Counted from the stretch's first letter, positions 1-38,785 are shown. The stretch: 38,785 bases of DNA from an uncultured archaeon (GCA_964362395.1 CAYIER010000002.1:1-38785), one strand, 5' to 3'. Notes: generated by a model from the letters alone, not told the origin. Numbers and translations are program-made.

Positions 1-189
1 AACCCTTGAAATTTTACGCCGTCATCCCCCGGCCGCCAAAACCAGGATAGCCAAAGTGCGTTATGAAACAGGCGAAGCCGTGGATCAGCGGGGCGCGGAA
101 GAAATCGCCATTGAACGGGAGCTGGATCAGCAGATGTTCCGCCAGCAGAAAAAACAGCGGGCCGTGAGTCAGAAACGCGGCCCCAAAGC
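1..189. other. GC-rich segment compositionally unlike the rest of the window (possible chimeric join or foreign DNA)
   Basis: Visibly G+C rich with CTG/GCC/CGC-type codons. Several frames stay open on both strands. The intein ORF stops abruptly at 190-192, inside its first LAGLIDADG motif. Confidence 0.5.
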
Positions 190-927
190 TCAGCCCCAAA
201 TCAAGCCCAAAACGTAAAAAAATTCTTTGAAGTCTTCTCGTGTTTTCGGCAGCTTTATTGATGCTCCCCTGTGGCTTGCCCGTTGTTTGTCTGAAGAATA
301 TTTGACAAATTTTATTGAATCATAAACTTTGGCGGGTTCAATGCCGTTTTTCTTTGCAACACTGGCCAAATCCTGCACCCGAAACCTTTTGTGCACAACA
401 CAATCCCTGATTTGCTTTGCCACAAGGCCATTTTTATCAAACGATTTTATCATTGGAGAAAATTCTTCCAAAAACATGTCTTCTATAAATGCCAGCAAGC
501 CCTTATTTTCAGCCAACTTTTCAAAAACTAATGCTTTAATCTGTCCAATTTCCAGATTTGTTTGCGGCACAATTTTTGGCATTGCCACAAATTCATTAAC
601 CTGTAAATCTTTTGCCTGTTTGTAGTAAAGCGAAAAATTTTCGTTCAACAGCAAAAACGGGTGCTCTGGCGTGGTTTCAATTGCAAAGCCATTTGAAAAA
701 CGCGTTTCAACTAATTCTCCTTTTTTTAGTTTCCAAATATGCGTTACTGGCAACGGTTTTATTTTTCCATCCTGTTCGCCTAAAACAAAAAAGTTTGCCT
801 TTATTTCCAAAGCCAAGCCATCTTCATCAATTAGTTTTTTCGAACAATTTTCAAATTTCTCAAACAAGTCTTTTATTTTTGGCATTTTGCCATCAGCTAG
901 GAAAATTTTTGTTTCCCCACTGACACA
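190..927 (-). mobile_element. Intein (Hint domain plus start of LAGLIDADG endonuclease) inserted in the aIF5B P-loop; truncated at nt 190
   Basis: GHVDHGK is followed directly by CVSGETKIFLADG (block A, Cys1). TTPEHPFL matches block B (TxxH). The ORF ends ...FFYVLGLIWG-stop where LAGLIDADG should continue. Confidence 0.75.
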
Positions 928-996
928 TTTCCCATGGTCAACATGACCTAACACTGTTATGATTGGCTTTCGGATTATCATATTAAACTCACGCAC
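928..996 (-). CDS. infB: Translation initiation factor aIF5B/IF2, N-extein only (23 aa up to the G1 motif)
   Basis: MREFNMIIRKPIITVLGHVDHGK matches the aIF5B N-terminus and P-loop. The rest of the extein is not in the window. Confidence 0.7.
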
Positions 997-1017
997 TTTT
1001 AATCAATCACTGCACAT

Positions 1018-1206
1018 TTATTTTCCACACATTTTGGCAGACGATATATATGATTTGATATAATTTTCAAACAATGGAAGCCTGCATTCAGAATTTGTTG
1101 TACAGGCTTGGCCTAGCGTAGAATCATTTGACATTAATATCATAATTCCTACTGCCGCTATGACTAAAAATGCTCCTAATATAACAATCATTGGATTTCC
1201 TATCAT
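1018..1206 (-). CDS. Small hypothetical membrane protein (one TM helix, Cys-containing tail)
   Basis: 62-aa ORF with the hydrophobic N-terminal stretch MIVILGAFLVIAAVGIMILM. It fills the gap between flanking minus-strand genes. Confidence 0.35.
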   Translation of the reverse strand: MIGNPMIVILGAFLVIAAVGIMILMSNDSTLGQACTTNSECRLPLFENYIKSYISSAKMCGK

Positions 1207-1210
1207 TTTA

Positions 1211-1642
1211 TCACTTTAACCCAGTGGAGCCAAAACCGCCCTCATTCCTTGTTGTGGCGCCAAGTGCCTTTGACAAAACAAGTTCCGGATGCTCTACTTT
1301 TGCAAACACCATTTGCGCGATTTTCTGGCCTTCCTCTATAACGTATTTTTCATTTCCAAGGTTAATTGCAATAACTTTTATTTCCCCGCGGTAAGAACTG
1401 TCAATTGTTCCAGGGGAGTTAAGCAGGGTAATGCCGTGGTTTATTGCAAGGCCGGATTTTGGGCGGATCTGTGCCTCAAGGCCAAGCGGCATTTCAAGCC
1501 TTATCCCTGTCGGGACAAGCTGCCTTTCAAGCGGTTTTAGCTCAATTTCCTTTGTTGAGAAAAGATCGATTCCAGAGTCGCCCTCGTGGGCATATTCAAG
1601 GTTTCTGGCTTTACCGTCAATTTTTTGAACCAAAACACGCAT
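1211..1642 (-). CDS. dut: dUTP diphosphatase (trimeric dUTPase)
   Basis: Motifs AHEGDSGIDL, RPKSGLA, GTIDSSYRGEI, GQKIAQMV and C-terminal GGFGSTG. Confidence 0.85.
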   Translation of the reverse strand: MRVLVQKIDGKARNLEYAHEGDSGIDLFSTKEIELKPLERQLVPTGIRLEMPLGLEAQIRPKSGLAINHGITLLNSPGTIDSSYRGEIKVIAINLGNEKYVIEEGQKIAQMVFAKVEHPELVLSKALGATTRNEGGFGSTGLK

Positions 1643-1646
1643 TCAA

Positions 1647-2117
1647 TCACTTTTTTTCCTCGAAAGAGTAAACCCAGTCAAAATCCATTTTTTTGTATCC
1701 CAAAATCTCGCTTTCCGCAAAAAACCTCTTGATTTCCTTTGCTGCATCCTCCGCGCTTTCTGAGGCATGAATCGTGTTGACCTGAATGCTCATCGAATAA
1801 TCGCCCCGGATTGTGCCAACCTCGGCGCTGCGCCCGCTTGTCGCACCACACATTTTGCGCACAACCGCGACCGCATCATGCCCTTCAAGCACCAAAAGGA
1901 CTGACGGGATTGACGACATGAACTTTATGAGCTCGGCAAAAAACGGCCTGCCCTCGTGGTGCCCGTAATGCTCTTTGAGCAATTCTTCCCGTAACTGCTC
2001 CATTTTAATCGCAACAATTTTGAGGCCCTTTTTTTCAAAGCGCCCGATTATTGCCCCGACAAGACCGCGATTGACTGTGTCGGGCTTCAAAATCACAAGC
2101 GTCTTTTCCTGTGCCAT
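1647..2117 (-). CDS. ndk: Nucleoside diphosphate kinase
   Basis: TLVILKPD, GRPFF, GTIRGDY and NTIHASES (active-site His) motifs. Confidence 0.95.
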   Translation of the reverse strand: MAQEKTLVILKPDTVNRGLVGAIIGRFEKKGLKIVAIKMEQLREELLKEHYGHHEGRPFFAELIKFMSSIPSVLLVLEGHDAVAVVRKMCGATSGRSAEVGTIRGDYSMSIQVNTIHASESAEDAAKEIKRFFAESEILGYKKMDFDWVYSFEEKK

Positions 2118-2135
2118 TCCAAATCACTCTTGTTT

Positions 2136-2272
2136 CGCCCGCAAAATCAGGCGATGCCAACCGCAAAACCGGTTGACGCTGTTTGTCCCTTCTTTGACGG
2201 GACAGTCCCAGTGAAATTGGGACAAATTCGCCAACAGAATTTGCCGTTGCTTTTGTCCCGCCAAAGCGGAAC
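2136..2272. repeat. Mosaic hairpin element, copy A (six consecutive short hairpins between L24e and ndk)
   Basis: Hairpins: cgcccg-caaaat-caggcg, caaccg-caaaac-cggttg, gtcccttc-ttt-gacgggac, gtccca-gtgaaat-tgggac, aaattc-gccaaca-gaattt, gtcccgc-caaa-gcggaac. Collinear with copy J. Confidence 0.8.
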
Positions 2273-2288
2273 CACTTTGCACAAAATT

Positions 2289-2495
2289 TTATTTTGTCTT
2301 TTCACCTTTTTTCATTATTGCCTTGACCTTGTGGTGCGCTGCAGTCCACTTGACTTTCTGCGGAGACCTTTCAAGCTCAAGCAAATTTTTTTCGCACTTT
2401 CTGGAGCAGAAATAAAAAATCGTTCCGTCCTTTTTTGCAAAAATTTTTCCGGTTCCTCTTTCAATTCCTGACCCGCAAAACGAACAATTAACCAT
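2289..2495 (-). CDS. rpl24e: 50S ribosomal protein L24e
   Basis: CSFCGSGIERGTG...FCSRKCEKN zinc-ribbon signature, in the conserved L7Ae-S28e-L24e-ndk synteny. Confidence 0.9.
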   Translation of the reverse strand: MVNCSFCGSGIERGTGKIFAKKDGTIFYFCSRKCEKNLLELERSPQKVKWTAAHHKVKAIMKKGEKTK

Positions 2496-2513
2496 TGGTG
2501 CATCAACTCTTTT

Positions 2514-2720
2514 TCACTTTGCCTTGATTTCCTTTGCTTCGCGCTCCGTGCTCAACAAAACAATTATGTCGCCTTTCTTTACGGCTCCCTTGACGTTGCG
2601 CCTCTTTACCCTGCCCTCTTCTGGCCCCTCAAGTATCTTGCAAAGGACCTGGACAATTTCGCCGTAAACCCCTGTCCTTTGGATAATTTCAACCACTTCA
2701 GCCGGTGTTCCCTTGTCCAT
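2514..2720 (-). CDS. rps28e: 30S ribosomal protein S28e
   Basis: [19 protein letters not shown]...[23 protein letters not shown] pattern. Confidence 0.9.
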
Positions 2721-2734
2721 CTTTTTTCACCCAT

Positions 2735-3100
2735 TTAGTTTTTCAGGCCGCTCAATTTTTTTGCAAGGTCGTCAATGTCCTTTTTTGCGTCCCCCTCTGC
2801 GAGCACAGCAACCGAACTTGTCGAAACCCCAAGGCCGGCAAATTTTCCAAGCTCCTGCTTTGTTGAAACATAACTAAACGGGACGCCTTTTTCCCTGCAC
2901 AAAATAGGCAGGTGCATTACTATTTCTGGCGGGGAAACATCCTTTGCGATAAGAACAAGCTTTGCGTTCCCGCGCTCGATTGCCTTTGTGACCTCGTTTG
3001 AGCCGACCTTTAACTTGCCGGTCTTTTTTACCTTGTCAAGCACCCTCAACTGGGCTTCTTCGACTTCCTTTGGTACTTCAAACTTTACAAATTGCGCCAT
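2735..3100 (-). CDS. rpl7ae: 50S ribosomal protein L7Ae (K-turn binding protein)
   Basis: KVGSNEVTKAIERGNAKLVLIAKDVSPPEIV.HLP.LC.EKG.P motif. GGAGGT Shine-Dalgarno sequence upstream of the ATG. Confidence 0.95.
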   Translation of the reverse strand: MAQFVKFEVPKEVEEAQLRVLDKVKKTGKLKVGSNEVTKAIERGNAKLVLIAKDVSPPEIVMHLPILCREKGVPFSYVSTKQELGKFAGLGVSTSSVAVLAEGDAKKDIDDLAKKLSGLKN

Positions 3101-3134
3101 ATGCTTTTACCTCCAAAAAATTTTATCATCGGTA

Positions 3135-3210
3135 CGCCGGCAAATTCCGGCGACAAATTTGTCCCGTCTGCGACGGGACTTCCATGCACCAACAAATAAT
3201 ACTCATTGGC
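3135..3210. repeat. Mosaic hairpin element, copy B (upstream leader region of L7Ae)
   Basis: cgccgg-caaatt-ccggcg, then acaaattt, then gtcccgtc-tgc-gacgggac. A 26-nt block tttgtcccgtctgcgacgggacttcc is identical to copy E. Confidence 0.75.
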
Positions 3211-3350
3211 CTTTTAGCTTCAAAAACAAAATCGACTAAAAAATCGATTATTTCAAAAGGGGGCCAATATATATAAAATTCCCATCACAAGCCTTAAAAG
3301 GCTATTTTCGGGGTTTTAGACCAAAAAACCAGCTTTTGACTTAGATCTGC

Positions 3351-5021
3351 TTATTTATGTGCAAACACGCATTTTATCCTGTTTGGGGAGATTTCTTCCG
3401 CGCGCGCATAGCCGAATTTTTCAAAGTACAAAACATCGCCCTCGTTTAGGTCGCCATTGTACTGCGTTATGCCAAGCATTTTTTTGCCGTCATCCATCAG
3501 GATTTCCACGTCAACGCTCTCAATCACCCAGCGAAGAATCTTTTTCCTTTCCCCGCTGCCAGGCTCATGGGTGCCCGCAAATTTTCCGGACGCAAAAAAA
3601 CCGCTTTTTTCAAGCAAATTCACATTCAGCGCTTTTTTTAGCCGAAAAACCGAACCAATTTTTACAGAATTAATTTCACTTTTTTCAACAAAAAAACTCT
3701 GGCTCCCCGCGCTAATTCCTATCCCGTGCGCCTCCATTTTCGGCGTGAACTGCACCGACAACTCAACCGGTTCGGTCAATAGTTCCGCTGGCACCGCTTT
3801 TTCCAGCAGTTCACCGCGATTGAGGTTCGCAAGCCTTGCAAACTCTATCGACGAGTCGTTTGTTTTAATCCCCAAATCAAGCACTGCCTTCTTGAGTGCC
3901 TGCGGCACAAATCCCCTTCTGCGCAGCGCGCGGATTGTCCCAAGCCGCGGGTCATCCCAGCCCGAGTAAATTCCTTTTTCGATTCCTTCCTTTATTTTCG
4001 AGGTGCTCAAAACCATTTTGCCCAATTTAATGCGCCCGAAATGAATTGAGTGCGGGTATGCCCAGCCAAAATACTCGTACAAAAATTTTTGTTTTGTCAT
4101 GTTTTGTTCGTGTTCTTGCCCGCGGATAATCAGTGTTACACCAAGCTCGTGGTCATCAATCGCTGACGCAAAATTGTACGACGGCCAGACATGAACATCC
4201 TTAACTTTTGGGTTTGGGTGCTCGACCTTGTCCACGATTTTTGCAGCCCACCAGTCGCGCACGCTCGGGTCAGGGTGCGACAAATCGGTTTTTATCCGAA
4301 GTACGGCAGAGCCCTCTTTTAATTCGTGGATGATCATTTTGTTGAAGCGCTCCATCTGCGAGTCGGAATTTTTTTCCCTGCACGGGCACGCCTTTTTTTT
4401 ACCGATTAGCTTTCTCCACTTTTCTGGCTCGCACTCGCACACATACGCGTGGCCCATTGAAATGGTTTTTCTCATAAAATCATGGTAAATTGAAAGGCGG
4501 TCTGACGCAAAAAAAACCTCTGCCGGCGGGCATCCAAGCCAGTTCAGGTCTTCAATATAAATTTCTTTTGCGTTTGCAATCGGCTTTTTCACCTTGGGAT
4601 CGGTGTCGTCAAATCGCAGGAAAAACTTTCCCAAATATTTTTTTGCATACTCAAAGCTCAGGATTGCCGCACGCGCGTTCCCCAAATGGAACGGGCCATT
4701 TGGATTTGGCGCAAAACGCGTCACAACCATGTCCTTTTTTGCCCACTCAAAATCAGGGAGACCAATCGGTTTTTCGGGCGGCTTTAATTCATAAGAGCCC
4801 TCAAATTTTTCAAACTCTTTTTCTATCCCGCCAAAATCCATTGCATTGACTTTTTTGACTGCCAAAGAAATGACCGGCATAGCCGCCTTCAAATCCAGTG
4901 CCTTGTCAAGCGCCTTCATTTTGCCGACAACAGCGCCAACATCCGCATGCCCCTCGTGCAAATAAGCGTTCTTTATTGCGTAGCGATAAGCGTCGTTTTC
5001 CAAATCCAAGCAAAACACCAA
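3351..5021 (-). CDS. gltX: Glutamyl-tRNA synthetase (archaeal type)
   Basis: RFAPNPNGPFHLGNARAA (HIGH-type motif) in a class I Glx-RS core, with VLSTSK in the KMSKS position. Confidence 0.9.
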   Translation of the reverse strand: MVFCLDLENDAYRYAIKNAYLHEGHADVGAVVGKMKALDKALDLKAAMPVISLAVKKVNAMDFGGIEKEFEKFEGSYELKPPEKPIGLPDFEWAKKDMVVTRFAPNPNGPFHLGNARAAILSFEYAKKYLGKFFLRFDDTDPKVKKPIANAKEIYIEDLNWLGCPPAEVFFASDRLSIYHDFMRKTISMGHAYVCECEPEKWRKLIGKKKACPCREKNSDSQMERFNKMIIHELKEGSAVLRIKTDLSHPDPSVRDWWAAKIVDKVEHPNPKVKDVHVWPSYNFASAIDDHELGVTLIIRGQEHEQNMTKQKFLYEYFGWAYPHSIHFGRIKLGKMVLSTSKIKEGIEKGIYSGWDDPRLGTIRALRRRGFVPQALKKAVLDLGIKTNDSSIEFARLANLNRGELLEKAVPAELLTEPVELSVQFTPKMEAHGIGISAGSQSFFVEKSEINSVKIGSVFRLKKALNVNLLEKSGFFASGKFAGTHEPGSGERKKILRWVIESVDVEILMDDGKKMLGITQYNGDLNEGDVLYFEKFGYARAEEISPNRIKCVFAHK

Positions 5022-5118
5022 AAAATAAGTAATAGAAAAAGGCTTTAAAAGTGCAGGGAAAACATTTAAATATAATTTGTATTACAAAGTATTACGGGTG
5101 GTTTTTTTGGTTGCTGGC

Positions 5119-5394
5119 GTGATTACTTTGCGGCTTGAAGGCAAGGACAAGCAAAAGGTCTGGGATTTGGCAAAGAAAAAAAGGGAAACAAAGTCAAACC
5201 TCATGAGAAAAGCCCTGCTTTCTTACATTGAAAAAGAAACAGAATTGGACGAAATAAAAGAAATTGTTGCCGTAAAATTTGTGGAAGGAAAAATCTCTTT
5301 TGATGAACTAGTCAGAATACTTGGCTTTGATGAAGCAAAAAAAGTGGCCTTCTTTGCGGACATTGCCGAAAAGTCTTTCCAAGAAGGGATTTGA
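5119..5394 (+). CDS. Ribbon-helix-helix (CopG-like) putative antitoxin
   Basis: ITLRLEGKDKQKVWDLAKKKRETKSNLMRKALLSYIEKE fits a strand-helix-helix pattern. The stop abuts the next ATG (TGAATG). The GTG start at 5119 is inferred; the ORF track starts at 5077 with TTG. Confidence 0.5.
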   Translation: MITLRLEGKDKQKVWDLAKKKRETKSNLMRKALLSYIEKETELDEIKEIVAVKFVEGKISFDELVRILGFDEAKKVAFFADIAEKSFQEGI

Positions 5395-5922
5395 ATGAAA
5401 AAAGCCGTGGCAGACACTTCGGCCCTCATTTCAATTGCATTAAGCGGGAAGCTTCCTGAAGTCGTGGAAAATATCGGTTTATTTGCCCCAAAAGCGGTCA
5501 AGCTTGAAATTGCAGAAATGGCCGGATATGATGACATTGAAGGGGGCGCTGCAAAAAACATTTTAAATTTCATAAAAAACAAAAAAATCAGTTTAATAGA
5601 AATAAAAAACGAAAAAAATGCACGCGATTTGACCGGCAAAAGCATTGACCAAGGGGAAGCAGAATGCTTTGAGCTTGCAGCAGAAGAAAAAATCGGGACA
5701 ATCCTGATGGACGACGTGAATGCAGCATACCGCATAACCGGCCTTGCAAAACCCAAAAACATTTCAATAAAAATATCCACCGCAGCAATAGTTGAATTGA
5801 TTAAACAGGAAAAACTGGCAAAAAAACAAGGCATTTTTGCCCTACAAAAAATGGTCAAAAACAGGCAATGGGAAAAAGGAATACTGGAATTCCTGATAAA
5901 AAAATACGTAAAAGAAATTTAG
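5395..5922 (+). CDS. PIN-like nucleic-acid-binding protein (DUF3368-like), putative toxin partner
   Basis: N-terminal AVADTSALISIA, central DQGEAECFELAAEE and ILMDDVNA resemble the D...GE...DD pattern of the DUF3368 PIN-like family. Confidence 0.55.
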   Translation: MKKAVADTSALISIALSGKLPEVVENIGLFAPKAVKLEIAEMAGYDDIEGGAAKNILNFIKNKKISLIEIKNEKNARDLTGKSIDQGEAECFELAAEEKIGTILMDDVNAAYRITGLAKPKNISIKISTAAIVELIKQEKLAKKQGIFALQKMVKNRQWEKGILEFLIKKYVKEI

Positions 5923-6171
5923 GCAACTGACTTCAACAGTTAATTATTTATTTGATGCTTGACAGTCTATTTTTATAATGCCAATTCACAAAGGTCTGAG
6001 AGAAACAGAGGCTGGATTTTTAAATGAACGCAGGAAGATGGCTTTACAAAAATCTGTTAATAGACTGATAAAAGATTTTGAAACAGGAGTGCCCCCCCTG
6101 TAAGAGAAAAAATTCTTAAAAGTTATTTAAGGAACAAAACTAATGCTGATAGAAGATTTGTTTTTGAAGAA

Positions 6172-6411
6172 TTGGCAATCAGGAATTTGTTTCACAATAG
6201 GATTGTATCTCAAATAGATGAAACACTTGCACTTGCAAGAAGAGATAACCCTAAACTTGCAGGTGTTATTTATTTTGGGAGTTTTTCCAGAGGGAAAAAA
6301 TCCCCGCGAGACCTTGATTTGATTTTATTGTTTGGGGCAAACACAACAAAAACAGAGGTCAAACAAGGAATTGCCTCATTTCACGCCATAATAAAACAGG
6401 AATACAAATAG
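6172..6411 (+). CDS. Nucleotidyltransferase-domain protein (MNT-like); the frame appears split from an upstream 41-aa ORF at a C7 run
   Basis: GSFSRGKKSPRDLDLILLF matches the GS-x9-DxD NTase motif. The frame is open back to 6082. The ATG ORF 5978-6103 ends just after the C7 run at 6092-6098. Confidence 0.55.
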   Translation: MAIRNLFHNRIVSQIDETLALARRDNPKLAGVIYFGSFSRGKKSPRDLDLILLFGANTTKTEVKQGIASFHAIIKQEYK

Positions 6412-6490
6412 AGCCACACACTATTCAAACAGTTTCAACTTCGAAAAATAACTTAACGAGTAAATTGGTTAATCTTGCATTTGCAAGTGC

Positions 6491-6500
6491 TATTTATAAA
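6491..6500 (+). promoter_or_regulatory. TATA-like box about 30 nt upstream of 93-nt repeat copy 1
   Basis: TATTTATAAA. An archaeal TATA-to-TSS spacing would put the start near the first base of the repeat (6532). Confidence 0.3.
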
Positions 6501-6531
6501 TCGCCAAGACCGTTTTTCAGAAAGTGGCAGA

Positions 6532-6624
6532 TATAGCAAACTGCTTATATTTTTGAACATTTTATGGCAGTTTGCTATATGCAAAGAGCAATTAAAAGTT
6601 CAATTATTTATGCTCTTTGCTATA
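6532..6624 (+). repeat. 93-nt double-hairpin repeat, copy 1
   Basis: tatagcaaactgc-N24-gcagtttgctata, then tgcaaagagc-N-gctctttgctata. 92/93 identical to 31684-31776. Confidence 0.9.
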
Positions 6625-6795
6625 GTTACACAAGACCAGGCAGTCAGACATCTTTACGAAAAAATTTTAGAAGCAATTGAAAAATCTGGACGAAAAGCAA
6701 CACTAAAAAGAATGGACACACTGCATCGTGTAAATATTCAAAGATTCAGGGAACAAATTGAATACCTAAAAAGACAAATAATGCAATCTATTTAA
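6610..6795 (+). CDS. Small hypothetical helical protein (61 aa)
   Basis: Its ATG lies inside the second hairpin of repeat copy 1. The N-terminal part of ORF-track entry 6475-6795 is repeat sequence, read in a different frame at copy 2. Confidence 0.35.
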   Translation: MLFAIVTQDQAVRHLYEKILEAIEKSGRKATLKRMDTLHRVNIQRFREQIEYLKRQIMQSI

Positions 6796-6854
6796 ACTCA
6801 ATCGGTACTGTAGCCCAGATTTTGTGTCACCGCGGCAGTCAAAGTGAATTAGCC

Positions 6855-7616
6855 TTAAACTTTTTTCGCTGTTTCCCAGAGCTTGTCAAAGTAGTGCTGC
6901 AGCGCGCCTGCCATGTGGGTGTTTTCTGGCCAGATGATGAAGTGGTATTCTGGCTTTTCTTCAACAATGCTTGAGAGCGCAAGGATGACTTTTTTTTTGT
7001 CAACAATGTATGCCTCAAGACCGTGGCTTGCGTGCTTAAATTCAATTCCGGCGTTTTTTATTTCCTTCAAGAAAGTGCTGTCGCTTTCCAGTTGCCCGCT
7101 TATAACTTTTACTTTGACGTTTTTTTCGGAAATTTTTTTGACCGACTCGCTTATCAGGGAATAGTTTTTTGAGTGCTCGGTAAAAATAGTAAGCGAATTT
7201 TTTGCTGCCGCGATTTCCTGTGCAAGAATCCACAAAAAATCCATTTTGTCCTTTACCTTCATGACTTTTTCACTGCCTCCGTTTGACAACTCGTTTGGAA
7301 GCAATTTCTTGAAAGAAACAGCGCGCTCTTCTAGTTTTGAAAGCTCGGTTTTTCGCTCCGAAATAAGGCGGTCAAACACCTTTGCTGGTTCAACCACGCG
7401 GTACTTTTTTGGCCTTCCGTAAACCTCAATAATCAGTTCGCGCTTGGTGAGGCGGTCAAGTACGTCGTAAACCCTTGTTTTTGGCACCTGTGCGTTGCGG
7501 CTAATCTGGGGTGCTTCGGCGTCCTTTAACTCGAAAAGAGAATTAAGCGTTTTTGCCTCGTATTCGGTCAATCCAAGCTGCTCCAAAAAGGCCGTTATTG
7601 TCGTTTCTGTCATCAA
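6855..7616 (-). CDS. TrmB-family transcriptional regulator
   Basis: N-terminal wHTH LGLTEYEAKTLNSLFELKDAEAPQISRNAQVPKTRVYDVLDRL, followed by a coiled linker and a C-terminal effector-like domain. Confidence 0.85.
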   Translation of the reverse strand: MMTETTITAFLEQLGLTEYEAKTLNSLFELKDAEAPQISRNAQVPKTRVYDVLDRLTKRELIIEVYGRPKKYRVVEPAKVFDRLISERKTELSKLEERAVSFKKLLPNELSNGGSEKVMKVKDKMDFLWILAQEIAAAKNSLTIFTEHSKNYSLISESVKKISEKNVKVKVISGQLESDSTFLKEIKNAGIEFKHASHGLEAYIVDKKKVILALSSIVEEKPEYHFIIWPENTHMAGALQHYFDKLWETAKKV

Positions 7617-7695
7617 AAAAACCCTGTAAAGGCATATATATAATATAATCAGAACCTTATAAATTTACCTTTTCCAGTTAGGGAATGACCTTGGC

Positions 7696-8403
7696 TTATT
7701 CCCTGCTGCGCCGATTGTCAAACCGTTTGTTTGGCTTTCCAAAGCGGCCGCGCTCTGTGCTCCGTTCAAAGCTTTCCTCTTTTTCGCCTTCCTGCATTTT
7801 GTACTCAAAGTCTTCCAGTGTTTTGGTGAACTCGGCGTCCTCTTTTATGGCATTTGTTGCCTTGAGGAATTCACGCGCAAGCAGCCAGTAAACAAGTGCG
7901 AGGCTTTTTCGGCCCTTGTTGTTTGTCGGAATCGCAAGGTCAATGTTTCGAAGCGAATTGTTTGTGGAAGCAAGGCTTATCACAGGAATGTTTGCCTTTC
8001 GCGCCTCTTCAATTGCCTGCGCGTCCGGCTCCGGTTCTGCAGTGAAAACAACCAGTGGCTCGAAAAAATTGGCAGCTTTCGGGTTTGTCAGGGTGCCTGG
8101 CACAAAGCGTCCGGCAATTGCTTTTGCGCCAATTGCCTGTGCAAAGACCCGAACCGGAGTCTGCGTGTAAAGCTTTCTTGCAACTACAAGTATTTTTTGC
8201 GGCGGAAACCTTGCCAGAAAATTTGCGGCAAACTTTATGCGCTCGTCAAGCGTGCCGACATCAAGCACGTTTAGCCCGTCTTTCCTTATTTTGAAAATGT
8301 ACTTTTTCATTTCCCATGACTTAAAGCGCGTGCCGATATGCGCCCCGCTTTTAAGGTACGTTTCCGAGTCAACCAGTGTTTGCTGTGCAGCCATTTGATT
8401 CAC
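7696..8403 (-). CDS. rps2: 30S ribosomal protein S2
   Basis: YLKSGAHIGTRFKS...IFKIRKDGLNVLDV and PD.QAI.EA....IPVI.L..TN motifs. Confidence 0.95.
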   Translation of the reverse strand: MNQMAAQQTLVDSETYLKSGAHIGTRFKSWEMKKYIFKIRKDGLNVLDVGTLDERIKFAANFLARFPPQKILVVARKLYTQTPVRVFAQAIGAKAIAGRFVPGTLTNPKAANFFEPLVVFTAEPEPDAQAIEEARKANIPVISLASTNNSLRNIDLAIPTNNKGRKSLALVYWLLAREFLKATNAIKEDAEFTKTLEDFEYKMQEGEKEESFERSTERGRFGKPNKRFDNRRSRE

Positions 8404-8404
8404 T

Positions 8405-8605
8405 TTACACCTTGTACCTTAAAATTTCGTCAACCAAATCAATATGCGAAAAAATTGTCCGCCTGCAGCAGTACCTTTCAATCCCAAGGTCGTCAAGCAC
8501 TTTTTTTGGGTCCTCTTTTTTTTCAACCCGCCTGACGTACTCTTCGTAATGCTCTCCAACAACTTTGCCACATGTAAAACACCTAACCGGCACCATCATC
8601 TTCAA
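8405..8605 (-). CDS. rpoN: DNA-directed RNA polymerase subunit N (Rpo10)
   Basis: [13 protein letters not shown]...[10 protein letters not shown] signature. Confidence 0.9.
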
Positions 8606-9031
8606 TCACCTTTTGCTCTTTTGTTTTTTCTTCCTTGCCTTTGTTCCAAGGGGCTTCTTTGGCTCAACCCTTCTTGAGTCATCAACCAGAAGCATCCGGT
8701 CATATTTCAGGAATTTTTGTTTCAATTTTTCGTTCGGGTGAAACTTCACAAGCGCCTTTGCAATAGCGCTTCTTGCGCTCACTGCCTGGCCCATGAATCC
8801 CCCGCCCGCAACGCTTACAGAAATGTCAACCTCGCCTGCAAGGGTTTCTGCAAGCTCAAGCGGTTCTTTGACAAATTCGTAAAGGTACTTTGGCTTGATT
8901 GTCTCAATGTTCCTTTTGTTAATGTGCACTATTCCTGTGCCCTTCCTAATGACTGCGCGCGCAACAGCGGTTTTTTTCTTCGCCTTGGAAGTGATTCCTC
9001 TTCCTTTCTTTTTCTTTTTTTTCTCATCCAT
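8606..9031 (-). CDS. rps9: 30S ribosomal protein S9
   Basis: GKRKTAVARA-like KKKTAVARAVIRKGTG, GGG.MGQA.A.R.AIA.AL and C-terminal RRVEPKK. ATG at 9031; the ORF track offers GTG at 9043. Confidence 0.9.
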   Translation of the reverse strand: MDEKKKKKKGRGITSKAKKKTAVARAVIRKGTGIVHINKRNIETIKPKYLYEFVKEPLELAETLAGEVDISVSVAGGGFMGQAVSARSAIAKALVKFHPNEKLKQKFLKYDRMLLVDDSRRVEPKKPLGTKARKKKQKSKR

Positions 9032-9036
9032 AAAAT

Positions 9037-9459
9037 TCACCACTTGGCCCCAAGCATCCTGCTGATTTCCTCGACTGACACGAGTTTTTTTGAAACGCCC
9101 TTTGCTGCCTCGCTGATTATGCGCGGCTTTGACTCCTTAAACTGCCTTGGCACCCCGATATATGCCTTGAATTTTTTCATTGCTTCGCGCCCGCGCGTGG
9201 TTTTAATCGGAAGCATTCCCCGCACTGCGGCCTTTACAATCATCGTTGGCATCCTGTAAAACTTTGGCCCGATTTTTGGGTTTCCAAGGTACCTCTGCAG
9301 CGACCTCTTCTTGTATTTTTCAAGCATCTGTTCCTTGTTCCCGCTGATGACAATTTTTTCGGCATTAATCAGGTCTACCTGTTCGCCTGAAAGAAGTTTT
9401 TTTGCGACAACGGACGCCATCCTTCCCATGTTTGCCTGTGCCCCGTCAATGACAGTCAT
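9037..9459 (-). CDS. rpl13: 50S ribosomal protein L13
   Basis: VIDGAQANMGRMASVVAKKLL.GE.V.LINAEK pattern. Confidence 0.95.
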   Translation of the reverse strand: MTVIDGAQANMGRMASVVAKKLLSGEQVDLINAEKIVISGNKEQMLEKYKKRSLQRYLGNPKIGPKFYRMPTMIVKAAVRGMLPIKTTRGREAMKKFKAYIGVPRQFKESKPRIISEAAKGVSKKLVSVEEISRMLGAKW

Positions 9460-9812
9460 TTCACAATCACCATCGAACTTGTTTTTTCCCCTGATTTTGC
9501 AAGCTCTTCAAAAGTCAATGCTTTCCCTTTCGCGTTTTTTATTTTTTCAAAAGCCGCCCTTGAAAAAGAAAGCGCTGCCACAGTGAGCGTGCCTGATAGC
9601 TCGCCTTTCGCCAGCACGAAACCCGGTACGACAAAAATTTTTCCCTTGTTTTTTTTCGAAAGCCGGTCAAGCTTCCAGAGGTTGATTTTTGCAAGGTTTT
9701 TTCTTGGCCCTGCAATGCGCCTGGCTATGTCCTTAAAAATTTCTTTGCCGGTTTTTTTGCCGTGCTTTTCCATTGCAACTGAAACCTTGTAGTTTTTTTT
9801 CACTTCAGGCAT
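9456..9812 (-). CDS. rpl18e: 50S ribosomal protein L18e
   Basis: LKDIARRIAGPRKN...KINLWKLDRL...VVPGFVLAKGEL motif. ATG at 9812 follows an AGTGA Shine-Dalgarno-like motif; an alternative GTG lies at 9824. Confidence 0.85.
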   Translation of the reverse strand: MPEVKKNYKVSVAMEKHGKKTGKEIFKDIARRIAGPRKNLAKINLWKLDRLSKKNKGKIFVVPGFVLAKGELSGTLTVAALSFSRAAFEKIKNAKGKALTFEELAKSGEKTSSMVIVK

Positions 9813-9868
9813 TTTTTTTATCACTTTGAATTTTTGCTTTTTTTATTGTAATCCAAATTTATATTATC

Positions 9869-9970
9869 GCCCCGTCTTCAGACGGGACACATCCGCGGTG
9901 TAACAAATTGGCAAAGAAAATATAATGATTATTCAACTGCCAATTTGTTAAAACGGACGCAAACGTTTTT
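9869..9970. repeat. Mosaic hairpin element, copy C (between tRNA-Leu and L18e)
   Basis: gccccgtc-ttca-gacgggac, then a long hairpin taacaaattggca-N24-tgccaatttgtta (13 bp perfect), then aaaacg-N8-cgtttt. Confidence 0.8.
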
Positions 9971-9984
9971 TTTATTTTTTTGAT

Positions 9985-10090
9985 TGCAGGGGGGAGGATT
10001 CGAACCCCCGAAGGCACTGAGCCACAGGATCGCTCATCTTATTTTATTGCATCTTAAGTCCTGCCCATTAAACCGCTTTGGTACCCCTGC
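9985..10090 (-). tRNA. tRNA-Leu (anticodon UAA), class II, with a ~22-nt intron at the canonical 37/38 position; no encoded CCA
   Basis: Minus strand: acceptor GCAGGGG/CCCCTGC plus A73, 3-bp D stem, anticodon stem CAGGA/TCCTG with loop CTTAAGA interrupted by an insert, long variable arm GGC-TCAGT-GCC, T arm GGGGG-TTCGAAT-CCTCC. Confidence 0.8.
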
Positions 10091-10104
10091 ATCCCCCTAT
10101 TTGT

Positions 10105-10866
10105 TTACTTTATTTTTTTCATTTCTCCCCTGAATTCTTTTGCTTTCTCCCGTATTGCTTCAACTGCGAGGGAAAAAATGTCCGCCAATTTATGGTTTCC
10201 ATAATTGTCTACAGTTATCACAAACGAATCCGAATCATAACCCACAGTCATTGCCCCCGGCGGCGCAATGTCGGCGCATTTAAGCAAAAGGTCAATGTTC
10301 ACATTAATCGGGTCCGAAACAATTATTTTTCCCGCCTTTTGTTCAAGCACGCCCTTTGGGCACTCCGCAATGAACTTTTTGGGGTCCTTGATGAGCTTTG
10401 TTTCAAAGCTGACTTTTGGGATTTCCCTAAATGCAATGAGCGCGCTCTGCCATTTTACATGGTCTTTTCCTTTTCCGACAACCGCTTCGGCTTCAAGCCT
10501 TATCCTCTGGTCTTTTTTCAGCTTTGCAATCGGGACATTTTTGTCGATGAACTCGATTTTGGGGTCGGTGCTTTTGATGTCGCGGCTATAAACCATTCCC
10601 GGCCCTTCCTTGTCAAGCACAAACTTCACAATATCCCCCGCCTTGTATTGTGTGTGGTCGGATTTTATCGGGGCCATTGAAATCCTGTGCACAAGGTACT
10701 CGTCAAACAATGCAGAATTGTTGTCATAAATTGTAACATCTTCAATCGCAAAAGTTGGCACGCTGTTCATTGCGGCCCGCCTGATGCTGTTAAGCAGGGT
10801 GGCATCTATTCCTTTCACCAGAATTTTGGTGCAATTGTGCGTTTCGCCGATTTTTTTAAAATCCAT
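10105..10866 (-). CDS. rpoD: DNA-directed RNA polymerase subunit D (Rpo3)
   Basis: LLNSIRRAAMNSVPTFAIEDV.IYDNNS.L.DE.L.HRI..API motif. Confidence 0.9.
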   Translation of the reverse strand: MDFKKIGETHNCTKILVKGIDATLLNSIRRAAMNSVPTFAIEDVTIYDNNSALFDEYLVHRISMAPIKSDHTQYKAGDIVKFVLDKEGPGMVYSRDIKSTDPKIEFIDKNVPIAKLKKDQRIRLEAEAVVGKGKDHVKWQSALIAFREIPKVSFETKLIKDPKKFIAECPKGVLEQKAGKIIVSDPINVNIDLLLKCADIAPPGAMTVGYDSDSFVITVDNYGNHKLADIFSLAVEAIREKAKEFRGEMKKIK

Positions 10867-10880
10867 GTTAAAAAACCTCT

Positions 10881-11267
10881 TTACTTTTTCTTGCTTCGGT
10901 GCCTTTTTTTCCTTCTGGTACCGTTGTGGGGAACCGGTGTAACATTTTGTATTGATTTAATTCTTAAACCGTTTCGTGTAAGGCTGATGATTGCTGCTTC
11001 CGCTCCCTGCCCCGGGTTTTTTGGCCTGATTCCACCCTGCCCCCTGACCCTGACATGCACTTCTGTTATGCCCTTTTCTTTTGCCGACTGTGCAATTATT
11101 TCTGCAACTTTCATTGCAGCATACGGGCTTCCTTCCTTGTGCTGTGCCTTCACGACTTTCCCGCCGCTGCTTTGCACAATTGTTTCCGCACCAGTCTCGT
11201 CTGTAAGCAGAATTATCGTGTTGTTCCTTGAAGCATAAATGTGAATTATTCCAGAATTACTCGCCAC
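10881..11267 (-). CDS. rps11: 30S ribosomal protein S11
   Basis: [17 protein letters not shown] and V.VRG.GGIR....PGQGAEAAI pattern. Confidence 0.95.
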
Positions 11268-11880
11268 TCGCGTTCACTTCCTCTTGCATTGCCTGCCCGC
11301 TTTCTTCCATTTTTTCCTCGCCAGGTTTTGCACCTGCTTCCTCAAACTTCTTTTTGAGTTCCTCTTTGCTCTGTGGCTTTGCCACATCCTCCATTACAAC
11401 CATTTTCTTTCCCCTATAGTACCCGATTTTTTCCACCTTGTCTAGTGGCACAAGGAAATTTGGCGAAGTAATTTTTTCGCCCTCAATTGCAATGTGGCCA
11501 TGCACGATGAACTGCCTTGCCTGCTTTGGCGTCCTTGCAAGGTTCTGTTTCCAGACAATTGTCTGCAGCCGCTTGTCAAGGGCTTCGCGCGTTGTCAGGC
11601 CAAGCACGTCATCAATTGTTGCGCCATACGGCAAAAAGCCATATTTTGCAAGGCTCTTCACAAGGTCTTTTTCCATTTTTACGCGCACTTCCAGAGGCGC
11701 AACAAGCAGGTTTTTTGCATTCTGCCTTTTTTTCCTGACAAAAGTCTCAATTATCCGAAGCTCTCTTTTGTTCTTTAAGCCATATGCTTTTTTGATTTCC
11801 TTTTCTTCCTCTATCCTTGCCTTGTCCCAGCGCTTTCTGGGGCTGTCATATTTTTTTCTGCTTTTCCTTATTCCACCCAT
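11257..11880 (-). CDS. rps4: 30S ribosomal protein S4 (with acidic/Lys-rich C-terminal extension)
   Basis: [17 protein letters not shown]......YGLKNKRE and an S4 domain ([11 protein letters not shown]). Confidence 0.95.
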
Positions 11881-11886
11881 AAACTA

Positions 11887-12462
11887 TCACTTCTTTTTCT
11901 CCGATGCCTTTGCCTTTTCCGGCTGCTTTCCTGCCGCCGCCGGCGCGCCCTTTTCTGCTCCGCCAGCCGCCTTTGGAGCCATTGCCTGCTTTGCTTCCTT
12001 CTTCATTACGCCGACAACTCCGCCCTTACCACGATGGGTGCTCTTTGTCCTCTGGCCCCGAACCGGCAGGCCCCAACCAAGGCGCAACCCCTTGTATGAC
12101 TTGATTTCGCTTAGCTTTTGCAGGTCCTGCCGTTTTGCAAACTCAAGCTCATTTGTGACCAGGTGAATGCTTTTCCCCGTTGAATTGTCATTTTGCCGAT
12201 TAAACGCCCATTCCGGAATTCCATGCGCGCTTGGGTGTGCAAGAATCTCTTCAAGCTCTTTTCCCTGTTCTTCTGTGAGTTCGCCAAGCTTTGTCTTGTA
12301 AACCACACTGGATTTTTTTTCAAATGCAATTGCAATGCTTTGGGCCATCCTGTGGCTGATTCCCTTTATTGCCCTAAGCGACCTGTCGATCGATTTTGTG
12401 CCATCAAGGTCGCGGCCGGCAATCCTTACAATATACCTTGTGTTTTCTTTTTCTTCAGCCAT
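11887..12462 (-). CDS. rps13: 30S ribosomal protein S13 (with Ala/Lys-rich C-terminal tail)
   Basis: YIVRIAGRDLDG.K....L..IKGI....A and YKGLRLGWGLPVRGQRTKS motifs. Confidence 0.95.
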   Translation of the reverse strand: MAEEKENTRYIVRIAGRDLDGTKSIDRSLRAIKGISHRMAQSIAIAFEKKSSVVYKTKLGELTEEQGKELEEILAHPSAHGIPEWAFNRQNDNSTGKSIHLVTNELEFAKRQDLQKLSEIKSYKGLRLGWGLPVRGQRTKSTHRGKGGVVGVMKKEAKQAMAPKAAGGAEKGAPAAAGKQPEKAKASEKKK

Positions 12463-12468
12463 CTTTGC

Positions 12469-12693
12469 TCACTTAAACATTTTAACGATTTCCTCGTGCG
12501 GTTCATTTTCCTTTATTTTCAGTTTTTCTTCGGTGGTCGGAAACAAATGAAGCACATTGCATTTGCGCCTCTTGACTCTTTTTCCGTCAATCAGAACAAA
12601 GTTTTTGTCAACAACCTTTACCACAACCGCTTTCTGCCCTGCCTCGCGGCCGGTTGTCTTGATGCATACCCTCCCGACTTCTATTGCGCCCAT
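12469..12693 (-). CDS. rpl14e: 50S ribosomal protein L14e
   Basis: KOW-like IEVGRVCIKTTGREAGQKAVVV.VVD.NFVLIDG motif. Confidence 0.9.
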   Translation of the reverse strand: MGAIEVGRVCIKTTGREAGQKAVVVKVVDKNFVLIDGKRVKRRKCNVLHLFPTTEEKLKIKENEPHEEIVKMFK

Positions 12694-13046
12694 TACAAAT
12701 CCACCCTGTGCATTGCCATTTCGACAAAATTTTTTATTTTAAACGAAACAGCCCCCATTTCCTTTTGCTGCCCCTTTACCTTTATTGCTTCCTCCAAAAC
12801 GTTTCTTCTGCATGGCGAGCAAAGCACTCCGCCAAACGCAACGGACGGCCTCTTTTGTGTTTTGGAAAGCTTTGACATGCCATAAACACTATGCGAGTGC
12901 GGCACGCCGTGCAGTATTTTTTTGCACAAAGCACAATGGTGCTTTCTTGATTTTCCCTTAAAATAAACAATCTTTGCCTTCCCGCTGGTGATTCTGACAA
13001 ATTTTTTTTCGCTTGCCCTCTCGTGTTTTGTCGGCATCTGTTTCAC
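12693..13046 (-). CDS. rpl34e: 50S ribosomal protein L34e
   Basis: ...HHCALCKKILHGVP......LSKTQKRPSVAFGGVLCSPCRR pattern. Confidence 0.85.
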   Translation of the reverse strand: MKQMPTKHERASEKKFVRITSGKAKIVYFKGKSRKHHCALCKKILHGVPHSHSVYGMSKLSKTQKRPSVAFGGVLCSPCRRNVLEEAIKVKGQQKEMGAVSFKIKNFVEMAMHRVDL

Positions 13047-13525
13047 TTCTTCCTGTTTTCAATGATTTTTGTAAGCGGGTTAAGCACCAACAGGCTGAAC
13101 AAAAGCGATGTAAGCACATACCAGCCAATCCAGTTGGTCTGACTATAGAAATGAATCCACGTAAGCGGGTTTACTATGTCCACATTTGGCGCAATCCATG
13201 GAACCGGGGCCGGCAAATCAATCACATCTTGCGCGTACACAGAGCCCACAAGCCAAAAAACCGGCAGCACAACCACCAGTGAAACAACCATGAATTTCAT
13301 CGAAGAACCCATCACGATGTTCATCGAGTCAAGCATTTCTTTTTCCATGTTTTCCCTTTCCTTGCGTGACTTTTCGTCATCCCTTTTCATCAATTCCTTT
13401 ACTTTTTCCTGCGTTTTTTTCATTTTGTCCTGATGCTCTTTTAACTGTTTTTGGTTGCCGATTTTTAGCTGCAACACCTTTTGCACCACAACCATGGCCA
13501 CTGAAATAATTGCCAGTTCTATCAT
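13043..13525 (-). CDS. DUF106 / YidC-Oxa1-like membrane insertase homolog (EMC3/Get1 superfamily)
   Basis: TM helix, then a Lys/Glu coiled-coil (KEHQDKMKKTQEKVKELMKRDDEKSRKEREN), then two TM helices. It sits at the conserved position downstream of secY. Start inferred at ATG 13525. Confidence 0.55.
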   Translation of the reverse strand: MIELAIISVAMVVVQKVLQLKIGNQKQLKEHQDKMKKTQEKVKELMKRDDEKSRKERENMEKEMLDSMNIVMGSSMKFMVVSLVVVLPVFWLVGSVYAQDVIDLPAPVPWIAPNVDIVNPLTWIHFYSQTNWIGWYVLTSLLFSLLVLNPLTKIIENRKK

Positions 13526-13606
13526 TGGGCTAAAAAATACCACTAAAACACACTCCAAACAGCCTTAAATTGGGGGAAATTAAGCAAACTATTTTGTGTA
13601 CCATTA

Positions 13607-13648
13607 CAATAAAAAAGCCGATTGCGTCCGCCCTTTGGGCACAGGCGG
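13607..13648 (-). terminator. Hairpin plus U-run downstream of secY (candidate terminator of the spc-type operon)
   Basis: Minus strand CCGCC-N11-GGCGG followed by ...GGCTTTTTTATT. A second 7-bp hairpin gccctgt/acagggc lies at 13664-13686. Confidence 0.35.
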
Positions 13649-13755
13649 CTGGTTCGCGTACATGCCCTGTCCTCCCTTAACAGGGCAAGCAACGTGACAA
13701 TAATGCCACCTAATTGCATCAAAATGCCACTAATACGGTTTTTTTTCATTTTTTT

Positions 13756-15204
13756 TTACCCCAACAATTTTCCAAGCAACGGATGCGCGTCCATCAGCTG
13801 TGCCTTTGCAAGCTCCTCGTATAGCCTGTAAACTATTCCAACCGTCAAAAGGATCCCTGTTCCACTTCCAAGTGCACCAGTAAGATCTGCAAATCCCGCC
13901 AATAAGCCGACGAATGCAGAGCCAAGGATTGTGATTGGTGGAATGTACCTGTCAAGAACGCTTTTGATTATCCTTGGGTCGCGCCGAAAGCCCGGAATGA
14001 ACATGCCCGACTTTTCAAGCTGGTTTGAAACAGTTTCCGGGCCCTGCCCAGCCATCTCAATCCATAATTTTCCAAACACTATGCATACAAGTGTCAAAAT
14101 AATGATGTACAATATTCCGTGCAAAATGTTTCCGCCAAGCCCTATAAATTGCAGCTTAAAGATGCTGTCCAAAAATTGCTGTAAAATTATTGGCGAAATT
14201 CCCTGCTTAAGAAAATCTTGTGCGAGGTTTTGCGGCGCAATGACGACCGTTGAAATAAAACTCATTGCAGTATACAGAAACCCCCCGACTAGTGGAACGG
14301 AAGTGAGCCTTGTTGAAAGGATTGTGCCAATCAGCTGGATGTTTGAAAAAAGTGCGACCGCCAAAATCACTGGAATGTTTGAAACATAAAGAAACTTCAC
14401 CGGGAACCTTGACTTTAATCCAGCGCGCCCCACTGCAATCGGTATATTCACATGCATTCCTTCAGCAAACACGACCACGAGGAAAACCAATACTGCAAAA
14501 ATAATCGGGGTTAGGTTGTCAACGAATGCAAACCATGCGTTTGAGCCGAACTGGCGCAAAAACAAGAATATCAGCCCGTCCGCGCTTGCCAAATCAAGGA
14601 CAACTTTTTGGGTTGCCGGGTTAAAAAATGTGGGGTTCAAAATCCTCCAAATCGCCGAGCCTACAACTCCGCCTGCAATGAACAGCCCGATTCCTGAACT
14701 AATTCCGTGCTTTGAAACAATCTCGTCAAGGTAAAGCAATGCAATCGAGCCAAACGCTATCTGCAGGATCACAATGTATTGCATTTCTGGCGCCGCGAGT
14801 ACAAGCCCACTGAGCACGTAAACCGATGCCTCAACAAAGCACAAAACCACTGCAAACAATTTCTGCATTCCGGTAAAGCGTGCCTTGTCTTTTGAATCTG
14901 TGAGGTCGACTTTCAGCAGCCCGCCTCCGACAAGCAGCTGTAAAATGATTGATGCAAGGACAATGGGGCCGATTCCGACAGTAATTATTGTGCCAATCTG
15001 GCTTGCAAGGATTACCTGTAGCTGTTCAAGCGGCCCGGCGTTGCTTCCGGTAACACCAATAGCGTTGATGTTTCCCATGACATAAAACAATACAAGGGCG
15101 AGGCCAGTCCATATCAGTTTTTTTTTCATCGGCGGAGGGACTTCAGGCGTTTTTATCTCCGGCAGCAATTTGTAAACCGGCTCCAAAATGTCAAGAATGC
15201 TCAT
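13756..15204 (-). CDS. secY: Preprotein translocase subunit SecY
   Basis: 482 aa and multi-TM, with N-terminal LPEIKTPE and typical SecY loops. Located after L15. Confidence 0.95.
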   Translation of the reverse strand: MSILDILEPVYKLLPEIKTPEVPPPMKKKLIWTGLALVLFYVMGNINAIGVTGSNAGPLEQLQVILASQIGTIITVGIGPIVLASIILQLLVGGGLLKVDLTDSKDKARFTGMQKLFAVVLCFVEASVYVLSGLVLAAPEMQYIVILQIAFGSIALLYLDEIVSKHGISSGIGLFIAGGVVGSAIWRILNPTFFNPATQKVVLDLASADGLIFLFLRQFGSNAWFAFVDNLTPIIFAVLVFLVVVFAEGMHVNIPIAVGRAGLKSRFPVKFLYVSNIPVILAVALFSNIQLIGTILSTRLTSVPLVGGFLYTAMSFISTVVIAPQNLAQDFLKQGISPIILQQFLDSIFKLQFIGLGGNILHGILYIIILTLVCIVFGKLWIEMAGQGPETVSNQLEKSGMFIPGFRRDPRIIKSVLDRYIPPITILGSAFVGLLAGFADLTGALGSGTGILLTVGIVYRLYEELAKAQLMDAHPLLGKLLG

Positions 15205-15208
15205 TCAA

Positions 15209-15688
15209 TTATTCTCCTTCTTCCTCTTCTTTTGTTTCTTCTTCAAATTCTTTTTCGGCGCCTGTTTCTGTTTCCTGCTCAAATTTTCCGCCCGCATTTT
15301 TTATTTTTTCAAAAGCCTTCGCGCTTGCAGAAACGTTCCGAAAAACTGCTTTGTGCCTCAGCTCCCCGACCCCAAGGATTTTCCCGACGCCCATTTTTTT
15401 TCCGTCAAAAACAATTTCGCCGTTCAATTTTTCTGCATCCTTTTGCTCCAAGAGCCGGGCAATTTTTTTGCTGACATCCTCTAGGTTTAACGCAAGCTGT
15501 TTTTGCTTTGGCTTTAACTTCCGCAGCGCGCCCACTTCGTGCTGGTATAGCTGGCGCTTGTGCTTCTTTGAGCCAGCATCCCCGCGCCCGCCCCTCGAGC
15601 CTCCACCCCTGTTATTTTTCGTGTCGCCATGTCCCATTGTCCGGTTTCCGCGCAGCTTGTGCTTTTTCCTTCGAGTTCTTTGTGTCAT
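15209..15688 (-). CDS. rpl15: 50S ribosomal protein L15 (acidic C-terminal tail)
   Basis: RRKKHKLRGNRTMGHG..KNNRGGGSRGGRG.AG motif. Confidence 0.9.
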   Translation of the reverse strand: MTQRTRRKKHKLRGNRTMGHGDTKNNRGGGSRGGRGDAGSKKHKRQLYQHEVGALRKLKPKQKQLALNLEDVSKKIARLLEQKDAEKLNGEIVFDGKKMGVGKILGVGELRHKAVFRNVSASAKAFEKIKNAGGKFEQETETGAEKEFEEETKEEEEGE

Positions 15689-15701
15689 TTTCTATCAGCC
15701 C

Positions 15702-16163
15702 TTAAACCATTTTTTCAAGCAATTCATTGATTTTGCCTTTCCGGTAGCCAAGCGCCCCGCCGATGTGGAACGATTTTTTTATTCCCGCCCTCTCAAACCC
15801 CTTGCTTGGAGGGCTCAGCCTAAACACCGGCTTTATCCCAAGCTCTTTTAATTTTTTGCTGCTCTCAATCACCGCTTTTGCAAGCGCAGCAAAATTTTCA
15901 AACTTGTTTTTTTGCAAAAATGCCTTGTCAATCCTTTTGTTTCCCAAGAGCCTTCCGCGCTTTTCCAAAAGCACCGCACAGGCATCCCCGCTTATTTCCC
16001 CAAATGTCACATAATCTTTTACTTTCCGCACCATGCCAGACATTTCCTTTGAATCTGGCACAAGCACCAAGTGGTTTGGCTTGTGCAGCATAAGCAACTC
16101 AAGCGTTTTGCCGTTCTTTGGGTTGATTTCGACAGTTCCCCTGATTCGAATTACCGCAAGCAT
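15702..16163 (-). CDS. rpl30: 50S ribosomal protein L30
   Basis: LAVIRIRGTVEINPK...TLELL.L.K.NH motif. Confidence 0.9.
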   Translation of the reverse strand: MLAVIRIRGTVEINPKNGKTLELLMLHKPNHLVLVPDSKEMSGMVRKVKDYVTFGEISGDACAVLLEKRGRLLGNKRIDKAFLQKNKFENFAALAKAVIESSKKLKELGIKPVFRLSPPSKGFERAGIKKSFHIGGALGYRKGKINELLEKMV

Positions 16164-16870
16164 TACTTGTGCCTCCCGATTTTTGACTCAATGTCCTGCG
16201 AGAGCTTGAATTTTGTGGTGTTTGCAAGCGCGTTAACCGTTGCCTGCACAAAGTCAAGCTTGCTTCTGGTATTCCCAAACGTTTTTGACCAGACATCCTT
16301 TAACCCTGCAAACTTTAACACATCCTTGATGTTGTTGCCCGCAACAAGCCCAGTTCCCTTTGGCGCTGGCAAAAGAATCACGCGAACAGATGAACTGCTT
16401 CCCTCCACCTTAAAAGGCAAAGAGTGTTCAGTGCTGCACGTGCACTGCCAACTGCCACAGCCCTTTAGCACTTTTACAATTGACAGTTTTGCGCTGTTTG
16501 TCGCTTTCCTTATCGCAGGAAACCTTTCCGCGTCCTTTCCTGTCCCTACCCCGATAAGCGAATTGTTGTCGCCAACAAGCACGCCCGCACGGAAAGAAAA
16601 CGACCGCCCAGACCTAGTAACCCTTGTGGTCTTCTTGAAATCTACAAGCTTTTCCTGAATGTCGGAAACCAAAAAATCCACGATTTGCGGCTCAAACACT
16701 TTAAGGTTCAACGCAAACAACTGGTCAAGCGAGGCAACCTCGCCTTTCTTTACCCTGCGCCCCACTTCGGTTGAAGGAACCCAGCTCTCAAGCGCCTTCT
16801 TTCGCATCTCCGCCCTGTCAAGCGCTTCCTCTTCCGGTGTCCGCTTGTCCCTAAATCCCCTTGTCCTCAT
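16163..16870 (-). CDS. rps5: 30S ribosomal protein S5
   Basis: W.P.T.VGR.VK.G......V.R.GR...FRA.VLVGD..G.IGVG.GK and LLPAPKGTGLVAG motifs. Confidence 0.95.
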   Translation of the reverse strand: MRTRGFRDKRTPEEEALDRAEMRKKALESWVPSTEVGRRVKKGEVASLDQLFALNLKVFEPQIVDFLVSDIQEKLVDFKKTTRVTRSGRSFSFRAGVLVGDNNSLIGVGTGKDAERFPAIRKATNSAKLSIVKVLKGCGSWQCTCSTEHSLPFKVEGSSSSVRVILLPAPKGTGLVAGNNIKDVLKFAGLKDVWSKTFGNTRSKLDFVQATVNALANTTKFKLSQDIESKIGRHK

Positions 16871-17382
16871 TTGTTTTCACCAAACTTTTTTTCAATTTCA
16901 GATTTCACTTTATCAAACAAAGTTACGGCATTTTCCTTCAAATGTGCCCCCTTTATCCTTTGCGCTTCAGGAAAAATTCCGGCATCATGTGGCACTTCAA
17001 TTCCCGCGTCAACTAATCCCTTCAATGCGGCAAAAACCCTTGACTTGTGCACCGGCGTCAAAAGGCCAATGTCAAGCACAGCCCGGTTTACTCCCCTGCC
17101 TTTTGCTTTCATTCCAGCAGCAAGGCCTGTCAAGTATGCCGCACTGAGGTTTCCCCTATGCATTGTCCAGCCCAATTTTGCAAGATCCATTGACTTGAAA
17201 GAAACAACCGTTTTGTCCCCCACAGGGTCAAATTCAACAATTTGGACAATCGTGCTGTTGCTTGATTTCCTTATAACCGCCCTTGGGGCACTTCCTTTCA
17301 GCAGTGAAATCCTTTTCCTGTAATTTGTCTTTTGAGAAAGCCTTCTCTTGAAAGGCATGCTGTAAGTTGAAATGTGCGTCAT
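16867..17382 (-). CDS. rpl18: 50S ribosomal protein L18
   Basis: FKRR..QKTNYRKR..LLK....R.V.RKS.N.TI.QIV motif. Confidence 0.95.
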   Translation of the reverse strand: MTHISTYSMPFKRRLSQKTNYRKRISLLKGSAPRAVIRKSSNSTIVQIVEFDPVGDKTVVSFKSMDLAKLGWTMHRGNLSAAYLTGLAAGMKAKGRGVNRAVLDIGLLTPVHKSRVFAALKGLVDAGIEVPHDAGIFPEAQRIKGAHLKENAVTLFDKVKSEIEKKFGENK

Positions 17383-17807
17383 TTTTTGGCCTCCATCACA
17401 GTGGATTCAAGGTGCTTTTTTCCCCGAAAATAACCACCCTTAACCATAAGGTATGCTTTCCTGTAAGGGATTTTCATCTTCTGTTTTCCCTGCTTTAATT
17501 CCTTAAGCTTTTTCCTCTGCGCCCGAACAGCCCTCATCCATTTTTCCTTTGGATTTGTCCGCGCCTTTGCAGTTCCCTTTCTTTTACCAAACCCTCTTTT
17601 GCTTCCCTTCTTTCTTAAAAGCGCCCTTTTCTTATTCTTGCCTGCAAGCCTTTTTTCTTTGACAATCCCTTCCTTAATCAATAACCGCAGATCCTCTTTT
17701 GTCATTGCCTCAGCCACCCTTTCATTTTCAAGCGGGCTGACCCAAATCCTGCTCTTGCCTGTTTTAAGCAATTGCCCCGCCATCCCTTTTGCTTTCTGCG
17801 CCTTCAT
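17379..17807 (-). CDS. rpl19e: 50S ribosomal protein L19e
   Basis: G.SRIWVSP......A.T.ED.R.LI.EG.....R motif. ATG at 17807 lies in the relic junction; the ORF track uses GTG at 17816. Confidence 0.9.
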   Translation of the reverse strand: MKAQKAKGMAGQLLKTGKSRIWVSPLENERVAEAMTKEDLRLLIKEGIVKEKRLAGKNKKRALLRKKGSKRGFGKRKGTAKARTNPKEKWMRAVRAQRKKLKELKQGKQKMKIPYRKAYLMVKGGYFRGKKHLESTVMEAKK

Positions 17808-17819
17808 CTTTTTCACCCG
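17803..17819. repeat. Direct repeat, proximal copy: relic of the L32e stop region overlapping the L19e start
   Basis: ttcatctttttcacccg here versus ttcatcttttccacctg at 17943-17959 (15/17), 140 nt apart, flanking hairpin element D. Confidence 0.7.
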
Positions 17820-17922
17820 CCTGCAAAATCACGCCAACAAATTGGCAATTGAACAAATTCTAGAATATTCTTTCGCCAATTTGTTGCGACACTTTCCTGC
17901 CATCCCGCTTCGCTCAATGGCA
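17818..17922. repeat. Mosaic hairpin element, copy D (between L32e and L19e)
   Basis: A degenerate caaaat-loop hairpin, then the long hairpin aacaaattggc-N28-gccaatttgtt, then gcgacactttcc, then tgccat-N-aatggca. Confidence 0.8.
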
Positions 17923-17942
17923 CTTCAAAAATCAAATTTTCA

Positions 17943-17959
17943 TTCATCTTTTCCACCTG
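17943..17959. repeat. Direct repeat, distal copy: the functional 3' end of L32e (..RWKR-TGA)
   Basis: See 17803-17819. Confidence 0.7.
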
Positions 17960-18516
17960 TTCAAAACTTTCAAGTCCAACTCGTCAGCTTTTTTCAGCAT
18001 AATTGCCCTTTTCCTTTTCCCTATCCTTGCTGCAAACCTCACTGCCACATTTTGTCCTGCAAATTGTGCAAGCTGTTCCGCCGTGGAAGCCATAACTTCA
18101 GGATAACCGCTTGGGTGCAAAAACCTTATCGCATTCGGGACACGGTAACCGATTTTCGGGTTGGCGCCATCCTCTTGCTTGAAAATAATGTCAATTCCCC
18201 GCGGGTAACGCCACTTGTTCCACTTTGCAATCGATTTCCGCCTCTTCCACCTGCCGCCAAACCTTCCCCTAAACACCGGGTGCTTGTTTCTTTTAAGCAA
18301 TTCCCTTATCTTAACAATTTTTTTGCCAACAGGCTTTTTTTTCCTCCCTTTTCTCCCCTTTTCGGCCTTTTCTGTTTTTTTCCCTTCCTTTGCCGCTGCA
18401 GGGACTTTTTTTCCTTCAACTGCCTTTTTCTGTGCCGCATGCACCTGTGGTTTCTGCTCTTTTGCGTGCATGCTTTTCCCGCCGCCGGTTTTTTTTGCTT
18501 TCTTTTCGCTTTCCAT
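17944..18516 (-). CDS. rpl32e: 50S ribosomal protein L32e (with ~60-aa Lys-rich N-terminal extension)
   Basis: HPVFRGRFG.RW.RR....KW.KWR.PRGID and AARIG.RKR motifs. Confidence 0.9.
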   Translation of the reverse strand: MESEKKAKKTGGGKSMHAKEQKPQVHAAQKKAVEGKKVPAAAKEGKKTEKAEKGRKGRKKKPVGKKIVKIRELLKRNKHPVFRGRFGGRWKRRKSIAKWNKWRYPRGIDIIFKQEDGANPKIGYRVPNAIRFLHPSGYPEVMASTAEQLAQFAGQNVAVRFAARIGKRKRAIMLKKADELDLKVLNRWKR

Positions 18517-18522
18517 AAAAAT

Positions 18523-19074
18523 TCACTTATTGTGTTTGGCCTTTGAAACAATGTATATTCCGTCCTGAAAAACCCTTTTGTCCTTTCCCCTTGATTTGGT
18601 GGCGGCCTCAATGTTTGCTGCCGTCTGGCCAGCGTGCTCCTTGTTTGCCGCGCTCACAGTGATATCTTTTCCCTTTACAACAACCTTTGCGCCGCCCACA
18701 ATTTTTGCCCTCTTTGGCATCTTTGCCCCCGCAATGTTGCCGATTTCAACAAACCCATCCTTCACCAAAATGCCCATCGGGAAGTGAGAGTAAACAACCT
18801 CGAGCCTGTACTCAAAATCCTTCTGCAGGCCAGAGTACAAATTCATAATGTGCGACGCAATCGTGTTTGCAGTTGCAAGGGTTTGCCTTTTCCCGTTTTT
18901 TGAGACAACCCTTATCGTGCCTTTATCACCCCGTATCTCTATCGCGCTGGCAGAAAACTTTTTCTGCACTTCCTTGCCGCCCACACTTAACTTCACAACG
19001 TTATTTTGCACTTGCACAGAAATCCCGTCCGGAACCGTGATTGTTTTTTCAAAAAACTTTTCCACCCAATTCAC
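18523..19074 (-). CDS. rpl6: 50S ribosomal protein L6
   Basis: Two-domain L6 pattern (I.VPDG..V......V.L.....YSHFP, V.V.GKDI.V...NKE..GQ.AA.I). Confidence 0.95.
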   Translation of the reverse strand: MNWVEKFFEKTITVPDGISVQVQNNVVKLSVGGKEVQKKFSASAIEIRGDKGTIRVVSKNGKRQTLATANTIASHIMNLYSGLQKDFEYRLEVVYSHFPMGILVKDGFVEIGNIAGAKMPKRAKIVGGAKVVVKGKDITVSAANKEHAGQTAANIEAATKSRGKDKRVFQDGIYIVSKAKHNK

Positions 19075-19076
19075 CC

Positions 19077-19469
19077 TTAGTAAATAAATGCAAGCAGCCT
19101 TCCGCCAGTGTCATTGTCCTTTGCAGCAAAGTGCGTCATCACTCCGCGCGGGGTCGACACAATCAGCATGCCGATGTCCCTTGAAGGAAGGTACCTTTTC
19201 TCGAATTTTTCAAACTCCGTTTTCTTGACTGCATAACGCGGCTTGATTGCCTTGCACTGGTTGATGCGCCCAAGAAGGTTTACCTTATACATGCCGTCGC
19301 GTCCGTCATCAATGAACTCATAAGTGCCAATGTAATTCTTTTCCTGCATCACACGAAGGATTTCCCCCAAAAGCTTTGAGGCAGGCCTAATCACACAGGT
19401 CTTTTTTGTGGCATTCTCGTGGTTCCTTATATTCACCAACGCATCCGTCAACGGGTCAAGTCTTGTCAT
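19077..19469 (-). CDS. rps8: 30S ribosomal protein S8
   Basis: DPL.DAL..I.N.E.......V.RPASKL and LIVST..GVM.H..A....GGRLLAF.Y motifs. Confidence 0.95.
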   Translation of the reverse strand: MTRLDPLTDALVNIRNHENATKKTCVIRPASKLLGEILRVMQEKNYIGTYEFIDDGRDGMYKVNLLGRINQCKAIKPRYAVKKTEFEKFEKRYLPSRDIGMLIVSTPRGVMTHFAAKDNDTGGRLLAFIY

Positions 19470-19481
19470 CTCATATCCACC

Positions 19482-19634
19482 TCAGTCAAACTTCTGGAAA
19501 CCAAGCCCCAGCGCAATGTCCTTAAAGCACCGCCTGCAAATATCCAGGTTGTATTTCCTAACCATCCCCTTGTCGTTGTGGCACCGCCTGCAAAGCACAA
19601 GGTATTTTTCAGTGTTCGTCTTGATTGCCTTCAT
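19482..19634 (-). CDS. rps14: 30S ribosomal protein S14 (zinc-binding type Z, 50 aa); not in the ORF track because it is under 60 aa
   Basis: Own translation: MKAIKTNTEKYLVLCRRCHNDKGMVRKYNLDICRRCFKDIALGLGFQKFD. CxxC...CxxC motif. ATGA overlap with the L5 stop. Lies at the canonical L5-S14-S8 position. Confidence 0.85.
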   Translation of the reverse strand: MKAIKTNTEKYLVLCRRCHNDKGMVRKYNLDICRRCFKDIALGLGFQKFD

Positions 19635-20137
19635 TCAACCTGCACCCCAAACACATTTTTCACAAACTCCATCGACTCCTCCTTCTTAATGCAGTGCCTC
19701 TTTGGAATCCTTTTCTTTTCAAGCTTTCTGCGCTTAACCCTAAAGCCCGGCCTCTTTAATGCCACAAGCACATCAAAGCCCCTTATCCCAAACTTCGGGT
19801 CATACTTTACCTTCGGCATGTCAATGTACTCCTTTATCCCAAAAGCAAAATTCCCATAATTGTCAAAACTCTTTGCCAGCAAATGGTTGTCTTTTGCGGC
19901 CAGTGCGTCCTTCAAAAACACGGCTGCCTTTTCTTTCCTTAAAGTGACCTTTGTGCCAATCGGCAAGCCCGGCCTAAGCCCCCAAGCCGGCTGCTTTACC
20001 TTGCAAAGAGTCTTCACAGGAGTCGCACCCGTGAGTGTTTTAAGTATTGTAATTGCTTTTTCAAGCTCTGCACCAGTAGCGCCAACCCCCATATTAATCG
20101 TGACTTTTTCAACCCCGATTTCCTTCATTTTGTTCAT
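19631..20137 (-). CDS. rpl5: 50S ribosomal protein L5
   Basis: IGVEKVTINMGVG, FGIKEYIDMP and KYDP.FGI.G.DV motifs. Confidence 0.95.
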   Translation of the reverse strand: MNKMKEIGVEKVTINMGVGATGAELEKAITILKTLTGATPVKTLCKVKQPAWGLRPGLPIGTKVTLRKEKAAVFLKDALAAKDNHLLAKSFDNYGNFAFGIKEYIDMPKVKYDPKFGIRGFDVLVALKRPGFRVKRRKLEKKRIPKRHCIKKEESMEFVKNVFGVQVE

Positions 20138-20139
20138 TT

Positions 20140-20871
20140 CTAAAACACTTCCAGGTTCATTTGCTCCGCGCTCTTTTTGTCGCCAACAACACAGATGTAT
20201 TTTTCAAGCGTGCTGATTTCGCCATGCCTTCCCTCGGTTTTAACGACACGCGGCTTGTGCATTGAGCCGGCAATTATTTCCTTTATCTTCACCACTTCAC
20301 CTGCATGGGTTCCACCGATAACCAAAGCAAAATTTCCTGATTCAAGCGAAAAATGGCCGACTATTTTTTTGTCCGGCAAAGAAAGCTTCACAGAGTCAGA
20401 CACCTTTAACGGGTGCTTTCCCTGCTTTAACACAAAGCCATCGCTTGTCGTGACCTCCACTTCACCCCTCTTCACCACAATCTTTTTCAAAATTTTTGAA
20501 ACCTTTTCCGTTGCAGCATGCCCATCCATTTCTGCAAGGGCTGCCCTTCCATTTTTGTCAAGCACGAAGCGGTACAATTTTTTTGTGTCCACAAATTCAA
20601 TGACATCAAACAACCCGACAGGAAAATCCATTCCAGTTTTTGCAACACCATTCACTTTTACTCCACCCGAATTAAGAATCATTTTTGCCTCTTTTTTTGT
20701 CGCAGCCAACTTTAACATGTCCCTCACAATGAAGCCAAGTGGAACCGCAGAATTGCCTGAATGCGGGCCGCTGCTGTTCCGAATCGCCCAAACATGCTCT
20801 TTCCTTGGAAAAAACCTTATTTTTGCCGTTGAAATAGCCTTCTGTGCCTTTCCCTCGCCCTTTGCCGCCAT
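20140..20871 (-). CDS. rps4e: 30S ribosomal protein S4e
   Basis: SGPH....AVPLGFIVRDMLKLA.T.KEAK.IL....V.VNG and FPVGLFDVI motifs. ATG at 20871 follows a GGTGA Shine-Dalgarno sequence. Confidence 0.95.
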   Translation of the reverse strand: MAAKGEGKAQKAISTAKIRFFPRKEHVWAIRNSSGPHSGNSAVPLGFIVRDMLKLAATKKEAKMILNSGGVKVNGVAKTGMDFPVGLFDVIEFVDTKKLYRFVLDKNGRAALAEMDGHAATEKVSKILKKIVVKRGEVEVTTSDGFVLKQGKHPLKVSDSVKLSLPDKKIVGHFSLESGNFALVIGGTHAGEVVKIKEIIAGSMHKPRVVKTEGRHGEISTLEKYICVVGDKKSAEQMNLEVF

Positions 20872-20876
20872 ACCAT

Positions 20877-21317
20877 TCACCTTGCCTTTGCAGCCAAAAC
20901 TGCATTCTCATTTTTTTCGGCCTTTTTGGCCTCCACCTGCTTTTCACCTGTTTGCATGCTTTCACCCAAAGCAGCCGCGCCCCTTTTCTTGTCACCGGCC
21001 GCAAGCCCCATAATCATCAAATTTGAAGGGTGAATAGGGACAAAAATTTCCTTCCCGTCAGCCTTCTTCCTCATTACCCCCTCAACGAACACCTGCCGCT
21101 TTTCGCGGTTCACGCCAGTTACCTTTCCATTTTTTCCCTTAAATTTTCCCCTCATGACCTTTACTTTGTCTTCTTTCCTGACCCCAAGCGCCCGAGTCTT
21201 TAACGACTTTCGCAGTTCCTTGCTCAGCGTAGAATGCATATGTTTTTGAAGCTCGTGCATTTTTGCGCCAAAAAACCTTTTCTTCTGCTTTGAAGGCCTT
21301 TTTGTTTTATTCACCAT
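20877..21317 (-). CDS. rpl24: 50S ribosomal protein L24 (KOW), with extended C-terminus
   Basis: VRKEDKVKVMRGKFKGKNGKVTGVNREKRQVFVEGV KOW motif. ATG at 21317; the longer ORF-track start overlaps L14. Confidence 0.9.
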   Translation of the reverse strand: MVNKTKRPSKQKKRFFGAKMHELQKHMHSTLSKELRKSLKTRALGVRKEDKVKVMRGKFKGKNGKVTGVNREKRQVFVEGVMRKKADGKEIFVPIHPSNLMIMGLAAGDKKRGAAALGESMQTGEKQVEAKKAEKNENAVLAAKAR

Positions 21318-21327
21318 AAAAAACAAC

Positions 21328-21726
21328 TCACACAACCGCGGAGGCAATTCCGGCAATCTTTGGCCATCTTTCGCCAACCTCTTTTGCAACAACTCCCTTT
21401 ACCTCTGACGCCTTTGGAAGGCCCTTTTCGTCAACCAAAACAACCGCGTTGTCCTCAAACTTTATCCTGGTGCCATCCATTCTCCTGTACTCTTTCCTTG
21501 TCCTGATAATGACCGCGCGCTCGATTTTGCTTTTCATTTCCGGCTTTCCCTTGCTTACAACAACATTCACCATGTCGGCAACACCACATGACGGTTTTCT
21601 CCGCATCTTTCCCTTCCACCCGACGACGCTGATAATGTAAACCTCTTTTGCACCGCTGTTATCCGCACAGACACAGTTTGAGTTAAGCAGTAGGCTTCGC
21701 GTACGCTTTGCATTTATTGCCTTCAT
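21328..21726 (-). CDS. rpl14: 50S ribosomal protein L14
   Basis: L..ADNSGAKE...I.V.G and FEDNA.VL.D..G.P.....G.VAKE motifs. Confidence 0.95.
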   Translation of the reverse strand: MKAINAKRTRSLLLNSNCVCADNSGAKEVYIISVVGWKGKMRRKPSCGVADMVNVVVSKGKPEMKSKIERAVIIRTRKEYRRMDGTRIKFEDNAVVLVDEKGLPKASEVKGVVAKEVGERWPKIAGIASAVV

Positions 21727-22022
21727 TTTTCCGCCCTCTTCAAAATTTTTGTAACAACAAAACTCTTTGTCTTTGAAAGCTTTCTTGTCTCCTCAATCCG
21801 GACCGTGTCACCCGCCAACGCAGCCATGCACGCCGGGTTATGAGCCGCAATCTTTGAGCGCACGTTCCGGTACCTTTCGTACTTTGGAACATAATGCGTC
21901 ACAGTCCTTGCAATCGTAACCGTCTTTGGGGCCTTTGCGCTCACGACAGTGCCAGCAAACACGTTTCCCCGCGTCTTAATCTGCCCATGGATTGCACAAA
22001 ACTTGTCCACACACTCTGCCAT
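21723..22022 (-). CDS. rps17: 30S ribosomal protein S17
   Basis: G.VVS.KA.KTV.I.R.....V.KYERY......I.AHNP.C.....GD.V.I.E.R.LSKTK motif. Confidence 0.95.
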   Translation of the reverse strand: MAECVDKFCAIHGQIKTRGNVFAGTVVSAKAPKTVTIARTVTHYVPKYERYRNVRSKIAAHNPACMAALAGDTVRIEETRKLSKTKSFVVTKILKRAEK

Positions 22023-22023
22023 T

Positions 22024-22320
22024 TCAGTTTCTCCTCCAGAAATACTTCACGCGGTCAAACGGCCGCACCAAAATCTTTTTGCCGTCCACCACAACCCTTT
22101 CATCCCCGACCAAAACCTCAAACACTGCCTCTTTTTTTGGAACCCTCTTGTCGCCGCCCCTTGTCCGGATGACAAACAGGTTCTTTGACTCGTCAACAAT
22201 CGTGCCGCTGGTTTTTTCCCGCAAAGCATCCGTGCTCTGCACAACGCTTGCCTGCAAACCGATTAACTCATGGCAAAGCAGGTTTTTTGCGGTAATGCAG
22301 TAATGTTCCCCCCTAAGCAT
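22024..22320 (-). CDS. rnp1: Ribonuclease P protein component 1 (Rpp29/Pop4)
   Basis: HELIGLQASVVQSTD....SGTIVDESKNLFVI.T..G.K.VPKK...F motif. ATG at 22320 is preceded by a GGGAGGA Shine-Dalgarno sequence. Confidence 0.8.
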   Translation of the reverse strand: MLRGEHYCITAKNLLCHELIGLQASVVQSTDALREKTSGTIVDESKNLFVIRTRGGDKRVPKKEAVFEVLVGDERVVVDGKKILVRPFDRVKYFWRRN

Positions 22321-22615
22321 CGATCTGTTCCTCCCTATAACCCATGTCAAGCAAAAACTCTTTCACCCTTCTTTTGTGCTCGCCCTGCAACTCAATCTCG
22401 TCATCCTTCACGGTGCCGCCACATGCAAGCTTTTTTTTCAAATCCTTTGCAATCTCCTTCATTTCCTTTTTTGAATCAATCCCTTTAATTGATGTGACCA
22501 GCTTTTTGAGCCTTCTGCGCTCAACACGGATCCTGATTTTTTGTGTCTCCTTTGAAATATCCTCTATCCCAAGCAATTCCTTTGGAAGGCCCGTAATCTT
22601 GTCAAAGTCGCTCAT
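22313..22615 (-). CDS. Translation initiation factor aSUI1 (aIF1)
   Basis: KIRIRVERRR..K.VT.I.GID......KEIAK.LKKKLACGGTVKD..IELQG.H motif. Confidence 0.9.
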   Translation of the reverse strand: MSDFDKITGLPKELLGIEDISKETQKIRIRVERRRLKKLVTSIKGIDSKKEMKEIAKDLKKKLACGGTVKDDEIELQGEHKRRVKEFLLDMGYREEQIDA

Positions 22616-22821
22616 CCTTTGCTATCCACCTTTTTTTCCCGCATAATTGTCAGGACGCGTGCAATCCCGCGGCGCATAGTCCTGAGTTTTGCGGGTTTAT
22701 CTGATTTTGTCCCTGACACCGCATGAGACCGCTCCTTTGCAAGATTGCTCTTCAAATCAACCAACTGTGATTCCAACTCAGGCACCGACTTGTCCCGAAG
22801 CACTGCATTCTTTTTGCTCAT
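22612..22821 (-). CDS. rpl29: 50S ribosomal protein L29
   Basis: LRDKSV.EL..QL.DLK..L and R..RR.IARVLT motifs. Confidence 0.9.
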   Translation of the reverse strand: MSKKNAVLRDKSVPELESQLVDLKSNLAKERSHAVSGTKSDKPAKLRTMRRGIARVLTIMREKKVDSKG

Positions 22822-23741
22822 TGCCCTTCACCTGTAATTTTCTTTTCAACAGCCAAATCTTCCTGTGCCTTTTCCTTTCCATGCACTTCTGCGGCTGGAA
22901 TTTTTTTCTCCTTTATTTTTTCTTTTGCGCTTTTTTCCGGGTGCTTTTGCGCCTTTTTCCCTTTTTTGCCTTCAACGGCTTTTTTTTCTTCAACAACAAC
23001 TGGAGCAATCTCCACAACGCCCTCTGCGGCCTGCGGCAAAGAAACCCCGCCAACTTCCGCGGCTGCCACAATTGCCACCTGTTCTGGCACGGCCAGTTTA
23101 GTTTCAGCTTCCACTTTTTTCTGCGCCAATTCCCTTCTTTGCCTTAAAATTTCCCCAATGTCCACCTTGTCCGGAAACACTGTTTCAGGCCTGACAATCC
23201 TGATTTTTATCCCGATTGCACCCGGCTTTGGGTACGCGGTTGCCTTTGCAAAATCAACAAGCTTTACCTGGTGGCCGGTTTTTTTCATATAGCCAACGCC
23301 AATCCTCTGCCTTCTTTTTCTTCCACCCTTTCCAGTAAGCTTTCCAGACAAAATCAATTCAATTCCCTGTGCGCCCTTTGCCTCAATGTCCTTCACCGTC
23401 CTATACGCAATGCTTCTCCAACTGAAACCCCGCTCAATTGCACCCTTTACCTTGTTCACCATTGCCCTTGCATCAAGCTCAGGTATTGGCAGCTCCTTTA
23501 TTTCAAGCTGCGGGTTCTCAATCCCAAACCTCTGCGCAATCGTTTCAGTTATTTTCCTTATGTTTGAGCCGCTTTTCCCGATTGCAAGGCCCGGCTTTAC
23601 AACGTTCACAATTATCCTTGTCACAAGAGGCGTTTTTACGATTTCAGATTTCGTGAAACCGGCCTTGTCCATTTCCTTTGCAAGGTACTCGTCCAATTCC
23701 ACCCTCTTAATCCCCTGCTCAATAAAATGGCGCTCAATCAT
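22818..23741 (-). CDS. rps3: 30S ribosomal protein S3 (KH domain) with ~100-aa Ala/Lys/Glu-rich C-terminal extension
   Basis: KH-domain core (IIVNVVKPGLAIGKSGSNI), SGKL.G.....R and PGAIGIKI.I motifs. Confidence 0.95.
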   Translation of the reverse strand: MIERHFIEQGIKRVELDEYLAKEMDKAGFTKSEIVKTPLVTRIIVNVVKPGLAIGKSGSNIRKITETIAQRFGIENPQLEIKELPIPELDARAMVNKVKGAIERGFSWRSIAYRTVKDIEAKGAQGIELILSGKLTGKGGRKRRQRIGVGYMKKTGHQVKLVDFAKATAYPKPGAIGIKIRIVRPETVFPDKVDIGEILRQRRELAQKKVEAETKLAVPEQVAIVAAAEVGGVSLPQAAEGVVEIAPVVVEEKKAVEGKKGKKAQKHPEKSAKEKIKEKKIPAAEVHGKEKAQEDLAVEKKITGEGQ

Positions 23742-24211
23742 TTCGATGCCTCCATTGCAACAATCTCAATGTGCGTTGCCTTGCTTCTGTGGCGTTTCCC
23801 GGAAATCCGGCCCTGCTTCTGGTTGCTTGCGCGCCTAAAACCCTCGCAAACAAACGCATGGACAATCACAAGGTTATTCGAATCAAGCCCCTTGTAATCC
23901 GCATTTGCCTTAAGGTTCAAAATAATCTTCAAAAAATTTTCCGCAAGCCTAATTGGGTACCTGCCAACCTTTGTCGCACTCCTTGGGATTCCCTTCCTGT
24001 GGCCGGTTTTCTTTATGTACTTTTTCAGCGGCAGATGTTCCTTTTTTTCAATTATGTTTTTCAAAAACTCTTCAACCCGCTTTACCCGCTTTCCCCTGAT
24101 TTCGCGCACCAACTCAGTCGAATACTTCAATGACACGGGCTGGTTTTTTGCCATGACCATTGCACACTTTTTGGTGTCCCGGATTTCAACCTGGTAATTT
24201 TTCTTAACCAT
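23738..24211 (-). CDS. rpl22: 50S ribosomal protein L22
   Basis: AMVMAKNQPVS.K...E..R.IRG and H.FV.EG....R...RA.GR......ATHIEIV motifs. Confidence 0.95.
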   Translation of the reverse strand: MVKKNYQVEIRDTKKCAMVMAKNQPVSLKYSTELVREIRGKRVKRVEEFLKNIIEKKEHLPLKKYIKKTGHRKGIPRSATKVGRYPIRLAENFLKIILNLKANADYKGLDSNNLVIVHAFVCEGFRRASNQKQGRISGKRHRSKATHIEIVAMEASK

Positions 24212-24215
24212 CCAA

Positions 24216-24623
24216 TCATCCCCGCGCCGTGATTGCAGTGCTTGACTTTGTTGCGCCGATCCCTGCCTTTCCGTGCGACAGCCTCTTTCGGGTCAAAACA
24301 AATTCGCCCAAATAGTGGCCAAGCATTTTATCCATGACCGACATAACCTGGAATTCCTTCCCATTATAAACGGCAAACTTCAGCCCGACCATCTTTGGCA
24401 GAACCGGGAAATCCCTCAAATGCGTCCGAATGATTTTTGGCTCATGCCCCTGCTGCTTTTGCAAAAACGCGCTGCCGATTGCCCCCAAAAAACCCTTGCT
24501 GTAATTTCCCCTAAGCAAAGACCTCTTTATCCTTGAGCCTGCAATCACTGCAAACTGTGCCTCGCTCATTGCAACAAGCTCTTCCATTGTTTTTCCGCGA
24601 AAAGTAAATTCTTTTTTTACCAT
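24216..24623 (-). CDS. rps19: 30S ribosomal protein S19
   Basis: IRTH.RD..VLP.MVG....VYNGKEF..V.....M.GHYLGEF..TRK...HG motif. Confidence 0.95.
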   Translation of the reverse strand: MVKKEFTFRGKTMEELVAMSEAQFAVIAGSRIKRSLLRGNYSKGFLGAIGSAFLQKQQGHEPKIIRTHLRDFPVLPKMVGLKFAVYNGKEFQVMSVMDKMLGHYLGEFVLTRKRLSHGKAGIGATKSSTAITARG

Positions 24624-24633
24624 AACATCACAA

Positions 24634-24750
24634 CAACCGCAAAATCGGCACCAAATTGACAGTTGAACAATTCTGGATATTTTCTTTTGCCAATTCGGTG
24701 TGACACTTTTGTCCCGTCTGCGACGGGACTTCCGGCAAATAATTCATTGC
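24634..24750. repeat. Mosaic hairpin element, copy E (between L2 and S19)
   Basis: A truncated caaaat-loop hairpin, then the long hairpin caccaaattgaca-N26-tgccaattcggtg, then gtgacactttt, then gtcccgtc-tgc-gacgggac. About 85% identical to copy F over ~95 nt. Confidence 0.85.
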
Positions 24751-24769
24751 AATTTCCATAAAAACACAA

Positions 24770-25492
24770 TCACAATTTTTTATGCCTTCCCGTTCTCTTT
24801 GACGCAATCGCCCCGACCTTTCTTCCTGCAGGCGCATGCCTTGAAGTGGACTTTGATTTACCCGGATGGTGCTGTGAGCCGCCAAACGGATGCGAGTTCG
24901 GGTTCATTGCAACACCCCTCACAATCGGGTAATGCTTCCTTTTTGAATGGAACAAATGGTACCTTGGCCCGGCCTTAACCATGGGCTTTTCAACGCGCCC
25001 GCCGCCAGCGGCAAGCCCGATTGTTGCCCTGCAATGCGGGTGCAGTTCAGTTGTTTTGCCTGACGGCAACTTGACAAAAACATGCCCCTTGTCCTTTGAA
25101 AGAATCATTGAATACCCGCCGCCTGCACGCACAAGGCTTCCCCCGTCACCGGGGCTGTTCTCAATGTTAAAAATCGGGCAACCCTCAACACAGCTTTCAA
25201 GAGTCAAAACATTCCCCATTTCAAGCGCAGCATTTTTTCCAAACTCAACACGCTGCCCTACAACAGTACCCTCTGCCGCAATCGTGAAACCCATAGAGCC
25301 ATCATCAAACAAAATCTTTGCAAGCACGCTGCTGTTCGTCGGGTCATGCACAAACGCAACCAATTCCCCGACCCTCTTGCCAGTCAACTGTTTTTCGTCA
25401 AGCGAAAAATACCTTGCCACCTGCACATTGGACTTTCTTGCCCTAAAAATCGAGCCCTTCCCTTTCCTCTGGACCAAAATCCGCTTGCTCAT
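24770..25492 (-). CDS. rpl2: 50S ribosomal protein L2
   Basis: GN...L...P.G..I.NIE..PGDGG.L.R.GG and GVAMNP..HPFGG..HH.GK motifs. Confidence 0.95.
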   Translation of the reverse strand: MSKRILVQRKGKGSIFRARKSNVQVARYFSLDEKQLTGKRVGELVAFVHDPTNSSVLAKILFDDGSMGFTIAAEGTVVGQRVEFGKNAALEMGNVLTLESCVEGCPIFNIENSPGDGGSLVRAGGGYSMILSKDKGHVFVKLPSGKTTELHPHCRATIGLAAGGGRVEKPMVKAGPRYHLFHSKRKHYPIVRGVAMNPNSHPFGGSQHHPGKSKSTSRHAPAGRKVGAIASKRTGRHKKL

Positions 25493-25966
25493 TTACAGCA
25501 CCCCAAGCTTTGTCGCAATCTCGTCCGCACGGAACTGCCTGCTGATTTTAACAAACGCCCTCTTCCTTCCCTTTGTGTCCCGCAAAATATTCACCTTGTC
25601 AACCTTTATTTTATACAAACCCTCAACCGCATCCTTCACTTCAGATTTTGACGCCCCGCCATTCACAACAAACACCAGTTTGTTCTCAGACTCAATCATG
25701 CCCACCGACTTTTCCGTAATCAACGGGTGAAGAATGGTTTCAAATGCCTTGAGTGCAACCGTTTTGTCTGCTGGAAGCTCTCCCGTAAATTCCTTTACAA
25801 CAACACTTTTTTTTGCGCCACCTTTGGCCGCTTTTTTTTCAGCAATCTTTGAAGCGATTTTTTTCTTCGCCACAATTTTTTTTGCCACTTTCTGCACTTT
25901 GTGCGCCGCAGTTTTTTTTGCTGCAGCCTTTTTCTGTGTGGGTTTTTTTGCTTTCTGCTTAACCAT
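25493..25966 (-). CDS. rpl23: 50S ribosomal protein L23 with ~70-aa Lys/Ala-rich N-terminal extension
   Basis: The C-terminal 85 aa match L23 (ILHPLITEKS....E..NKLVFVV...A.K.E.K.AVE.LY..KV..VN). The N-terminus is low-complexity KKAAAKK. Confidence 0.9.
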   Translation of the reverse strand: MVKQKAKKPTQKKAAAKKTAAHKVQKVAKKIVAKKKIASKIAEKKAAKGGAKKSVVVKEFTGELPADKTVALKAFETILHPLITEKSVGMIESENKLVFVVNGGASKSEVKDAVEGLYKIKVDKVNILRDTKGRKRAFVKISRQFRADEIATKLGVL

Positions 25967-25973
25967 ACATTTA

Positions 25974-26005
25974 CCACTTGCCCTCTAAAGCCTTTATCGC
26001 GTCCT
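25974..26005. repeat. Direct repeat, proximal copy: relic of the L4 3' end (DAIKALEGKW-TAA) 4 nt upstream of the L23 ATG
   Basis: ccacttgccctctaaagcctttatcgcgtcct here versus 26087-26118 ccattttccctctaaagcctttatcgcgtcct (30/32), 113 nt apart. Confidence 0.85.
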
Positions 26006-26086
26006 TACCGCCTGCAAAATCAGGCGACACTTTTTCCCCATTCTTCGAATGGGGATTCTGCGCACAAATAAAAAACATCTCCATCA
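26006..26086. repeat. Mosaic hairpin element, copy H (between L4 and L23)
   Basis: cgcctg-caaaat-caggcg (26009-26026), then acacttttt, then ccccatt-cttcg-aatgggg (26036-26054). Bracketed by the 32-nt direct repeat. Confidence 0.85.
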
Positions 26087-26890
26087 CCATTTTCCCTCTA
26101 AAGCCTTTATCGCGTCCTCGCTCCACAAAGTGAGCCTTCCCGGGACAGCGCCCGGCGCAAGGAGCTTTGCATTGACGTTTTTCACATTCACAACCTCTAC
26201 ACCCTCAATGTTTCGCGCCGCCTTAAAAATCTTCGCCGAATCACTCACAACAATCAAAACACTCTTTGCCTTCTTGTACCGCCTTCCCCTCTTCTTTCCC
26301 TTTCCAGCCCTTCTCTTCCGCGCAGCCTTTGCCCTATCAACATCCAAAATCAACGAAAGCCTCTCAAGCGCCAAAACCACATTTTTTGTCCTGTCAAGCG
26401 CCTCGATTTTTTTCTCAACAATAACTGGAAAAACAAGTTTGTCCGAAATTTTGTGCCCCCTCTTTCGCACCAGTTCCGCAACCGCTGTCGCCGCAATCGC
26501 GCTTCTTGTCGCCTTCTGCTTTTCCTTGCGGTTAATCTTTTCCTTAAGGATTTTTTCAACCTTTGGCGGATGTGCCGCCGGGCCACCAACCGCCCAAGGA
26601 ACAAGCGCTACTTTTCCCGAAGAAATATATCTCCTGTTCCGCATCCTTGGCAGCCGTGCCTTTTCAATGTTGATTGTCCTGTGCATCTGCGGCTTTCGCC
26701 TTGCACCAATATAGCGCGCAGTGTAATTCCTTCCCGCGCTCTTCTTTGTTCCCTTTGGCTGCATTGCCGCGCTCTCAATTGACAACACGGCCCGCTTTAT
26801 CAGGTTTCCATCAATCGGCTCGCTGAAAACACCCGGCAGTTCAATTTCCCGGACTTTCTGCCCCTCAATGCTCAACACGCTTGCTTTCAT
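26084..26890 (-). CDS. rpl4: 50S ribosomal protein L4
   Basis: Typical archaeal L4 (...GRNYTARYIGARR..Q......GGPAAHPPK...) located between L3 and L23. Confidence 0.95.
   Translation of the reverse strand: MKASVLSIEGQKVREIELPGVFSEPIDGNLIKRAVLSIESAAMQPKGTKKSAGRNYTARYIGARRKPQMHRTINIEKARLPRMRNRRYISSGKVALVPWAVGGPAAHPPKVEKILKEKINRKEKQKATRSAIAATAVAELVRKRGHKISDKLVFPVIVEKKIEALDRTKNVVLALERLSLILDVDRAKAARKRRAGKGKKRGRRYKKAKSVLIVVSDSAKIFKAARNIEGVEVVNVKNVNAKLLAPGAVPGRLTLWSEDAIKALEGKW
26087..26118. repeat. Direct repeat, distal copy: the functional 3' end of L4 (..EDAIKALEGKW-TGA)
   Basis: See 25974-26005. Confidence 0.85.
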
Positions 26891-26907
26891 AAAAAATCAA
26901 CCGGATT

Positions 26908-26928
26908 ATTTTTTCCCGCCACCCATTG
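26908..26928. repeat. Direct repeat, proximal copy: relic of the L3 3' end (MGGGKK-TAA) 15 nt upstream of the L4 ATG
   Basis: attttttcccgccacccattg here versus 27018-27038 attttttcccgccgcccattg (20/21), 110 nt apart. Confidence 0.85.
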
Positions 26929-27017
26929 CGGCCGCGTGCAAAATCACGCGACACTTTTGTGCCATTTCGCTTTGCTCAATGGCAATGTCATTGCTCGCCA
27001 ATAATTTGTGACTGTTC
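26929..27017. repeat. Mosaic hairpin element, copy G (between L3 and L4)
   Basis: cgcgtg-caaaat-cacgcg (26933-26950), then acacttttg, then tgccatt-tcgctttgctc-aatggca (26960-26984). Bracketed by the 21-nt direct repeat. Confidence 0.85.
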
Positions 27018-28167
27018 ATTTTTTCCCGCCGCCCATTGTAGCTTCCTTTATTTCATCCGCAACGCTTTTCTTTTCAACCTTTGCCTCTTTCTTTACAACA
27101 ATCCGCTGTGCCCGGACTTCGTCTCCTGCAACCGCTTCCTTCTCCTTCCTCTTTACCCCAAGAACAGAAAGCTCCGCGACATTAAACAAACCCTTGTAAC
27201 CAACCCTGATCGGGTCCCTTAAAGCAACAGCCCTCTTTACCGGCCCAGGCGTGCTTCCGCCAAGCAAAATAAACTGGTTCTTTATCACACCATAGCCTTC
27301 AAAACCGTGCGGCACATTTATTTCCGCAGGATTATTTGAAATCCTCAAAAGCCTCTTGTTGAGTTCCGTCCTGGACTGATACCCCATCTGGCCAGGCCTT
27401 GCAACAAACCTCATAACCGTTGAAGGATTCCACGGCCCAATACTTCCAACAACCCTTCTCTTCTTTGCCTTTCGCCTGTGCATCTTTACACCAAACCTTT
27501 TGATGACACCGGTAAAGCCCTTTCCGGCATCCACTGCCTTCACGTCAACAAACTGTTTTTCCTCAAACACCTCGTTGACTGAAAGATCCTTGCCAAGCTT
27601 TTCCTTTGCAAACTTCCACTGGTCGGCAACGCTTCCGCCAACAAAAACCTCAAACACATCCGCCACCTTTTTCCCAAAACCAAGCAAACCCGGCCTAGTG
27701 CTGCACAAAAGCTTTACTTTAACGATTTTGTCAACCTGCTTTTCCAAATCAGAAACCGTAGCATAACTTTTTTCGCCCCCTTCTTTCCCGCCCTTTTTCT
27801 TATTGCTCTTTCTCTTAAAATCAGGGTGGCGCTTCCTGAAAAACTTGTCAGGCTTCTCAACAGTCGCTTCGCCCAAAACACGCAGCGCGCCCTGCTCTTT
27901 CGTATAAGCCCTAATGCCAAAAACAGACAGCGGAGGGCACTCAATAACCGTCAAAGGAATCACGACCTGTTGCCCAAAACTCGTGGCCTTCTCCTGCTTA
28001 TTAACCGCAACCGCATGAACCATCCCAGCCTTATAGCCGACAAAATTCAACGGCTTTGCTTTCTGCCTGGAAAGCACATTGTCTGACCTAAAAGTAGCCA
28101 GTTCCCTTGCAGCCCTCTTTCTTGGGTAAAATGCCAGTGAGCCAGACCTTGGCTTGTGCCGAGTCAT
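27016..28167 (-). CDS. rpl3: 50S ribosomal protein L3
   Basis: PR.GSLAFYPRKRA, F.GYKAGM.H and GKGF.GV.KR.G....RRK motifs. First gene of the L3-L4-L23-L2 cluster. Confidence 0.95.
   Translation of the reverse strand: MTRHKPRSGSLAFYPRKRAARELATFRSDNVLSRQKAKPLNFVGYKAGMVHAVAVNKQEKATSFGQQVVIPLTVIECPPLSVFGIRAYTKEQGALRVLGEATVEKPDKFFRKRHPDFKRKSNKKKGGKEGGEKSYATVSDLEKQVDKIVKVKLLCSTRPGLLGFGKKVADVFEVFVGGSVADQWKFAKEKLGKDLSVNEVFEEKQFVDVKAVDAGKGFTGVIKRFGVKMHRRKAKKRRVVGSIGPWNPSTVMRFVARPGQMGYQSRTELNKRLLRISNNPAEINVPHGFEGYGVIKNQFILLGGSTPGPVKRAVALRDPIRVGYKGLFNVAELSVLGVKRKEKEAVAGDEVRAQRIVVKKEAKVEKKSVADEIKEATMGGGKK
27018..27038. repeat. Direct repeat, distal copy: the functional 3' end of L3 (..ATMGGGKK-TGA)
   Basis: See 26908-26928. 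Confidence 0.85.
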
Positions 28168-28324
28168 TTACATACCACTTTCAAAAACCACTGAAAATGC
28201 ACACAGGCCGGCAAAACGCCAGCAAAAAAGGGGGGAACCTTTCAAAATGCTAAAAAAAGCCAAAAAACAGCTATTTTTTTTGCATTTATATCCTTAGAAG
28301 ATTTACTAAGGATACAGTGTGCTT

Positions 28325-28393
28325 CGCCGACAAAATTCGGCGGTGCTTTCCTGCCATTTCGCTTCGCTCAATGGCAATGCGCCTTGTAGGCGC
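28325..28393. repeat. Mosaic hairpin element, copy I (upstream of the L3 operon)
   Basis: cgccga-caaaat-tcggcg, then gtgctttcc, then tgccatt-tcgcttcgctc-aatggca, then gcgcct-tgt-aggcgc. Confidence 0.8.
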
Positions 28394-28604
28394 TTTTAAT
28401 ATAAATTATATGTAATTGCCCCATAAAAGGTATTTAAAGGTATTGTGGGGCAGGTTATAAATGGTTGCCCAAAAACAAATTTACGAAGGACATTAATTCG
28501 GGATAAGACAAAACCTAACTCCTGCAAAAAAGTATAAATATATGTTGGGGCTTAATATAAGTTGTTTATAATCATAAAAAATTTATTCATTAGTTGTGGT
28601 AGTT

Positions 28605-28829
28605 ATGGGTGCAGAGACTATTTTTGTGGATGTTGACTTAGCAAGAAACTTTAAAGCTTTAATTAGCCGTACCGATAATGTGACATTTAAGGATGATTCT
28701 GTTAAAAATAAGATTTTGAATACTGCGGATGATGATTTTTTGATGGTAACAAAAAAAATAGGCTCTACTTTAACACTACTTTCTGCGATAAAAGTAGACG
28801 ATGCACTTTTAAAAAGAATATTGGGCTAA
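28605..28829 (+). CDS. Hypothetical protein (74 aa) in the AT-rich island
   Basis: ATG about 25 nt downstream of an A/T-rich TATA-like stretch, so possibly leaderless. No motif recognised. Followed 9 nt later by the next ORF. Confidence 0.4.
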   Translation: MGAETIFVDVDLARNFKALISRTDNVTFKDDSVKNKILNTADDDFLMVTKKIGSTLTLLSAIKVDDALLKRILG

Positions 28830-28838
28830 TTTTATTAA

Positions 28839-29315
28839 ATGCCTAAATGTGCTTTTACAGAAAGGTTACTTATTGATTCCAGTTTTTATGAACAATTAAT
28901 AAAAAAAGCTGGATTTGGCCTGTTAACTAAATTAATGTATATTAATGCTAAATCCAAAGACTACCCAAGAGAACACAACGTCATGTCAGAAAAATGCTTT
29001 AATGACATAGTTTCTAATGAAAAAAAGCAAATTGAAAAAGAACAAGCTGTAAGTCTATTAAAAGCCTCATTTCGCCCAATAAATGAGCCAGCATCAATCG
29101 AGGCTATTGACAATGAATTCGAAAGGAACATAAAATTTGCCATAGAATTAGCCTCAAAAAGCCCTTTTAGAACTATAATTCTAACAAGCCAAGAGAATTT
29201 AGACAAATATGCTAAAAACCCCCACTATATGGGGGTAAAATCTATAGTTGTAAAAGCCAATCAAGATGCAATACAAACAATTGAAAGCATGTATAAAGAA
29301 ACCATTTTGACTTAA
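28839..29315 (+). CDS. Hypothetical protein (158 aa) in the AT-rich island
   Basis: A clean 158-aa ORF in a region with many stops in the other frames. No motif recognised. Confidence 0.45.
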   Translation: MPKCAFTERLLIDSSFYEQLIKKAGFGLLTKLMYINAKSKDYPREHNVMSEKCFNDIVSNEKKQIEKEQAVSLLKASFRPINEPASIEAIDNEFERNIKFAIELASKSPFRTIILTSQENLDKYAKNPHYMGVKSIVVKANQDAIQTIESMYKETILT

Positions 29316-29478
29316 ATACTTGAAACTTCAGACGTTCAAGATTCAGACTTTTTGTGCAACCGAAAATTTAGCAGGTTGAATTCCACCGAAAACTTGACAG
29401 AGCCTGTTGGGGCAAACCAGCTTTTTTTTATAAACAAATTTTTTAAAAAAAAAGAAAGGAAAGAAGTTCCAATTTTCA

Positions 29479-29574
29479 CTAGAACTTCAGGCCAAACGCC
29501 TTGAAAAATCCTTTTATGCTGAAATTCCAAGACCTTGCCTTGGCATTTTTTGCAATTTTTCTTTTCATAGCCAT
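29479..29574 (-). CDS. Candidate small basic protein (31 aa: MAMKRKIAKNAKARSWNFSIKGFFKAFGLKF)
   Basis: Own translation. A strong GAGGTGA Shine-Dalgarno sequence lies 7 nt upstream of the ATG, just downstream of the 606-aa surface protein gene. Confidence 0.25.
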   Translation of the reverse strand: MAMKRKIAKNAKARSWNFSIKGFFKAFGLKF

Positions 29575-29626
29575 TGTTGTTTCACCTCGCTTTTTGTTTG
29601 AAAGTCCTAATAAAGATTTTTAAGAT

Positions 29627-31447
29627 TCAGTTTGGTTTGCTTGTCACCCATGCTTCTGTGCCTCTGCTTTGGGCAGCAAAGCCAATGGATAAAACAAGCA
29701 CGGCGATAGCAGCGAATGCGGCAAAGGCAATCCCGATTGCAGTTGCGTTGCCTGCCAAAAGCGCAAAAGCGCTTGAAGCAAACCCGCCGCTCTGCACCGG
29801 CGCAATCTGTCCAGCCTGCTGCATCGGGAACTCTTTTTCAAAAACAACATTTCTTGCAACTGTTTTGCCGTCAAACTCCACTGTCAAAAGCGCGTTCACC
29901 GGCGACTCATTCACGCCGTTATCGGAAACAAAAAAATTGAAATACTTTGTCTCGCCCGCGCCAATGTTTAACACAAGCGGCGTGAAAGCAAACCCTTTTT
30001 TGGGATTAGAAATTTTCACCACTGCCTGTTTTGCGCTGTGCGAAGTGTTTGCCAAAGCGACTTCTATGTCCGCCTTGCCATTCAAAAACATTACCCTTGA
30101 AGAATAACTTGAAAATACAAGCCCGCCTTCCTGCAAGTCAATTGGCGGAATTGCCGGTGTGGGCGTGTTTTTTTTCATGAAAACTTTTGAATATTTTTCC
30201 TCAAGAAGCCTTGAGCCAGAAAAAATTGAATAATAAACAAGTTCTCCATCAACTGCCCCGTTTACTGAAACAGTCCGCGAAACAATGCCGTGCGAAGGGA
30301 CAACAACAACCGACGGGTAAACAATTGCATTTTCGCTTGAAGAAATTTTTACCAACAAATCGCTTCCAGATTTGTTGTCAAGGGAAATTTCCGCAAAACC
30401 CGCAGAGCCCTCTGTGCCAATCCTTATTGGAAAAACAAATCCGAAAGAAGGCGCCAAATTTGCCGTTTGCCCGCTTCCTTTCACAAAAACCAAAAAATCC
30501 TGTTCAACACTGCACTGTTTTCCGCCTTCAAAGTGCCCGATGGCCTTAACGCTAATGCTTTCAGTTGAGTCATTTTCAGCGCCAAAAGCGTCAACTGTAA
30601 CGCTCACGCGGCCTCTGTCGCCGCCAAGGATTTTTGCATCCAAAACATTCCCAAAAGCGTTGAATCCGCTATCGTTTTCCTTGACTGTGACAGCATCAAT
30701 GAAAAAATCCTCGCCGGCATTGTTTGTAACATACAGGCTTTTTGTCACGCTCTGGTTTGCCATTGTGTCAATTCCTGTGCCAACAAATCCAAGCACATTG
30801 CCGCAATTAATTTCTGCCAGACTCGCTGGAAAATTCAATGTGTTTGGCCTGCTTTCCGCAAATTCAAGAAAAGACTCTGTTGGGGTTACCTGCTGCCAGC
30901 CCTGATTTGAAGGCACAGCGGCACTCCCGCCAGCCGCCGGAGTTACAGTAATTGTTTTCTGCACAGTTCTAAGCGTGCTTTCGGTGTTCAAACTATTTTT
31001 AATGTTAGTTAAAGCCTCCGACTGCCTTTTTGCCTCGTCCGCTTTCGCTTGCGAATTCCTCACTTCTGCCAAGGGATAAATTTTTGCATGGCTTGCAATT
31101 GGCGGGAAAAAATAATTGTAATTGTAAAAAGCCGGATAAAATCCATCAACAAGTTCGCCATAAATGCTGTACTTTGGGTATAACACACTGGCAAGTGAAT
31201 AATCTACTAGTATTTCTTTTGCCAATGTGTTACTGTAAAGGTAACCAAACCTGTGGTTTTGCACATAGCCAGAATAAATCACGCCCGAAAACGGAAGCAG
31301 AGGCACAAGGCAGCCTGCGCCCCCGCAGGCTGAAAAGAAAGCATTGCCTGCTGCAAACGAATAAAAGAAACCGCCAGCACTTACTGTGGAAAGCAAAAAC
31401 ACCAAAGCCAAGCCTACGGATAACACGTTTTTGAAAAAAGCATCCAT
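29627..31447 (-). CDS. Large cell-surface protein (N-terminal signal/TM, beta-rich repeats, C-terminal TM anchor)
   Basis: The N-terminus MDAFFKNVLSVGLALVFLLSTVSA and the C-terminus ...GNATAIGIAFAAFAAIAVLVLSIGFAAQSRG are both hydrophobic. The body is Thr/Ser/Val/Asn rich. ATG at 31447 lies ~30 nt from a TATA-like ATTTAAAT. Confidence 0.7.
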   Translation of the reverse strand: MDAFFKNVLSVGLALVFLLSTVSAGGFFYSFAAGNAFFSACGGAGCLVPLLPFSGVIYSGYVQNHRFGYLYSNTLAKEILVDYSLASVLYPKYSIYGELVDGFYPAFYNYNYFFPPIASHAKIYPLAEVRNSQAKADEAKRQSEALTNIKNSLNTESTLRTVQKTITVTPAAGGSAAVPSNQGWQQVTPTESFLEFAESRPNTLNFPASLAEINCGNVLGFVGTGIDTMANQSVTKSLYVTNNAGEDFFIDAVTVKENDSGFNAFGNVLDAKILGGDRGRVSVTVDAFGAENDSTESISVKAIGHFEGGKQCSVEQDFLVFVKGSGQTANLAPSFGFVFPIRIGTEGSAGFAEISLDNKSGSDLLVKISSSENAIVYPSVVVVPSHGIVSRTVSVNGAVDGELVYYSIFSGSRLLEEKYSKVFMKKNTPTPAIPPIDLQEGGLVFSSYSSRVMFLNGKADIEVALANTSHSAKQAVVKISNPKKGFAFTPLVLNIGAGETKYFNFFVSDNGVNESPVNALLTVEFDGKTVARNVVFEKEFPMQQAGQIAPVQSGGFASSAFALLAGNATAIGIAFAAFAAIAVLVLSIGFAAQSRGTEAWVTSKPN

Positions 31448-31542
31448 TGTATACAAATTGCGGCACACCAAGTATTTAAATGTTACTTTTTAACGAGAAT
31501 TAGTGAATTGTATGTAAATTGTATGTAAAATCCGGCTGCTTC

Positions 31543-31635
31543 AACCGCAAAATCGGCACCAAATTGACAGTTGAATAATTATGACTAATTTCTTTTGCCA
31601 ATTTGGTGTGGCGCTTTCACCTGCTAAAGCGGGAC
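31543..31635. repeat. Mosaic hairpin element, copy F (upstream of the surface protein gene)
   Basis: aaccgcaaaatcgg, then the long hairpin caccaaattgaca-N26-tgccaatttggtg, then a degenerate terminal hairpin. Close paralog of copy E. Confidence 0.85.
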
Positions 31636-31646
31636 TGCTAAAGGAG

Positions 31647-31658
31647 ATTTTATTAAAA
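31647..31658 (+). promoter_or_regulatory. TATA-like box about 30 nt upstream of 93-nt repeat copy 2
   Basis: ATTTTATTAAAA. The same spacing to the repeat start is seen at copy 1. Confidence 0.3.
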
Positions 31659-31683
31659 CGCCCAAAATGGCTGCGTGTGCATC

Positions 31684-31776
31684 TATAGCAAACTGCTTAT
31701 ATTTTTGAACATTTTATGGCAGTTTGCCATATGCAAAGAGCAATTAAAAGTTCAATTATTTATGCTCTTTGCTATA
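31684..31776 (+). repeat. 93-nt double-hairpin repeat, copy 2
   Basis: 92/93 identical to 6532-6624. The single difference is at 31728. Confidence 0.9.
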
Positions 31777-31816
31777 ATTTGCGGAGCCAATTTGTGGCAG
31801 CATTTTTTCAGTCATG

Positions 31817-31825
31817 TTTTTATAT
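31817..31825 (+). promoter_or_regulatory. TATA-like box ~25 nt upstream of ATG 31848 (candidate leaderless promoter)
   Basis: TTTTATATT, spaced from the ATG as expected for a leaderless archaeal mRNA. Confidence 0.3.
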
Positions 31826-31847
31826 TGCGGCAGCTTATTTTGTACTG

Positions 31848-32339
31848 ATGCCGCCAAGAAAATTTTCCAGCCCAGGCGGGCAAAGGCAACCAAAAAAGAG
31901 GGTGTCAATAAAGTCACAAATGTTGCAAATTTTTGAACTAGTCAATTCAGGCATTGTCGATGTAAATGTCCTGATAGAGCGAACAGGGGCAAAAAAAGCC
32001 ACCATAACCAAAGCTTTAAATGAAATGCGCGATAAACAACCTAAACGCAAATCTCCTGCGGAAGATTTTTTGGAGGGAAAGATTAGCGAATTAAAAGCAA
32101 AGCACAGGACAATGCCGCCCCGCAAAGTTGCCCAAAAATACCAAGCTGTGCTGTTAAAAATTTCTTACTTAAACCAAAAAAAAGCGATGGCTTTTGCAAA
32201 CGGCAATGCCGCGGCAGCACAAAAAATTGCATTAACTGCAAGGCCATGGCTTCTTTTGCAGCGGGCTCTTGAAGGTGTGCTTCCGCCGGGCGAAATACTG
32301 CAAGCCAAACATTTAGTGGAAAAAAAATTGCTTGAATAA
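31848..32339 (+). CDS. Hypothetical DNA-binding protein (putative winged-helix/HTH), 163 aa
   Basis: QMLQIFELVNSGIVDVNVLIERTGAKKATITKALNEM resembles an HTH. The start is inferred at MPPRK because the upstream part of ORF 31716 is repeat sequence. Confidence 0.5.
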   Translation: MPPRKFSSPGGQRQPKKRVSIKSQMLQIFELVNSGIVDVNVLIERTGAKKATITKALNEMRDKQPKRKSPAEDFLEGKISELKAKHRTMPPRKVAQKYQAVLLKISYLNQKKAMAFANGNAAAAQKIALTARPWLLLQRALEGVLPPGEILQAKHLVEKKLLE

Positions 32340-32344
32340 ATCTT

Positions 32345-33799
32345 TTACCCTTTAATATTCCCAATCGGCCGCAGCCCAGCCACTTTTTTGCTTATCCCAA
32401 GGTTATGCATTGTGTCCACGACCTCGCTGATGCTCTTGTACGCGCCGCCTGCCTCTTCAGCCAGGCCATCTTTTGACGCGGCCTTCACTATTATCCCTTT
32501 TTTTTCCATTGACTTTTGCAGCGAATCCGCCGAAAACAGCTTCTTTGCCTTCTCTCTGCTCATTGTCCGCCCGCTCCCGTGCATTGTCGAGCCAAAAGTA
32601 TCTGCCATTGCCTTTTGTGTCCCAACGCACAAAAAGCTGCCTGTCTCCATGCTGCCACCAACTATAACCGGCTGCCCAACCTCTTTGAAAACACCCTGCA
32701 ATTCAGCGTGCCCCGGCGGAAAACTCCGCGTCGCGCCCTTTCTATGCACAATCAGTTCCTTCATAACTCCGTCCACTTTGTGCTTTTCCACTTTTGCAAT
32801 GTTGTGCGCAACATCATACACCAAATCCATTCCAAGGCTCTCAGCGCTCTGCGAAAACACCTGCGAAAAACTTTCCCGAATCCTATGCATTATGACCTGC
32901 CTGTTCACAAACGCGCTGTTTGCAGCGCAAACCATTGCCGCATAATAATCCGCGCCCTCTTTGCTCCTGTACGGAACGCACGCAAGCTGCCGGTCCTTTA
33001 CCTCTATTTTGTATTTTTTCATTGCCGGCTCAAAAATGCCAAGGTAATCGGTTGCAGTCTGGTGGCCAAAGCCACGCGAACCGCAATGCACCATTATTAC
33101 GACCTGTTGGGGCAGCGCAATTCCAAGCGCTTTTGCTGTTTTTTTGTCAAAAACCGCGCTCTCATCTGCGACCTGTATTTCAAGGTAATGGTTCCCGCTG
33201 CCAAGCGTCCCAATCTGGCTAATGCCCCTCTCAATCGCCTTTTTTGTCACCTTGCCGGAATCCGCCCCCTTGATGCAGCCATGCTCTTCAATTGCCTTCA
33301 AATCCTTTTCCCAGCCAAAGCCCTTTTCCACGCACCACTTTGCGCCAATCTCAGTCATTTCGCGGAATTCTTTTTCACTTATTTTTATAAAACCCTTTCT
33401 TCCAACGCCAACTGGCACTTTGTCAAAAAGCAAATTTACAAGCTGTCTTAATTTTGGTTGTACCTCTTTAAATGTAAGGTTAGTGGTGACTAGACGCATC
33501 CCACAATTTACGTCAAAACCTACGATTCCAGGGCTTATTACGCCTTCCTCCAAATCAAAAGCCGCAACGCCTCCGACCGGGCTTCCATAACCCCAGTGCG
33601 CGTCTGGCATCGCCATTGCATACTTTTGTATCCCTGGCATGCACGCCATGTTTGTGGCCTGCTCAAAAACGCCTTCATCCATTTCGCGGAACAATTTGTC
33701 TGAAGCAAAAATCCTTGCAGGAACCCTCATGCCTTCCTTTTCAGTAGGCGGGATTTCCCAGATGTACTCCGAAACCTTGTCTGCCTTGAATTTTCCCAT
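32345..33799 (-). CDS. rtcB: RNA-splicing ligase RtcB (tRNA ligase)
   Basis: MPDAHWGYG, GFDVNCGMRL, GSGNHYLE, HCGSRGFGHQ and HGSGR motifs. GGAGGTGA Shine-Dalgarno sequence upstream. Confidence 0.95.
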   Translation of the reverse strand: MGKFKADKVSEYIWEIPPTEKEGMRVPARIFASDKLFREMDEGVFEQATNMACMPGIQKYAMAMPDAHWGYGSPVGGVAAFDLEEGVISPGIVGFDVNCGMRLVTTNLTFKEVQPKLRQLVNLLFDKVPVGVGRKGFIKISEKEFREMTEIGAKWCVEKGFGWEKDLKAIEEHGCIKGADSGKVTKKAIERGISQIGTLGSGNHYLEIQVADESAVFDKKTAKALGIALPQQVVIMVHCGSRGFGHQTATDYLGIFEPAMKKYKIEVKDRQLACVPYRSKEGADYYAAMVCAANSAFVNRQVIMHRIRESFSQVFSQSAESLGMDLVYDVAHNIAKVEKHKVDGVMKELIVHRKGATRSFPPGHAELQGVFKEVGQPVIVGGSMETGSFLCVGTQKAMADTFGSTMHGSGRTMSREKAKKLFSADSLQKSMEKKGIIVKAASKDGLAEEAGGAYKSISEVVDTMHNLGISKKVAGLRPIGNIKG

Positions 33800-33949
33800 T
33801 TTGCTTTTTCACCTCCCCTTGCACCGGAAACCCGGTGTGTCTCTTTAAATGGATTTTTAACCCACTTTCAACAAAAACTATCTGTGCAAACAATTAAAAC
33901 CATTAATCCCAATTTGGCTTCTTTGCATGGCTACCTTTGTGCAGATAGC

Positions 33950-34042
33950 TATAGCAAACTGCATTTGTTTTTGAACTATTGAGACAGTTTGCTATATGCA
34001 AAAAGCAATTAATTTGTTCAATTATCTATGCTCTTTGCTATA
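33950..34042 (+). repeat. 93-nt double-hairpin repeat, copy 3 (diverged, ~80% identical, same length)
   Basis: Shares the termini tatagcaaactg...ctctttgctata and both stems. Differences are concentrated in the loops. Confidence 0.8.
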
Positions 34043-34208
34043 TATAATTTCACACAAAAGGGCTCAAAACGCAAATTTTACAGACTGGCATTCAAATCAA
34101 TTGTTTCAAAAAAACGTTTCAACGGCGAAGGCAACCATTATTTTGAGCTATCAATCAATTCAATACCAGATATTGCCAAAATCGTAAATTTACCAAGATT
34201 ATTTTGAA

Positions 34209-34415
34209 ATGCCTATTGGGCAGGAAAAAACAATCAGTGAAAATTATGGCGGCATCTCCACAGTTGAACTCAAAAAAGGCATTCTTCAAAGCCGCTATGG
34301 CCTTGGAACAATTATTTTAACCAAAGGGGAAAACGCAATCTGGGTGATGAATATAGAGCGGTCGGACGAGGCATTCCTGAAAGTGAAGGAACTTGTTGAA
34401 AAAGCAAAGCACTAA
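34209..34415 (+). CDS. Small bacterial-PH-like (bPH/YdbS-type) domain protein
   Basis: ...RYGLGTIILTKGENAIWVMNIERSDEAFLKVKELV resembles the C-terminal strands and helix of bPH domains. Confidence 0.4.
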   Translation: MPIGQEKTISENYGGISTVELKKGILQSRYGLGTIILTKGENAIWVMNIERSDEAFLKVKELVEKAKH

Positions 34416-34503
34416 TTATGTTCAACAATTTCTTTCAATTTGGCTGCAAGCCTGTTAATATTTAATTCACTGAAAAAATCGAGATTTTCTGATTTGTCGT
34501 CCT

Positions 34504-34851
34504 TTAATCGCAAGGTAATCCTGCCAATAACCAACGGATGTGAGCCCGCAAAATTGTTTTTTTTAAAGATCTTATTTCATTAAATGGGATCTTGATTTTT
34601 TTCAGGAAAAAAATTTTTGAAATTTCAATCCGTGAACCGTTAATTGAATACCTTGAATAGCTCAAAACAACCCAGAGGACAATAAAAATGAACAACACGC
34701 CAAGCAGGGTTAAATTTTCCAGCAAAAAATCATATTTGGCCAAATAAAGCCCAACGCCATAAAATGCGGCATACAAAATTAAAATTACCGCAAAAAACGT
34801 GGTTTGCAATTTGTCCCACGAATAAACAACAAACTTTTCCATTTTGCTCAC
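34504..34851 (-). CDS. Membrane-anchored bPH-like protein; the reading frame appears broken at an A8 run and continues in another frame to 34412
   Basis: Two TM helices, then ...KIKIPFNEIRSLKK. After the homopolymer at 34557-34564 the alternative frame reads NNFAGSHPLVIGRITLRLKDDKSENLDFFSELNINRLAAKLKEIVEHN-stop. Confidence 0.5.
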   Translation of the reverse strand: MSKMEKFVVYSWDKLQTTFFAVILILYAAFYGVGLYLAKYDFLLENLTLLGVLFIFIVLWVVLSYSRYSINGSRIEISKIFFLKKIKIPFNEIRSLKKTILRAHIRWLLAGLPCD

Positions 34852-35023
34852 AGCCTGCCGTCAAATGCAGATTATAGCAAACCAAAAAAATAATTCCAAA
34901 AATTTTCATGGTTCCTTGCAAAATGCATGCATTTTGCGATGCCTCGCAGAGTTTCACTCTGCAAGGTGCTATCTATCAAACCACAAAATAAATGTAAAAT
35001 TTTATGTGGTTTGATATAATGCC

Positions 35024-35410
35024 TTAAAAATCAACCAGTTGTAGGTTGTCAATTTTTCCAAAATGCTTTTTATTCAAGGTAAAAAGCTTCTCGTTTTTTG
35101 CCAGGCAAATCCCTGCAATTGTTTCGTCATATTTTCCTATGGGGGTCCCTTTCTTCTTTTGCATTGCTTTTACTTGTACAACGTTGCTTAATTCCATTGA
35201 AGTGTAATCATAGATTTTAAATTTTTGCAGCATGAGTTTGCCTTTGTTGATAGAATCTTCCGTTGAAAAATATAGTCCGACTAAAAATTCTTCCGCATTC
35301 AAAATCGTGGTTGCAAGAGAATCAAATGTTTCAAGCCACTTGATTTTTTCAATTATTTTTTCATTGCCTTTGGAGAATGCAATTAAAACATCGGTGTCTA
35401 TGACAACCAT
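35024..35410 (-). CDS. vapC: PIN-domain toxin VapC
   Basis: VVIDTDVLI start, then conserved acidic positions (..NAEEF.., ..YDETIA..) and LFTLNKKHF. Overlaps the upstream antitoxin gene. Confidence 0.85.
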   Translation of the reverse strand: MVVIDTDVLIAFSKGNEKIIEKIKWLETFDSLATTILNAEEFLVGLYFSTEDSINKGKLMLQKFKIYDYTSMELSNVVQVKAMQKKKGTPIGKYDETIAGICLAKNEKLFTLNKKHFGKIDNLQLVDF

Positions 35411-35646
35411 AATTTATCAAGCCTTTTATCCCTTAATTTGTCAAGTTTATCTGTTTTTTTCCTGTAGCCTGTAATTGCATTTTCAACTTTTTTTGCTTCC
35501 CTTTCGGATAAAAAGCCTGCAAATTCCAAAATGCTTGTTTTCTCCTTGTCCGCAAGCCGCTCAAACAGGTCAGAAAAACTTTCTTCAGTTTTTTTTACTT
35601 TAACCAATTTATTATAAACTGTGTCTTTTATAGTCAGTGTTTTCAT
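35398..35646 (-). CDS. vapB: VapB-type antitoxin (archaeal UPF0330/COG1753-like)
   Basis: MKTLTIKDTVYNKLVKVKKTEESFSDLFERL pattern. 13-nt overlap with vapC. Confidence 0.75.
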   Translation of the reverse strand: MKTLTIKDTVYNKLVKVKKTEESFSDLFERLADKEKTSILEFAGFLSEREAKKVENAITGYRKKTDKLDKLRDKRLDKLWLS

Positions 35647-35744
35647 ATTTTTTCACAAAAACATCTGCCCATAAATGTATTTAAACATAATGTTTAAACA
35701 TTTCTCATTTTTTATAGTAATGCATGATTATTTGGCATATTGCC

Positions 35745-35875
35745 GCACCATAGAAGATGGTGCACGTATGCGTTGTAAACCAACCGCGAAATCGGTTGAC
35801 GCTTTAGTGTCCTCTTCGAGGACAGTCCCGCTGCAAGCGGGACAAATTCGTCGCCAGAATTTGCTGGCGGGCGCA
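35745..35875. repeat. Mosaic hairpin element, copy J (between archease and vapB); collinear with copy A
   Basis: Hairpins: gcaccat-agaag-atggtgc, caaccg-cgaaat-cggttg, gtcctc-ttc-gaggac, gtcccgc-tgcaa-gcgggac, aaattc-gtcgcca-gaattt (alternative fold cgccag-aatttg-ctggcg). Confidence 0.8.
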
Positions 35876-35884
35876 AAAGTTTTT

Positions 35885-36310
35885 TTAAACATCAATCACA
35901 ACAGTTGCCTTAAATTTTCCTTTCAGTTTTTCAATTTTAAACAAATGCTTTGTGGCCGCCTTGACATCGCTTCGAAGTCGCTTGTCAGGATACTTTATAT
36001 GCTCTCCAAAACATTTTGCACTTAACCCAAACTCTTTTTCTTTTTTTATTTTTGTTTCAAAGCGCGAAAACACAATTTCCTGCACGTCTTTCACAAAAAC
36101 AAGCTCTGACAGCCAGCCAAAAAGCAGTTCTTCAAGCGTTGCGGCAGATAGCCGGATTTCCACCTTGGTTTTTGGCCCGATTTTTTTTGTGTCAGCCATT
36201 ATCTCAAAAAGTGCTTCCGCGGCGTTCTCAAACAGCTCTTCCACTGTTTTCCCGTAAGCCTCAAATGCCGACTCAGCAATTGCCGTGTCCTCCAAAAATA
36301 GGTACTTCAT
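35885..36310 (-). CDS. Archease (RtcB activator)
   Basis: YLFLEDTAIAESAFEAYGKTVEELFENAAEALF start and VKAATKHLFKIE....KATVVIDV C-terminus. Confidence 0.9.
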   Translation of the reverse strand: MKYLFLEDTAIAESAFEAYGKTVEELFENAAEALFEIMADTKKIGPKTKVEIRLSAATLEELLFGWLSELVFVKDVQEIVFSRFETKIKKEKEFGLSAKCFGEHIKYPDKRLRSDVKAATKHLFKIEKLKGKFKATVVIDV

Positions 36311-36371
36311 CCAAAAACAAGTTTGGTCAAAAAGTATTTAAACAAGTAAAAACATTAATTTATAGACTTTT

Positions 36372-36815
36372 ATGTTAAGCAAACCGTTGCAGGCGGCAAT
36401 GATTTTTGGAATAGTAATCGTCTCTTTTGCAGCCCTATTGGGGCAGGCGGGGAACTTTTTTTCAAAAGCACAGGGAGCACAAAAAATCACTGGAACAATT
36501 GTTTTGGTTGATGATTTTAAATTTGTGACTGATGGTGGAGCGAAATTTGGTCAAACTTTTGTCAAAAGCACTGTTGCACTGCCGGGCACTTCCTGTAGTG
36601 TAATGGTTGCCGGCTGTTGTGCCAATTTCGGGGGAGGAGCATCATTTAATACAAGTCTATACATAGGCTCCAACAATTTTCCAGGGACTCTAGGCCAACT
36701 GTGCAACTCAGGAAATGCAACCCTTGCTGGCAGTTCAACTTATGAAGTAGGCATGAATTGTGCTTCCATAGATGCAATCAGCAATTTGTCGGTTTCCTAT
36801 TCATGCACCATATAA
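36372..36815 (+). CDS. Small secreted/anchored Cys-rich protein with a pilin-like (class III-type) N-terminus
   Basis: MLSKPLQAAMIFGIVIVSFAALL hydrophobic N-terminus. The Gly/Ser/Asn-rich C-terminal part has 7 Cys. Confidence 0.45.
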   Translation: MLSKPLQAAMIFGIVIVSFAALLGQAGNFFSKAQGAQKITGTIVLVDDFKFVTDGGAKFGQTFVKSTVALPGTSCSVMVAGCCANFGGGASFNTSLYIGSNNFPGTLGQLCNSGNATLAGSSTYEVGMNCASIDAISNLSVSYSCTI

Positions 36816-36831
36816 AAAAAACGATGCCTAA

Positions 36832-37029
36832 AAAATTTTCAAAGAATACCCTTTCACCGTTTTTGTAAAAAATGGCGAAGCCAATCTCCCAAAAGACAGC
36901 ATGGTTTTGCTGAACCAAATAAGGACAATTTCAATCAACGACAGGGCAGTGCAAAAAATTGGTTCAGTAAATTTTCAAACAATGGAAAAAGTTGATGGGG
37001 TAATCAAAATAAGCCTTGCATTAAAATGA
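36832..37029 (+). pseudogene. MazF/PemK-family toxin remnant (C-terminal ~65 aa, no start codon)
   Basis: Own translation: KIFKEYPFTVFVKNGEANLPKDSMVLLNQIRTISINDRAVQKIGSVNFQTMEKVDGVIKISLALK-stop. Resembles the C-terminal ..S.v..dQiRtid..R....iG pattern. A stop lies immediately upstream at 36829. Confidence 0.55.
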
Positions 37030-37033
37030 ATTG

Positions 37034-37342
37034 TCATTCTCGCAGTTCCATTTCCACATGAACGTTTTCCGGCACGTCAACGCGAAGAATCCGCCTTAGC
37101 GTTCGCTCGTCGCTTTCAATGTCAATCAGCCTTTTATGTATCCGCATCTGCCACTTTTCGTAGGATTCGGTTCCGCCGCCGCAGGGGGCTTTGCGTGTGG
37201 GGATAATGAGTTTTTTTGTGGGCAAGGGTATTTTTCCAGAGTGCTTTACGCCTGTTTTTTTTGCAACGTCAATTATTTGGTCGCAGATTTCCTCCAGCCG
37301 ATTGTAATCGGTGCTGGTCAGTTTTATCCTTGCCTTTTGCAT
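37034..37342 (-). CDS. rps10: 30S ribosomal protein S10
   Basis: MQKARIKLTSTDYNRLEEIC......A...G....G.IPLPTK motif. The ORF-track TTG start at 37372 runs into hairpin element K. Confidence 0.95.
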   Translation of the reverse strand: MQKARIKLTSTDYNRLEEICDQIIDVAKKTGVKHSGKIPLPTKKLIIPTRKAPCGGGTESYEKWQMRIHKRLIDIESDERTLRRILRVDVPENVHVEMELRE

Positions 37343-37366
37343 TTCCCAAAACCCTTGCGTGAGTTT

Positions 37367-37449
37367 TAACAAATTGGCAAAAGAAATCCCATAAATTATT
37401 CACTTGCCAATTTGTTACGCCGCATATATGCCCCGCCTGAAGGCGAGAC
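37367..37449. repeat. Mosaic hairpin element, copy K (between EF-1alpha and S10)
   Basis: Long hairpin taacaaattggcaa-N23-ttgccaatttgtta (14 bp perfect), then gccccgcc-tgaa-ggcgagac. Confidence 0.8.
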
Positions 37450-37518
37450 AATAATACCCCAATATATTATAATGGAATAAAAAAAATTTTTGGGAAAAAA
37501 CCCAAAATAGTAACAGCA

Positions 37519-38785
37519 CTACTTTGGAGTCACTGAAAGAACTATTCCTGCGGCGACTGTTTGCCCCATGTCCCTGATTGCAAACCTTCCAAGCTGGGGA
37601 AACTTTTTGTATTCTTCCACAACTACGGGCTTCATTGGCACGACTTTAATTATTGCCGCGTCCCCGGTTTTCAGGAACTTTGGGTTTTCTTCTTTTACTG
37701 TCCCGGTTTTTGGGTCAAGCTTTTTCTGGATTTCCGTGATTGCACAGCTCAATTGTGCCGTGTGCATGTGAAAAACCGGAGTGTAATTTATCGGGATTGC
37801 TGTCGGGTGGTTTAGTACGACAATCTGTGCAATGAATTCTTTTGCAACCGTCGGCGGGTTTGAAATCGGCCCAATGACGTCTCCTCGTGCAATTTCTTCT
37901 TTTGTGACCCCCCTTAGGTTGAACCCGACATTGTCGCCTGGCCTTGCTTCCGTTAACTGTTCGTGGTGTGCCTCAATTGACTTGATTTCTGCGGTTTTAT
38001 TTGGGGGCATTATGATTACCTTGTCGCCTGGCCGAAGTATTCCTGTCTCAACGCGGCCGACCGGCACACATCCGACTCCCTTGATGTTGTAAACGTCCTG
38101 TATCGGCAGCCTTAATGGCTTGTCTGTCGGGATTTCCGGTGCCTTTAATTTGTCAAGCGCTTCAATCAGGATTGGCCCAGTATACCATGCCATGTTCTGG
38201 GATTTTTTTGCAACGTTGTCGCCAACCCATCCGCTGATTGGGATAAATGTGACCTGCTCGTCAACCTTGTAGCCGATTCCTTTTAACAGTTTTACCATTT
38301 CGTCCTTGACTGCATTGTATGCAGACTGCTCGTATTTCATTTCGTCCATTTTGTTTATTGCAACAACGAGCTGTTTTAACCCCATGACCTGTGCAAGAAA
38401 AGCGTGCTCTTTTGTCTGCGGCTGGATTCCTTCCTTTGCGGCAACAACCAAAACTGCTGCGTCTGCCTGGCTGGTTCCCGTAATCATGTTTTTGACAAAG
38501 TCCCTGTGTCCCGGGGCATCAATTATTGTGAAAGTGTTTTTTTGGCCGTTGAATTTTTTGTATGCAACGTCGATTGTGACTCCCCTTTCCCTTTCTTCCT
38601 TGAGGTTGTCCATTACGTAAGCGAATGCAAAAGTTCCTTTTCCCCTTGATTCGGCTTCCTGCTTTAGTTTCCTGTAATCCTGTTCCGCCAAAGCCCCGGT
38701 GTCGTAAAGCAACCGCCCGACTAGTGTTGACTTGCCGTGGTCGACGTGACCAATGAAAACCAAATTCAAGTGTGGTTTAACTGCC
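37519..38785 (-). CDS. tuf: Translation elongation factor EF-1alpha (5' end beyond the window edge)
   Basis: ..[32 protein letters not shown] and NKMD motifs. The frame stays open through nt 38785. Confidence 0.95.

Follow-up and report, generated by a model that had tools for sequence, protein, structure and literature searches.

Bacterial REPs are imperfect palindromes of 20-40 nt with an unpaired GTAG or GTGG at the 5' foot of the hairpin, and they are usually present in more than 100 extragenic copies. In RAYT-linked REP genomes, a single-copy RAYT (Y1 HUH) gene is flanked by the repeats. REPs, BIMEs and REPINs are, together with their domesticated transposases, regarded as bacterial, and most small hairpin repeats described in archaea are MITEs derived from IS elements. 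The attC sites of integrons follow the order R''-L''...L'-R' with a GTTRRRY core and are located between gene cassettes next to intI.

An inverted doublet of REPs that acts as the mobile unit is termed a REPIN (PMC3116915). Members of the CGTC/TGTC-tagged REP superfamily carry a terminal CGTC, TGTC or CCTC next to a stem of 8-9 bp that starts with A/T pairs, and they possess a loop of 4-5 nt and a 3-nt CCA-like tail. These repeats are known from five bacterial phyla only, include dRS3 of Neisseria and RPE of Rickettsia, and occur mostly as head-to-head dimers, and no transposase dedicated to them is known (Di Nocera et al. 2013, PMC3733652). RAYT-class Y1 proteins were absent from 172 archaeal genomes, in which only classical TnpA of the IS200 type was present (PMC6006769), and the PATEs of Haloquadratum are palindrome-associated elements derived from IS200/IS605 (PMC3119063).

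In this study, arrays of small hairpins were analyzed in a 38,785-nt stretch of DNA from an uncultured archaeon, hereafter the window. The hairpin family is multicopy, intergenic and present in both orientations, and it forms BIME-like mosaics with other hairpin modules. We consider it probable, at roughly 0.6, that two of the arrays, A and J, are ~90-nt head-to-head doublets of a 45-nt REP-like unit and represent a modular, non-autonomous family of mobile hairpins. In their arrangement, they resemble a REP doublet (REPIN) or a BIME more than a classical TIR-MITE.

Results

Host and gene context

The genes of the window are archaeal (L7Ae, S28e, L24e, NDK, dUTPase, GluRS, RtcB, archease, aEF1A and S10), its tRNA contains an intron, and a run of small minus-strand ORFs is laid out like a ribosomal-protein cluster. 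The host is an archaeon of the Candidatus Iainarchaeota (DPANN) from Hainich groundwater, a lineage with typically very small genomes. The L2 gene (24770-25492) gave tblastn matches to the L2 of relatives, and the nearest L2 proteins were found in Candidatus Iainarchaeum/Diapherotrites MAGs, with identities of 73% (a North California groundwater MAG) and 61% (AR10). The names L3, L4, L23 and S19 are based on archaeal operon order and ORF size only. The identical sequence recurred in several independent assemblies from the 0.1-µm fraction of Hainich well H51. Array A fills the spacer between L24e and NDK, and array J is located between archease and vapB. Other arrays occupy the spacers read as L3|L4, L4|L23 and L2|S19 and further junctions.

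Anatomy of arrays A and J

Arrays A (2158-2250) and J (35781-35869) are located on the same strand, are collinear, as the sequence-only reading had stated, and share ~78% identity. Their local alignment score of 83 was more than 30 sd above that of 500 dinucleotide shuffles (mean 14.1, sd 2.1, maximum 26), and apart from A itself, nothing in the 38.8-kb window matched A as well as J did. The two arrays and the modules beside them comprise the following features (coordinates, strand, description).

2158-2249, strand.: array A, head-to-head doublet of a reversed L-type unit (2158-2203) joined to a forward R-type unit (2205-2249)
2158-2175, strand -: left small hairpin of A, CAACCG/CGGTTG, loop CAAAAC on the plus and GTTTTG on the minus strand
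2185-2203, strand -: left HP1 of A, GTCCCTTC-TTT-GACGGGAC, one T.C mismatch
2205-2223, strand +: right HP1 of A, GTCCCA-GTGAAAT-TGGGAC
2232-2249, strand +: right small hairpin of A, CAACAG-AATTTG-CCGTTG, one A.C mismatch, preceded by the spacer AAATTCGC
2136-2153 and 2255-2272: solo modules flanking A, a small hairpin and the hairpin GTCCCGCC..GCGGAAC
35781-35869, strand.: array J, head-to-head doublet of a reversed L-type unit (35781-35824) joined to a forward R-type unit (35825-35869)
35781-35798, strand -: left small hairpin of J, CAACCG/CGGTTG, loop CGAAAT on the plus strand
35808-35824, strand -: left HP1 of J, TGTCCTC-TTC-GAGGACA
35825-35843, strand +: right HP1 of J, GTCCCGCT-GCA-AGCGGGAC
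35852-35869, strand +: right small hairpin of J, CGCCAG-AATTTG-CTGGCG, preceded by the spacer AAATTCGT
35726-35780, strand +: extra module beside J, similar to the 5' half of Type III, with GATTATTTGG.., the hairpin GCACCAT-AGAAG-ATGGTGC (35745-35763) and then ACGTATGCGTTGT

The collinear part common to A and J consists of four hairpins. The first half of the shared order runs from the small hairpin CAACCG-loop-CGGTTG over ACGCT.T.. to the left hairpin, and the second half from the GTCCC..GGGAC hairpin over AAATTCG.C to the right small hairpin. The five to six collinear hairpins of the sequence-only reading thus have to be reduced to four, as the flanking hairpins at 2136-2153 and 2255-2272 (A) and at 35745-35763 (J) are modules of the family but not collinear between the two arrays. 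Its observation that the stems differ and yet keep pairing was borne out by RNAalifold, which yielded 23 consensus pairs for A and J, and the four pairs kept through changes on both sides were those it had named. The comparison with shuffled sequences supported the two arrays in folding as well as in alignment, with z-scores for both strands of -3.65 to -5.15 under RNA parameters and of -3.3 to -5.5 under DNA parameters. The right small hairpin is CGCCAG/CTGGCG in J and CAACAG/CCGTTG, with the A.C mismatch, in A. The alternative helix of the CAAATT type suggested for the right end exists as an AT-rich CAAATTC...GAATTTG helix; it overlaps the GC-rich right small hairpin, so the two are mutually exclusive. 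A cruciform-forming character applies to A, which can fold as a single long hairpin or cruciform, but not to J, which folds as four separate hairpins.

The internal inverted symmetry of the arrays was likewise recovered. Left and right halves are one 45-nt unit in opposite orientation, and within an array the two units agree at 0.69 (A) or 0.59 (J). Between the arrays, the identity is 0.78 for the two left units and 0.74 for the two right units. Units of the same side are therefore closer to each other than the two halves of one array, which indicates that A and J share the same heterodimer, an L-type unit reversed and an R-type unit forward, joined head-to-head. The ends of the doublets show an imperfect symmetry of ~30 nt, and their terminal 6 nt agree in A (CAACCG/CAACGG) and differ in J (CAACCG vs CGCCAG). 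Full doublets are known from these two arrays only.

The 45-nt unit and its family

The ~45-nt unit is composed of HP1 (7-8 bp, mostly GTCCC..GGGAC), an A-rich spacer ending in (C/T)GTC and a 6-bp GC-rich hairpin with the loop AWTTTG. Its two stem-loops measure 17-21 nt each and fold with z-scores of -3.3 to -5.8. The stem of the small hairpin begins with C-G, its loop has 6 nt and its tail is GG, GC or AA. The tag on its 5' side was CGTC or TGTC in 8 of 11 copies and CGCC, CATC or CACC in the others; the last C of the (C/T)GTC tag is also readable as the first base of the stem. A comparison of 11 small hairpins revealed a conserved loop and 5' tag, while five of the six stem pairs had changed on both sides. 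The corresponding figure of 98.5% paired positions is circular, pairing being built into the search descriptor, but the diversity of stems under one loop is not.

Motif counts were overall 20-40 times the expectation. GTCCC-N3-14-GGGAC occurred five times in the window vs 0.17 expected, and the small-hairpin class nine times, always intergenic, vs 0.24 in shuffles and 0.43 per 38.8 kb in 900 kb of related genomes. The 38.8 kb contain 11 arrays of two to six hairpins, all of them intergenic and in both orientations, in which units occur singly, as doublets or in mosaics with other modules. Three unit subtypes and three composite architectures were distinguished, and the unit-to-unit identity ranged between 50 and 83%. 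The arrays other than A and J are listed below.

3134-3180, strand -: R-type unit on its own upstream of L7Ae, sharing 83% identity with the right unit of J
9858-9970, strand +: Type III composite with TATTATCG, HP1, ACATCCGCGGTGT, a long hairpin and AAAACGGACGCAAACGTTTT, adjoining the tRNA gene
17820-17925, strand -: Type II composite, unit whose small hairpin encloses the 45-nt long hairpin AACAAATTGGC..GCCAATTTGTT
24634-24730, strand -: Type II composite in the spacer between L2 (24770-25492) and ORF 24216-24623 (read as S19)
26008-26056, strand -: single Type I unit in the spacer between ORFs 26084-26890 (read as L4) and 25493-25966 (read as L23)
26932-26985, strand -: single Type I unit in the spacer between ORFs 27016-28167 (read as L3) and 26084-26890 (read as L4), HP1 variant TGCCATTGAGC..GCGAAATGGCA
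28324-28377, strand -: single Type I unit upstream of ORF 27016-28167 (read as L3)
31542-31640, strand -: Type II composite, sharing 89% identity with the 24634 copy across 76 nt
37348-37460, strand -: Type III composite in the aEF1A|S10 spacer, its long hairpin having a loop inverted with respect to the flanks

Type II composites are characterized by nesting, with the long hairpin inside the small hairpin. Searches of Rfam 15 with gathering and E-value thresholds had no match on any array, and the sole match in the window was the tRNA at 9985-10090. The Type III copy at 9858-9970 was considered as a small-RNA gene in view of a TATA-like box, a hairpin and a T8 run; against this speak other copies, which lack the T-run or are located where no promoter is needed.

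Nine of the 11 single or composite units in the window have the gene-sense orientation. The arrays folded better on the gene-sense strand, by -6.4 kcal/mol per 100 nt, vs -5.1±5.1 for random coding windows. Since coding windows show the same strand bias, the folding asymmetry is uninformative on RNA-level selection. By eye, G.T wobbles seemed to favor the minus strand, for which the same composition skew could be an explanation.

Insertion polymorphism

The surroundings of A and J were compared with the corresponding loci of relatives, which defined two inserted blocks.

2138-2286, strand.: A block, ~150 nt inserted between L24e and NDK, comprising A and two solo hairpins
35700-35874, strand.: J block, insertion of ~175 nt bounded by the archease stop codon and the operator palindrome of vapB

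The spacer between L24e and NDK has a length of 171 nt in the window vs 6, 7 and 8 nt in the relatives L076, L077 and L079, whose NDK is 88%, 74% and 75% identical. The A block sits in what is the 3' coding end of L24e in L076 and makes a new stop codon. The spacer between archease and vapB measures 238 nt in the window vs 64 nt in L070 (archease 89% identical at the amino acid level) and 48 nt in L074 (77%). In these two relatives, it consists of the conserved vapB operator palindrome alone, and the J block, which is made up of J and the Type-III-like half, is absent.

Contigs of the groundwater runs X9 and X10 represent a relative with ~90% nucleotide identity in which four window arrays were absent. 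Their places are taken by 15 nt for A, 22 nt for the Type III composite at 9858, 8 nt for the Type II composite at 17820 and 20 nt for the unit at 26008; in X10, the joint at the A site runs from 2140 to 2300 with the 15 nt between. Overall, the ~90% identical relative lacks at least five of the arrays at the corresponding sites. The array at 24634-24730 (L2|S19) was left uncounted as an empty site, with 23 letters between the two sides vs ~142 nt implied by the contig coordinates. The same relative carries modules of the family at other sites. In L007, the locus with the closest L2 found (73% amino acid identity), no arrays separate the L2 gene and the ORFs taken for L3, L4 and L23, which directly adjoin or overlap one another.

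The polymorphism was also observed in reverse. Modules of the family that are absent from the window were located downstream of vapC in L070 (1574-1592), after dUTPase and GluRS in L077 (5838-5855 and 2434-2461) and upstream of L7Ae in L079 (241-270). None of the motifs was detected in 58 ribosomal-protein loci of more distant Iainarchaeota. As the relatives carry the family at other sites, the family is common to a narrow clade and the sites are not; this is a genus-level clade of groundwater Candidatus Iainarchaeota.

A and J are both insertions, and the arrays of the family in general were inserted into otherwise very short spacers, including spacers within ribosomal-protein operons. Loss of arrays site by site in the relatives is formally conceivable as an alternative, yet several outgroups make insertion more parsimonious than repeated loss. 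Alignments to the empty sites revealed no target-site duplication for A and only an ambiguous A-run for J. The right edge of the A insertion hinted at small-hairpin stems templated from the target flank, an idea which the edges of J did not support.

Copies beyond the window

The exact right-unit pattern had no match among the GTDB species genomes, from which it follows that the host genome itself is absent from that collection. In metagenome contigs (241 million records), the pattern was found at Hainich only, in two loci. One of them (L065) is a strain variant of the window's own locus and the other (L067) a new locus of the same population. Among the three arrays of L067 is a direct tandem in which a Type II composite and an R-type unit adjoin, and a unit occurs alone at 1466-1513. 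Three further metagenome matches were located in unrelated sequence without hairpin context and were read as chance. Three patterns searched in the viral contigs of IMG/VR matched unrelated viral contigs without hairpin context and no copy of the family, and there was thus no sign of a viral or plasmid reservoir.

Other contigs of the same runs contain units similar to the right unit of J, flanked by different hairpins, and many contigs join modules of different window arrays, which points to further mosaics elsewhere. Judged by contig depth, there is effectively a single copy each of A and J at ≥85% identity, and the copies are too diverged for a census by read depth. The divergence of the copies and their low number at ≥85% identity are unlike a recent burst. 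The long-hairpin module showed an excess contig depth of ~8-10-fold. An unrelated 101-nt element had an excess contig depth of ~90-fold.

The search for further copies and for an autonomous element, which the sequence-only reading had proposed, recovered units at nine other sites of the window, in L067 and in relatives. A longer autonomous element with the ends of A or J was not present in the window, the 241 million metagenome records, the GTDB genomes or IMG/VR. The view that A and J are not simple terminators agrees with a dispersed, inverted-symmetric hairpin element which is present or absent between close relatives, in keeping with non-autonomous mobile DNA. The designation as MITE-like is only partly right, and neither a target-site duplication nor an autonomous element with these ends was found. 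The terminal inverted repeats of ~30 nt persist as an imperfect symmetry; they are not the termini of a unitary MITE, given that the self-standing unit also occurs alone (3134-3180 in the window and 1466-1513 in L067).

Discussion

The arrays share many properties with REPs, BIMEs and REPINs. They are short, GC-rich extragenic palindromes with a conserved unpaired tag beside the stem, they occur as singles, inverted doublets and mosaic clusters with other motifs, and they are located between co-directional genes within operons and lack target-site duplications. Compensatory stem variants and a doublet that is foldable as one long hairpin, here copy A, are further common traits. In contrast to the known systems, the host is an archaeon, each unit contains two different hairpins, and conservation is greatest in the loop and least in the stems. 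The copies are diverged with few at high identity, and no transposase gene was found in association with them. On the 5' side, the hairpin is flanked by (C/T)GTC, CGCC or CACC and never by the GTAG of GTAG-REPs. The (C/T)GTC directly 5' of the small hairpin in most copies resembles the CGTC/TGTC-REPs, as do the tagged sides that face inward in both doublets, although two doublets stand against at least nine single or composite units. Differences to the latter superfamily are the 6-bp stem starting with C-G, the 6-nt loop and the tail GG, GC or AA. With MITEs and PATEs, the family has in common that it is small, non-coding, hairpin-rich, intergenic, strain-variable and presumably mobilized in trans, but no parent IS was found, the element ends are not conserved and the units recombine as modules. 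Terminators and mRNA-stabilizing hairpins are also stable GC-rich stem-loops downstream of genes. Unlike terminators, the arrays described here belong to a repeated family with shared loops and spacers, have both orientations and two to six hairpins, are missing from the corresponding sites of close relatives and show no consistent T-tract on the sense strand. The family thus lacks defining features of the bacterial GTAG-REPs, of the CGTC-REPs as described and of TIR-MITEs.

The units would represent non-autonomous mobile DNA which is probably copied or moved in the form of folded single-stranded hairpins by a structure-specific, trans-acting enzyme. Enzymes of the HUH/Y1 class, such as TnpA of IS200/IS605 and RAYT, provide a precedent. 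Mobility as a single-stranded DNA hairpin would account for the missing target-site duplications, for the compensatory drift of stems under a constant loop and 5' tag, and for an inverted doublet that acts as a unit in the manner of a REPIN. As no transposase, HUH or integrase gene was present among the ORFs of the window, we infer the enzymatic step. The other loci analyzed contained no transposase or HUH gene either, and the sole recombinase seen was a gene of the Phage_integrase family (399 aa) in L067, beside a tRNA-like gene and an array cluster. After insertion, the arrays are probably co-transcribed with the flanking genes, and stable hairpins in the transcripts may affect mRNA ends or stability, as bacterial REPs do. 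A role at the RNA level after insertion, such as the protection of transcript ends or operon punctuation, is plausible, since most units are co-oriented with the flanking genes.

Such roles could also be ascribed to structures that never moved. Regulatory RNA or DNA structures formed in place by the host, whose similarity results from convergent or concerted selection, might serve in operon punctuation, in the protection or processing of mRNA 3' ends, as terminators or as protein-binding palindromes. Compensatory changes that keep the stems paired, very stable folding, the location of arrays between co-transcribed ribosomal-protein genes and the co-orientation of most single units with flanking genes, which could reflect RNA-level selection, are all in line with this explanation. 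Site-specific regulatory hairpins are, however, contradicted by the empty sites in close relatives with 88-90% identity, where the genes abut at the same operon junctions, and by copies outside operons, in a divergent promoter region and inside a tRNA-like gene. With both orientations within the doublets, a strand asymmetry of folding equal to the coding background (-6.4 vs -5.1±5.1 kcal/mol per 100 nt) and no match to an Rfam family, we consider an origin without mobility quite unlikely. That the resemblance of A and J is due to chance, or that they are ordinary independent hairpin terminators, is of negligible probability. Hairpins are common downstream of genes, but the alignment score more than 30 sd above shuffles, motif counts of 20-40 times the expectation and the recurrence of the arrays in several independent assemblies are incompatible with coincidence.

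The mobile alternatives differ in the enzyme that they require. A classical TIR-MITE would be a 90-nt doublet with imperfect TIRs of ~30 nt that are bound by the DDE transposase of a longer autonomous IS elsewhere. This proposal, which appears unlikely to us, is consistent with the inverted symmetry of the ends, with an intergenic element of ~90 nt that is present or absent between relatives and with the folding of A into one long hairpin. It is weakened by the supposed TIR being an independent unit, found alone and in other combinations, by the outermost bases of the J ends, which are not conserved (CAACCG vs CGCCAG), by the lack of a target-site duplication at either insertion and by the lack of a longer element with these ends in any collection searched. 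Sites of a tyrosine recombinase, akin to integron attC or Xer/dif, would also combine variable stems with a conserved structure and loop, and the integrase-family gene of 399 aa in L067 adjoins both an array cluster and a tRNA-like gene. An integrase beside a tRNA gene is more simply explained by an ordinary integrated element, and the arrays are located between essential, syntenic housekeeping genes and not between gene cassettes. With no integrase gene in the window and no core of the GTTRRRY type, recombination sites are a highly improbable explanation.

Modular mobile hairpins of a REP-like type are therefore our preferred reading, and they describe an uncultured archaeon with diverse modular hairpin repeats that are recent colonists even of the spacers in ribosomal-protein operons. 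The sites of the repeats differ between populations that are only ~10% diverged. Assemblies of these genomes break at intergenic sites because of the array insertion polymorphisms, and the same polymorphisms are practical strain markers for groundwater populations. More tentatively, a separate REPIN-like system may exist in DPANN archaea. Its two-hairpin units would be recognized by structure and loop and not by the sequence of the stems, an archaeal enzyme would copy them as single-stranded DNA, and a reduced genome would tolerate them, perhaps even using them as transcript punctuation, within its ribosomal-protein operons. If the mobilizing enzyme were identified, structure-specific single-stranded DNA transposition, or its domestication, would be extended to DPANN archaea.

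Repeat elements of the window

A separate element of 101 nt consists of two 45-nt hairpins and has the termini TATAGCAAA...TTTGCTATA. Its copies were located at the following positions:

Copies of the 101-nt element
6527-6627 of the window
31679-31779 of the window, 96% identical
33945-34045 of the window, 63% identical
2432-2497 of L065, a strain variant of the window locus in which the copy is placed after window position 3317

In metagenome runs X1 and X4, the summed contig depth at the 101-nt element amounted to ~90x the genome baseline; in the ~90% identical relative it was just ~3-4x. Some contigs jump over the element, from 33952 to 34056 in run X9 and from 6530 to 6622 in run X4. At other loci, GTCCCG hairpins or Type III modules (composites of the GTCCC..GGGAC hairpin and a 45-nt long hairpin) are frequently attached to it. 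The 101-nt element looks like a MITE-like, high-copy element that is currently active.

The 45-nt long-hairpin module showed an excess contig depth of ~8-10x. It has a stem of 11-13 bp (CAAATTGRC/GYCAATTYG) and an AT-rich loop with TTCAAYT.

Copies of the 45-nt long-hairpin module in the window
9904-9947
17838-17883
24652-24697
31560-31605
37370-37414

In the last copy, a small inversion inside the hairpin has turned the loop around relative to the modules on either side.

Insertion sites and neighboring genes

The A insertion falls within the C-terminal coding end of L24e as still present in L076, a relative with an 88% identical NDK (window 2289-2300; L076 260-290). L24e comprises 68 aa in the window, where it ends at a new TAA stop. 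The protein has 75 aa in L076, and the relatives L077 and L079 have a version of 65 aa.

The insertion point of the J block is directly upstream of a palindrome, TGTTTAAACAnnATGTTTAAA, that lies just 5' of vapB and is kept across relatives (window 35680-35698; L070 ~822-842; L074 ~4775-4795). This palindrome probably serves as VapB operator or promoter.

Two loci, one with a tRNA gene and one with a tRNA-like gene, adjoin or contain modules of the family. A Type III array directly adjoins the first:

9985-10090, minus strand, intron-containing tRNA (Rfam, 45.1 bits; no call by ARAGORN)

At the second, in the Hainich locus L067 (1511-1735), the anticodon loop of a tRNA-Cys(GCA)-like gene, called by neither ARAGORN nor Rfam, is interrupted by ~150 nt holding family modules, including TATTACCG-GTCCCGCC..GGCGGGAC-ACGTATGCGG. 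Since a Phage_integrase-family gene of 399 aa (1783-2982) directly follows, an element integrated at a tRNA gene is suggested.

One further ORF sits at the window edge:

190-996, minus strand, intein splicing domain (Pfam Intein_splicing, E 5.5e-16)

In the relative L075, RtcB is adjoined by a LAGLIDADG gene.

Strain-specific segments and assembly breaks

Coverage by runs X4, X8, X9 and X10 was almost nil at ~34180-35500 and ~5010-6850 of the window, and a contig of X9 jumps from 5008 to 6854. Both stretches are strain-specific segments; besides copies of the 101-nt element, they contain hypothetical genes and, at 34504-34851, a putative membrane protein. Several metagenome contigs end within or right beside arrays, among them L006 inside J (window position 35806) and L007 at a hairpin 29 nt past L2; the repeats therefore fragment short-read assemblies of this lineage.
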